A stretch of DNA of 64,000 bases from Squalus acanthias (Eukaryota). The position numbers and the translations under genes are program-made. Shown here piece after piece: positions 1 to 64,000 of the stretch (its first letter is position 1; every line of letters starts with the position of its first letter). The notes below the pieces were generated by a model. That model had not been told where the DNA came from. It did not search any database and saw only the letters and a list, made by a program, of their open reading frames with translations. The stretch lies in assembly GCA_030390025.1 (NCBI GenBank), contig CM059432.1:61382001-61446000 (forward strand), given 5' to 3'.

Positions 1-245
1 GGTGGAAGATGGGAGGACAGCGAGGAGAGCATTGGAATAGTCAATTCTAGAGGTAACAAAGGCATGGATGAGGGTTTCAACAGCAGATGAGCTGAGCTGA
101 GGCAGGGGCGGAGATGGTCGATGTTACGGAAGTGGAAGTAGGCGGTCTAGGTAATGGAGTATATATTAGGTCATAAGCGCACCTCAGGGTCAAATAAGAT
201 GTCAAGCATAGAAAGTTTAATTGCCTTACCAGGCAGTCAGCAACC
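1..245 (-). mobile_element. L2-type LINE fragment
   Basis: Reverse complement resembles the L2 RT C-terminal region seen on + at 57250-57420 and 58560-58760. Confidence 0.7.
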
Positions 246-689
246 AGACACACATTGACCTTGATTTTAACCCCCCACCCCCTGACAGACAGGAAAGAGT
301 CGGCCAAGGTGGTTAAAAACCTAAAATTCAAAATCCCGCCTCCAACCCGCTGTGTTCCAGGCCACCATAATGTTAGCGGTGACGATTCAGGCCCTGGATG
401 AGGCTCCTGCTAAAAGCAGGCAGCAGCCTACTTAAGATGCAAAACTTCTGATCCGATGCCATCCTTGGCACCACAACGTAATATTAATGTCAAGGCAGAC
501 AGATTCCCGCACTGTCTATTGCTGCCTGGCTGCAGAAACATGGCGGGAGAAGCCAACTGGCCAGAAGAGGGCAAGATAAGTTTTTAAAACTTCTTTCTCT
601 TTGAACTCCTTGTGAGTCATGAGGAGCAGGATTGTTCCCCCCCCCCCCCCCCAATCCCCGCAAAGAGTCCTTGGACCTCTCCAGGTCTG

Positions 690-795
690 GCCTCTCCACG
701 ATCTTCAAGGAATCCCTAGCCCTAGCTTCCTCTGATCTTCAGGGAATCCCCAGCCCTGGCCTTCCCCCGATCTTCAGGGAATCCCCTGCACCAGG
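690..795. repeat. ~35-bp tandem repeat, 3 copies
   Basis: gatcttca(a/g)ggaatccc recurs at about 700, 735 and 769. Confidence 0.7.
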
Positions 796-1760
796 CTCAA
801 TTAAATTGGCTGAAGACTGGTATCTGTGAAGGTGGGGACCTCAGGAGGAAGCCGAGAAGGATCATCTACTCGGTACTTCTGGCTGAAGATAGTTGCAAAC
901 GTTTCAGCCTTGTCTTTTGCATTCACGTGCTGGGCTTCGCCATCATTGAGGATGGGGATATTCATGGCGCCTCCTCCTCCTGTTTGTTGCTTAATTGTCC
1001 ACCACCATTCATGACTGGATATGGCAGGACTGCAGAGCTTTCACCTGATCTGTTGGTTGTGGGATTGCTTAGCTATGTCTATAGTATGCTGCTTCCACTG
1101 TTTAGCATGCATGTGGTCATTCCTACCAATACTGTCATAGGCAGGTGCATCTGCGACAGCTAGATTGATGAGGATGAGGTCAAGTAGGTTATTCCCTCAT
1201 GTTGGCTCTCTCACCTCAAGCCCAGTCTCGTAGCTATGTCTTTTAGGATTCGACCAGCTCGGTCAGTAGTGGTACTATCAAGTCACTTTTGGTGATGGAC
1301 ATTGAAGTCCCCCACCTCGAGCATATTCTGTGCCCTGGCTACCCTCAGTGCTTCCCCCAAGTGGTGCTCAACATGGAGAAGTACTGATTTATCAGCTGAG
1401 GAGGGCAGTAGGCGGTATGTTTGGCCTGAAGCCATGAGACTTCATAGGGTCTGGAGTCAATGTTGAAGACTCCCAGGGCCACTCCCAGCCGACTATATAC
1501 CACTGTGCCCCACCTTTGGTGAGTATGTCCTGCCGGTGGGATGGGAAATATCTTGGGATGGTGACGGAGGAGTCTGGGATGTTGGCTAATAGGTATGATT
1601 CTGTATGACTATATGTCAGGCTGTTGTCTGACTAGTCAGTAGGACAGCTCTCCCAACTTTGGCACTAGTCCCCAGATGTTAGTGAGGAGGACTTTGTAGG
1701 ATCAATTGGGCTGGGTCTGCCTTCATTGTTACCGATACCTAGGTCGCAGCAGAGTGGTCC
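796..1760 (-). mobile_element. Decayed non-LTR retrotransposon fragment (APE endonuclease region), same family as 19870-24350
   Basis: Colinear similarity to 22640-24030. Confidence 0.75.
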
Positions 1761-2364
1761 GTACAGATTTATTCTAAAGTAGGCTCCTGCCTCAGGTGGG
1801 GAGAAAGAAATTGCTGTGGCTTCCTGTTGCAGCGTAGCATGGCCAGTGACAAATTTTTTAAACTTTAATTTTTGAAATTGATGTTCTGACTAGGGTAATG
1901 GATCACTCTGCAATCGAGTCAAAGATACCCTTTAATTTTTAAACCACCTGTGCCCTGGGGTACTCTGGTGCAAATGATGAAAAATGTATCATATGATGTC
2001 ATCTTGTCATTTGTGTCCTATTTGAATATGCTCAACCACTTTACTAGATATATGATGCGCCTAACATTACTTCCCAACGAGAAATCCAGGACGTACGTCA
2101 GGTGGCAAGAAACCAGCAGAACAGCTCTCCACCTGCATGCAGACATTGGCCCATATTTTGCTGGGGCAGGGCATCTTGTGGCGTGCCCAGTCAGTTAGAC
2201 TTTTTCCCTCGCCCTTCAGCTCAAAAGATTTTTGCCCTCCAAGTTGCTGGAAGTGCGAGCTGATAACGAGGGCAACGGGGCATCTGGGTCCTTGATGAAC
2301 AACGGGACTAACAGTCTTACCTCCTTAACCAATTAGATTTAAGGATTGAGAAAGAAATAGAACA

Positions 2365-2745
2365 TATATAGAAACATATAAGATTCTGAGGGGGATTGAC
2401 AGGGTAGATGCTGAGATGTTGTTTCACCTGGCTGGAGAGTCTAGAACTAGGGGACATAGTCTCACGATAAGGGATCAGCCATTTAAGACTGAGATGAGGA
2501 GGAATTTCGTCACTCAGAGGGTTGTGAATCTTTCGAATTCTCTACCCCAAAGGGTTGTGGATGCTGAATCGTTGAGTATATTCAAGGCTGAGATAGATAG
2601 ATTTTTGGACTCTAGGTGAATTGAGGGATATGGGGATTGGGCAGGAAAGTGGAGTTGAGTTCCAAGATCAGCCATGATCTTATTGAACGGTGGTGCAAGC
2701 TCGAGGGGCGGTATGGACTACTCCTGCTCTTAATTCTTATGTTCT
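2365..2745 (+). mobile_element. CR1 3' fragment
   Basis: Encodes GESRTRGHSL..RRNFVTQRVVNL, followed by a CR1 3' UTR and a tcttatgt tail. Confidence 0.85.
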
Positions 2746-3717
2746 AGAGGAACGATGGAGAAGGAAATAGGATGAATTAGAGTCAAATAAGATACAGAAA
2801 GAGAAATAAAGAGAGGAAAGAAAGAGTGGATTAAGAGAGAGAGAAAAAGAGACAGAAAGGAAAAGTAAGTAAAAAAAATGTAAAAATTTTACATTTTAAA
2901 ATTCTCTAATAACAATTCACTACCTGTAGGAATGGGATTCCACAGTTTCAGTTGTTCCCTTTCTGGGCTGGAGAGATTGAGTGGTATTGCAGGAACAGAA
3001 ATCTCGCCTTAAAAAGGTACTTGCGCTGTTAAGCACTAGCCCTAACTTTCTGCAGCTTAATTGGCAATTAATGTGAAATTTTTTGAAACTCACGTGGAGG
3101 TTGAGGGTATGCTGCCTTCAGTCACCTCTCCTAACCTTTCTCCCATGGCTTAACTTCACTCCTTTTAATATTTTTCTGTAAAATGGACATCTTGTACTAT
3201 AAAATGTGAGTTGCTGTTGTGAAATTCAGTACCTTCCTCAATGTTTCCTCTCTGCTATAATTCTGCAGACTTGGCATTTGCCAATCACTACTGCCTAATT
3301 CACCTAGTCTTCTCCTTTATCCTTTTCAACTTGGGGCACCAGGGCCCTTGGCCCTTCAACTTAGTTTTCAATTTTAAAAATATCTGTCTTTAAAATTCCA
3401 AGAATGATCACTCATGTGCATCTCCTACCAACCCCATTATTGTTTACTCACAATACAAGTATATTCTATAAAGAAGATACCAAAAGGAGATCTTTGGAAT
3501 GCAGATAGAGTGACACTGACTTTTAGAATACACTCATGAAAATTCTGTGTGCATTTCATCTTCTACGAGTGGTCAAAAGGAAATTAAGCTTTGAAACAAC
3601 CTTTTTGCAACAACTGAATTGGCCTCACACTCATTATACCAGTCTGCCTTGTATGTGAGGGCCTTCTGCATAAGGTAAAAATTGTATCATACATTTTCTA
3701 CATATGGTACATATATT

Positions 3718-4461
3718 GGGGGGAAAAATTAGGTCGCGCCCCGTTTGGGGCGCAAATATCGTCTGGACGCAAATATTAGCGCCTGGCGCTAATTATCGCC
3801 ACTGACTGGAAACTTCACTTTTACCGCCCCGGGAGGTGAGTGGAGCGCTAAATCAGGCGCTGCACACCTGTCTTAAGGCGCAAAGGCCGAGCAGTGAGGC
3901 GCTAACTCAGCGCGCGAGCGCAGCACAGGTGCTGCCAGTTAGCGAGGGAACACAGACACACTGGCGCCGGCCAGTTCTTAAAGCTGGGGGGGGCCAACTG
4001 TTAGGATCAGTAGGCAAAACTACCTCACAAAGCGTTGACTCAATGCAGAAGTCTCTCTTTCTCTCTCTCCGAATCTCTCTCTCTCTCTCAGAACGAGTGG
4101 TGCAAAAATGTCAACCACAGAAAAAGACAGGAAGAGGCCCCCTTTAAATAGCGCCCCCCCCCCAGCCCCACAGCGATTGATAGCGTTCCAGTCTTCCGGT
4201 CGTTGGATGCGCCAGGCGGTAAGGCAGGGGGCGCCACTCAATTTCCGCTCCGGGGCGCCACAAGGGCGTTGCACCATGGAATGACGTCAGAATCTGCGCG
4301 CGCAGGTGGTCGCGGCGGTAAAGTTTAGCGCCGCCGCACAATGTCTAGTTAAGTTCCCGAGCGGCGCAAACATCGCTGCGCCCGGGCGTTAGCGGCTTTG
4401 CGCCCCATTAGCGCCCTCTTAAGGCGCTAACGGGAGGCGCAACCAACTGAATTTTTACCCC
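3718..4461 (-). mobile_element. GC/CpG-rich MITE, PIF/Harbinger-like (family A), shorter variant
   Basis: TIRs ggggg(g)aaaaatt / aatttttacccc with flanking att..att. Inverted relative to 5027-5945 and 36077-36966. Confidence 0.8.
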
Positions 4462-5026
4462 ATTATGTTTAAGCTAAACATACTTTGGCTTTATTGGTGT
4501 TTATTTTTATTTACTATGAGCTTTTATTTGATGTAAATAATTGTAATTTTGTTGACACATGGGAAAGGAATAAGCAATATTCTTGATGGCATAATACATT
4601 GGGTGACATGGTAATGGTTATGTAAGACCTACTAGCAGATCTCCCATCACATTGTTCACAGCAAGTCAGAGGTTATGCTACTGCAAGATGCCGAAATCTG
4701 ATTCACAGTTTTATACACCTTAGCTACCCAAAGAGGCTTAAAGAGCTGGGTCTATGTACTTTAGAGAAGCATAGGCTCATAGTCGATTTGACTGAGGTCT
4801 ATAAACTGCTGAAGGGACTAGATTTTGTGCACACTGACAAATTATTTTAATTTGATAGGTTGGGGAGGACCACGGGGTCATACGAATACATTTCGCAAAG
4901 GAAGAAACAGGTTAGATGTTAGGCGTTTCGTTCTTCTATTCCCAGAGAATAGTAAATCTTTGTAACAAGTTGCTAGCTTGTGCGGTGAATGCTGAATTAC
5001 ATAGGATTACATATGATAGAGTCATA

Positions 5027-5945
5027 GGGGGAAAAATTCAGTTGGTTGCGCCTCCCGTTAGCCGACGGAACTGCTGGAAGCGGAGACACTCAATGTTAAG
5101 AGGGCGCTAATGGGGTGCAAAGCATCTAGCGCCCAGGCGCGGCGAAGTTTGCGCCGCTCGCGAAATTAACTAGACATTTTGCGGCGGCGCTAAACACTAC
5201 CGCCACGATCTCCTGCGCCGGCAGATCGTGACGTCAGTCGAGTGCGCAACGCCACGGTATCGCCCCGGAGCGGATATTGAGTGGCGCCCCCTGCCTTACC
5301 GCCTGACGCTAGCAACGACAGGTTGAGGGGAGCGTTTTGCAGTCATGAAGGGACTGGGGGAGCGCTATTTAAAGGTGAAAGCTTCCTGCCTTTTATTGTT
5401 GGTGCCATTTTTGAACCACGCATTCTGAGAGAGAAGGAGACTTCTGGAGAGATTCAACATTGTGTGAAGGAGTTTTGGGTACTGAGCAGCACTTTGCAGG
5501 TTCATTTTGATTTGCCATTCCTTGTATCGATTTAGAAGAGACTGTGGGGGCTGCACTCTGAGCTCTTTGCCTGGTACTCTCCATTGTTCTTTCCAGCAGA
5601 TTTGATGTGCAGGTCTCTCCAGGCCGAGATTCAAGGCTGCAATGAGCAGGATGTGGATGGAAAGCAAGATCAACCATCCCCTTTAAGAACTGGCCCATGC
5701 CATTGTGTGTGTGTTCCATTGCTGACTGACATTACATGAGCTTCGCCAGCGCTCTGAGTTAGCGCCTCACTCCTCGGCCTTTGCGCCTTAAGACAGGTGT
5801 GAAGCGCCTGATTTAGCACTCCAATCACCTCCAGGGGCGATAAAAGTCAAGTTTGCAGTCGGTGGCGATAATTAGCAGCAGGCGTTAATTTTTGCGCTCG
5901 GCCGATAATTGCGCCCCAAATGGGGCGATACTGAATTTCTCCCCC
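5027..5945 (+). mobile_element. MITE family A inserted in the 3' tail of a minus-strand CR1
   Basis: TIR gggggaaaaattcagt / actgaatttctccccc, TSD ata. Nearly identical to 36077-36966. Confidence 0.85.
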
Positions 5946-6240
5946 ATAGAGACATGACAGCACAGAAGGAGGCCATTCGGCTCATCGAGTCCGTGCCGGC
6001 TCTCTGTAGAGCAATCCAATCAGTCCCATTCCCCCGCAAGTTTATTTCCCTCAAGTGCCTATCCAGTCTCCCCTTGAAAACATTGAGTGTCTCCGCTTCC
6101 AGCAGTTCCGTCGGCAGCAAATTCCAGGTCATCACCACCCGCTGCGTAAATTTTTTTTCTCACATCCCCCCTGTATCTCTTGCCCAAAACCTTAAATCTG
6201 TGTCCCCTAGTCCTTGTACCATCAACTAGTGGGAACAGCC
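5946..6240 (-). mobile_element. CR1 3' fragment (tail continues at about 5010-5026)
   Basis: Minus-strand ORFs ERLFPLVDGTRTRGHRFKV and WNLLPTELLEAETLNVFKGRLD. Same family as 37863-38368 and 51500-51840. Confidence 0.85.
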
Positions 6241-6335
6241 TTTCATACAGCACAGAAACAGTGCATTAGGCCCAACCACTCCATGCCGCGTTTATGCTCC
6301 ACTCGAGCCAAACATACAGGGCAGACTGGTATAAT

Positions 6336-7060
6336 GGGCTGGATTTTCATTGACCCGTGGAGGCGGGTTTGGAGGCGTGTGGGGGGTTAAAATTGCGAAA
6401 ACTGGCAGGCGGGCACAAGTCCGCCTCCATCCCGCCTCCACGCAATTTTCATTAAATCGTGTCTCTGCTGGTCCCGACTCCGTCCCGCCTCTAAGAGGCG
6501 GATAGGCTGTTAAGGCCCTTAACAAGCACTAAATTGCCTCATTAATGCCATTTTGAAAGGCCTTTGTGATTTTAACCCTTTTTCTACGTGAAGCACGCCT
6601 GTTCTGAACCACAAATGTGAAACCTGGCGGGAGCACATTTGGATATGGATAGTTGACGAGGCAGGCAGGCTGGCTGGCCGGCTGGCTATGGGGATGCATA
6701 TATGGATGGCTATGTGGATGGATGTATATATGGATGGATGGAGAGGAGACATATCTAGGAGTGGTGGTGTAAAAATATCTGGGAGCAGACTTAGGGCTGC
6801 TGCTCATTTTGCATCCAGGTCCTCTCACAGCAAAGGCCAGGCAGTCTTTGCAGACCTTCAATGCAGCAGCAATGATGACATCATCAGAGGTGACTTTCAG
6901 ACTGAAAACACTAATTGGTTCATGGGTTCCCACATGCTGGAACTCAATTGCCCAATTAGCTGAAAATTGCATCAATCTCCCACATCCAATTGCAGTCGGG
7001 TGGATAACACGAAAAGTGGATGACACGACCCCAACCCGCCCCAGTATCAAAATGCAGCCC
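6336..7060. mobile_element. MITE family B, Harbinger-like
   Basis: TIR gggctggattt / aaatgcagccc, TSD aat. Related to 61312-62041. The paralogous empty site is visible near 3630. Confidence 0.85.
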
Positions 7061-7191
7061 AATGAGTGTGAGGCCAATTCAATTGTTGCAAAAAAAATTG
7101 TTTCAAACCTTAATTTCCTCTTGACCACTCGTAGATGATGAAAATGCACACTGAATTTTCATGAGTGAATTCTAAAGGTTGATTCTCTGTA

Positions 7192-7722
7192 TACCTCCAA
7201 AACTCGGCTGCCCGGGTCCTAACTTGCACCAAGTCCCATTCGCCCATCTCCCCTGTGCTCGCTGGCCTACATTGGATCCCGGTTAAGCAGCACCTCGATT
7301 TCAAAATTCTCATCCTTGTTTTCAAATCCCTCTATGGCCTCGCCCCTTCCTAGCTCTAATCTCCTCCAACCCCACACCCCCCCCATCCCCCGAGATATCT
7401 GCGCTCCTCTAACTCTGCCCTCTTGAGCATCCCTGATTATAATCGCTCAACCTTTGGTGGCCGTGCCTTCTGTTGCCTAGGCCCTAAGCTCTGGAATTCC
7501 CTGCATAAACCTCTCTGCCTCGCTACCTCTCTTTCCTCCTTTAAGACACTCCTTAAAACCTATCTCTTTGACCAAGCTTTTGGTCACCTGCCCTAATTTA
7601 TCCTTACATGGCTCGGTGTCAAATGTTTTTTGTCTTACAATACTCCTATGCAGCGCCTTGGGACACTTTACTACGTTAAAGGCGCTATATAAATACAAGT
7701 TGTAGTAGTAGTAGTAGTAGAT
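7192..7722 (+). mobile_element. L2 3' fragment with (gta)n tail
   Basis: LHWIPVKQHLDFKILILVFK-type L2 C-terminus. The 3' end matches 58790-59140. Confidence 0.85.
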
Positions 7723-8039
7723 AGCTGGACTAATTTCTGGCTGGATGGAGATTGTGTCATTGAAGAAGTAGGTACCAAATAATGTAAGTCACGGTCAATG
7801 TGGTCCCCTGGACTAGTTTTGATTGCTTAGAGGGATCGGAGAGGAATTTTCCAGATTTTTTTTCCCTAATTGGCCTTGTTTTTTTTTGCCTCTCCCAGAA
7901 GATGGCATGGCATCTAGCGGGTAAGGATCATCTTGCCATGATGCATAAGGCATCACAACTGTACAGGCTAGATGGACCAGCTCATCTTTTCTTGTACAAT
8001 GTTTTCATATGTTCGTATGTAAAAAGTGTAGATCATATC

Positions 8040-9185
8040 TGAGGAATCTGGTTCAATTTTTTGAGGTGACTCGCATAGTGGATATGGATGTTGTCTATAT
8101 GGACTTCCAGAAGGCACAGATATTATTAGCAAATACGAGGGCACACGGAATTGTGACATGGGTCGGTAATTTATTGGCTGATTGGAGGCAGCTCTCTGAT
8201 TAGCAGGATATGACATGCGTACTTGGGCCTTTGCTTTTCCCATATATATTAATGACTTATATAAAGGAATAGGGAGCTGTATATCGAAGTTTGCAGATTA
8301 CACTAAATTAGGAGGCACAGTAAGTTGTGTAGATGGGAGAAGGAAATTACAAAGCAACATAGACAGACAAAGTGAGTGGGCAAAACTATTGCAGACAGAG
8401 TTCAATGTGGGTCATCACTTTGGATCTGAGAAAGACAAATCGGAATATTTTCTTAATGAGTAGAGAATAGGAGCTATGGTGGAGCAAATGGATTTAGTTA
8501 TCTATGTACACAAATCACTAAAAGTCAGTGCACAGGTACAAAAAGTAATCAAAACAGCTAATAGAATGTTGGCCCATATCTCAAGGGAGTTGGAATTCCA
8601 AAGTAAGGAAGTGATGCTTCAGTTGTACAGAGTGTCGGTCAGACCCCATCTGGAGTACTGCATTCAGTTTTGGGCACTGAACCTCAGCAAAAATGCATTG
8701 GCCTTGGAGGGGCTGCAGCGTAGATTTGCCAGAATGATACCAGGAATTAAAGGGTTAAATTAATAGGGCAGGTTGTATAAAATTGGCTTGTATTCCCTTG
8801 AGTTTAGAAGATTGAAGAATGATCTAATCAAGGTCTTTAAAATGATAAAGGGATTCGATAGGGTAGAAATGGGCAAACTATTTCCTCTGGTGGGGGAGTC
8901 CAGAATATAGGGAAAATTAGAGCTAAACCATTTAGAAGTGAAATCAGGAAGTATTTTTTCCACATAAAGGTTAATGGAAATCGGAATTCTTTCCCCCAGA
9001 AGCCTGTGGATGCTGGGTCAATTGCAATTTTTAAGACTCAGATTGATAGATTTTTGCTAGGTAAGGGTATCAAGGATATGGAGCAAAGGCAGGTAAATGG
9101 AGTTGAGGTACAGATCAGCCATAATTTATCTCAATGGGAAAACAGGCTCAAGGGGCTGAATGGTCTACTTCTGTTCCGATGTTCC
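8040..9185 (+). mobile_element. Decayed CR1 RT/3' region
   Basis: DVVYMDFQKA, IYINDL..ISKFADYTK, RPHLEYCIQFW, with frameshifts and stops. Confidence 0.85.
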
Positions 9186-10204
9186 CACTGGTTCACAAGT
9201 CTCGGTCTGCAACATTGAAACTTAAAAGTATGGTAAAAATACTTTTAAAAGATTTGAAAATAATTTTAAAATCATTAGATACTTTAAAAATATTTAAAGA
9301 TATTTAAAGAAAGTTTAAAAAGCTTTAAATAAACTTTACAATAAAATATAAAAACTTAAAAGTAACACCAATAAAAAAAAATACTTTCCAAGACCTGTGG
9401 CCTTTAGGTTTGGAGAGCTTTTGGCCTGTCAAAAGTAGGACCTAGCGCCATGCGCATTGATTCCTGCCAGTGGCCACTGGGTGACAGGAGAAGAAAATGG
9501 GGCCCTGGATGAAACCCTGTCCACACGTCATCATTTACATGTGGAAGGGCAAGGATGCACCAGACGTAGGTGTCTTCCCCAATGGGGCTGCAGGAAAATG
9601 AGAATCATAAGTTTTTGTGGTGGGGTCTGGCATTGGGTCTTTCCACCCTATTTTCTTTCGTTGACTGCTCAAATACTCCCAAAAACATGCATTAAATGTC
9701 TAGGAAAATACAGGCTGGAATGTCCTACATGAAATAGTAGTGGAAGCAGAACCTATAATATTTTTTAAAAGAGAAGTTGATAAATATTTGAAAAAGAAAA
9801 TATTGATCATTATGGGGTAAGGGCAAGTAATGGACTAAATGGATTTATCTTTCAAAGAACCAGCGCAGACGTGTTGGTCTAACTGGCATACTTCTGTGCT
9901 GTAAATTTCTATGAGTTACATTTTCCTCAGCTGTCCCGCCCATTCGCCCCTGTTCCCATCCCTCCTTGGGACTGCAAGGTGAAGCCTGGTGATAGGCCCT
10001 GGGTAGCAGCAGGAACAGCTCCAATCACAGCAAAGTAGAGGCCTCCTCTTCACTCAATTCATCCCAATGGGGGCACCGGGTCTCAGCTGAGACCTTCATT
10101 GGATGACTTTTCCAGTTTTCAAAGCTCTGTGGACCTTTAAGATTTCTTCTAGCCTGCTGCAACAGTGCATGGATTTCCTTGTGAGCCACTGTGAGGATTC
10201 CACT

Positions 10205-11065
10205 TTTTTTTATTCATTCATGGGATGTGGACGTCGCTGGCAAGGCCAGAATTTATTGCTCATCCCTAATTGCTCTTGAGAAGGTGGTGATGAGCTGCCT
10301 TCTTGAACCACTGCAGTCTGTGTGGTTAAGGTACTCCCACAATGTTGTTAGGTAGGGCGATCCAGGATTTTGCCCAGCAACGATGAAGGAACGGCGATAT
10401 ATTTCCAAGTCAGGATGGTGTGTGACTTGGAGGTGGTGGTGTTCCCATGCGCCTGCTGCCCTTGTCCTTCTAGGCATTAGAGGTTGTGGGTTTGGGAGGT
10501 GCTGACGAAGAAGCCTTGGCGAGTTGCTGCAGTTCATCTTGTAGATAATGCACACTGCAGCCACGGTGCACCAGTAGTGGAGAGAGTGAATGTTTAAGAT
10601 GGTGGATGGGGTGCCAATCAAGTGGGCTGCTTTGTCCTGGATGGTGTCAAGCTTCTTGAGTGTTAGAGCTCCACTTATCCAGGCAAGTGGAGAGTATTCC
10701 ATTACACTCCTGACTTGTCTCTTGTAGATGGTGGAAAGGCTTTGGGGAGTCGGGAGGTGAGTCACTCGCTGCAGAATATCCAGCCTCTGACCTGCTCTTG
10801 TAGCCACAGTATTTATGTGGCTGGTCCAGTTAAGTTTCTGGTCAATGGTGACCCCCCAGGATGTTGATGGTGGGGGATTCGGTGATGGTAATGCCATTGA
10901 ACATCAAAGGGAGGTGGTTGGACTCTCTCTTGTTGGAAAGGTCATTTTCTGGCACTTGTGTGGCGCAAAAGTTACTTGCCACTTATCAGCCCAAGTCTGA
11001 ATATTGTCCAGGTGTTGGTGCATGCGGGCATGGACAGCTTCATTATCTGAGGAGTTGCGAATGGA
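10205..11065 (-). mobile_element. Non-LTR retrotransposon 3' fragment (family of 19870-24350)
   Basis: LNWTSHINTVATRAGQRL..IYKRQVRSVMEY and WADKWQVTFAPHKC. Confidence 0.85.
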
Positions 11066-12739
11066 ACTTAGTGGCGGGAATCCCGCCATGAGCCCTGCAT
11101 GCGTACATAATGACCCCCAGCCCAGGAAGCTGTAGTCATGGCAAGGTCGGGCAGTGGAGAGATGTTCCGCCCTAACCCTGTAGAGGCAGGAAAGTGAAAA
11201 TTCAGCACTATTATTCTAAAACATACCAAATCTCTAAATTAGCTTGTACATATGATCTACTTTATACCAATCTGTACTTAAATACTTGCAATAATTTAAT
11301 CACAAAAAGATAAAATAAGATATTAGATAAGAACTTAAAAATAACTGATAAATGATGTAGTTATTCTGACAGATAATGATGCAAATCAGTACTACATAAA
11401 TATTTGATAAAATATGTTGATATATATATATAGAAAATTACTTCAGTGCCTAATCATTGCAAACTACAGCTATTTATTATACCGTGCTGAAGGAAGACTG
11501 CACATTTTTAAGTGCAATTATATGACTCAAGTCCTAAAGGTCAAGCTCCACGTTTGTGTCTTCGCACATCAGTGCTTTCTTACTTAATTAAAAGACCGTT
11601 ATCTTACATGATGTCCTTTCCTTGGTAGCTGATACAAGTAGAAGTAGCTTAACTGCAAATGATGATAATCTTCTGCCAGTATCATGATTTATTGCAATAA
11701 TTTTTTTACATATATAAACAATGATATTTCTACCTATTAATACTGCAGATATTTTGATATATTTAAGTGTCCCAGATTGTAAAGCCAGAATAACACAAAG
11801 GCTTTTTTCCACTGTTCCTGGGCCACATTCTGTTTGCTGGGGCCTTGAAAGCAGAGTTCCTTAAACCCTTTATGCAGTATTACACAATGTTACTGAGATT
11901 ACTGGTTCGCTGAGATTACATGTGGAGGCTTGACAGAAGAGAACCTGTTTCATACGATGCTGACATGAAGGGCTGGATTCTCCTCTCATTGGCAGGTTAG
12001 TGGCAGGGTGCCACTTCCACCTGCTCACGTGACTCCACTGCTGACCCACTGAACTTTCCTCCTGGTGCCCTCATTATCCATGCAGGGTGAGTTAGGAGTG
12101 ATAATACTGTACCTCACTGTTTTGCTGCTGCTGGGAGGGAGGAAATAAAGTGCTGTTGCAGCTGCTTAAAGGGGGCTATCACCTTTTCAAAAGCAGGAAG
12201 CTCAGGTGAAAGAATTACCAGGATTCTCCTCTTCAGGGCAAAGTACTGACAGGGTAGGACTTCCACCTGCCCCTCTTGATCTGCCCCAACCTCAGCCATT
12301 CTGCTGTATCGGGGTTCATCCTACATGCACAGTGGGCTCCTGGCGGTCATCTGCAGAACACAAGCACCTAAAATCGATATGCTGGCAAACCTTTAGCTTC
12401 AGCATACAAAATATCCTCCTCAGTACAGTATCTGTCTCAGGCATACCACTGTGCTCATCATACTGCCACTTATCTAGTGGTGGTAATAATAAGGGTCAGG
12501 TTTGGGGTGGAAGCTGGGAAAATGGAGTTAGCAACGGCCTCCTGACCCCATTTAAATGTGGCAGGACAGGCTTCGGGCAAATAGTAAAGGGGAATAGCCC
12601 TTTTTCTGAAGGAGAATTCTGATGGTATTTTTTACCAATGGAGTTTAGCGGTAGCAATTACCATCCCATTTTACTCAGTTTAATGCCCCAGAACAGGTTG
12701 TAAATCTAAGGAAAATCTAGCTCATTGAACTACTGTGGG

Positions 12740-13008
12740 AGAGTCTCAGGCAGGCTGTGCTAATGTGCAGTTTTTTTTACCAGGTTACTAAGAGTTTACA
12801 GGGGATAGTTTCAGGCAGACAGCGCTAAAATACAGTAATACATTGGATTAATAAGGATTTGTAGTGACCAGTCTCAAGCATCCAATGCTTATGAGCAGTA
12901 TCACGTCAAATTACTGAGGGTTTGCTGGAGGCAGCCTCAGGCAAGCAGTGCTGATTTGTAGTCTTGCAGGGGTTTACTGAGGGTTTACAGATAATAATCT
13001 CAGGCAGG
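12740..13008. repeat. Degenerate minisatellite, ~63-bp period, about 4 units
   Basis: (c/t)tca(g/a)gca anchors at 12745, 12810, 12873, 12936 and 12999. Confidence 0.6.
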
Positions 13009-13199
13009 TTGTTCTCTGCCAATATTCTCTCCTTCCCTCCTGAAGACACTGATTCCCCACTGCAGTATGGTTCCATGTGATGTTGATCTCGCTCCAGTAA
13101 TTTGCCGGATTAGCCATTTATCATAGGTGAGCCTTGAAAGCAGAATTCCTGGGTAGCAATCAAAAGCAGAAACCCTGGTTATTTTTCCCCTGCCTAACA

Positions 13200-13639
13200 T
13201 AGAAACATAGAAACATAGAAACATAGAATCTAGGAGCAGGAGTAGGCCATTCGGCCCGTCGAGCCTGCTCCGCCATTCAATACGATCATGGCTGATCATC
13301 CAAATCCAGTACCCTGTCCCTGCTTTAATCCCCACAGTACACATATCCCACCCTACCCCCGTAACCCCACGTATTTAATTCCCCCTAACATATCCCATCC
13401 TATCCCCATAACCCCACATATTTAATCCCCCCCTAACACTAAGGGTCAATTTATCATAGCCAAATCAACCTAACCCACACATTTTTGGACTGTGGGAGGA
13501 AACCGGAGCACCCGGAGGAAACCCACGCAGACACGGGGAGAATGTGCAAACTCCACACAGACAGTCACCCGAGGTCAGATTCGAACCCGGGTCTCTGGCG
13601 CTGTGAGGCACCAGTGCTAACCACTATGCCACCGTGCTG
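13200..13639 (-). mobile_element. HE1-like V-SINE (tRNA head, V domain, CR1-derived tail)
   Basis: B-box (gggttcgaatc on minus), V-domain core ggaggaaaccggagcacccggaggaaacccacgcagacacgggg, (catagaaa)n tail, TSD ctaaca at 13194-13199 and 13640-13645. Confidence 0.85.
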
Positions 13640-14097
13640 CTAACACAGGACCTATGAACCCATTTGTAAGACTCCCTACTGCTGCACCTGATGAGATCAG
13701 CAAATTTAGTACAGGTTTGAACTTGGTTCTTGGCCTGTATGGCTCAGCTACTCGCTAGATAAATTTGTTGAACCATGAGGGAACCACCTTAATGAGTATG
13801 TTGCAGAAGGTAAACAATAATTATACTATGATAAAGGAGGGTAACTTTGTAGGACAAGATTTTTATCTAAGTAAATGCTATACTGTAGAATGATTCCAAA
13901 TGCTATAACTCATTCTAAATAGTAGTACTTCTGGATTTAGCAAATTTCAAACTAATTTCCATGATTATTGATTTTGAAATATACACCTGCCCTGCCTGGA
14001 TAACATCTTTAACAATGAAATATCCCTGAAGAAATAACAAATAGTGTACCAGAACATTACATTATTATACAAAATTAGGCTGTAAAATTGGAATGGG

Positions 14098-14267
14098 AAT
14101 AAAAAGAAAAAATACAAATGCTGAAAATGCAAAGTGGACCAGCCAGCATCCTAAATTAGATTAATGTTTCAGATGCATTCTGATGAAGAGTCATGCGTGA
14201 ATCATTAACCTTTCTTTCTGTTTCAGATGCAGACCAACACTTTCTGCTTTTAAGTAAAATGTGAATG
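14098..14267. mobile_element. Old Penelope-derived inverted-end remnant with a degenerate hammerhead
   Basis: Resembles 63749-63869. Core ctgatgaagagtc; attggaatggg flanks both sides (14087-14097, 14268-14278). Confidence 0.5.
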
Positions 14268-14614
14268 ATTGGAATGGGGCACCCAAGCTGTGAAATTTCC
14301 ATTAAAATGAGCTGAGATAATGGACAAGACAAGACAGAACAACAACAACAACTTATATTTATATACCACCTTTAACGTAATAAAACGTCCCAGGTTTAGA
14401 ACAGGTTTACTTCCTATTGGGCATGATTACCCTATTCACATTTAGTGCAATTCAGGTAAGTTTATGGAAGACCTCTCAATGAGCTATTGCCCACACTTAA
14501 TACACAAACACTGGGGAGAAATTGGACTTTGTTTCATCTGTTTTTCAGGCATAAAACAGGGGCAAAAAAGACCAATTTTGTGCCAAAATGGTGCCTGAAA
14601 CCCATTTCTCCCAC

Positions 14615-14980
14615 ACCAGTCTTTGAGCCACGCATTCATCTCTCTAATTTTATTTACCCTATGCCAATTTGCTCGTGGCTCAGGTAATAATGCAGACATT
14701 ATTACCCTTGAGGTTCTGCTTTTTAATTTAGCCCCTAGCTGCTCATACTCTCAGCAGAACCTCTTTCCTAGTTCTACCTATGTCGTTGGTACCTACGTGG
14801 ACCACAACCACTGGCTCCTCCCCCTCCCACTGCAAGTTCCTCTCCAGCCCAGAGCAGATGTCCCGAACCCTGGCACCGGGCAGCCAACACAGCCATCTGG
14901 ACTCTCGCTCTTGGCCACACAAAACTGTATCTATCCCCTGACTATGCTGTCCCCTATTACCACTACATTCCTATTAACAC
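14615..14980 (-). mobile_element. CR1 ORF1 esterase (SGNH-like) fragment
   Basis: ALLPEPRANWHRVNKIREMNAWLKDWCGRNGF, homologous to 28360-28470. Confidence 0.75.
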
Positions 14981-15016
14981 CCTACATTAAGGTAACTTGT
15001 TTCACTTAGCTTAATG

Positions 15017-16281
15017 TAGGGTGACCATATTTTCTAAACCGAATCCGGGGACAAGCTGGGTGGGAGCACAGCAAAGTAGCCAGGACCGAAAATGTAGGTT
15101 GTGCAGCATAGTGAGCCAATTTTTTTTGTTTTTTTGATGCAAACTGAATCTGCAAAAAGCAGCGCCAGAACTTTCTGCCTGAATAATGCGGCCACTGTTC
15201 ACAGCTTCTGCCGGCCACAATCATCGGCTCCTCCCCTTCCGCACAGCCCGACACTCACCCACACCATCCGAGGCCGCGGAGTGTGCTCTGATCCGGCTCT
15301 CGGGTCATCCACATGACCCGGCTCCAGCCGCCGCTCATTAGTCTGATTACCAGCGGCCCCCCATTACTCGGACATTTTGGCTCTGGTGCCAATTTCTCTT
15401 CAACCAAATTTCACAGGACTATCTGGGGATTCGGTGGGGTGGGTGGGGGAGCACAGTACTGCGGCCATAGAGCGCGATCTCTGCATAAATTAAAGTACCT
15501 CAGTGAGTCCACCCCTTCTACTGGTTGAAAACAGGAGATTGACAGCCCTGCCACCAATCAGAACCCGCCCCGCCACACAGCCCCACACACCTTATTGACC
15601 GACTGCAGGGCTGCTCGGGATCACATGGCTCCTGATTTGAATCTGCACATATTCGGGAACGAGTTTCCTGAACTGGGGACTCTTTTGGGAACATTTTTAA
15701 AAATTCATTCATGGGATGGGGGCATCGCTGGCAAACCCAGCATTTATTGCCCATCCCTAGTTGCCCTTAAGAAGGTGGTGGTGAGCCGCCATTTTACAGG
15801 GCAGTTAAGAGTCAACCACATTGTGGGTCTGGAGTCACATATAGGCCAAACTGGGTAAGGACGGCAGATTTCCTTCCCCATTAGTGAACCAGTTGGGTTT
15901 TTATGACAATGCAGTAGTTTCACGGTCACCATTACTGATACAAGCTTTTTATTCCAGATTTATTTAATTAACTGAATTTAAATTCCCCAGCTGCCATGGT
16001 GGGATTTGAATTCATGTCTCCGGATCATATTAGTCCAGGCCTCTGGACTAGTCCAGGATTGTTAGGCAGTTATGACTATCCTGGTGGTCATGGAAAGCAT
16101 ACAATATTTATACATGCAAGTGTATTTTAGCCAGTAACATAACCACGATGCTACCATTTCCAGTACATTTGAAATGGGTGTCCAGGATTGTTAGGCACCA
16201 TCCTGGTGGTCATGGAAAGGGTTGTTTGCCCAGAGACACAGTCCCTCATTCGGGGACTGTCCCCGGAAAATGGTCACCCTA
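15017..16281. mobile_element. Non-autonomous hAT (Blackjack-like) element with a nested SINE
   Basis: TIR tagggtgaccat / atggtcacccta; imperfect 8-bp TSD gcttaatg / ccttaata. Confidence 0.7.
15696..16157 (-). mobile_element. tRNA-headed SINE made of the 5' and 3' ends of the LINE at 19870-24350
   Basis: Left part matches the LINE 3' end (19870-19960). Right part matches the LINE 5' end (24100-24350) with a B-box-like ttcaaatccc on minus. Confidence 0.75.
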
Positions 16282-16949
16282 CCTTAATATGCTCCACCTG
16301 GCTCCACAGCAATACTGCGGCTGCTACCAGTCTGCGCTCAACATCCCCTTCCGTTTACCTGCTTGCCCCCAGGACCTACCTGATGACTGCTGCCACAGTC
16401 CAAGCCGGACGATCTTGCTTTGGGCCCAACTGATGAGTAGCATTGTGATGCCTGATTGGCACCCGCAGTTCACCACTTTCATGATAATGAGGCCTGAGGA
16501 CCAGTTTCTGACCATCTTGGGGCCGACCTCTTCGGGCGCTCGTTGTAGTTGCGTTGCCCATTTCGCAGCAGTGGTCGGACGCTAACCAATTTCTTCTCCT
16601 GTATGTAGCAAAGATCACCTTGGTCTGTGTGTACCAATTTATCTTAGAGAACCATTTTAAATACCTTTCTGTTCAATCTATGTTACATTAAAAATCTTAC
16701 ACCGGTCCCCACTTCCTGTCTACAACTCTTTACCTCCTGTTGTCACATTTCTGTCAGACTTTTGTGTCAGTTTTTTCCATGATAAATTTCTATGCCCACA
16801 TTTATAATGGAAACTGTCTATGTAAAATTGTCACTTTGTAATTATACCCTCCTAACACTGGTGGGAATTAGCACTCCTGGCTATTTGGCATGTACTGCAT
16901 TCTTACTGTACGACAGAATTCCTCTAGTGTGGTTGATTGCTCCCACATG

Positions 16950-17520
16950 GTCATACGTGCCCCTTTTCACATGCAATAAACTACTTGACAGGAAAGGGAT
17001 CCACTCACTGAATATGCAGCTGGTTTCCGACCACAACCACCAATTCCTAAATGTTAATGCATGTTTTTCTGGAACCTGCCATGATTCATTCATTTTGAGA
17101 CAGTCCACCATACCACCACGCTGCTGTAGAAGACAAGTGTCTAGGTGGATCCTTGGAGCTTAGGGCTACCCTTTGCAGCAATAGCTGATGCCACTAGTTT
17201 AGGTTGCTAGGACATCAGCTGAGCATTGTTACAATAAGATCCACTGCACCACTGGAATAATAATTGAGAAGACAATCAGTACTCTGGAGATGTATTTCAG
17301 ATGCTCAAACGACTGGTGGAGCACACCAGTATATTCCTGCCAGGGTGTTCCAGGATACTCCTTCCAGGGTGTTAAGAATCATGACGGTGGCCTCCTCATG
17401 CATATCCTGGAGGAAGATGAGGAAAAACTGCAAGGGCAGCAGGGTAATCGGGCAAGCAAAAACCTGCTGAAAGGAAGAGGTTGCAGATGACAACCCTTTG
17501 CTGACTGCAAAACATATCTG
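16950..17520 (+). pseudogene. Harbinger (HARBI1-like) DDE transposase fossil
   Basis: RKGIHSLNMQLVSDH..FLNVNACFSGTCHDSFILRQS, then GYPL, IEKTISTL..FRC, with multiple stops. Confidence 0.8.
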
Positions 17521-17563
17521 AGCGTAGCTAATCCGAGACACCGTTACCTAAATATGATCACTG

Positions 17564-18601
17564 CAAGAACAGTCCTGTCTCCATGTTCCCTCTTTCCAAA
17601 AACAATTGATATGTCCACATTTGGCTATCAGAAACAAGTTTCATCGCTACCATTTCTGACAGAGGGACTGGCGGATCAGCTTCTAAGTCTCGCTGGTGGG
17701 CGTGTGTGCTGCGAGGAGGATGGCGAGAAACTCCAGGATGATTTGGACAGGTTGGATGATTGGGCAGAAGCGTGGCAGATGCAATATAACGTGGATAAAT
17801 GCGAGGTAATCCACTTTGGTGTCAAAAACAGAAAGGCAGATTATTATCTGAATGGCAATAGATTGGGAGAAGGGGAAGTGCAACGAGACCTGGGTGTCCT
17901 TGTGCACCAGTCGCTGAAGGTAAGCATGCAGGTGCAGCAGGTGGTTAAGAAGGCAAATGGTATGTTGGCCTTCATAGCGAGAGGGTTTGAGTACAGGAAC
18001 AAGGATGTCTTGCTGCAGTTGTACAGGGCCTTGGTGAGACCACACCTTGAGTAGTGTGTGCAGTTTTGGTCGCCTTATCTGAGGAAGGATGTTCTTGCCA
18101 TGGAAGGAGTTCAGCGAAGATTCACAAGGCTGATACCTGGGATGGCAGGAATGACGTATGAAGAGAGATTGGGTCGATTGGGCTTATACTCGCTGGAGTT
18201 TAGAAGAATGAGAGGGGATCTCATTGAAACTTATAAAATTCTGACAGGACAGGACAAACTAGATGCAGGAAGGATGTTCCCGATGGTCGGGGAGTCCAGA
18301 ACCAGGGGTCACAGTCTAAGGATAAGGGGTAAGCCATTTAGGACAGAAATGAGGAGGAATTTCTTCACCCAGAGAGTGGTGAACCTGTGGAATTCTCTGC
18401 CACAGAAGGCAGTAGAGGTCAATTCATTAAATAGATTCAAGAAGGAGTTAGATATATTTCTTAAGGCTAAAGGGATCAAGGGATATGGGGAGAAAGCAGG
18501 GACAGGGTACTGAATTTGGATGATCAGCCATGATCGCATTGAATGGCGGAGCAGGCTAGAGGGGCCGAATGGCCTACTCCTGCTCCTATCTTCTATGATT
18601 C
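17564..18601 (+). mobile_element. Young 5'-truncated CR1 with ~125 bp of extra 5' sequence
   Basis: RT C-terminus nearly intact (one stop at 18052). TSD tatgatcactg at 17553-17563 and 18602-18612. Confidence 0.85.
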
Positions 18602-21157
18602 TATGATCACTGTAATGCTACCACATTTTTGGTGCAAAAAGATCATTGTATCTCCGTACACTTCCTTTGCGCTGTTTTCCCCCTTGGCGCCTGCAATTTT
18701 ATACCCTTTCATTCTTAACTTGCTGCTTCTCATCAGTGCTCTCTCAGTGGCAGAAGATAGAGAAGTGGTTGGCCAGTGCTTTCTCAAGACCTCTGAGAAC
18801 CCAGAGGGCCTGCTGCATCTCATGCTGCTGCAAGAACAGCCTAGCCCTGGCTGCTTTCTGTCACATGTGCAAGAATCTGAGGGTACTTTCAGGAAGGCAT
18901 ACTCATGGTACTGTCCTGAAGACAGCAGCATCATAGTAGCACACAGCTGCCAGGCCACTAGTACTGGGCCTTGGCTCTGGTAGGCCTCTGATCAGCAGGA
19001 AAGCTGGCAATAAGATCATTAAATGCCACAGAAATATTTGTCTGACTTCCAACCCCAATCTCTTGAAGGTTAAAAGAGACAGCCCTCTCCACTCTGGCAC
19101 CCAAGGCTTCTATGACAACAGTCACAGCTTACATGCCAGAAAGTATGACTGTCCTTAGCTCCTCTGTTGGGAGGAATGCTCCTGCAGATCATTCTGGAGT
19201 TACCATAGACTCCAGGGTACACTGCAGTGCTCCACTCACATCCATCATAATGCTAAATGTGCAATTAATGACAATTAATGGACACCTCCAACTGAGCCAA
19301 TATCTTTAGAACATTTTGCGACATAATCTCCAGTGCCTGTACATACATTTGATGCTTTGCAAGCAATGGAGGACAACAAAAGCAACTTTAATTTAAATGT
19401 AAAAAATGTCTCCTGGCAATTCACAGATAAGCATATAAAAATGGATGCTGAGCCAGGAAAGGAGCGATTAGGAAGGGGACCAAAAATTGGCCAAAGAGAT
19501 GGGTTTTGAGGATATTTTTAAAGGAGGAAAGAGAGGTGGTGAGGCAGAAAGGTTTGGGGAGGGAATTCCAGAGTGATGGACCCAGGTGACTGAAGGCTCT
19601 GTTTCTAGTGGTGGGGGCAAACGTAGAGAGGGATGTTCAAGAGGCCAGAGTCAAATGAATGGACAATTTGAGGACATTCAGCTGGAGTATTGTGTCCAAT
19701 TTTGGGAACCAGACTTTAGGAAAGATGATAAAGCCTTGGAGAGGGTGCACAGGAGATTTACTAGATGGTACCAGGGATGAGGGACTTCAGTTATGTGGAG
19801 AGACTGGAGAAGCTGGGGTTGTTCTCCTTCGAGCAGAGAAACTTAAGAGGAGATTTGATAGAAGTGTATTTTTTTATTCGTTCCTGGGATGTGGGCGTCG
19901 TTGGCAAGGCCAGCATTTATTGCTAATCCCTAATTGCCCTTGAGAAGGTGGCGGTGAGCCGCCTTCTGGAACTGCTGCAGTCCATGTGGTGAAGGTCCTC
20001 TCATAGTGCTGTTAGGGAGGGAGTTCTAGGATTCTGATCCAGCAACGATGAAGGAACGGCGATATATTTCCAACTCAGAATGGTGTATGACTTGGAAGGG
20101 GACATGGAGGTGATGGTGTTCCCATGTGCCTGCTGCCCTTGTCCTTCTAGGTGTTAGAGGTCGCAGGTTTGGGAGGTGCTGTCGAAGAAGCCTTGGCGAG
20201 TTGCTGCAGTTCATCTTGTAGATGGTTCACACTGCAGCCACGGTGCGCCGATGGTGGAGGGAATGAATGTTTAAGGTGGTGGATTGGGGGGGGCAATCAA
20301 GCCGGCTGCTTTGTCCTGGATGGTGTTGAGCTTCTTGAGTGTTGTTGGAGCTGCACTCCTCCAGGCAAGTGGAGAGTATTCCATCACACTCCTGACTTGT
20401 GCCTTGTACATAGTGGAAAGGCTTTGGGAATTCAGGAGGTGAGACACCCAGCCTCTGACCTGCTCTTGTTGCCACAGTATTTATGTGGCTGGTCCAGTTA
20501 AGTTTCTGGTCAATGGTGACCCCAGGATGTTGATGGTGAGGGATTCGGCAATGATAATGCCATTGAATGTCAAGGGGAGGTGGTTAGACTCTCGCTTGTT
20601 TGAAATAGTCACTGCCTGGCACTTGTGTGGCGCAAATGTTACCTGCCACTTATCAGCCCAAGCCTGAATGTTGTCCAGGTCTTGCTGCATGCGGGCACGG
20701 TCTGCTTCATTATCTGAGAAGTTGCGAATGGAACTGAACACTGTGCAATTATCAGCGAACATCCCCACTTCTGGCCTTATGATGGACGGAAGGTCATTGA
20801 TGAAGCAGCTGAAGATGATTGGGCCTAGAACACAACCATCTTCCTTTGTGCTCGGTATGACTCCAGCCAGTGGAGAGATTTCCCACTGATTCCAACTGAC
20901 TTCAATTTTGCTAGGGCTCCTTGATGCCACACTCGGTCAAATGCTACCTTGATGTCAATGGCAGTCACTCTCACCTCACCTCTGAAATTCAGCTCTTTCG
21001 TCCATGTTTGGACCAAGGCTGTAATGAGGTCTGGAGCTGAGTGGTCCTGGCAGAACCCAAACTGAACATAGGTGAGTAGGTTATTGGTGAGTAAGTGCTG
21101 CTTGATAGCACTGTCAACAACACCTTCCATCACTTTTCTGATGATTGACAGTAAACT

Positions 21158-22390
21158 CTTCTTCTTCTTAGGCAGTCCCTCGGAACCGAGGATGACTTGC
21201 TTCCACATTAAAAATGAGTTCGCAGGTGACTAATGAGTCCAATGCGGGACCTACAGTCTCTGTCACAGGTGGGGCAGACGGTGGTTGAAGGGGCGGGTGG
21301 GTGGGGTGCTTGGGTTGACGTGCGCTCCTTGCGCTGCCTGCGCTTGGCTTCCGTTTGCTCCCGGCGAATAGACTCCAGGTGTTCAGCGTCTTCCCGGATG
21401 CTTCTCCTCCACTTTGTGCGGTCTTGGGCCAGGGATTCCCAGGTGTCGGTGGGGATGTTACACTTTTTCAAGGAGGTTTTGAGGGTGTCCTTGAAGCGTT
21501 TCTTCTGCCCACCTGGGGCTCTCTTGCCGTGCCGGAGCTCCGAGTAGAGCGCTTGTTTTGGGAGTCTCGTATCGGGCATGCGGACAATGTGACCTTGTGG
21601 TGGAACCGTTGGTCAGGATCACGGCTTGCATGTCGTAATGAAGCAGGCGGAGGATGGTGACAAACTTTTGAGGGCAGCCGAATTTGAGGGGGACACTCCA
21701 TAATCCCTCACGGTTGACAGTGTCGAAGGCCTTTGTGAGATCAAAGAAGGCCATGTACAGCGGTTGGTGCTGTTCCCTGCATTTCTCTTGTAATTGACGT
21801 GCGGTGAAGATCATGTCCATTGTGCCCCTTAGTGGGTGGAATCCGCATTGCGACTCTGGGAGGAGCTCTTCGGCCACTGGGAGAAGGCGATTGAGGAGAA
21901 TTCTTGCGATGACTTTCCCTGTGGCAGACAGCAGGGAAACTCCTCTGTAATTATTGCAATCGGACTTGTCACCTTTCTTGAAGATGGTCACAATTAAGGC
22001 GTCTCTGAGATCCTCTGGCATGCTCTCCTCCTTCCAGATAAGAGAAATGAGTTCCAGTAGTGCTTCTCCGCCATGCTTTAGTGCCTCGGCTGGGATTCCA
22101 TCTGCTCCTGAGGCCTTGTTGTTCTTCAGTTGTCGGATGGCCTTTTCAACCTCATGCTGGGCTGGGGTTGTGCTGAGATGGTGGCGGGTAGCATGCTGCG
22201 GGATGCAGTTGAGGACACTCGGGTCGAAGACAGAGTCTCAGTTAAGGAGATCTTTGAAGTGCTCCTTCCAGCGGGCACTGACTGTCTCTCTGTCCTTGAT
22301 GAGTACCTCTCCGTTCTTGGCCCGCAGTGGGGTAGGGCCTTGGGTGCTTGGGCCATAGATGGTCTTGACTGCGCTAAAGAATCCATGCAC
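21158..22390 (-). mobile_element. RTE-clade LINE fragment with internal deletion
   Basis: KKGDKSDCNNYRGVSLL, ESQCGF, FFDLTKAFDTV, C-terminal CPTC..HLRTH, (gaa)n tail. Confidence 0.9.
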
Positions 22391-23296
22391 TGATGGGCTG
22401 GTAATTAGCCAGATTGGATTTGTCCTGCTATTTATGGACAGGATATACCTGGGCAGTTTTCCACATTGTCGGGTAGATGCGAGTGTTGTAGCTGTACTGG
22501 AACAGCTGGACTAGTGGCATGGCTAGTTCTGGAGCATCAGTCTTCAGCACGACAGCTGGGATGTTGTCGGAGCCCATAGCCTTTGCTGTATCCAGTGCGC
22601 TCATCCGTTTCTTCATATCATGTGGAGTGTATCGAATTGGCTGAAGCCTGGCTTCTGTGATGATGGGGACCTCAGGAGGAGGCCAAAATGAATCATCCAC
22701 TCCGCACTTCTTGCTGAGAATGGTTGCAAACGCTTCAGCCTTGTCTTTTGCACTCGCATGCTGGGCTCCGTCATCATTGAGGATGGAGATGTTCATGGAG
22801 CCTCCTCCTCCCATTAGTTGTTTAATTGTCCACAACCATTCAAGACTGGATATGGCAGGACTGCAGAGCTTTGATCTGATCCCTGGGTGTGGGATCGCTT
22901 AGCTCTGTCTATAGCATGCTGCTTCCACTGTTTAGCGTGCAGTGTTTAGCATGTGTTGCAGCTTCCCCAGGTTGGCACCTCATTTTTAGGTATGCCTGGT
23001 GCTGCTCCTGGCATGCTGTTCTACACTCCTCATTGAACCAGGGTTGGTCCCCTGGCTTGATGGTAATGGTAGAGTGAGGGGTATGCCAGTCCATGAGGTT
23101 ACAGATTGTGGTGGAATACAATTCTGCTGCTGTTGATGGTCCACAGCACCTCATATATGACCAGTTTTGAGCTGCTAGATCTGTTCTGAATCGATCCCAT
23201 TTAGCACGGTGGTAATGCCACACAACACGATAGAGGGTGTCCTCAGTGTGAACACGGGACTTTGTCTCCACAAGGACTGTGCAGTGGTTACTCCTA

Positions 23297-23410
23297 AGAA
23301 AGAAAGACTTGCATTTATATAGCGCCTTTCACGACCACCGGAAGTTTCAAAGCACTTTACAGCCAATGAAGTACTTTTGAAGTGGAGTCACTGTTGTAAT
23401 GTGGGAACCA
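23297..23410 (-). mobile_element. SINE 3' tail fragment (Deu/L2-tail type)
   Basis: ttgcatttatatagcgcctttcacgacc...agccaatgaagtact is shared with 52275-52630. Confidence 0.6.
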
Positions 23411-24629
23411 ATACTGTCATGGACAGATATACCTGCGACAGGTAGATTGGTGAGAACATAAGTTTTTCCCTCATTTTGGTTCTCTCTCCATCTGCTGCAA
23501 GCCCATTCTGGCAGCTGTGCCCTTCGTTCAGCTCGATCAGTAGTGGTGCTACCGAGCCACCCTTGGTGATGGACATTGGAAATGGTTGCAAATGCCTTGG
23601 ACATTCTGTGCCCTAGCTACCCTCAGTGCTTCTTCCAAGTGGTGTTCAACATGAAGGAGTACAGATTCATCATTAGTGAGGGAGGGCGGTGGTAATCAGC
23701 ATGAGGTTTCCTTGCCCATGTTTGACCTGATGCCGTGAGACTTCATGGGGTCTGGAGTCAATGTTGAGGACTCCCAGGGCCACTCCCTCCTGCTTGTATA
23801 CCACTGTGCCGCCACTTCTGGTGGGTCGGTCCTGTCGGTGAGACAGAATATATCCAGGGATGGTGATGGAGGAGTCTGGGATGTTGGCTGAAAGGTATGA
23901 TTCTGTGAGTATGACTAAGTCAGGTTGTTGCTTGGTGGAACTCTCCCACAAGTTCCCAGATGTTAGTGAGGAGGACTTTGCAGGGCCGACTGGGTTGAGT
24001 TGTGTCAGAATCCGGTGCCTAGGTCAATACCAGGTGATCTGACTGTTTTTTTCTTATTATTGTTTTTCGTAGTCGTTTGTTACAACTGAGTGGCTGGCTA
24101 GGCCATTTCAGAGGGCAGTTAAGAGTCAACCACTTTGCTGTGGGTCTGAAGTCACATATAGGCCAGATTTTCTTCCCTAAATGACCAGATGGGTTTTTAC
24201 AACAATCCGGTAGTTTCATGGTCACCATTACTGATACTAGCTTTTAATTCCAGATTTATTTAATAAACTGAATTTAAATTCCACAGCTGCCGTGGTGGGA
24301 TTTGAACTCATGTCTCCGGATCATTAGTCCAGGCCGCTGGACTAGTCCAGGATTGTTAGGCAGTTATGACTATCCTGGTGGTCATGGAAAGCATACAGTA
24401 TTAAGACATGCAAGTGTATTTTAGCCACTTCTTAACCATTTTTTAATTTTCTTCCTTTTTTGCCATTTAAGTTCTCGTGAGCCTTTGCACCAATTGTTAT
24501 AAGCTAATTTTTTTCTTCCCCCAGCCACATGACTGGTATCAATAGATTTCCCAGTGAGAATTTCTTTATTTGACAAGTTTGTAAAGAGGGATGCCAGGCA
24601 AGTCAGGCTGCAGCAACTCACTCACTGGT

Positions 24630-25300
24630 ACTGCACACTAGAATATACAGTTCTCCTTGGAGTTGCACTTCAACAAGCAAGCCATTAATGAGTTATCCCA
24701 CATACTGTCACACGATCCTCAGCCCACCACCACCACCAGAGGTACCACACTGTCAGTGGATATAAAGGTCATAACTGGCTAAAACTTTCCAGGCTGCTGC
24801 TGGGGCATCACTAACATTAGCCAATCAGCTGTGTACATATGCATAAACTAAGTCACAGCTACATTGTTCGATACAGCAAGCCATTTCATCCACTTTCCCA
24901 AGGACAACTGGCAACAGTGTCATGCAATTTCACAAAATGACTGCATTCCCAAAGATCCAATAAATCATAGATTGCAAGCAGATGACCATCACATATGTGA
25001 ATAGGAAAGGATTCCACTCTCTTGACATGTGTTTGCGACCAGCAGTATTGTAAAATGCAGATTAATGCTCTTTTTCCTGGTGGCTGCCACTATGCCTTCA
25101 CTTTAAGGCATTCCATCATCTCAACACTCTTTAACCCTGAAAGGCAAGTCTCTGGTATTGCTACTATGAGATCAAGATTACTCTTTACAGCCATATCTGA
25201 TGCTTCTTTCTGCTTCATCCTAAGGTACATCTAGAGGAGGAATAGAGGAAAGGATCAATTGCCATGGAGCTGATTTCTCGTGACTTTCAGTCGGAAGAAT
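24630..25300 (+). pseudogene. Harbinger transposase fossil
   Basis: Degenerate LSVDIKVIT, ISQSAVYICI, NRKGFHSL, FPGGCHYAFTLRHS. Confidence 0.7.
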
Positions 25301-26313
25301 GACAGCAAGTATTCATGATCTAGTTTGCTGAAGGGTAATGCAAGGTACCATAGGGTGAGATGGAAGTCAAGTAGAATGCCCTGACAAACTTCCAGCTGGC
25401 ACCTGCCCTCCTACTTCCTTATCTCCGACCTCCTCTAATTCCTTCCTCCTAGGAGCTCTAATGCCATCTGCTTATAAAGGGTGAGAAGGCAGAAGCCTGG
25501 TGGTTCACCACATGTAGCTAATCTCGCTGTTATTATGGGCTGTCTCCTCTTTTAAAAGAAATGCAAAAAGTGAGAATGCTGTCTAGTTGGCGTGAGGTAC
25601 AAACAAACCCAGGTGTCAGCAATGAGCAGCGGAGGAGGAACGGACCTAACTGGGACCGGAGCAGAGGCAGGAAATAAAGAGCATGGTCGGAGAGGGCCCA
25701 AACTCACTGTGAGCAGCGGAGGAGGAGCAGACCTAACTGGGATCAGAGCAGAGAGAGAAAAAAAATCAAGGAGTGACAGCACAGGACAGCAGGTAGGTGA
25801 TTGGTTGGTGAGAATTAGAGCATTTTTTTTGTCTCTAACCTAGTGCAGTGTTTTAAACTAAGAGCTGGGGAACAATAACTAATACTTTATTAAATTAATA
25901 ACTTAACTAGATAAACTAATTAATTAATATAACTCTAAACTATCACTTGATTACAAACTTTAACTAATTTAAATAAGCATATAAATAAAAAACTCTAGAG
26001 ATGGCAGGGCAGGCTACGTGTCCGGACTGTAATATGTGGAGTTTGTGAACAGCGAGACTGTCCCAGATTCCCACATCTGCAGGAAATGTCTCTGCCTTCA
26101 GTCACTCTGGCTCAGAGTCATTGAGCTGGAGTGTGAGTTCGAGAAACTCCAAAACATAATGGAGGGGGAGGAATTTCTGGACAGTTTTATCCAGAATACA
26201 GTCACACCCCAGAGGAAAGCACAGGTTAAGGAATGGGAGGGTGTGACTGCTAGGGAGACGGGTAGTGGGGACTTTCGAGAAGTTGAGAAGGAAGTCCTGC
26301 AGACACTGGTCTT

Positions 26314-27968
26314 GAGGGAAGTGGCAGTAGGGATTGTGGACGCTTTGGTAATAATTTTCCAAAATTCCCTGGACTCAGCAAAGGTCCCAGCAGATTGGAA
26401 AACTGCTAATGTAACACCCTTATTTAAAAAGGGTAGTAGGCAGAAGGCTGGAAATTATAGACCAGTTAGCCTAACATCTGTGGTGGGTAAAATTTTGGAG
26501 TCTATTATTAAGGAGACAGTAACGGAACATTTAGATAAACATAATTTAATAGGACAAAGTCAGCATGGCTTTATGAAGGGGAAGTCATGTCTGACAAATT
26601 TGCTTGAGTTCTTTGAGGACATAACGTACAGGGTGGATAAAGGGGAACCAGTGGACGTAGTGTATTTAGACTTCCAGAAGGCATTCGACAAGGTGCCACA
26701 TAAAAGATTATTGCTCAAGATAAAAAATCACTGGATTGGGGGTAATATTCTGGCATGGGTGGAGGATTGGTTATCTAACAGGAAGCAGAGAGTTGGGATA
26801 AATGGTTCATTCTCGGACTGGCAACCAGTAGCCAGTGGTGTTCCGCAGGGGTCGGTGCTGGGTCCCCAACTCTTTACAATCTATATTAACGATTTGGAGG
26901 AGGGGACCGAGTGTAACATATCAAAGTTTGCAGATGATACAAAGATGGGAGGGAAAGTAGAAAGTGAGGAGGACATAAAAAACCTACAAGGGGATATAGA
27001 CAGGCTGGGTGAGTGGGCGGAGATTGGCAGATGCAATACAATATTGGAAAATGTGAGGTTATGCACTTTGGCAGGAAAAATCAGAGAGCAAGTTATTATC
27101 TTAATGGCGAGAAACTGGAAAGTACTGCAGTACAAAGGGATCTGGGGGTCCTAGTGCAAGAAAATCAAAAAGTTAGTATGCAGGTGCAGCAGGTGATCAA
27201 GAAGGCCAACGGAATGTTGGCTTTTATTGCTAGGGGGATAGATTATAAAAACAGGGAGGTATTGCTGCAGTTATATAAGGTATTGGTGAGACCGCACCTA
27301 GAATACTGCATACAGTTTTGGTGTCCATACTTAAGAAAAGACATACTTGCTCTCGAGGCAGTACAAAGAAGGTTCACTCGGTTAATCCCGGGGATGAGGG
27401 GGTGCACATATGAGGAGAGGTTGAGTAGATTGGGACTCTACTCATTGGAGTTCAGAAGAATGAGAGGCGATCTTATTGAAACATATAAGATTGTGAAGGG
27501 GCTTGATCGGGTGGATGCGGTAAGGATGTTCCCAAGGATGGGTGAAACTAGAACTAGGGGGCATAACCTTACAATAAGGGGCTGCTCTTTCAAAACTGAG
27601 ATGAGGAGAAACTTCTTCACTCAGAGGGTAGTAGGTCTGTGGAATTTGCTGCCCCAGGAAGCTGTGGAAGCTACATCATTAAATACATTTAAAACAGAAA
27701 TAGATAGTTTCCTAGAGGTAAAGGGAATTAGGGGTTACGGTGAGCGGGCAGGAAATTGGACATGAGGCTGAGTTCGGATCGGTCAGGGCCCTGTGGGTGG
27801 CGGAGCGGGCCCAGGGGCTGAGTGGCCGGGTCCTGCTCCTACTTCTTGTGTTCTTTAGATTTGAGGTTAGGATCAGATCAGCTATGATCTTATTGAATGG
27901 CAGAGCAGGCTCGAGGAGCCGATTGGCCTACTCCTGCTCCTATTTCTTATGTTTTTATGTTCTTATGT
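26314..27968 (+). mobile_element. Young 5'-truncated CR1 inserted in ORF1 of the host CR1
   Basis: RT nearly intact with one frameshift near 27025. Host ORF1 resumes at tccaacagg (VL|SNR). Confidence 0.85.
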
Positions 27969-30900
27969 CCAACAGGAACGATGTACTCGCTACCTGTGAG
28001 GACAAGGAGAAAGACTGCAGGGAGGACAGCACAATGCAGACCAAGGCACCATGGCTCAGAAGGCTGTCCAAAGGGGAGGGAAGAGCAGAATAGAAATGTG
28101 GTAGTGATAGGGGATTCTATAATTAGGGGGATAGATAGTGTACTCTGCAGCCAAGAATGAGAATCACGAAAGGTGTGTTATCTACAGGGTAAGGGATATC
28201 TTGAGGCAGCTGGAGAAGAATTTGGAAAGGTAGGGGGTAAATCCAGTTGTTGTTGTCCATGTCGGAACAAATGACATAGGTAGGAACAGAGAGAAGGTCT
28301 TGCTGAAGGAGTATCAGGAGTTAGGAGCTAATTAAAAAGCAGACCTCGAGGGTAATAATCTCTGAATTATTGCCTGAGCCATGTGCAAATTGACATAGAA
28401 GCAGTCAGATCAGGAGAATTAACACATGGCTAAAGGGCTGGTGTGGGAAAGAGAGGTTCCTTTTCATGGGACACCGGCACCAGTACTGGGACAGGAAGGA
28501 GCTGTTTTGAAACAGGATGGGACCCGTGTCCTAGCGGAAAGGGTAAGTAGGGAGGTGGCAAAGGCTTTAAACTAGTAAGATGGGGAGAGGAATCTACAAA
28601 AAATGAAACCAGCCTAAATATAAACAAAACAGAAAAGGAGAGCATAGGAAAGTGTAAAGTAATGAAGGATATTGATGGCCAGGGAATAAATGGAGTTACA
28701 GAACAGGAGTGTAAAAAGATGGTTAAAATTAAAGTGAAAAGAACTGCTATGCACACAGTGTCCGTAATAAAACAGGGTAGCTGGAGGCAATCATGCGTTG
28801 CGAGGAACTAGGCATAGTAGGGATTACTGAGACATGGCTACAGAAAAATCAGGACTGGGAATTAAACATTGCAGGGTATAACATACTTAGAAAAGATAGA
28901 GAGGGAAAAAGGGGAGGTGGAGTAACTGTACTTATTAGGGATGACATAATGGCAGTAGAAATAAGTGATGCAGCTGTCAGCAAGACAGAAATAGAATCCA
29001 TGTGGATAGAGATAAAAGATAATAAAGGATCAATCATACTAATAGGGCTAGTCTACAGGCCACCTCATAGTGGAAGGGAGGTGGAGGAAGAAATTTGCAA
29101 ACAAATTAGGGAAATGAGTAAAAAACATAGAATAATAATCATGGGGAATTTCAACTACCTTGATATTAATTGGACAGAAGAGGTAGGCAAAGGGGATAAG
29201 GGAATGGAGTTCCTACAATGTGCATAGGACTCATTTCTAACCCAATATGTAAGAAGCCCAACAAGGGAGGATTCGCTATTGGATCTAGTAATGGGGAATG
29301 AACCAGAGCAGATAAAAGTAGGGGAACATCTAGGCAATAGTGATGATAATATAATACGCTTTAAAATAATAATTGAGAAGGACATAAGTATGATGAAGAC
29401 CAGGGTAATAGATTGGAGAAAAGTTGATTTTCAGGGGCTGAGACTAGAACTTGGGAAAATAAAATGGACAACAATATTGGCAAACAATGACGTAGAACAG
29501 CAACGGGAAACATTTCAAACGCTGTTCAACAGACTCCAGGAAAAATATATTCCGCTAAAAAACAAGAACAAACTCCGTGGATGAATAAAGCCATAAGGGA
29601 AAAATTGAGTGTAAGGAAAGAGGCATACATTAAGTACATGGACAACAGGGGAGGGCATGACAAGAGAGAATACGAAGAGATTAGGAAAGAAGTCAAAAAA
29701 ACAATTAGGAAGACAAAGAGGAACTATGAAATTAAATTATCAAGGAACATAAAACAAAATAATAAAATATTTTACAGGCACATCAATAAAAAAAGGAAGG
29801 TCGGGATGGGAATAGGGCCACTAAGGGATGGACAGGATAATACCACAGGCAGTGAGAGAGAGATGGCAGAAATATTAAATAATTACTTTGCCTCAGTATT
29901 TACCAGGGAAATAGAACAGGTGGACATGACATTGGATCATGAGATTAGTAATGAAATAACTGCATTTAAAATAAAAAGAGGAGGTATATTAAATAAACTA
30001 ATCAAACTCAAAGAGGAAAAAAACCCTAGTCTGGATGGATTACATCCACGCATTTTAAAAGAAACTAGGGAAGAGATAGCAGAGGCATTACTACACATAT
30101 TTAATAATTCATTAGAAAAAGGTGTAGTGCCAGAGGACTGGTGGATAATTAACATAATACTTATATTTAAGAAGGGAAATAGAACATGTCCAGGGAACTA
30201 TAGACCAGTCAGCTTAGCATCGGTGGTAGAAAAAATAATGGAATCCCTACTAAAGGAGAAAATAGAAGCCAAAATTATAATAATGAATAGTCAGCATGGA
30301 TTTCAAAAGGGAAAGTCTTGCTTGACCAACCTCATTGAATTTTTTGAAGAGGTAACAGAGAGAATAGACAAGGGTAATGCAGTAGATGTAATGTATCTAG
30401 AGTTTCAAAAGGCCTTCAATAAGGTACCACATAATAGACTAATGAATAAGGTCAGAGAATGCGGAGTCAGGGGACAAGTAGCAGAATGGATAGCGAGTTA
30501 GCTTCAAGACAGAAAGCAGAGAGTAGGGGTAAAGGGTAGCTATTCACAGTGGCAGAATGTGGGAAGTGGTGTTTCACAAGGATCAGTGCTAGGACCACTG
30601 TTGTTCACAATTTATATTAATGATTTAGACTTTGGAATCAAAAACACAATTTCTAAGTTTGCAGATGACACCAAATTGGGGGGAATAGTTAATACTGAGG
30701 AGGACAGCAAAAAATTACAGGAAGACATTAATAAACTTGCAGAATGGGCATATAATTGGCAAATTAAATTCAACACAGATAAATGTGAGGTATTACATTT
30801 TGGTAGGAAGAGTAGGGAGGTCACTTATTACTTGGAGGGTGCGAGTCTGGGAGAGGTACAAATATATAAATCACTAAAGGTAGCGACACAGGTTAACAAG

Positions 30901-31281
30901 GCCATAGAAAAGCAAACCAACCACTAGGGTTTATTTCTAAAGGGACAGAATTGAAAAGTAGTAAAGTTATGCTAAACTTGTATCGAACCTTGGTTAGACC
31001 ACACTTGGAGTACTGCGTACAATTCTGGTTGCCATATTATAAAAAGGATTTGGAGGCACTGGAGAAAGTGCAGAGAAGATTTACAAGGATGATACCAGAA
31101 ATGCGAGAGTATACCTATCAGGAAAGGATAAATAGGCTGGGTCTCTTTTCTCTTGAAAAGAGAAGGCTGAGGGGTGACCTAATAGAGGTCTTTAAAATCA
31201 TGAAAGGTTTTGATAGAGTAGATACAGAGGGAGTGTTTCCACTTGTGGGGAAGAGCAAAACTAGAGGCCATCAACATAAGA

Positions 31282-32071
31282 AATAGGAGCAGGAGTAGGC
31301 CATTTGGCCCTTCGAGCCTGCTCCGCCATTCAATAAGATCATGGCTGATCTTCTACCTCATCTCCACTTTCCTGAACTATCCCCATATCCCTTGATTCCC
31401 TTAATATTCAAAACACTATCGATCTCTGTCTTGAATATACTCAACGACTGAGCCTCCACAGCCCTCTGGGGTAGAGAATTCCAAAGATTCACCACCCTCT
31501 GAGTGAAGAAATTTCTCCTCATCTCAGTCCTAAATGGCCGACCGCTTATTCTGAGACTGTGACCCCTGGTTCTAGACTCCCCAGCCAGGGGAAACATCCT
31601 CCCTGCATCTACCCTGTCTAGCCCTGTAAGAATTTTGTATGTTTCAATGAGATCACCTCTCATTCTTCTAAACTCTCGAGAATATAGGCCTAGTCTACTC
31701 AATCTCTCCTCAGAGGACAATCCCCCATTCCAGGAACCAGTCTGGTGAACCTTCGTTGCACTCCCTCTATGGCAAGTATATCCTTCCTTAGGTAAGGAGA
31801 CCAAAACTGTACACAATACTCCAGGTGTGGTCTCATCAGGGCCCTATATAATTGCAGTAAGACGTCTCTACTCTTATACTCAAATCCTTTTGTAATAAAG
31901 GCCAACATACCATTTGCTTTCCTAATTGCTTGCTGTACCTGCATGTTAACTTTCAGTGATTCGTGGACAAGGACACCCAGGTCCCTCTGAACACCAACAT
32001 TTCCGTAGGATGGATGAGCAGGCTGACCATGGCACCAACAAACAAACAAAATAGATGATTTAATAGCGCAG
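31282..32071 (-). mobile_element. CR1 3' fragment inserted antisense in the host CR1, with ~68 bp of extra 5' sequence
   Basis: Minus ORFs encode the CR1 RT C-terminus. Flanked by atcaacataaga (31270-31281) and atcaatataaga (32072-32083). Confidence 0.85.
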
Positions 32072-33424
32072 ATCAATATAAGATAGTCACCAAGAAATCA
32101 AATAGGGAATTCAGAAGAAACTTCTTTACCCAGAGTGGTGAGAATGTAGAACTCGCTACCACAGGGAGCAGTTGAAGCAAATAGTATAGATGCATTTAAA
32201 GGGAGGCTAGATAAGCATATGAGGGAGAGGGGAATAGAGGGAATATGGTGACAGAGTTAGATAAGGAAAGACGGGAGGAGGCTCAAGTGAAGCATAAACG
32301 CCGGCATGGACTGGTTGGGCCGAATGGCCTGTTTCTGTGCCGTATATCCTATGTAATCCTATGTAACAGGTCCAAGAACCAAGCAATTGCATACCATGTG
32401 ACATTTTTAGTGGGGTGAATGTATGCAAAAATGTTTGTGCAGTAACACTTGCAAGGACAAGCTGGGAATTTAAGGCACTCCACATTACCTCATGGACGCG
32501 GATAGTGAATTACTCAAATATGTTAACACAGGGGAGGGGAGCTGATTGTAAATTGCAATCATGCTTCGATCAATGCATTCTTGGAAGGTATGGCTGGCTC
32601 TTCTTACACTGCCAGACCTGATAAAAGTCATTGTAGTTTTTATGGCACTGCACTACCGTGTATGGCGTCACCAAGTTGGCATTACCTGCCAATGTTACTG
32701 TAATGCTCACCTTGTGAGTAAATGTCATAGGATTCCAAATAATGTCTCCCTCCTTTGCCTTTCTTCATTCAGAAGCATTCCCACAGCCTCATCAGTAAAC
32801 ATGGGGGCTCTCACATCTCCTACCAACCTAAAAGACATCATTCTATCCAAGAGCTTTCAAGCTGCTACAGTTCAGTCTTTTTGATGTGCAGCAGGTCCTT
32901 TAAATCTTGCAATAACACAACTTTCCACCTGGTAAGTTCTCAATGACTGATGCTCCTGACACCAGGAACTTGTCATTATGCAAACTTAACTGATCCTGGA
33001 AACTCTAGCAGAGTCAGCCCACTTCTTGGCAAGCAGGAGTGAATCATACTCCACCATTTTTCTACTCAAGTTTTTGCCCAAGTGAAAAATCTAGGTTAGT
33101 GAGTCAGAGGATACACTGGGGGTAAAATTGCACTGATGAGTAAAACAAAACAGGCAATAGCGAATCAGCAGTCCGATTTACACCCCACGTGATTTTTTTT
33201 CCATTGAAGTCAATGGAAAAGAAAATAGGGTGAGATGTATAATTGGCTGCAGATTTGGTATAACCCATTTTTCACCACTGCTTTATGCTATTCAAAGTAC
33301 GATATCTTATCAGGACTATTGATTTATAGTGATTGAATAAGTCAAACTGCATTTTATTAAAGAATATTGTGGGAGTGTTAGTAATACTTTTGGGCTGAAA
33401 ATCCATGATTATGTGCACTGTAAA

Positions 33425-33612
33425 TCAGGTTTCCTTCCCTAAAGGACATTAGTGAACCAGTTGGATATTTACATCAGTTTTTTATTTCCAGATTTCTTTA
33501 TTTTAAACTGAATTTAAATTCTCAAACTGCCATGGTGGGATTTGAACTGCATTATTATTTCAAGCCTCTAGATTACTAGTCCAGTAACATAACCATGACA
33601 CTACCGTATTCC
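33425..33612 (-). mobile_element. tRNA-like head fragment of the SINE/LINE family at 15696 and 24100
   Basis: catggtgggatttgaac...tactagtccagtaacataacc. Confidence 0.7.
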
Positions 33613-33689
33613 CTAACAGGAAACACTTGCTCAGAGAACTTGGCCTGAAACACACCTAATGAAGGATCACACAATCTGACAAAGGGGCA

Positions 33690-34900
33690 ACTCTTAAAGG
33701 GTTGAAGTTCACACAAAAGGGGAATTTATGGTGGTGACAGAAAAGCTGACTAATTGTTCACAATGCCAAAATGTAGACAACCTGCTTCCTTGATGCTGAT
33801 GAGTTGGTGGTCCTACTGCAGGAGGTGCCTCAAAAATGTGGCCCGCTTTGGGGCTGAAGTCGACCCCCACCAGTAAAAGCGCAGGTACCAGCTGCATGGA
33901 TGGTGGTCACTAACCAAATCAATGCAGTCATCCATGTCCCTCATACCTAGTTACAAATGACAACATTTGCTGATATCAGAATGACGCTGAAAATAACTGA
34001 ATTTTCTCAATTTTACTTACATTTCTTGTGGGGCCCATCAACCATGTCACAAACCTCTGGTGGGAACTCTCACATCCCTCTGGGAGATACCATTTCAAGC
34101 ATTGGGTACAAACCTGCAATGGCTCACATCTTGAGAGTGGTGGTGGCAGAGGAGATCAGCAAACAGAAGTTGAGGCATACAGGCCAAGATGCTCTGCCAG
34201 TAGGGCTCTTTTCACTGGGGTCAGCAGCCATGTATGCAGTCATCCACCTTGCAGTTTTTCCTCTAGCATGGGGGCACCATGGAATGCTACATAATGAAGG
34301 CTTCATGTCTGCTTCCTGGATAATGACCAGTGATGGTCGTGATGATAGTTCTGTGGTCAGATGCCACCTAAGCATTAGGTGCAAACCTTATTTTTTGATG
34401 AAGGCCAAGGGGTTGATGTGAAGAGCCTTACTGCCCATGTGAATACCGTGTGTGATTCCCTTGCGCTTGAAGGAACCTTGCACCCCTGTCTCTCTAATGC
34501 TTTCTCTCCATAGGAAAGTAATGAAGGTGTTGCTTCTTGCAAACATAGCAATCGTCAATTCCTTGATACATATGTGACATGCAGACTGCCTGATATGGCC
34601 AATGTCAACTGGAGTAGTTTGGAATTATGTGGCAGAATTACATTTTTATGCTGTGTTAACTTTCACTTCTATGCGAAGAGCCATTTCTGATCCCAAAGTT
34701 ATGTACAAGTCATTGTGCAGCGATAGCACAATTCTGCAGCAACCTGTCTTGTAAAGCAGAGGTGGCATAGACAGCTCTCATCTAACATGTCCAAGTGCTG
34801 GTCCCAGGATATGACAGTTGTACCAAAATGCCTCAGAGATCATTCCATTTGCATTTCTTGGACCCTCATGAACTCCTCTTTGTTATTTCAATTATACAAT
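33690..34900. pseudogene. Old Harbinger remnant: Myb/SANT-like trace on +, transposase N-terminal trace on -
   Basis: Minus 34510-34690 reads MALRIEVKVNTA..IRQSACHICIKELT..FARSNTFITF, matching the 59600-59760 fossil. Myb similarity is weak. Confidence 0.5.
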
Positions 34901-36076
34901 GCATTCGGAATCCCCCCCAAAAAAACATCCTCGCCTTTTTTTCAGTTGTGATGTCAAACCCAGCAGAAACCAAAAATAATGAAGAAAAGTATTGGCAGGG
35001 AAAAAACCCAAAAACACAAAAAGGGAGGCATCCCAGCAAAACCAAGTCATGCAAAATGCAGCTAAAGGAATATAAAATGCAAGACACCTCAAAAATCATT
35101 CAAACCCTACCTTCTTGCTTTAAGGGTTAAGCTTCAGCAGGCGATCGCCTCTATAATCACTTTTTATCTGTGATGAGCAGAACCCCACCTAAACATGGAA
35201 AATTTGACATAACACCTCTATTGAGCATTCTGAATATTTTCATGAGCCCACACATGCTGCCAGTGCAGCTTTATTACTTACCCTCAAATTACTCTCGCAA
35301 AATCAGATTCCCTGCAAAGAAGGTGCCTGATTTTGCAACTCATTCTCACTGCCTGCAAGGCCCGGCCCAGTATATGCAATATATTATACATATATACACA
35401 CACACATATACCCTGTATATAGTTATATTTATTTTGTTCACTGTATAAAGTAGGTGTGTCATGAAGCAATTGTAACACAGTGCTGAAATGGAAAGACATT
35501 TCTTTCAAAGAAGGTGGGGTAGGTTGGGAAGTTTGAGTTGGATGGTGGTGAGCTATGAAACATTAAGAGAAGAAAGAAGAAACAATTGGGCTGCAGAGAG
35601 GTTGGTAGTGGGGTGAAATGGAAAAAGGATGATGGTGAGCGTAGGTGGGAAAGATTGAGTGGTAGGGAATGGTAAAAGGTTTGGGTAGGAAAGGAGGAAA
35701 GTTTGCGCTTCAGAGAGTTTGGCAGCACACGAGTAATGTACACGGAATAGATTGATGGGATGAGGTGTGAGCAGAAAAGAGGAAGTTAGGGTAATTAGGA
35801 TGAAGTGAGTGGTGGGGTCAACTGAATGGAGGAAAGTTAAAATGTATATATTTATATATGTGGGGAGGGGGCGCTTGGAGTTTCTTGAAAAAACACAAAC
35901 ACCTTGAGCAGCACTAAAGATACACAAACACTGAGAATGCGACTAAAAGAAATACAAATACTGGAGCTAAAGGAAAGAGAACACCCAGATAAAAATTTAA
36001 AAATATAAACACTCAGAGCGGGACTATAAAAAACACCAAAGCACTAGCATGATTAAAAAGAAAACACAAACACTAG

Positions 36077-36966
36077 GGGGGCAAAATTCAGTTGGTTGCG
36101 CCTCCCGTTAGCGCCTTAAGAGGGCGCTAATGGGGCGCAAAGCAGCTAGCGCCCGGGCGCGGCGAAGTTTGCACCGCTCGCGAAATTAACTAGACATTTT
36201 GCGGCGGCGCTAAACACTACCGCCACGATCTCCTGCGCCGGCAGATCGTGACGTCAGACGAGTGTGCAACGCCCCGGTATCGCCCCAGAGCGGATAGAGT
36301 GGCGCCCCCTGCCTTACCGCCTGACGCTAGCAACGACAGGTTGATAGGAGCGTTCTTCTGTCATGAAGGGAAAGGGGGAGCGCTATTTAAAGGTGACCGC
36401 TTCCTGCCTTTTATTGTTGGTGCCATTTTTGAACTACGTATTCTGAGAGAGAGTGAGAGAGACTTCTGGAGAGATTCAACGTTGTGTGAAGAAGTTTTGG
36501 GTACTGAGCAGCACTTTGCAGGTTCATTTTGATTTGCCATTCCTTGTATCGATTTAGAAGAGACTGTGGGGGCTGCACTCTGAGCTCTTTGCCTGGTACT
36601 CTCCATTGTTCTTTCCAGCAGATTTGATGTGCAGGTCTCTCCAGGCCGAGATTCAAGGCTGCAATGAGCAGGATGTGGATGGAAAGCAAGATCAACCATC
36701 CCCTTTAAGAACTGGCCCATGCCATTGTGTGTGTGTTCCATTGCTGACTGACATTACATGAGCTTCGCCAGCGCTCTGAGTTAGCGCCTCACTCCTCGGC
36801 CTTTGCGCCTTAAGACAGGTGTGCAGCGCCTGATTTAGCGCTCCAATCACCTCCCGGGGCGTTAAAAGTGAAGTTTCCAGTCAGTGGCGATAATTAGCGC
36901 AGGCGCTAATCTTTGCACCCGGACGATATTTGCGCCCCAAACGGGGCGCGACTGAATTTTTCCCCC
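36077..36966 (+). mobile_element. MITE family A, complete copy
   Basis: TIR gggggcaaaattcagt / actgaatttttccccc, TSD tag. Confidence 0.85.
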
Positions 36967-37004
36967 TAGGAATGCAAATAAAAAGAAAACGCAAACATTA
37001 GAAT

Positions 37005-38368
37005 TTCTAAATTTGCCGATGACACCAAACTTGGGGGCGTGGCAAACAGTGAGGATGATACAATCGACTGCAATAGGACATAGAAAGGCTAGCAGAATGG
37101 ACAGACAAGTGGCAGATGGAATTTAATACAGAGAAGAGTGAGGTGATGCATTTTGGCAGAAGGAACAGGGAGAGGCAATATACACTTAATGGCACAGTTT
37201 TAGATTGTGCAGGGACAGAGGGACCTGGGAGTTAATGTGCATAGGTCCCTGAAGGTGGCAGGACATATTAAGAGTGTGGTTAGCAAAGCATATGGGATCT
37301 TGGGCTTCATAAATAGAGGTATTGAGTAAAAAAGTAGAGAAGTTATGCTGAACCTTTATAAAGCGCTGGTTAGGCCACAACTGGAGTATTGCATCCAGTT
37401 CTGGTCACCACACTTTAGGAACGATGTTTTTTAAAATTCATTTATGGGATGTGGGCGTCGCTGGCAAGGCCAGCATTTATTGCCCATCCCTAATTGACCT
37501 TGAGGTGGTGGTGAACCGCCTTCTTGAACCATATAGTACGTGTGGTGAAGGTACCCCCACAGTGCTGTTAGGTAGGGAGTTCCAGGATTTTGACCCAGCG
37601 ACGATGAAGGATCGGCGATATATTTCCAAGTCAGGATGGTGTGTGACTTGGACGGGATGGTGGTGTTCCCATGCACCTGCTGCCCTTGTCCTTCTAGGTA
37701 GAAAAGGTCGCAGGTTTGGGGGGGTGCTGCCGAAGAAGCCTTGGCGAGTTGCTGCAGTGCATCTTGTAGATGGTACACACTGCAGCCATTGTACGCCGGT
37801 AGTGGAGGGAGTGCATGTTTAAGGTGGTGGATGGGGTGCCAATCAAGCAGGCTGCTTTGTCCTGTGAAGGCCCTTGAGAGGGTGCAGAGGAGATTTACCA
37901 GAATGGTTCTGGGGATGGGGGATCTTAGCTACAAGGACAGGTTGGAGAAGCTGGATTTGTTTTCATTAGAGCAAAGGAGGTTGAGCGGTGATTTGATAGA
38001 GGTGTACAAGATTATGACGGGTTTGGATAGGCTAGACGGGGAAAGGCTGTTCCCACTAGTTGATGGTACAAGGTCTAGGGGACACAGATTTAAGGTTTTG
38101 AGCAAGAGATACAGGGGGGACGTGAGGAAAAACTTTTTTACGCAGCGAGAGGTGAGGACCTGGAACTCGCTGCCGACGGAAGTGGTGGAAGCGGAGACAC
38201 TCAATGTTTTCAAGGGGAGACTGGACAGGCACTTGAGGGAAATAAACTTGCAGGGCTACGGGGATAGAGCGGGGGAATGGGACTGATTGGATTGCTCTAC
38301 AGAGAGCCGGTGCGGACTCGATGGACCGAATGGCCTCCTTCTGTGCCGTTATGACTGTATGACTCTAT
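37005..38368 (+). mobile_element. CR1 3' part interrupted by a minus-strand LINE fragment (about 37428-37862)
   Basis: FADDTKLGG..HFRND | VKALERVQRRF. Same family as 49330-51840. Confidence 0.85.
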
Positions 38369-39257
38369 GGGCTGGACTTTACTCACCGAGACGCGTTGGG
38401 GGCAGGACTGTTGCCTTCCGGGTTCTAGTCCTGCCCCCAGCGACGTCTGACAAACAGATGCTATTTTGCCCTGATTGGCCTTGTTAAGCCCGCCCTGCGG
38501 GCTTGCTGGCCAATTAAGGGAAAGCCGGTGTCAGACGACGTCAGTTGATGACGCTTCATCTGCCGGTTTTCTTAAAAGCATCTGCCGGTTTTCTTAAAAG
38601 CATATGTACCACACTTGTTTGACAGATGATTTGACAGTGTTTGACAGCATTGAGGTGCTGTCAAACACTGACAATCACTGTCCAAAGGTGAGCCCTTGCT
38701 CCCAGGCTCTCCAATTACTCTCTCCTTAGGATAAAACAGATGGCAGCTGCAGCTGAGATTGCAGAAGCCATCTGTCACTTCTCCCGATGAGATGAGGCTA
38801 CACAAACACTTCACAGCTTGTCACCTGCAGAAACATCTAACCACATTAAAAATTACTTTCCCAACATTTCCTTACCTCTGATACTAACCAGTGTTCCATT
38901 GAATCCTTCACACCACTTCTGCAGCTGTCATCCAAACACCAACATAACAACAGACCCACAGCACGCCTCACTTACCCAGGCGGGGTTCCCCGACATTGGG
39001 AAGCCCGCAGCAGCAGTCGAAAAATTGGAAAAAGCCTCTTAACTGCCTGTTAACTACCTGTTAACAGGCAGTTAAGTGGTTATAATCCTCTTCCCGCCGC
39101 TAGCAGTCGGGTCCCTGCGCAAATCGGGGACCCGACTCCCAGGAAGATTGGTTGGAGGTGGGTTGGGAGCAGGTTCAGGACCCGCTCCCATTCTTTTTGA
39201 CTTTCCCAGCAGTCCCGCCTCCAAACCCACCTCCTCAGGGCTGGTAAAATCCAGCCC
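38369..39257. mobile_element. MITE family C, Harbinger-like, in a CR1 tail
   Basis: TIR gggctggacttt / aaaatccagccc, TSD tat. The tatgactc tail is present on both sides. Confidence 0.8.
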
Positions 39258-42200
39258 TATGACTCTATTAGAAAAGGGTGTTTTTAAAAAAATCTAGAGC
39301 TATAGAGGGAGCAGAGGAATGGGAAGACAGTCAAGTGTCCGAGTACTGGCAAAAAAAAGTCCCGAGAGTGTTCAGATCTCAGAATACTTGGGATGGGGCC
39401 CTGGGACTGTTGGGGTCTCAAAGTACTGGAAGAGGGATCCTGAAGTGTTCCAGGATGTGAATAAGATCAGTCACACATGAAGAAGAAATCAGCAAGTAAC
39501 TGAAATGATGAGGTTATTATTATTCTCCAGCATACTTATTTGTGGAAATTTGCTGAAGGGAGGAGCCTCAGGGGCACTGTAATAAATACAGTAAATTGAG
39601 CAGGAAGATGATGTAAATAATAAAAGCACCCTGAAGTGCCATCAGCTTTATGACTCAGATTGAATTGCAATTGCAACTGGCAACCAGTGTCATTCAGGCA
39701 AGTTCTGCATTGGAGATAAGTGTGCTGATAAGGTTTTGTTATTTGGTAGGCTTGTTTAATGCCAATGCAGCTGATGGCATTTTGTGTTTTGTATACTGTC
39801 AACAGGTGCTGTGCTCCAGTGAGTCAAGACTAGATCCAGCCAAATAGTGCCAGGTGGGACTGGAGAGCAATTGTTTACACAGGAGTCAGTGGGCCCCACC
39901 AGCTGCTTAGTAAACATATTTGCCTCTGATTCAGTTCACACAGTAATTTTTGTTAAATTTACCTGTGCCTGTGATTTAAAATCATTATCAAATCAAATTA
40001 GGCGCTCTTTCATTTTTTTTTTAAAGCGCGTGCTCCAAATTGCCCCATAATCTGTACAGAAATCAATTTGTTACAAAGTAATTGCATTTATTTATTTGTT
40101 TGCCAATCCGCTTCTGTTATAATATCAGTGAAGTTCGTAGGAGTTGATTTCAGACTGCTGCTGGTAGCTGGAAGGAAAATTATTTGGGGGCTATTGCTGT
40201 GGTATTTACTGTAACTGGAAAGGGATTCATTGCAGGCTACAGTTACACCAGTAAGTACAGCAACTCCCTTTCCTGACACACAAAAATTCAGCTGATTTCT
40301 GTACTACAGGTGACAATCTAACAAGCCATTTTTAGTAGTTTACAGTACATAAATAATTTTTAAAAAGCAGAATCAAAAGAAAATGCTAATAGTACAGAGC
40401 TTTGTTAATGGCTGAAAAAAATGTAAGACAATCTTTTATAGCAAAGGAAAGGAAAGCCATGTATGTTCCAGCCACAAAGCTTTTAAAGGGATAGTGTCTG
40501 TTGTGCTCTGTCACTGTGTATTTTTCTACTATTGGCTCTGGAACATTTATTTTGTTCTTGAACGTTTCAGATTTTGTTAGGGCAATCACGTATCCCATGA
40601 CCAGGTTTTAAATTCTGTGGCAAGTGCACAATACTACCAACAGGTCATGCCTGGTTTCATCCTAACTCTAGCTACTGCAAGTTCTGTCACTTATTAGAAG
40701 GATAAAACAATAAAGATTGACGTGATTCCACAATGCAGCACTGCAAGCAAGCAGAGGTGCTTGAAAGGAGGATATCTTGGGAAACCATGGGTACGCAGCC
40801 TGTAATTTTGGGTGAGTGCTGTTCCCCACTGGCAGTGTCAGATTGCAGAATCATCAACTCCTGTTAGATCAGCCAAGCTGAGATGATGGAAAACAAGCCA
40901 CGTTGCGCGACACAAGTCCAAGACCACAGGCTATCCTCTCCTTCCCATGACCATACTTCCTCAGCAAAGAAACATTGGAAGGACATGGCCTTGGTTTGCT
41001 ATAATCTTTATTTGAGGAAGGGGGCATCTGCAAAACTTTTTTCGTATCTATAATGAAGTTTTCTGCTGTCAGAGTAGAGTGAGTAAATGCCTGAATTTGT
41101 TCTGGTCATCGGAAAAGGGTATCCATCTCACTACACTTCATAAATGTTGATACCTTAGGCTCATTTCCAACCACCATTCAAACCTTGGACCAAAAAAGAT
41201 AAGCAAGGTCTCTTCAAGGGGGCAGAATCTGGAAGGCACTATTAACAGTAGACTCAAGTTAGCAGCAAGAATATCCCAAATGCTTAATATGGAGGGAGGG
41301 CCCAGTCGAGGCATCTTCTCTCTTCAACTCACCCCAAAGGCTTATCTGCTGAAAGCCTCAGTCTTAGTCAACATCTTCAGTGGATGAATCCTTCCTGTCT
41401 TTGAGGTCTTGTTATCCCTTTAAACGTTCTGCCAGCCTTATCTGGTGCTGCAACGATGGGCGGAAGTCTCACCCCAACCTTGTTAGTGGTTAGTAGGAGA
41501 AACTTTTTGATGCAGAGTGTTATGAGACTCTGGAATGTATTCGCAGAGTTTGTGATTGAAGCAGAGACTGTGTCAACATTAAAGAATAGATGGTTGAAGA
41601 AGAACAAAATAAAGGGTTATGGGAACAGAGTTGGCATTTAGGATTAGGAAAAATGTTCATGTGCAGGATAAACACTGACGTGAACTGGTTGGGCTGAATG
41701 GCCTGTTTTCGTATTGTAATTTTTACATAAGTAGAGCTGACAAATTTGCAGGTTCGTCCTCACTCTATCCATCCTCTGTGGCCCATTCATGACCCTCCCT
41801 GCCCCTGTTGCATCATGAGCATTCATAGGGTGCTAGTGCCTATTTCAGGTAAATATCTTGAATAGTAGGGGAAGCAATTAAACAAGGAAAAAATTAAAGG
41901 TCCAATCCAAATAAACTATGATAGAACAGAGCAATGTAAAAAAAAAAAGGGCACCGGCATTTGGTCCCCATACCAACCACAAAAGGAGGGGGCATGAGAA
42001 GTCCTTGGCGGGTCGGATCAAGAAAAACCCCAAGGCTTTTTACTCTTATGTGAGAAATAAAAGAATGACCAGGGTGAGGGTAGGGCCGGTCAAGGACAGT
42101 AGTGGGAACTTGTGCATGGAGTCAGAAGAGATAGGAGAGGTGATGAATGAATACTTTTCGTCAGTGTTCACCGAGGAGAGGGGCCATGTTCTTGAGGATG

Positions 42201-42854
42201 AGAGTGTGATAAAGGTGGATAGGCTGGAGGTGGTAGATGTTCTGAGGGAAGATGTTTTAGCAATTTTGAAGAACCTGAGGGTCGATAAGTCCCCTGGGCC
42301 AGATGGGATATATCCTAGGATTCTTTGGGAGGCAAGGGAGGAGATTGCAGAGCCTCTGGCTTTGATCTTTGGGTCCTCACTGTCCACGGGGATGGTGCCA
42401 GAGGACTGGAGAGTGGCAAATGTTGTTCCTCTCTTCAAGAAAGGAAATAGGAATGACCCTGGTAATTATAGGCCGGTTAGTCTTACTTCGGTGGTTGGTA
42501 AGATAATGGAAAAGGTCCTGAGGGATAGGATTTATGACCATTTGGAAAGGGGCAACTTAATCAGGGATAGTCAACACGGATTCGTGAAGGGTAAGTCTTG
42601 CCTAACAAATTTGATTGAATTCTTTGAGGAGGTAACTAAGTGTGTAGATGAAGGTAGAGCAGTTGATGTCGTATACATGGATTTTAGTAAGGCGTTTGAT
42701 AAGGTTCCCCATGGTCGTCTCATGAAGAAAGTAAGGAGTTGTGGGATAGAGGGAAATTTGGCCGATTGGATAAGTAACTGGCTATCTCTATAACCTGGTG
42801 TTGTGCGACCTCTCAATTTTGTCCACCCCAGTCCAACACCGGCATCTCCGCATC

Positions 42855-45533
42855 ATGACCACTATCGACACCACAAACTGCCGGCTCAAAGTGGAGAGAA
42901 TCGCCAAGAAGATCGCGCATATCGACACCGACATCAAGTATCTACAGAGATGCAAGAAAGCAGACAAGATCCCGAAAGGACTACAGATCACGAACCCACT
43001 CAAGTCGACATACAACACAGACTACGCTGAGAGACTCTGCCGTCGTACCTCTCGCACACTCCTCAACCATCTCGTACACCAGCTCTACAGCAAACGCCAC
43101 AACCTCGAAACCAAGATAGAGTCCATGCTCTCAGCCTGTGCTCAGGACACAGCAGACCAGTTACGAGACACCACCAAACAGACGAGGCAACGGAACTACG
43201 CTGCCTACATGCGCATCAAGAACAGGAAGCTTGAGAAACTCGGCATCACCACCAGCAGCAACCAAGCCTCCCCCGGTACCACGGCTGCAACCACAGGGAA
43301 GTCCATCGTCAACTTGTCCGACCATACCCTTCAACCAGACGAAATCGAAGTTCTCGCCCTAGGGCTCAAGTTCTGCCCAACCACCAAAATGGACCCCATC
43401 GGTCTCGCGGCAGACACGGAGGAATTCATCAGGAGAATGAGGCTCCGGGAATACTTCCACAAATCCCAAGATGTCAGCAACAAACCCAATGAGACAATCA
43501 ATGATCCAGAACAGCAGACAGAGGGACTCGCAGTGCAGCAACCGAAGAAAAAAGAGTCAAACTGGACCCCTCCGGAGGGTCGCTGCCCCAAGCTTGACAT
43601 GTATGCTCAAGCTGTCAGGAAATGCATCAACGCCAGATTCATCAGCCGCACTCACAAGACAGTCCAGAATGTCACCCGAGCACAACGCAACGCCATCCAC
43701 GCTCTCAAGACCAACCGCAACATTGTCATCAAACCAGCGGACAAAGGAGGAGCCATCGTCATACAGAACAGAACGGACTATTGTAAAGAAGCATACCGAC
43801 AACTGGACAACCAGGAACACTACAGACAGCTACCCGCAGATCCGACCAAAGAACACACCCGCCAACTCAATAGACTGATCAAGACCTTCGATCCAGACCT
43901 TCAAAACATCCTACGCGCTCTCATCCCACGTACTCCCCGCGTGGGAGACTTCTACTGCCTCCCAAAGATACACAAAGCCAACACACCCGGACGTCCTATC
44001 GTATCAGGCAATGGAACCCTGTGTGAGAACCTCTCTGGATACGTCGAGGGCATTCTGAAACCCATCGTACAGGGAACCCCCAGCTTCTGTCGCGACACTA
44101 CAGACTTCTTACAGAAACTCAGCACCCACGGACCAGTTGAACCAGGAACACTCCTTGCCACGATGGACGTATCGGCACTCTACACCAGTATCCCCCACGA
44201 TGACGGCATCGCTGCAACAGCCTCAGTACTCAACATCAACAACAGCCAATCTCCAGACGCCATCCTACAACTCATCCGCTTCATCCTTGACCACAATGTC
44301 TTCACCTTCGACAACCATTTTTTTACCCAAACACACGGAACAGCCATGGGGACCAAATTCGCACCCCAATACGCCAACATCTTCATGCACAAGTTCGAGC
44401 AAGACTTCTTCGCTGCACAGGACCTCCAGCCAACGCTGTACACCAGATACATCGACGACATTTTCTTCCTTTGGACCCATGGCGAAGGATCACTGAAAAG
44501 ACTACACGATAACATAAACAAGTTCCATCCCACCATCAAACTCACCATGGACTACTCCTCAGAATCGGTCTCATTCCTGGACACACGAATCTCCATCAAA
44601 GACGGACACCTCAGCACTTCACTCTACCGCAAGCCCACGGACAACCTCACGATGCTCCACTTCTCCAGCTTCCACCCTAACCATGTTAAAGAAGCCATCC
44701 CCTATGGACAAGCCCTGCGAATACACAGGATCTGCTCAGACGAGGAGGAACGCGATGGACACCTACGGACGCTGAAAAACGCCCTCGTAAGAACGGGATA
44801 TGACGCTCGACTCATCGATCGACAGTTCCGACGGGCCACAGCGAAAAATCGCATAGACCTCCTCAGAAGGCAAACACGGGACACAACCAACAGGGTACCC
44901 TACGTCGTCCAGTACTTCCCCGGAGCGGAGAAACTACGACATGTTCTTCGCAGCCTTCAACATGTCATCGATGACGACAAACACCTCGCTAAGGCCATCC
45001 CCACGCCTCCACTACTTGTCTTCAAACAGCCGCCTAACCTCAGAAGTACCATCGTTCGCAGCAAATTACCCAGCTTTCAGGATAACAGCGACCACGACAC
45101 CACACAACCCTGCCATGGCAAACTCTGCAAGACATGCCAGATCATCAACACAGATACCACCATCACACGTGAGGACACTACCCACCAGGTACATGGTACA
45201 TACTCATGTGACTCGGCCAACGTTGTCTACCTCATACGTTGCAGGAAAGAATGCACCGCGGCATGGTACATCGGCGAGACCATGCAGACACTGAGACAAC
45301 GTATGAACGAGCACCGCGCAACAATCGCCAGGCAGGATTGTTACCTCCCAGTCGGGGAACACTTCAGCAGTCAAGGACATTCAGCCTCGGATCTGCGGGT
45401 AAGCGTTCTCCAAGGCAACCTTAGAAACACACGACAACGCAAAATCATCGAGCAGAAACTGATAGCCAAGTTCCGCACTCATGAAGACGGTCTCAATCGG
45501 GATCTTGGGTTTATGTCACGATACATGACGTGA
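42855..45533 (+). CDS. Penelope-like reverse transcriptase / GIY-YIG endonuclease polyprotein (892 aa from the first ATG)
   Basis: IKPADKGG, LPKIHK..GRPIVS, MDVSALYTSI, GTAMG, RYIDD; linker CHGKLCKTC; VVYLIRC..WYIGET..R..EH..EHF..E..GLN. No stops or frameshifts. Confidence 0.93.
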   Translation: MTTIDTTNCRLKVERIAKKIAHIDTDIKYLQRCKKADKIPKGLQITNPLKSTYNTDYAERLCRRTSRTLLNHLVHQLYSKRHNLETKIESMLSACAQDTADQLRDTTKQTRQRNYAAYMRIKNRKLEKLGITTSSNQASPGTTAATTGKSIVNLSDHTLQPDEIEVLALGLKFCPTTKMDPIGLAADTEEFIRRMRLREYFHKSQDVSNKPNETINDPEQQTEGLAVQQPKKKESNWTPPEGRCPKLDMYAQAVRKCINARFISRTHKTVQNVTRAQRNAIHALKTNRNIVIKPADKGGAIVIQNRTDYCKEAYRQLDNQEHYRQLPADPTKEHTRQLNRLIKTFDPDLQNILRALIPRTPRVGDFYCLPKIHKANTPGRPIVSGNGTLCENLSGYVEGILKPIVQGTPSFCRDTTDFLQKLSTHGPVEPGTLLATMDVSALYTSIPHDDGIAATASVLNINNSQSPDAILQLIRFILDHNVFTFDNHFFTQTHGTAMGTKFAPQYANIFMHKFEQDFFAAQDLQPTLYTRYIDDIFFLWTHGEGSLKRLHDNINKFHPTIKLTMDYSSESVSFLDTRISIKDGHLSTSLYRKPTDNLTMLHFSSFHPNHVKEAIPYGQALRIHRICSDEEERDGHLRTLKNALVRTGYDARLIDRQFRRATAKNRIDLLRRQTRDTTNRVPYVVQYFPGAEKLRHVLRSLQHVIDDDKHLAKAIPTPPLLVFKQPPNLRSTIVRSKLPSFQDNSDHDTTQPCHGKLCKTCQIINTDTTITREDTTHQVHGTYSCDSANVVYLIRCRKECTAAWYIGETMQTLRQRMNEHRATIARQDCYLPVGEHFSSQGHSASDLRVSVLQGNLRNTRQRKIIEQKLIAKFRTHEDGLNRDLGFMSRYMT

Positions 45534-45866
45534 TCCGGACTCGAGTCGTCGTTAGCTTGTTCACAGATGTGATTCCCAGTAAAAAAGTAAAAATTTTCCC
45601 AGTAAAAAAGTAAATTTTTTTTAAAGCTTTTCGTTTTACATACAGACGGCAGCTTTTGACACGTTAGAACCCCTGCGACTTCACCTCATTGTCTCAGTTG
45701 TATCTTGCTATGTCTTTTGATGTGGTACCTTCCTGGCTGACTTAATTAACTTTATCACACCTCGGCAGATAGTCAGGATGATTTAATTTATTGGTCTGCA
45801 ATTGTAAAGTACACATGCTTTTTTTTCCATCTATATATGCTCTGGCGATTCTGTATCCAATTTACT

Positions 45867-45904
45867 TCACCTGAGGAAGGAGCGATAGCTCCGAAAGCTT
45901 GTGA
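45867..45904 (+). ncRNA. Minimal type I hammerhead ribozyme motif in the PLE 3' pLTR
   Basis: UCAC-CUGAGGA-A-GGAGC(GAUA)GCUCC-GAAA-GC-UU-GUGA. AATAAA follows at 45910-45915. Confidence 0.85.
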
Positions 45905-48097
45905 TTTCAAATAAAACTGTTGGACTATAACCTGGTGTTGTGCGACCTCTCAATTTTATCTCATAGAAGGCAGAGGGTGGTGGTGGATGGAACATTTTCG
46001 GACTGGAGACCAGTTACCAGCGGTGTGCCACAGGGGTCGGTGCTGGGTCCTCTGCTGTTTGTGATTTTTATCAATGACTTGGAGGAGGGGACTGAAGGGT
46101 GGATCAGTAAATTTGCTGATGACACCAAGATTGGTGGAGTAGTGGATGAGGTGGAGGGCAGTTGTAGGCTGCAAAGAGACATTGATAGGATGCAGAGCTG
46201 GGCCGAAAAATGGCAGATGGAATTTAACCCTGATAAGTGCTAGGTGATTCATTTTGGTAGGGCAAATTTGAATAAGGATTACAGGGTCAACGGCAGGGTT
46301 CTGAGGAACGTGGAGGAGCAGAGGGATCTGGGGGTTCATATCCACAGATCTCTGAAGGTTGCCACTCAAGTGGATAGAGCAGTAAAGAAGGCCTATGGTG
46401 TGTTGGCGTTTATTAACAGAGGGTTTGAGTTTAAGAACCGTGAGGTTATGCTGCAACTGTACAGGACCTTGGTGAGACCACATTTGGAATATTGTGTGCA
46501 GTTCTGGTCACCTCACTATAGGAAGGACGTGGAAGCATTGGAAAGAGTGCAAAGGAGATTTACCAGGATGCTGCCTGGTTTGGGGGGGAGGTCTTATGAG
46601 GAAAGATTGAGGGAGTTGGGGCTTTTCTCTTTAGGGCGGAGGAGGATGAGAGGCGACTTAATAGAGGTTTATAAGATGATGAGGGGGATAGATAGAGTGG
46701 ATGTTCAGAGACTATTTCCTCGGGTAGAGGCAGCTGTTACAAGGGGGCATAACTATAAGGTGCATGGGGGGAGATATAGAAGGGATGTCCGAGGTAGATT
46801 CTTTACTCAGAGAGTGGTTGGGGTGTGGAATGGACTGCCTGCTGTGATAGTGGAGTCGGACACTTTAGGAACTTTCAAGCGGTTATTGGATAAGCATATG
46901 GAGCACACCAGAGTGATAGGGAGTGTGATAGCTTGATCTTGGTCTCGGACAATGCTCGGCACAACATCGAGGGCCGAAGGGCCTGTACTGTGCTGTACTG
47001 TTCTATGTATCTATGTAAAAGGTCAGGCAGGACGACAACAACAACTTGCATTTATATAGCTGCTTTAACATCAAAAATATCCCAAAGCCCTTCACAGTTA
47101 AGCATGAGGATAGGGAACAATTTTAAAGGCAATTTCAGTTACCGTGCCCCAGGTTTTGCAGGTCCACAATGATGAAGTCACACCAATGATGCAACATATT
47201 GGAATTTCTGGGGCATCAATGACATGCCCCAACATACTAACCGAATGAATAGAATTAGTGCCACTAATAAGGCTTGGGCCAAGAAGCAGAGGAAGCATCC
47301 TGATCCCACAACACAGTCCCAGTGGAAAACCTGGGCAAGCATAAATTGGGCATCAGGCCTCTGCCCCTGGTTTTCCCCTCGCTCTGTGCCAGCACACAGA
47401 AGCAGAATTTCAGTCCCATTGTTCCCACCCACACTCCTGTCACAGCAATACCTCTAGTCCTCATGTCAAGCACATGCCTTGTTATTATTTTTGAAAATGA
47501 TTACAATTTCTCTCAAATACTTGGCTATTTTCCCTTCAGCATCCATCACCTAACAACAAAAACAAACCTAAAATGAAGCCAATCAAACGCAACGGTGGGA
47601 TCTTCTACCCAACCTGCGCCAATTTCTGGGTGTAGCGGGGATTGGTGGTGGCAGAAAATGCAACAAATAGGCGTTGTGTCGCACTGCTGCCAATTTTCAA
47701 GCCCATTGGATCTCACCTGTGTTTTTCTGGCTAGAGAGAAGTCTCATAATGCATTTATAAAATTTGTGTTATATTGCAGATTCTGTTAACTATTTAAAAT
47801 AAATTGGTTTCCTCAAGCTATTCCCCATATGATGAGTTCCTCATTTAAACTGCACCGTTATGTTGTAAACCTGAATGGAGAGAAAAATCATAAGTCTAGT
47901 GCTCGGTGGCTCAGTAGTAGCTGATGCAATATTGAGCTTTAGTGAGATAGAGCTGTCATTATCTCTATCTTTGAATATCCCAGTGTACTATATTACTACT
48001 TATACAGTGGCAGTAGCAGAGAACTTAAAGGAAGTCTCCAGACATCCTTTCAGCTGGGGAAGATGTGTAACAAAGAGAAGCTGTATGAAGAGAAATA

Positions 48098-48214
48098 GGG
48101 GGTGAAATTCATCTTGGTCATCTTCCACTGAAAAGAAAATCGGGCGGAGCGTAAAACGGGCTGCCAATTCATTATTGCCTGTTTTGCATTACCGCCCAAG
48201 ACAGATTTCACCCC
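48098..48214. mobile_element. Short MITE remnant
   Basis: TIR ggggtgaaat / atttcacccc with flanking ata. Related to the palindromic element near 33117-33280. Confidence 0.6.
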
Positions 48215-49329
48215 ATAACAATTTTCAAAAATTAAATCCTTTTAAATTTAAACTTGTGCCACTGCACAGAAAAGTATTATGCTGAAATGAGCATGTTAGC
48301 AAAATTGAAGATAAGGTAGCCTAATTTAAAGTTACAGAAATAGTCCCGTTTTGTTTTTTAAGAAAAGCCTTTTTCTGTATGTTAATGTGACAAGAGAAAC
48401 TTGGCACTTGAAATGTTCCCATTGTTTATTTTGTAACGTGGTTGAATGCAGTATAATCTATTTTATTTATGTACATCCGAAAGTGAACACAAAAATAGTA
48501 ACAACAGAGACTGATTTCCCATTTATGCTGCTGTTCAGCACTGAGCGGCACTTTAAGCAGCTGCTTAATCATCTGCTCAATGTCTTCTCTCAGCCTCTTG
48601 TCTTAAAAACAACGGTTTCAAAATTCTAAAGCAGCCTCTCTGCCAGTGGAAGCGTTGTGGGAGGAACCCCCATCCATCCTTGTAGTGGCCATAGACCCCA
48701 ACCCAAATTGCAGGGACGGGGTCATTTGCATGATCAGGATAGCCTGATCTTCAATATGTAAACTGTCAGACTTAAAACATATAAGCGGATTAAAAACCCG
48801 AGAGAAATATAGCCACTCTGTCTGAGGTGCCCCAGGCCCTTCTGTTCCAACTATTAAAAAATCTTTTTTTGGAGTCTCAGCTTTGAAAGAATGCATTTTG
48901 CCTGAAGACCTGACCTAATCTAAGTATTGTTTGGGGCCTTTCAAAAGGCCTCAAAGGGACTTATGCCAGTTCTCAGCTAATGTAAGTTCCGCTGAAGCTT
49001 TTAAGGACATAAAGGGTAGTTTAGGAACTCCTCCCAGCATGCCCCCTTGACTTGGAAGGGGGAAAGGCAGAACATTCACTCATGGTCCCTCCAGCAGAAA
49101 ATGGCTACACCAAAAAGATGGGTTTAGTCCCAAATTCTGGCTGCAGGGCAGCGATCCACCTGCTCTGCGAATTTTATCGAGGCCAGAATTTCAGGACCAA
49201 TGTTTTACAAATCAGCCTTTATTTTCCCTGATGCAGTCCCAAACTGGTTTTCTGGGCAAAACAATGCTTAGCTGTTTAAAGTGCTAGTGAGCATTGTTAT
49301 GGAGCAGCTGAGCAGCACTGGCTGGCAAT

Positions 49330-51840
49330 TTGGGGTGGGCCAGGTTGACCAAGTGTCTGTGGGAGAACACTTGGGTACGAGTGATCATCGTATCATAAGA
49401 TGTATATTAGCAATGGAGAGGAGCAAGGAACAATCTAGAGTGGAACTTCTAAACTGGAATAGGGCTAACTTCAATGGGATGCGAAAGGATCTAGCCAGGG
49501 TAAAATGGAACCAAAGACTGACAGGAAAAACTGTAATGGAACATTGGGTGATCTTTAAGGAGGAGATGTTCCAAGTACAGGCTAGGTACATTCCAACAAG
49601 AGGGAAGGGTAAGGGAACCAAAGCAAGGGCTCCTTGAATGACGAGAGAGATAGAGAAGATGATTAAACAAAAAAAGAGGGTGTATGATGCATGTGAGATG
49701 AATTCTTCAAGGGAGAACCAGACCAAATATAACAGACCATGCTCTTGGTGTGTCTTTGATGTAAGGAAAGATTGTATCTCTGCATTTTTTCTGTGTTTAT
49801 ATTCTGTGAATTTTTGTAGATTCACTCATAGTAACTTTACCTGAAGAAGGGGCGATCGATAGCTCCAAAAGCTTGTAATTTTAAATAAATCTGTTGGACT
49901 ATAACCTGGTGTTGTGCGACTTCAAATATAATAAGTTGAGAGGGGAAGTGAAGATGAAAATAAGATTGGCAAAGAGAATATGAGAGTAGAATGGCGGTTA
50001 ACATAAAAGGGAACCCAAATATCTTCTACTGGCATGTAAACAGTAAACGGGTAGTAAGAGGCGAGGTGGGGCCTATTAGGGACAAAGGTGGTGATATATG
50101 CTTAGAGGTGCAGGGCAAGGCTAGAATACTCAATGAGTACTTTGTATCTTTACTAAGGAGGTGGATACTGACAAAATATCGGTAGAAGTGGAAAAGGTAG
50201 CAGCAATGGAAGGAGTGAAAATTGATAGACAGGATGTACTAGAAAGGCTGGGTATGCTTAGAGTGGATAAGTCGCCTGGTCCAGATGGCTTGCATCCCAG
50301 GTTGCTAAGGGAATTGGGGGAGGAGATAACAGAAGGGCTTGCCATAATTTTGCAATCTTCCCTAGATGCGGGGGAGGTACCTGAGGATTGGAAAGTGGCA
50401 AATGCGACACCATTTTTCAAGAAAGGGTGTAAGGACAATCCTAATAACTACAGGCCAGTCAGTTTAACATCAGTGGTGGGTAAAGTTTTAGAAAAAATAA
50501 TCAAGGAAAAAATTAACGGGCACTTGGAGAGGTTTAAGCTAATTAAGGAGAGCCAACATGGATTTGTAAAAGGCAGATCGTGTTTGACTAATCTAATTGA
50601 ATTTTTTGATGAAGTAACAGGGAGGATTGATGAAGGGAATGCATTGGATGTTGTCTACATGGATTTTAGGAAGGCGTTTTACAAAGTACCACATAGAAGG
50701 CTAGTTAACAAAATTGAGGCTCATGGAATAGGTGGGTCAGTGGCAGCTTGGAGAAGGAATTGGCTTAAGGACAGAAAACAGCGAGTTGTGGTAAATGGCT
50801 GTTTTTCAGACTGGAGGATGGAAGACAGTGGTGTTCCCCAAGGGTCAGTGCTGGGGCCACTGATTTTTTTGATATATATAAATGACCTGGATATTGGAAT
50901 ACAGAGTAGAATTTCTAAATTTGCCGATGACACCAAACTTGGAGGTGTGGCAAACAGTGAGGATGATACCAATCGACTGCAACAGGACATAGAAAGGCTA
51001 GCAGAATGGGCAGACAAGTAGCAGATGGAATTTAATACAGAGAAGTGTGAGGTGATGCATTTTGGCAGAAGGAACAGGGAGAGGCAATATATACTTAATG
51101 GCACAGTTTTAAAGAGTGTGCAGGGACAGAGGGACCTGGGAGTTAATGTGCATAGGTCCCTGAAGGTGGAAGGACATATCAAGAGAGTGGTTAGCAAAGC
51201 ATATGGGATCTTGGGCTTCATAAATAGAGGTATTGAGTACAAAAGTAGAAAAGTTATGCTGAACCTTTATAAAGCGCTGGTTAGGCCACAACTGGAGTAT
51301 TGCGTCCAGTTCTGGTCACCACACTTTAGGAAGGATGTGAAGACCCTTGAGAGGGTGCAGAGGAGATTTACCATAATGGTTCTGGGGATGGGGGATCTTA
51401 GCTACAAGGACAGGTTGGTGAAGCTGGATTTGTTTTCATTAGAGCAAAGGAGGTTGAGCGGTGATTTGATAGAGGTGTACAAGATTATGACGGGCTTGGA
51501 TGGCTAGACGGGGAAAGGCTGTTCCCACTAGTTGATGGTACAAGGACTAGGGGACACAGATGTAAGGTTTTGGGCAAGAGATACAGGGGGATGTGAGGAA
51601 AAACTTTTTTTACGCAGCAAGTGGTGAGGACCTGGAACTCGCTGCCGACGGAAGTGGTGGAAGCGGACACACTCAATGTTTTCAAGGGGAGACTGGATAG
51701 GCACATGAGGGAAATAAACTTGCAGGGCTATGGGGATAGAGCGGGGGAATGGGACTGACTGGATTGCTCTACAGAGAGCGGGCACGGACTCGATGGGCCG
51801 AATGGCCTCCTTCTGTGCCGTTATGACTCTATGACTATGA
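49330..51840 (+). mobile_element. 5'-truncated CR1 (end of EN, RT, 3' tail)
   Basis: LGTSDH, DKSPGPDGLHPR, NYRPVSL, FADD, tatgactc tail. Confidence 0.9.
49733..49922 (+). mobile_element. Solo 3' pLTR fragment of a related Penelope-like element with a mutated hammerhead
   Basis: Ends in ctgttggactataacctggtgttgtgcgac, as the full element does. TSD caaatataa at 49724-49732 and 49923-49931. Confidence 0.85.
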
Positions 51841-51879
51841 CACCTGTAAAATGTCCCATTCCTGGTTTAACAATCCTTG

Positions 51880-52200
51880 CTGATTCTCCATGGTAACTGT
51901 TAGGGATTTATATCTGGAAAATGGCTACCCAAGAAAAAGATTTGGAAGGCTTAGATTCACTGATCAGATGGCAAAACTTATTGTGGATGAGGTGCTCAGG
52001 AAAAGGTCACCAATATGTGGAATGTGTGTTGCCTCTCTCCTCCGTCCACTTCCCTCCCAAATCCCTGGATACACCAGAAAGAATAGAAGGGGTTTGCAAA
52101 GTAGTTGAACACAAACTTCTGCTATCAGGAAATATGATATTAAGGGCATTCAATAGCCAGGCTCAACAAGTAGCGTAGCAAAGACCACACAAAGTTTAAC
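51880..52200 (+). pseudogene. Harbinger-associated Myb/SANT-like ORF fossil
   Basis: RFTDQMAKLIVDEVLRKRSPI resembles the N-terminus of NAIF1/Myb_DNA-bind_5-type proteins. Disrupted downstream. Confidence 0.5.
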
Positions 52201-52274
52201 AAAGAACTTACACCTACAAGGAGCAGAGGCTGAATTTTCCTCATCAGCAAATTTACCCCCAGACATGCACTAAA

Positions 52275-52630
52275 AAATACCTTGCATTTATATAGCCCCT
52301 TTCACGACCTCAGGACATCCCAAAGCCAATGAGTACTTCTGAAGTCTTGTAATGTAAGTAAACGCAGCAGCCAAATTGCACACAGCAAGGTCCCACAAAC
52401 AACAAGATAAATGACAAGATAATTTATTCTTACTGGTGTTAGTTGAACACCAGGAGAACTTCCCTAGTTTTCTTTAAACAGTACCAGAGGATCATTTACA
52501 TCCAACTGAGAGGACAGAGGGGGGTTTGGTTTAACATTTCACCAGCCTAAATTATGTACTCAAATCTCTGGAGTAAGGCTTGAACCAATGCTCTTTTGAC
52601 TCAGAGCCAAGAGTGCTACCACTGAGCCAA
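52275..52630 (-). mobile_element. Deu-domain-like tRNA SINE, decayed
   Basis: gcacacagcaaggtcccacaaac core, tRNA-like head (ggttcaagcc; gctcagtggtagcactc on minus), L2-like tail. Confidence 0.65.
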
Positions 52631-52769
52631 GTCCGATATTAGAATTATTTTGTTCTACTGCCAAGAACCCACCCATCTTCCTCAGTGCGCTTTCATTACA
52701 TTTTCATGACGGGCTCCAGATGCTATTAGTGCCCTCTATAGACAGTCCATTTCTGAAGAGGAGGAAATT

Positions 52770-54985
52770 TCAGTGGAGAATAAGGAGATGGCAGAGACTT
52801 TGAACAAATATTTTCTATCTGTCTTCACAGTAGAAGACACAAAAAGCATACCAAAAATAGGGAGGGACCGAGGGGCTAATGAGAGCGAGGAACTTAACGT
52901 AATTAAGATCAGTAGAGAAAAAGTACTTGAAAAACTACTGGGTCTAAAAGCCAACAAATCCCCTGGTCTACATCCTAAGGTTCTAAAAGAGGTGGCTGCA
53001 GAGATAGTGGATGCATTGGTTGTGATCTTCCAAAATTCCCCAGATTCTAGAACAGTCCCAGTGGATTGGAATGGAAGCAAATATAACCCGCTATTCAAGA
53101 AAGGAGAGCGAGAGAAAACAGGGAACTATAGGCCAGTTAGCCTGACATTAGTAGTTGGGAAAATGCTGGAACCCATTATTTAGGAAGTGGCAACAGGGCA
53201 TTTAGAAAATCAGAATATGATTAGGCAGAGTCAACATGGTTTTATAAAAGGGAGATCATGTTTAACAAATTTATTAGAGTTTTTTGAGGATGTAACTAGC
53301 AGGGTAAAGGGGAACCGGTGGATGTAGTATATTTGTATTTCCAAAAGGCATTTGATAAGGTGCCACATAATAGGTTGTTACACAAGGGCACATGGAGTTG
53401 GGGGTAATATATTAGCATGAATAGAGGATTGGTTAATGGACAGAAAACAGAGAGTAGGGATAAGCAGGTCATTTTCAGGTTGGCAGGCTGTAACTAGTGG
53501 GGTGCCACAAGGATCAGTGCTTGGGCCTCAGCTATTTACAATCTATATTAATGACTTAGATGAAGAGACCAAGTGTAATGTATCCAAGTTTGCTGACGAT
53601 ACAAAGATAGGTGGGAAAGTAAGCTGTGAGGACACAAACGGGGAGAAATTGAGTTTGGGGTGATAACTTTAGCGGTAATGAAAAAGTAGCGCTGGGCACT
53701 ACGCCAATGAATCCAACGCAAACTTCGGGTTTAGCGCTCCAGGAAGGAAGTGGAGCACTAAATCAAGCATTACCACTTCCCTTGGAGCGCTAGAGGGGCG
53801 GTAGCGGTGTAGCACTGCCCAATGTCGAGTGCAGCGCAGAATTTTTTTAAATGGTGAGAAACTATTAAATGTTGCTGTTCAGAGAGATTTAGGTGTCCTC
53901 GTACAGGAAACACAGAGAGTTGGCATGCAAGTACAGCAAGCAATTAGGAAGGCAAATGGCATGCAGGCCTTTATTGCAAGGGGGTTGGAGTACAAGAGTA
54001 AGAGGGGGAAAAATTGGGTGGCGCCCCTTTTGGGGCGCTAACGTCACCGGGGCGCTAATTTTGATGCCCCGAAAAAGTTAGCACCCCTTCGCTGGAAATT
54101 CATTAGTAGCACCCCAAGCAGGAGGTGGAGCGCTACTGGAAGTGCTCCACCTCCTTCTTGGGGCACAACTGAAGATCGCGGCGCTACGTGCAACAGTGCC
54201 ACGCGTGTTGGCACGTAGCGCCACGTCATTGCAGGCCTCCTCCCCTGATTAAGGGGGAGGGGCCTAGCGCTGCGCACACCAGGGCCCTGCGAGACCACCA
54301 GGGTGCCATGAAAACAAACCGGCACTTAAGAGGAGTGCCAGGCTGAGTGATCACGGCCGGCACCCCGAGAAAAAAAGGGGAAGGGGGCAGGTACTGGCAG
54401 TCGGCCAAATTTCCCCCCCGGGAAGTCTTGTTACAATTGTACAGGGCTTTGGTGAAACCACACCTGGAGTACTGTGCAGTTTTGGTCTCCTTATCTGGGG
54501 AAGGATATACTTGCCTTAGAGGCGGTGCAACGAAGGTTCACTAGATTGATCCGAGATGAGAGGGTTGTCCTATGAGGAGAGATTGAGTAGATTGGGCCTA
54601 TACTCTCTAGAGTTTAGAAGAATTAGAGGTGATCTCATTGAAACATATAAGATTGTGAGGGCTTGTTTCCCCTGGCTGGAGAGTCTAGAACTAGGGGGCA
54701 TAGTCTCACGATAAGGTGTCGGCCATTTAAAATTGAGATGAGGAGGAATTTCTTCACTCAGAGGGTTGTGAATCTTTGGAATTCTCTACCCCAAAGGGCT
54801 GTGGATGCTGAATCGTTGAGTATATTCAAGGCTGAGATAGATAAGATTTTTGGATTCCAGGGAGTCAAGGGATATGGCAGCAAAGTGGAGTTGAGGTTGA
54901 AGATCAGTCATGATCTTATTGAATGGCTGAGCAGGCTCGAGGGGACGTATGGCCAACTCCTGCTCCTAATTCTTATGTTCTTATG
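52770..54985 (+). mobile_element. Decayed CR1 with two GC-rich MITE insertions (about 53640-53840 and 54004-54419)
   Basis: CR1 RT motifs are broken by segments starting ggggagaaatt and gggggaaaaatt; the second ends aaatttccccc. Confidence 0.8.
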
Positions 54986-56389
54986 TGCTGCTGCAGCATC
55001 TGAAAGGGTCAGGGCAGCTATTGTGTGTCTACAACCATGTCACTCAATGCAATGTCTGAAGCTAGTGTCTCTTCAGAGGTCTGGCCCCACAATTTTAAAG
55101 ACTCTTCAGCTGATTCCTTACTGTCTGTATTCTAGCAAGAGGAGCCAGCTTTTAGGTCTCAAGGGATCTGAGCCCCTGACAGAGCCTATGCAAAAAGTTG
55201 GCCCTGGCAGTGTGTGCCACCTCGCTTCTGTTAAGGAATTCCTTCTGAATCTGGGGTTGCATTCCATATGATGGTACGCAGAGTGCCTTCACTCTCTAAT
55301 TTATTTTTAAACAAGTGATTGAGAATGTATAATTGCGCGTTGCTCAGTTTGCCCACATTTAAAATGCGACCAGGCATGGTACCAGGAATAATATATTTTT
55401 AATGCAATTCTAAATTTTAGTTGGCATATTAGAAAAGGCTCAAATTCTTGCTGACAGGAAGTTATGAAGATACCACAGCTATAGCATCTGCTGCTCCAAT
55501 TTGCTATTCAGGGTTAACCTTTTCATAACATTAGATGGTGGCTGTTATCTCCTAAATATTTATTATATTTAATCTTTTTAAGCTAAGTTTTTCACTTCAA
55601 TATTCTTTTGTTTAGGGCTGACTTTACAAAAACATATTCCTGGCGTGGAGTTGCACCTCCGGTAGCTTCATTTGGAAATCTGACATTTAGTGAGTCTCTT
55701 GGAAAGAATGATTATGGGCTGGGGAATATGTGCCCACAGAGGACACACAAAAGTTTTGCCTGTAGCCCTCTAAGGATGTTTCTCAGTTGCCACTATGCAC
55801 GACAACCATATCCATCCTTTAGGCCTTTGAATAGATGTGGCCTCCAGTTCATCCACTCATATACTGCATTTACAGTGAAGTTGTGACGCCAGCGTGGGAG
55901 GAGCTCTGAGGAAATTCCCAGCTATGGTGTTAAGAAGGAGCTGTAGAGAAGGGATTGGAATTTTTGGCACTTTCTGGTGAAAATGTTGTTCTATAAAGTA
56001 AACACAGCTTCTGTAGATGGAGTTCTGAGGTCATTTAAGTTTTTGAGGGTTTGGATGATGGCAGGGGAAATGCAAACTTCTGTCTTATGAAGGAATTTGG
56101 CAGAACATTTTGACAGTGAAAGAGAACAGACGGATATAAAGTGACTTTATTTGGTATTGCATCATTATTCATTGAAAGCATTGGTCTATCATTTGCGTCC
56201 TTTCTCTGGCTATTGGCTGTCCTGTCCTGTCCCCTGTTGTCTTCTTCCTGTGCATCCTTCTTGTGCTGCGAGAAGGGAGGTCCTTCCACTCACTTTTCAT
56301 TATCATCACCTTCAGCTTCCGGAAGCAGCAAGCCTTTCCTCATCAAGTTGTTTTGTACTATGCAGCATGATACTATTGGCTAGGTTAAA

Positions 56390-57915
56390 TTCCTACTAAA
56401 TTGCTGACTACCCAACTTCCCTTCCTGGCTCCCATGTCAACAGATATTGTTAACGGTTCTCTCCTCAGGTATTGTCCCCCTTTCCCTCAAATCTGCCACC
56501 ATCACCCCTCTCTGTAAAAAAAAACCCTTGACCCCTCCGTCCTTGAAAGTATCGCCCCATCTCCAACCTCCTTTTCCTCTCCAAAGTTCTTGAACGTGTA
56601 GTCGCCTCCCAAATCCGTGCCCATCTTTCAAAGAACTTGTTTGAATCCCTCCAAATAGGCTTCCACCCCTGTCATAGTATTGAAACTGCTCTTACCAAGG
56701 TCTGCGACAAAGGTAATCTATCCCTTCTCATCCTTCTAGACCTGTCTGCAGCCTTTGACACGGTTGACCACAAAATTCTGCTCCAACACCTCTCCACCGG
56801 CATCCAGCTGGATGGGACTGCACTGGCCTGGTTTCATTCCTATCTTTCCAGCTGTAATCATAGAATCACCTGCAATGGCTTCTCTTCCCGATCCCGCACT
56901 GTCACCTCTGGTGTCCCCCAAGAATCTATCCATGGCCCCCTCCTATTTTTATCTACATGCTGCCCCTCAGTGACATCATCTGGCAACACAACCTGAGTTT
57001 TCACATGTATGCTGATGATACCCAGCTCTACTTCTCCTCCACTGTCTCTATACTATCAGACTGCTTGTCAGACGTACAGCACTGGACGAGTAGAAATTTC
57101 CTCCAATTACATATCGGGAAGACCGATTGTCTTCGGTTCAAGCCACAAACTCCATTTCCTTTCCACTAATTCAATCTCTCTCCCCGGCAACTGTCTAAGG
57201 CTGACCAAGTCTATTCGCAACCTTGGTGTCATATCTGATCACGAATTGAGCTTCCTACCTCACATCCATTCTATCACTAAGACTGCCCATTTCCACCTCT
57301 ATAACATCGCCCGTCTCCACCCTTACCTCAACTTATCGGCAGCCGAAACCCTCATCCATGCCTTTAGTACCTCTAAACTTGACTATTCCAACGCACCCCT
57401 GGCCGGCCTCCCTAGTTCTACCCCTCCATAAACTTGAGGTCATCCAACACTCTGACGCCCGTGTCCTAACTTGCACCAAGTCCCGGTCACCCATCTCCCC
57501 TGTGCTTGCTGCCTACATTGGCTCCCAGTTAAGCAAAGCCTCGATTTAAAAATTCTCATACTTGTTTTCAAATCCCTCCATGGCCTCGCCCCATCTCATT
57601 TCTGTAATCTCTTCCAGCCCTATAATCCCTCTAGACCTCTGCGCTCCACCTATTCTGGCCTTTTGAACATCCCCGATTTTAAATGCAGTTGTGCCTTCAG
57701 CTGCCTACGTCCGAAGCTCTGGAATTCCCTCCCTAAATCTCTCCGCCTCTCCACTTCTCTTTCCTCCTTTAAGATACTCCTTAAAACCTACCTCTTCGAC
57801 CAAGATTTTGGTCATCTGCCCTAACATCTCCTTATATGGCTCGGTGTCAAATTTGTTTTTGATAACACTCCTGTGAAGCGCCTTGGGATGTTTTATTACG
57901 TTAAAGGCACTATAT
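56390..57915 (+). mobile_element. L2 LINE, RT to 3' end, decayed
   Basis: LLDLSAAFDTVDH, GVPQES, HMYADDTQLY, LHWLPV. Confidence 0.9.
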
Positions 57916-57919
57916 CAAT

Positions 57920-59142
57920 AGTTGTCGCCTCCCAAATCCGTGCCCATCTTTCCCGGACTCCATGTTTGAATCTCTCCAATCCAGTTTCCGCCCGCCACAG
58001 TACCGAAACGGCTCTCATCAAAGTCACAATTGACATCCTTTATGACTGTGACAAAGATAAACTATCCCTTCTCAACCAGTCTGCAGCCTTTGACACGGCC
58101 GACCACTCCATCATCCTCCTCCAACGCCTCGCCACCATCATCCAGCTGGGTGGGACTGCATCGCCTGGTTCCATTCTTATCTATCTAATCATAGCCAGAA
58201 AATCACCTGCAATGGCTTCTCTTCCCACTCTTGCATCGTTACCTCTGGGGTCTCACAAGGATCTATCCTTGGCCCCCTCCTATTTCTCATCTATATGCTG
58301 CCCTTTGGCAACATCATCCTAAAACACAGCGTCAGTTTCCACATGTATGCTGACGACACCCAGCTCTACCTCACCACTTCTCTAGACCCCTCCACGGTCT
58401 CTAAATTGACACACCGTTTGTCCGACATCCAGTTCTGGATGAGCAGAAATTTTCTCCAATTAAATATTGGGAAGACCAAAGCCATTGTCTTCGGGCCCTG
58501 CCACCGACTCCATCCCTCTCCTTAGCATCTGTCTGAGGCTGAACCAGACTGCTTGCAACCTTGGTGTCATATCTGACCCTGAAATGAGCTTCCGACCACA
58601 TATCCATGGCATAACTAAGACCACCTATTTCCACCTCCGCCTCCGTAACGTTGCCCGTCTCCGCCCCTGTCTCAACTCATCTGCTGCCAAAACCTTCGTC
58701 CATGCCTTTGTTACCGCTAGACTTGACAATTCTAATGCACTCCTGGCTGGCCTCCCACATTCTACCCTACATAAACTTGAGGTCATCCAAAACTCGGCTG
58801 CCCGCGTCCTAACTCGCACCAAGTCCTGTTCACTCATCACCCCTGTGCTCGCTGACCTACATTGGCTCCCGGTTAAGCAACGCCTCGATTTCAAAATTCT
58901 CATCCTTGTTTTCGAAGCGAAGCTCTGGAACTCCCTCCTTAACCTCTCTGCCTCTCTTTCCTCCTTTAAGGCACTCCTTAAAACCTACCTCTTTGACCAA
59001 GCTTTTGGTCACCTGCCTTAATTTTTTATGTGGCTCGGTATCTATTTTTTGTCTTGTAACATTCCTGTAAAGCAGGAGTGTTTACTACGTTAAAGGTGTT
59101 TTACTACGTTAAACGTGTTATATAAATAGAAGTTGTTGTTGT
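57920..59142 (+). mobile_element. Second tandem L2 LINE fragment
   Basis: HSTETALIKV, SAAFDT, HMYADDTQLY, LHWLPVKQRLDFK, (gtt)n tail. Confidence 0.9.
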
Positions 59143-60479
59143 TCCATCACATTTATCCAGGCACCTAAAACAAAACTTGAGATGCCTATAGTCTGCTCTA
59201 TTACACTTCTTGTTCGAGCATGGTCCTCATTATATCTGTTGTCCTTTGTCTGCAGAAGTCTTACTGGAAATCATAAGCCATGACTGCAGAAGCTAACATG
59301 ATCACCATTGCACCATCCTGATACATGGTTCCAAGTCATGAGGTATGCTGAATTATTGCATGATAAAAGCAATGTGTCAATTTTCTGGACATCTGATATT
59401 GACAGGCAGGTGAAGATGATTGGCATCACACACTAGCTGGACAACAATAGAAAGAAAGCCTTTCCTATTCATAAGATTGAGGGGGTTGTCATATAGGGCT
59501 TTGAGTGCCACATGCGTTGTGAATTGCTCTTTGTGCCTGTGGGAACCCTGTAGTGTGTAAAAATGGATAGCTCTCTGTCAGTTGGTCTGGTTCCATTAGG
59601 AAGTATATTAATTGCACAGCACTCTTGAATAGAGCTTCAGTGACCCTCTTGATATAATGGTGAGCAGCTGCCTGACTAACATGGTTTGGAAGGAGCGAGT
59701 CGCAAAGAAATTCAAGGCAGTTGTGACTTTGACTGGTACAGACAGTGCTGTTTTCCTCATGGAAGTGGGCCACAGGTCTTCAGCTGGAAGTTGACATATT
59801 CCCCAATAACAGGCAAGTAACATAACACCCACCTTCAGTACCAGCACAGAAAAGAGACTCCTGAATGTGGTATCCACCTCAGGGATACTTTTCGGTGCTC
59901 ATACTTCCATTTATATAATAGCAGTAATTATTTGGGGCAGAGATTGTGGAAAAAGATTTGGAGGAGCTAGCCATGGCATACATATAGGATCCTCTCTTGG
60001 CAGGCGGTAAAAGGGGGCTGGGTCCTTTTTGGGGGGATAAATCAGCTTTTAATAATCGATGTTACACCCCTAGCTTGGCAGTAATTCAGAGGAGAATTCA
60101 ACCCAGATAGTCACGAGAACTAAAGGAAAGATGCCGAGATTAAATAATGTATGCAAACTGGATTAAAAAGGAACACCATTAAAAGCAAGACGTGCGTGAG
60201 AAGGTGGTAAAAAGCAGAGAAGCAGCACAGGAAATTAAAAGGAAAATGGGAAATAGACGAGAGCAAGCTAGCAGAGTTTGAAATACACAGTTGTGCCGCC
60301 AGCTCTGGAAGCAGGCGCCCTATGATCCACACAGCAGATGTCACAAATGGAGTGCGAGAGAGAACAACGATTTTATTGTACCAAAGGGCGGTGGTAAAAA
60401 AAACTCTGCACCATGGCAAATGGCAGTAGAGTGGGTTCTTGCTAACAGAGCTTAGTTTAAGGGTAATCAGGGCCTATAA

Positions 60480-60990
60480 CACGGGACAGAAGGTCAGGAT
60501 ACTCCGAGAGGTCCCAACATCGGAATCCGAAGGGGCTGAACGCTCCAGGCGGTTTTAAAGCAGTGCTTCCACCGCTGGGTGGCTGGTTTAAAGTCTCCTC
60601 TCACTAATACGTGCAGATTTCTAAAGGCGCTTTTACCTTCTGTTCAGGGCCTGGTGGGCCGAGGCTTCAGATTGCGACACAAGTGCGCCACTGTCCCCTG
60701 CGGCGCAGCAAACGAAGACCCGCGCATGCGTGTACCCGTCCAGCCGGCGCGGAACTTTTCACAAGGGCGCGTGCGAGAAACGTCAAATCAATGACGTCAG
60801 GACGGTCACGTGCGTCATAAAGCCGCCTTTCATCGTTCCAAGAGCGCGCCGAGCCGGTTCGAGTGGCGTAAACGTCACGGAGGGAGCTGCGATGATTGGT
60901 GGCCGCTGAGAGAGCCAGGACAAAGCAGCTCAGTCAGCTTACCAGGGCTCTCAGCTGTGTTGGAATCGACAGCACTACCGTAATGATATG
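60480..60990. promoter_or_regulatory. CpG-island-like promoter
   Basis: CpG-rich segment not recognised as a repeat. NRF1-like gcgcatgcg at 60722, CRE tgacgtca at 60792-60799, E-box gtcacgtg at 60805-60812, inverted CCAAT near 60895. Confidence 0.65.
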
Positions 60991-61220
60991 GATGGATGGG
61001 TGGGGGTAAAATCCTGAAATTGACGAGTTTGTCAGTAATTCTTAATAAATTAGAATTTGCAACAGGAAAGCTACCTATAATGTGGTTCCAATTTGCCAAT
61101 CTCACCATAATGATGACTATTGCGGAAAATTGTCAGGCTGAATGGCCTCCTGAGATGTACGATTGTAACCAATAATATATTCTGATTAAAAAAGGAAAAT
61201 TGCTCAATTCCCCAGCACCC

Positions 61221-63530
61221 TTCTTAGGCAGTCCCTCGGAACCGAGGATGACTTGCTTCCACATTAAAAATGAGTTCGCAGGTGACTGATGAGTCCAATG
61301 CGGGACCTATAGGGCTGGATTTTCAATGACCTGTGGAGTCGGGTTTAGAGGCGTGTGGGGGGTTAAAGTTGCAGGGTCGGGGGTCCCAACCCCATCCCGC
61401 CTCCACGCAATTTTGACAAAATCGGTCACGGAGTTCCCGACTCCGTCCCGCCTCCAAGAGGCGGGAGAGGCCATTAAAGCCCTTAACAAGCCCTAAATTG
61501 GCTCTGTAATGCCATTTTGAAACATTTTAGCTAGTTTAACCCTTTTCCGACGTGAAGTACGCCTGATGTGAAACACTCCAGTGAAACCTGGCGGGAGTAC
61601 AAGTGGATAGCTGACTATCGGCTGCAGGTCTACTATTACAACGGAGATGTGATGAAGGTAGTAGTATTAGGTCTGAAAGTCACCTCTGATACTGCATTGT
61701 CTTCAGAGACTGCCTGGCCTTGCTGTGAGAGACCCTGGATGAAAAAAAATTCTCTCTCTCTTTCTCTCTCTCTCTCTCCTTCTGCTGCTCATTTTGCATC
61801 CAGGTCCACTCACAGCAAAAGCCAGGCAATCTCTGAGACCAGGCAGCCTGCAATGATGGCATCATCAAAGGCGACTTTCCCACTGAAACCACTAATTGGT
61901 TCATGGGTTCCCACATGCTGGAACTCAATTGCCCAATTAAGTGAAAATTGCATCATTCATCCACATTAATCTGGAGTCGGGGGGACAACACGAAATGCGG
62001 GTAACACGACCCCAACCCGACCCCAAGACAAAATCCAGCCCATAGTCTCTGTCACAAGTGGGTCAGACGGTGGTTGAAGGGGCGGGTGGGTGGGGTGCTT
62101 GGGTTGACGTGCGCTCCTTGCGCTTGGCTTCCGCTTGCTCCCGGCGAAGAGACTCGAGGTGTTCGGCGCCTTCCCGGATGCTTTTCCTCCACTTTGTGCG
62201 GTCTTGGGCCAGGGATTCCCAGGTGTCGGTGGGGATGTTGCACTTTTTCAAGGAGGCTTTGAGGGTGTCCTTGAAGTGTTTCCTCTGCCCACCTGGGGCT
62301 CTCTTGCCGCGCCGGAGCTCCGAGTAGAGCGCTTGTTTTGGGAGTCTCGTATCGGGCATGCGGACAATGTGACCCGTCCATCGGAGCTGATCGAGCGTGG
62401 TCAAAGCTTTGATGCTGGGGATGTTGGCCTGAGCAAGAACACTGACGTTGGTGCGCCTATCCTGCCAATGGATTTGCAGGATCTTGCGGAGGCAGCGTTG
62501 GTGGTACCTCTCCAGTGCTTTGAGGTGCCTGCTGTACATGGTTCATGTCTCTGAGGCATACAGCAGGGCGGGTATTACTGCTGCTCTGTAGACCATGAGC
62601 TTAGTGCCGGGTTTGAGGTCCTGGTCTTCAAACACTCCCTTCCGAAGGTGACCGAAGGCTGCACTGGCACACTGAAGGCGGCGTTGGACTTTGTCGTCGA
62701 CGTCTGCCCTTGTTGACAGTAGGCTCCCGAGGTATGGAAAGTGGTCCACGTTGTCCAAGGCCTTGTCATGGATTTTGATAATCGGGAGGCAGTACTGTGT
62801 GGCGGGGGCAGGTTGGTAGAGGACCTTTGTCTTACGGATGTTTAGTGTAAGGCCTATGCTCTCGTACGCTTCGGTGAAGGTGTTGACGATGGTTTGGAGT
62901 TCGACCTCCGAGTGAGCGCAGACGCAAGCGTCGTCTGCATACTGTAATTCGACGACAGAGTATGGGACGACCTTGGATCTGGACTGGAGGCGACGGAGAT
63001 TGAACAGTTTCCCGTTTGTTCTGTAAATTAGCTCCACTCCAGCGGGGAGCTTACTGAGGGTGAGATGGAGCATTGCAGCAAGGAAGATCGAGAAGAGTGT
63101 TGGTGCGATGACACAGCCTTGCTTGACCCCGGTTCGTACGTGAATTGGGTCTGTGGTGGAACCGTTGGTCAGGATCACGGCTTGCATGTCGTTGTGAAGC
63201 AGGGAGAGGATGGTGACAAACTTTTGAGGGCAGCCGAATTTGAGGAGGACACTCCATAATCCCTCACGGTTGACAGTGTCGAAGGCCTTTGTGAGATCAA
63301 AGAAGGCCATGTACAGCGGTTGGTGCTGTTTCCTGCATTTCTCTTGTAATTGACGTGCGGTGAAGATCATGTCCATTGTGCCCCTTAGTGGGCGGAATCC
63401 GCATTGCGACTCTGGGAGGAGCTCTTCGACCACTGAGAGAAGGCGATTGAGGAGGATTCTTGCGATGACTTTCCCTGTGGCAGACAGCAGGGAAACTCCT
63501 CTGTAATTACCGCAATCGGACTTGTCCCAG
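61221..63530 (-). mobile_element. RTE-clade LINE, 5'-truncated, with a MITE insertion
   Basis: ESQCGFR, DLTKAFDTV, GVKQGC, LQYADD; one stop at 62540. The 3' end is nearly identical to 21160-21260. Confidence 0.92.
61312..62041. mobile_element. MITE family B in the RTE 3' region
   Basis: TIR gggctggattt / aaatccagccc, TSD ata. The uninterrupted site is seen in the RTE at 21245-21265. Confidence 0.88.
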
Positions 63531-63748
63531 CACTCACACTCTTGGACACAGATTCACCTCAATGTTTTTATTTTGGGCAGGCAGCAAATACCAATCACAT
63601 AAACAAACTTAGCAGTGCCATCAAGGCACAGAGCAGAGCTTAGATTAAAATGCACAAAAAATCCTCAGTGATATATATGGTTCTTGAATATTGTTAACTG
63701 AACGCTAGATAGTCATTTGATGGGAGTAACCACATTGTAGCAATTACA

Positions 63749-63869
63749 TAAAAACAGAAAATGCTGGAAATACTTAGCAGGTCAGGCAGCATCTGTGGAG
63801 AGAGAAACAGAGTTAACGTTTCAGGTCGATGACCCTTCGTCAGAACTCCGTCAGTATTTTGCTTTTGTG
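63749..63869 (-). mobile_element. Short Penelope-derived inverted-end insertion
   Basis: 14-bp TSD ttgtagcaattaca at 63735-63748 and 63870-63883. Imperfect inverted ends. Confidence 0.75.
63811..63847 (-). ncRNA. Minimal hammerhead ribozyme motif
   Basis: Minus strand reads AGUU-CUGACGA-A-GGGUC(AUC)GACCU-GAAA-CG-UU-AACU. Confidence 0.8.
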
Positions 63870-64000
63870 TTGTAGCAATTACACTTTGCTTATATTTTGT
63901 TATTAGCAGGAATGTTCTTGAGGGTCGGACATAAAAAGCAGTTAGTTATTACCACAGCAATACCAGTGTTTCTTTGGACATAACACTCAGTACAGATCAT

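Follow-up and report, generated by a model that had tools for sequence, protein, structure and literature searches.

A little-mutated Penelope-like element, provisionally of Neptune type, inserted in a CR1 LINE of Squalus acanthias

The window, a 64,000-nt stretch of the Squalus acanthias genome, contains a long open reading frame (ORF) encoding a reverse transcriptase (RT) and a GIY-YIG endonuclease, and this raises the question of whether the copy is a source of further insertions or the product of a source elsewhere. Positions 42789-45956 are a Penelope-like element (PLE) that is little mutated and whose enzyme gene is still readable. The sequence-only reading had assigned the span 42789..45957 to such an element; the identity stood, but the end is set here at 45956. 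The copy is very probably a full-ORF member of an abundant shark PLE family of Neptune type and probably the product of a tandem RNA made at another locus.

All features given below lie on the forward strand. The PLE splits a 5'-truncated CR1 LINE into a 5' part from the RT region, with an open frame (41987-42788), and a 3' part with a single stop codon at 46241 and a short repeat tail (45963-47016). With these two parts and the CR1's own target-site duplication (TSD) AAAAGG (41981-41986 and 47017-47022, identified from sequence), the host LINE is barely decayed, as had been claimed. The last three letters of the left AAAAGG are also compatible with CR1. The PLE itself is flanked by TATCTC (42783-42788 and 45957-45962), identified from sequence and contig joints; assigning the T at 45957 to the element would shorten the duplication to 5 bp (ATCTC). 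The earlier description of a clean TSD was borne out by the two copies of TATCTC and by uninterrupted CR1 in contigs from three of the four sequencing runs examined. In these contigs the empty CR1 is joined between 42782 and 45957, with six letters compatible with either side. This empty form stems from the multi-copy CR1 and is not tied to this locus, and no listed piece reaches unique flanking sequence.

The surroundings are repeat-rich vertebrate DNA, with 48% self-repeat and a CpG observed/expected ratio of 0.43 across the window. The ratio is 0.88 in the ORF, in agreement with the abundant CpG noted earlier, and 0.36-0.45 in the flanks of the PLE. A separate, decayed PLE remnant of the same or a sister family, a 90-nt 3' end, lies at 49834-49923; it is 87% identical to the 3' end of the PLE and its hammerhead core is damaged.

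An uninterrupted ORF of 892 aa had been proposed, and a single ATG-to-stop frame of that length was recovered at 42855-45533 with no internal stops. It encodes a helical N-terminus followed by RT, thumb, linker and GIY-YIG regions, with the motifs GLKF170 and DKG296 between the helical N-terminus and the RT. It is the longest of the 31 stop-to-stop frames of at least 150 aa in the window, the next having 373 aa. When 15 long frames of the window were scanned against Pfam, those with matches were RT fragments. Likewise, 140 of 149 non-repeat frames of at least 62 aa gave only transposon domains, a screen that short host exons would escape. As the sole full-length enzyme ORF seen, it is the only potentially functional enzyme gene identified in the window, as had been suggested.

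The RT motifs were confirmed by a Pfam RVT_1 match (E = 1.5e-8) covering residues 427-557 (44133-44525), in which D438, D534 and D535 are invariant in an alignment of 89 sequences. The Cx4CxxC linker, also expected, is present as C753-x4-C758-xx-C761 (45111-45137). The GIY-YIG endonuclease (45207-45497) comprises VVY 790-792, C796/C800, YIG 805-807, R816, H820, H836, E866 and N881. A Pfam scan of the whole protein gave no GIY-YIG match. The assignment made earlier was upheld by the last 147 aa, which on their own narrowly passed the Pfam GIY-YIG cut-off (22.8 against 22.6 bits), and by a family profile built from 89 relatives, which matched the intron endonuclease domain 1mk0 in the PDB over the C-terminus (E = 0.006).

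Residues C753, C758, C761, C785, Y792, C796, C800, Y805, G807, R816, H820, H836, E866 and N881 are conserved in at least 90% of the 89 sequences. They include the CCHH set (C796, C800, H820 and H836, with the cysteines between GIY and YIG) and the catalytic R, H, E and N. All conserved cysteines of the ORF are kept (a selenoprotein reading is known from some Naiads). Departures from the consensus were found at 10 of 169 columns conserved at 80% or more, compared with 8-19 in nine relatives. E819, where close relatives have G, was considered as a lesion and rejected, as Mustelus and 12 of the 88 proteins aligned also have E there. The AlphaFold model of the protein has a pLDDT of 92.6, and its top nine Foldseek matches are telomerase RTs (best E = 1.9e-9). 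From its sequence, the protein is probably still competent.

Upstream of the ORF is a pseudo-LTR (pLTR) remnant of 66 nt (42789-42854), in which 32 nt repeated at the 3' end of the PLE are followed by a 'tail' into the ATG. The 32-33-nt direct repeat at both ends is element sequence, the last part of the pLTR, and not a TSD. With just 66 nt before the ATG, a full upstream pLTR is absent, as had been pointed out. The remnant has neither a hammerhead nor AATAAA because only these 66 nt lie 5' of the ATG. A stem-loop in this leader was not significant (z = -0.89). The 3' UTR and downstream pLTR (45534-45956) end 36 nt short of a common family 3' end and contain a sole AATAAA, at 45910-45915, which is a possible poly(A) signal. 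A 19-nt pLTR pattern had no matches in viral contigs and none in metagenome contigs, and no phage match was found for the PLE.

The ribozyme motif of the earlier description was recovered as a minimal type I hammerhead at 45867-45904, matched by a descriptor modelled on the hammerhead of Cervera and de la Pena as given in the available text of PMC4209133. The motif has a 4-bp stem I, the core, a bulged A, a 5-bp stem II and U at the cleavage position (45900), and the palindrome AGCU replaces helix III. The descriptor matched twice in the window and never in 30 shuffles of it. Among related PLE loci, it matched 19 of 80 in the sense and none of 80 in the antisense orientation, and none of the shuffled loci (10 rounds). 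An Rfam search up to E = 5 gave no hammerhead and one chance snoRNA match. The U at the cleavage position was considered as the mark of a dead hammerhead and rejected, since 6 of 20 related motifs have U there.

Folding of the hammerhead region was no better than that of shuffles (z = -0.38), as expected of a motif that depends on a dimer. By analogy, a hammerhead whose helix III is replaced by AGCU would be expected to work only with a second copy or with help from a protein (PMC4209133; PMC11167929). Since this insertion has a single hammerhead motif, no dimer can form in cis. In the available part of one retrozyme study, which also sampled one chondrichthyan, eight of nine frog retrozyme dimers tested did not cleave (10.64898/2026.07.22.740005).

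The PLE family is abundant, mostly 5'-truncated and common to sharks. The ORF matched 666 proteins at E <= 1e-20, and its exact 892-aa sequence was absent from the protein collection searched. The closest were from Heptranchias (87-95% amino acid identity), Scyliorhinus (81-86%) and Mustelus (80-83%), with Heptranchias perlo XP_067848012.1, Scyliorhinus torazame XP_072357570.1 and Mustelus asterias XP_078095826.1 as examples. In an RT tree of 134 database proteins, the query grouped with Heptranchias (support 0.93) and then with Scyliorhinus (0.91). Proteins that did not cover the RT core were left out of this tree, Mustelus included, and it had no clade-labelled references. A single cluster comprised 54 Heptranchias proteins, one of them fused to a host gene model.

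In run X6, from the same organism and guessed to be RNA, summed contig depth was 294 at 43210-43430 and 28,446 at 45199-45419, with 0-2 in unique flanks; these depths are sums, not copy numbers, and repeat words can inflate them. The rise toward the end of the ORF indicates many copies, most of them 5'-truncated. In run X21, raw reads from another organism, 71 partial reads matched and gave no usable depth.

In the contig pieces listed, the host CR1 differed from other copies at 4 of 1,919 nt in X17 and 3 of 1,172 nt in X6, and the PLE at 10 of 924 nt and 1 of 433 nt, respectively. Because the PLE inserted after the CR1, the divergence of about 0.2% in the CR1 bounds its age. The data support an insertion that is young in sequence terms only. 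Among the 40 of 143 differences listed, 32 fall in the ORF; 17 of these are synonymous, against one third expected for transitions (p = 0.016), while 15 are non-synonymous and 7 of the 32 are CpG losses in this copy. The last two counts point to some decay in this copy, and the ORF differences read mostly as inherited subfamily variation with this decay added. Recent amplification of the family is likewise supported in terms of sequence divergence, and whether it still jumps today is evenly balanced. Of the earlier claim that the copy belongs to an active family, recent amplification stands.

The young appearance could alternatively reflect slow mutation in sharks, the insertion being old and fixed and its family silent by now, a reading that is tentative and rather unlikely. 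The mutation rate for a shark lineage is given in the available text of PMC10587355 as 7e-10 per base per generation, and at this rate little about age can be read from an intact ORF or high CpG. By hand arithmetic, 0.2% divided by 7e-10 sets an upper limit of about 3 million generations. By a rough estimate, a 2.7-kb ORF that gains about five substitutions stays open about half the time, and the family is spread over shark orders. Nevertheless, the contrast in CpG between the ORF and its flanks (0.88 against 0.36-0.45) and two perfect TSDs argue for youth. Moreover, X6 contigs over the 5' part of the ORF differed from it at 1 of 433 nt, with a depth of about 165 compared with about 3 for a flank contig, and the CR1 source may already have carried some of the 0.2%. 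An insertion that is recent in sequence terms is the preferred reading.

What was seen directly is the domain content, the hammerhead motif, the large, 3'-biased family and the precise insertion in CR1 with its 5-6-bp duplication; the steps of insertion are inferred from work on PAc, a Poseidon element of Anolis carolinensis, and on Penelope. In the available text of PMC11167929, the PLE protein nicks AT-rich DNA, and its RT starts inside tandem RNA at two sites separated by a 30-40-nt 'tail'. By extension, a tandem (more-than-unit) transcript from another locus would be bound by the element's protein, and the GIY-YIG domain would nick the bottom strand of CR1 at the left boundary of TATCTC. 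The RT would prime on the nicked 3'-OH and begin at an internal point of the RNA, in the upstream member of two start regions separated by about 36 nt. It would stop after copying one unit and a further 66 nt from the repeat before it. A second-strand cut 5-6 bp away would give the TSD.

The start at the upstream region is inferred from the 3' ends of the family, which cluster at 42855-42864, 36 nt past the end of this copy. The arrangement is that of a partial tandem with a pLTR and tail, with the 32-33-nt terminal repeat in this copy and a further 36 nt up to the ATG in others. Contig depth in X6 was 45,229 in the bin containing the leader and 532 in the next bin.

A sequence preference of the endonuclease could have led to repeated landing on one base of the RT gene of this CR1 family, which is conceivable but doubtful. 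Three of the joints listed for run X5 (27 of 356) connect a PLE 3' end to CR1 at 45957, the same base as in this copy. They run from 42855 directly (two contigs, the deepest listed), from 42855 with one additional letter, and from 42862, where letters may lie in between; as these PLE ends differ from that of this copy, they represent separate insertions. With 307-356 joints uniform over 1,856 CR1 positions, at least two at one base would occur with P = 0.012-0.016 and at least three with P of about 0.001. Three more CR1 families of the window differ in sequence at the homologous position, and the PAc and Penelope nucleases favour AT-rich sites in the available text of PMC11167929. On the other hand, if the two 42855 forms come from one duplicated insertion and the 42862 joint is indirect, there is one extra event and P is about 0.15-0.17 (hand calculation). 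The other 329 of the 356 X5 joints may include equally recurrent sites, repeat words can raise contig depth, and X6 and X17 showed the empty CR1 form only. Nor is targeting strict, since other PLE ends join CR1 at 46463, 46487 and 42393, and the flanks of the remnant at 49834 are unrelated. The positions 47035-47037 were set aside as a candidate hot spot (seven joints) because the intervening letters are not known.

Three RNA start sites, UGUC, UGAC and UAUC, lie opposite the target TATC. A Neptune-type PLE with a preferred CR1 site and with priming aided by 2-4 nt of pairing between primer and RNA is slightly more doubtful than the site preference by itself. No PLE hot spot in a LINE was found in the literature searched, which had limited reach and consisted mostly of open papers.

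This copy is probably not a source element, because most of the upstream pLTR is missing, its one hammerhead depends on a dimer and no tandem RNA is possible. With CR1 following the 3' end and the upstream repeat mostly missing, no more-than-unit RNA can come from this locus. Most likely it is a product that at most supplies protein in trans. The opposite proposal, that it is an active master with the 66-nt leader as promoter or with RNA supplied by host read-through, is improbable. The ORF is intact and its catalytic residues are kept, the leader opens with TATAA, followed 26 nt downstream by TCAATTT, which resembles an initiator, and AATAAA is present in the 3' UTR. Such short motifs arise by chance, however, and PLEs are described as needing more-than-unit copies in the available text of PMC4209133. 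Furthermore, PAc needs RNA of the pLTR-ORF junction at the 3' end of its template (PMC11167929, in the part available), and such RNA is impossible at a locus where CR1 follows the PLE 3' end.

That the ORF is a domesticated single-copy host gene, or arrived by recent horizontal transfer, is scarcely credible: amino acid identity to Heptranchias proteins reaches 87-95% and the runs of four further organisms (B-E, shares 0.47-0.51) contain near-identical words, but the PLE sits inside a LINE with TSDs, its family is multi-copy (the 54-member Heptranchias cluster), the RT tree nests the query among shark sequences, and X17 has both PLE and CR1 in near-identical form at about one tenth of the X6 depth (ratios 9-13) with the unique flanks empty. 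Horizontal transfer as an explanation of the word shares was rejected for X17, the sole one of B-E examined, trace host DNA being likelier.

By 2024 the sole full-length PLE protein reported active in vitro was a Poseidon, according to the available text of PMC11167929, which makes an intact Neptune-type ORF a usable reagent. With its target and ends known, it could serve in particular to address the role of the Zn-finger-like linker in target choice. In addition, annotated shark gene sets are inflated by this family, as seen in the single cluster of 54 Heptranchias proteins. If the recurrent CR1 site is true, PLEs join the transposons that target other transposons; this would be an endonuclease-bearing PLE with a favoured site in another transposon, and the intact ORF would be the reagent for its test.

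Among known systems, the element is provisionally filed from its sequence with the endonuclease (EN)-bearing PLEs of Neptune type, a label that rests on motif comparison by eye with published figures and not on an RT tree with named references. The linker had been taken as typical of Neptune. It is indeed present in Neptune, but the available text of PMC8557442 gives CX2-5CxxC as common to Neptune, Nematis and Naiad, so that the label needs further motif comparisons; Neptune is also paraphyletic there. The distance from linker to pre-GIY cysteine, by eye, is 23 residues, against 25-27 in four Neptune-type rows and 7 in three Nematis rows. RT motif 4, compared by eye in the available figures S1-S2 of PMC8557442, is identical at 11 of 14 positions to zebrafish Neptune and at 10 of 14 to frog Neptune, compared with 9 of 14 for the EN-minus Selagine1, 7 of 14 for nematode rows and Poseidon, and 5 of 14 for Penelope. 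Nematis is disfavoured by both the spacing and RT motif 4. The Penelope/Poseidon clade was excluded because a Zn-finger-like linker is present here. The Naiad/Chlamys clade, with N-terminal EN, DKA and no canonical hammerhead, was excluded by the C-terminal EN, DKG and hammerhead of this element. The Hydra clade, with no CCHH, a CxCX5C linker and DKT, was excluded by CCHH, Cx4CxxC and DKG.

The Neptune-type PLEs in the available text of PMC8557442 (Neptune-1_Ac, DrerioNep1, XtropNep4 and Neptune1_Nv) have a C-terminal GIY-YIG with CCHH, as here, and share with the shark element CX2-5CxxC, DKG, the lack of a fingers insertion and a pLTR hammerhead. The linker type is associated there with (TA)n microsatellites, whereas the shark element's target is CR1 coding sequence. 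Neither this copy nor the remnant at 49834 sits in (TA)n, though the bias is a tendency only and these are two loci. No entry for a shark or for Callorhinchus turned up in the available part of that paper's supplement, nor any account of a PLE family from sharks in the literature searched, outside which lay most subscription papers, Repbase and Dfam. The PLE-derived proteins of Heptranchias, Scyliorhinus and Mustelus have linker and nuclease as in this element; in the annotations these shark relatives are uncharacterised and partial, with lengths of 235-728 aa compared with the 892 aa of the ORF in the window.

PAc, as described in the available text of PMC11167929, likewise encodes RT and GIY-YIG in one ORF whose N-terminus is long and helical, and its tandem pLTR-ORF organisation can be likened to that of the shark PLE. 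Its optional tail of 30-40 nt between two internal RT start sites corresponds to 36 nt here. PAc, as a Poseidon, differs in being without the Zn-finger-like linker. Its hammerhead overlaps the start of the ORF, whereas that of the shark PLE is upstream, in the pLTR; its RT starts 111-118 nt into the ORF, whereas the ends of the shark PLE fall at the ATG or immediately before it; and it cuts at ATT, whereas the shark site is TATCTC. For PAc, priming is reported to be homology-free, and pairing between primer and RNA, if real, would be a departure from this.

The minimal hammerheads of metazoan PLEs, in the available text of PMC4209133, have a 4-bp stem I, a bulged base before stem II, a G-C first pair, palindromic 15.2-16.2 and no helix III, all as here; stem II has 5 bp here and 7-8 bp in the Schistosoma families. 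All parts of the element belong to a described PLE architecture and close relatives are present in three annotated shark genomes. The copy is an ordinary member of a known PLE class and a base-resolved example of it.

The leader of the focal Penelope-like element (PLE) contains a segment at 42829–42843 with two complementary partners, namely the terminal repeat and the pLTR sequence immediately upstream of that repeat; the stretches involved lie within 42795–42843 and 45917–45925. As judged from this complementarity, RNA of a tandem PLE could adopt two alternative folds around the region of the RT start. The folding energy was not significant. At the other end of the element, the 3′ UTR carries a tandem duplication of 23 nt at 45573–45618, within which other PLE copies, seen as contigs of sequencing runs, showed length variants at 45614–45617.

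One remnant of a PLE end and a probable second PLE end were also detected elsewhere in the window. A decayed 90-nt pLTR end at 49834–49923 is 87% identical to that of the focal element and has a 4-nt insertion in loop 2 of its hammerhead. Other PLE copies among the run contigs carry a 4-nt insertion at the equivalent position (45882), which points to an older subfamily. A second minimal hammerhead, at 63810–63847 on the minus strand, is unrelated to the focal one, with an ACGU palindrome and a U at the cleavage site, and probably belongs to the terminus of a different PLE family.

Run X17, which is labelled as another organism, gave low-depth contigs over 41000–47600 that were near-identical to the PLE and its CR1 host and were absent from the unique flanks within this interval. 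These contigs are likely to be trace DNA of the host species.

Among the other transposons, a plus-strand fragment at 16786–17160 matched DDE_Tnp_4 (E = 2e-6), suggesting a remnant of a Harbinger-type DNA transposon. An older LINE copy at 28781–30501 (plus strand) retains AP-endonuclease and RT fragments. Two nested minus-strand copies of a single LINE (21164–21970 and 61220–63553), whose RT frames span 259 and 336 aa, are 93–98% identical to each other in parts. The two copies of a CpG-rich repeat (5096–5945 and 36116–36966; local CpG o/e 0.65–0.85) share 94.7% identity over 854 nt.

Pieces of PLE ORF were found fused into Heptranchias and Pelodiscus gene models bearing host gene names (P0128, P0015, P0150 and P0156); these fusions are probably annotation artefacts. 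Two distant PLE relatives of 1,250–1,330 aa, P0074 and P0078, possess PF02338, an OTU-like protease domain, in addition to RT and thumb.
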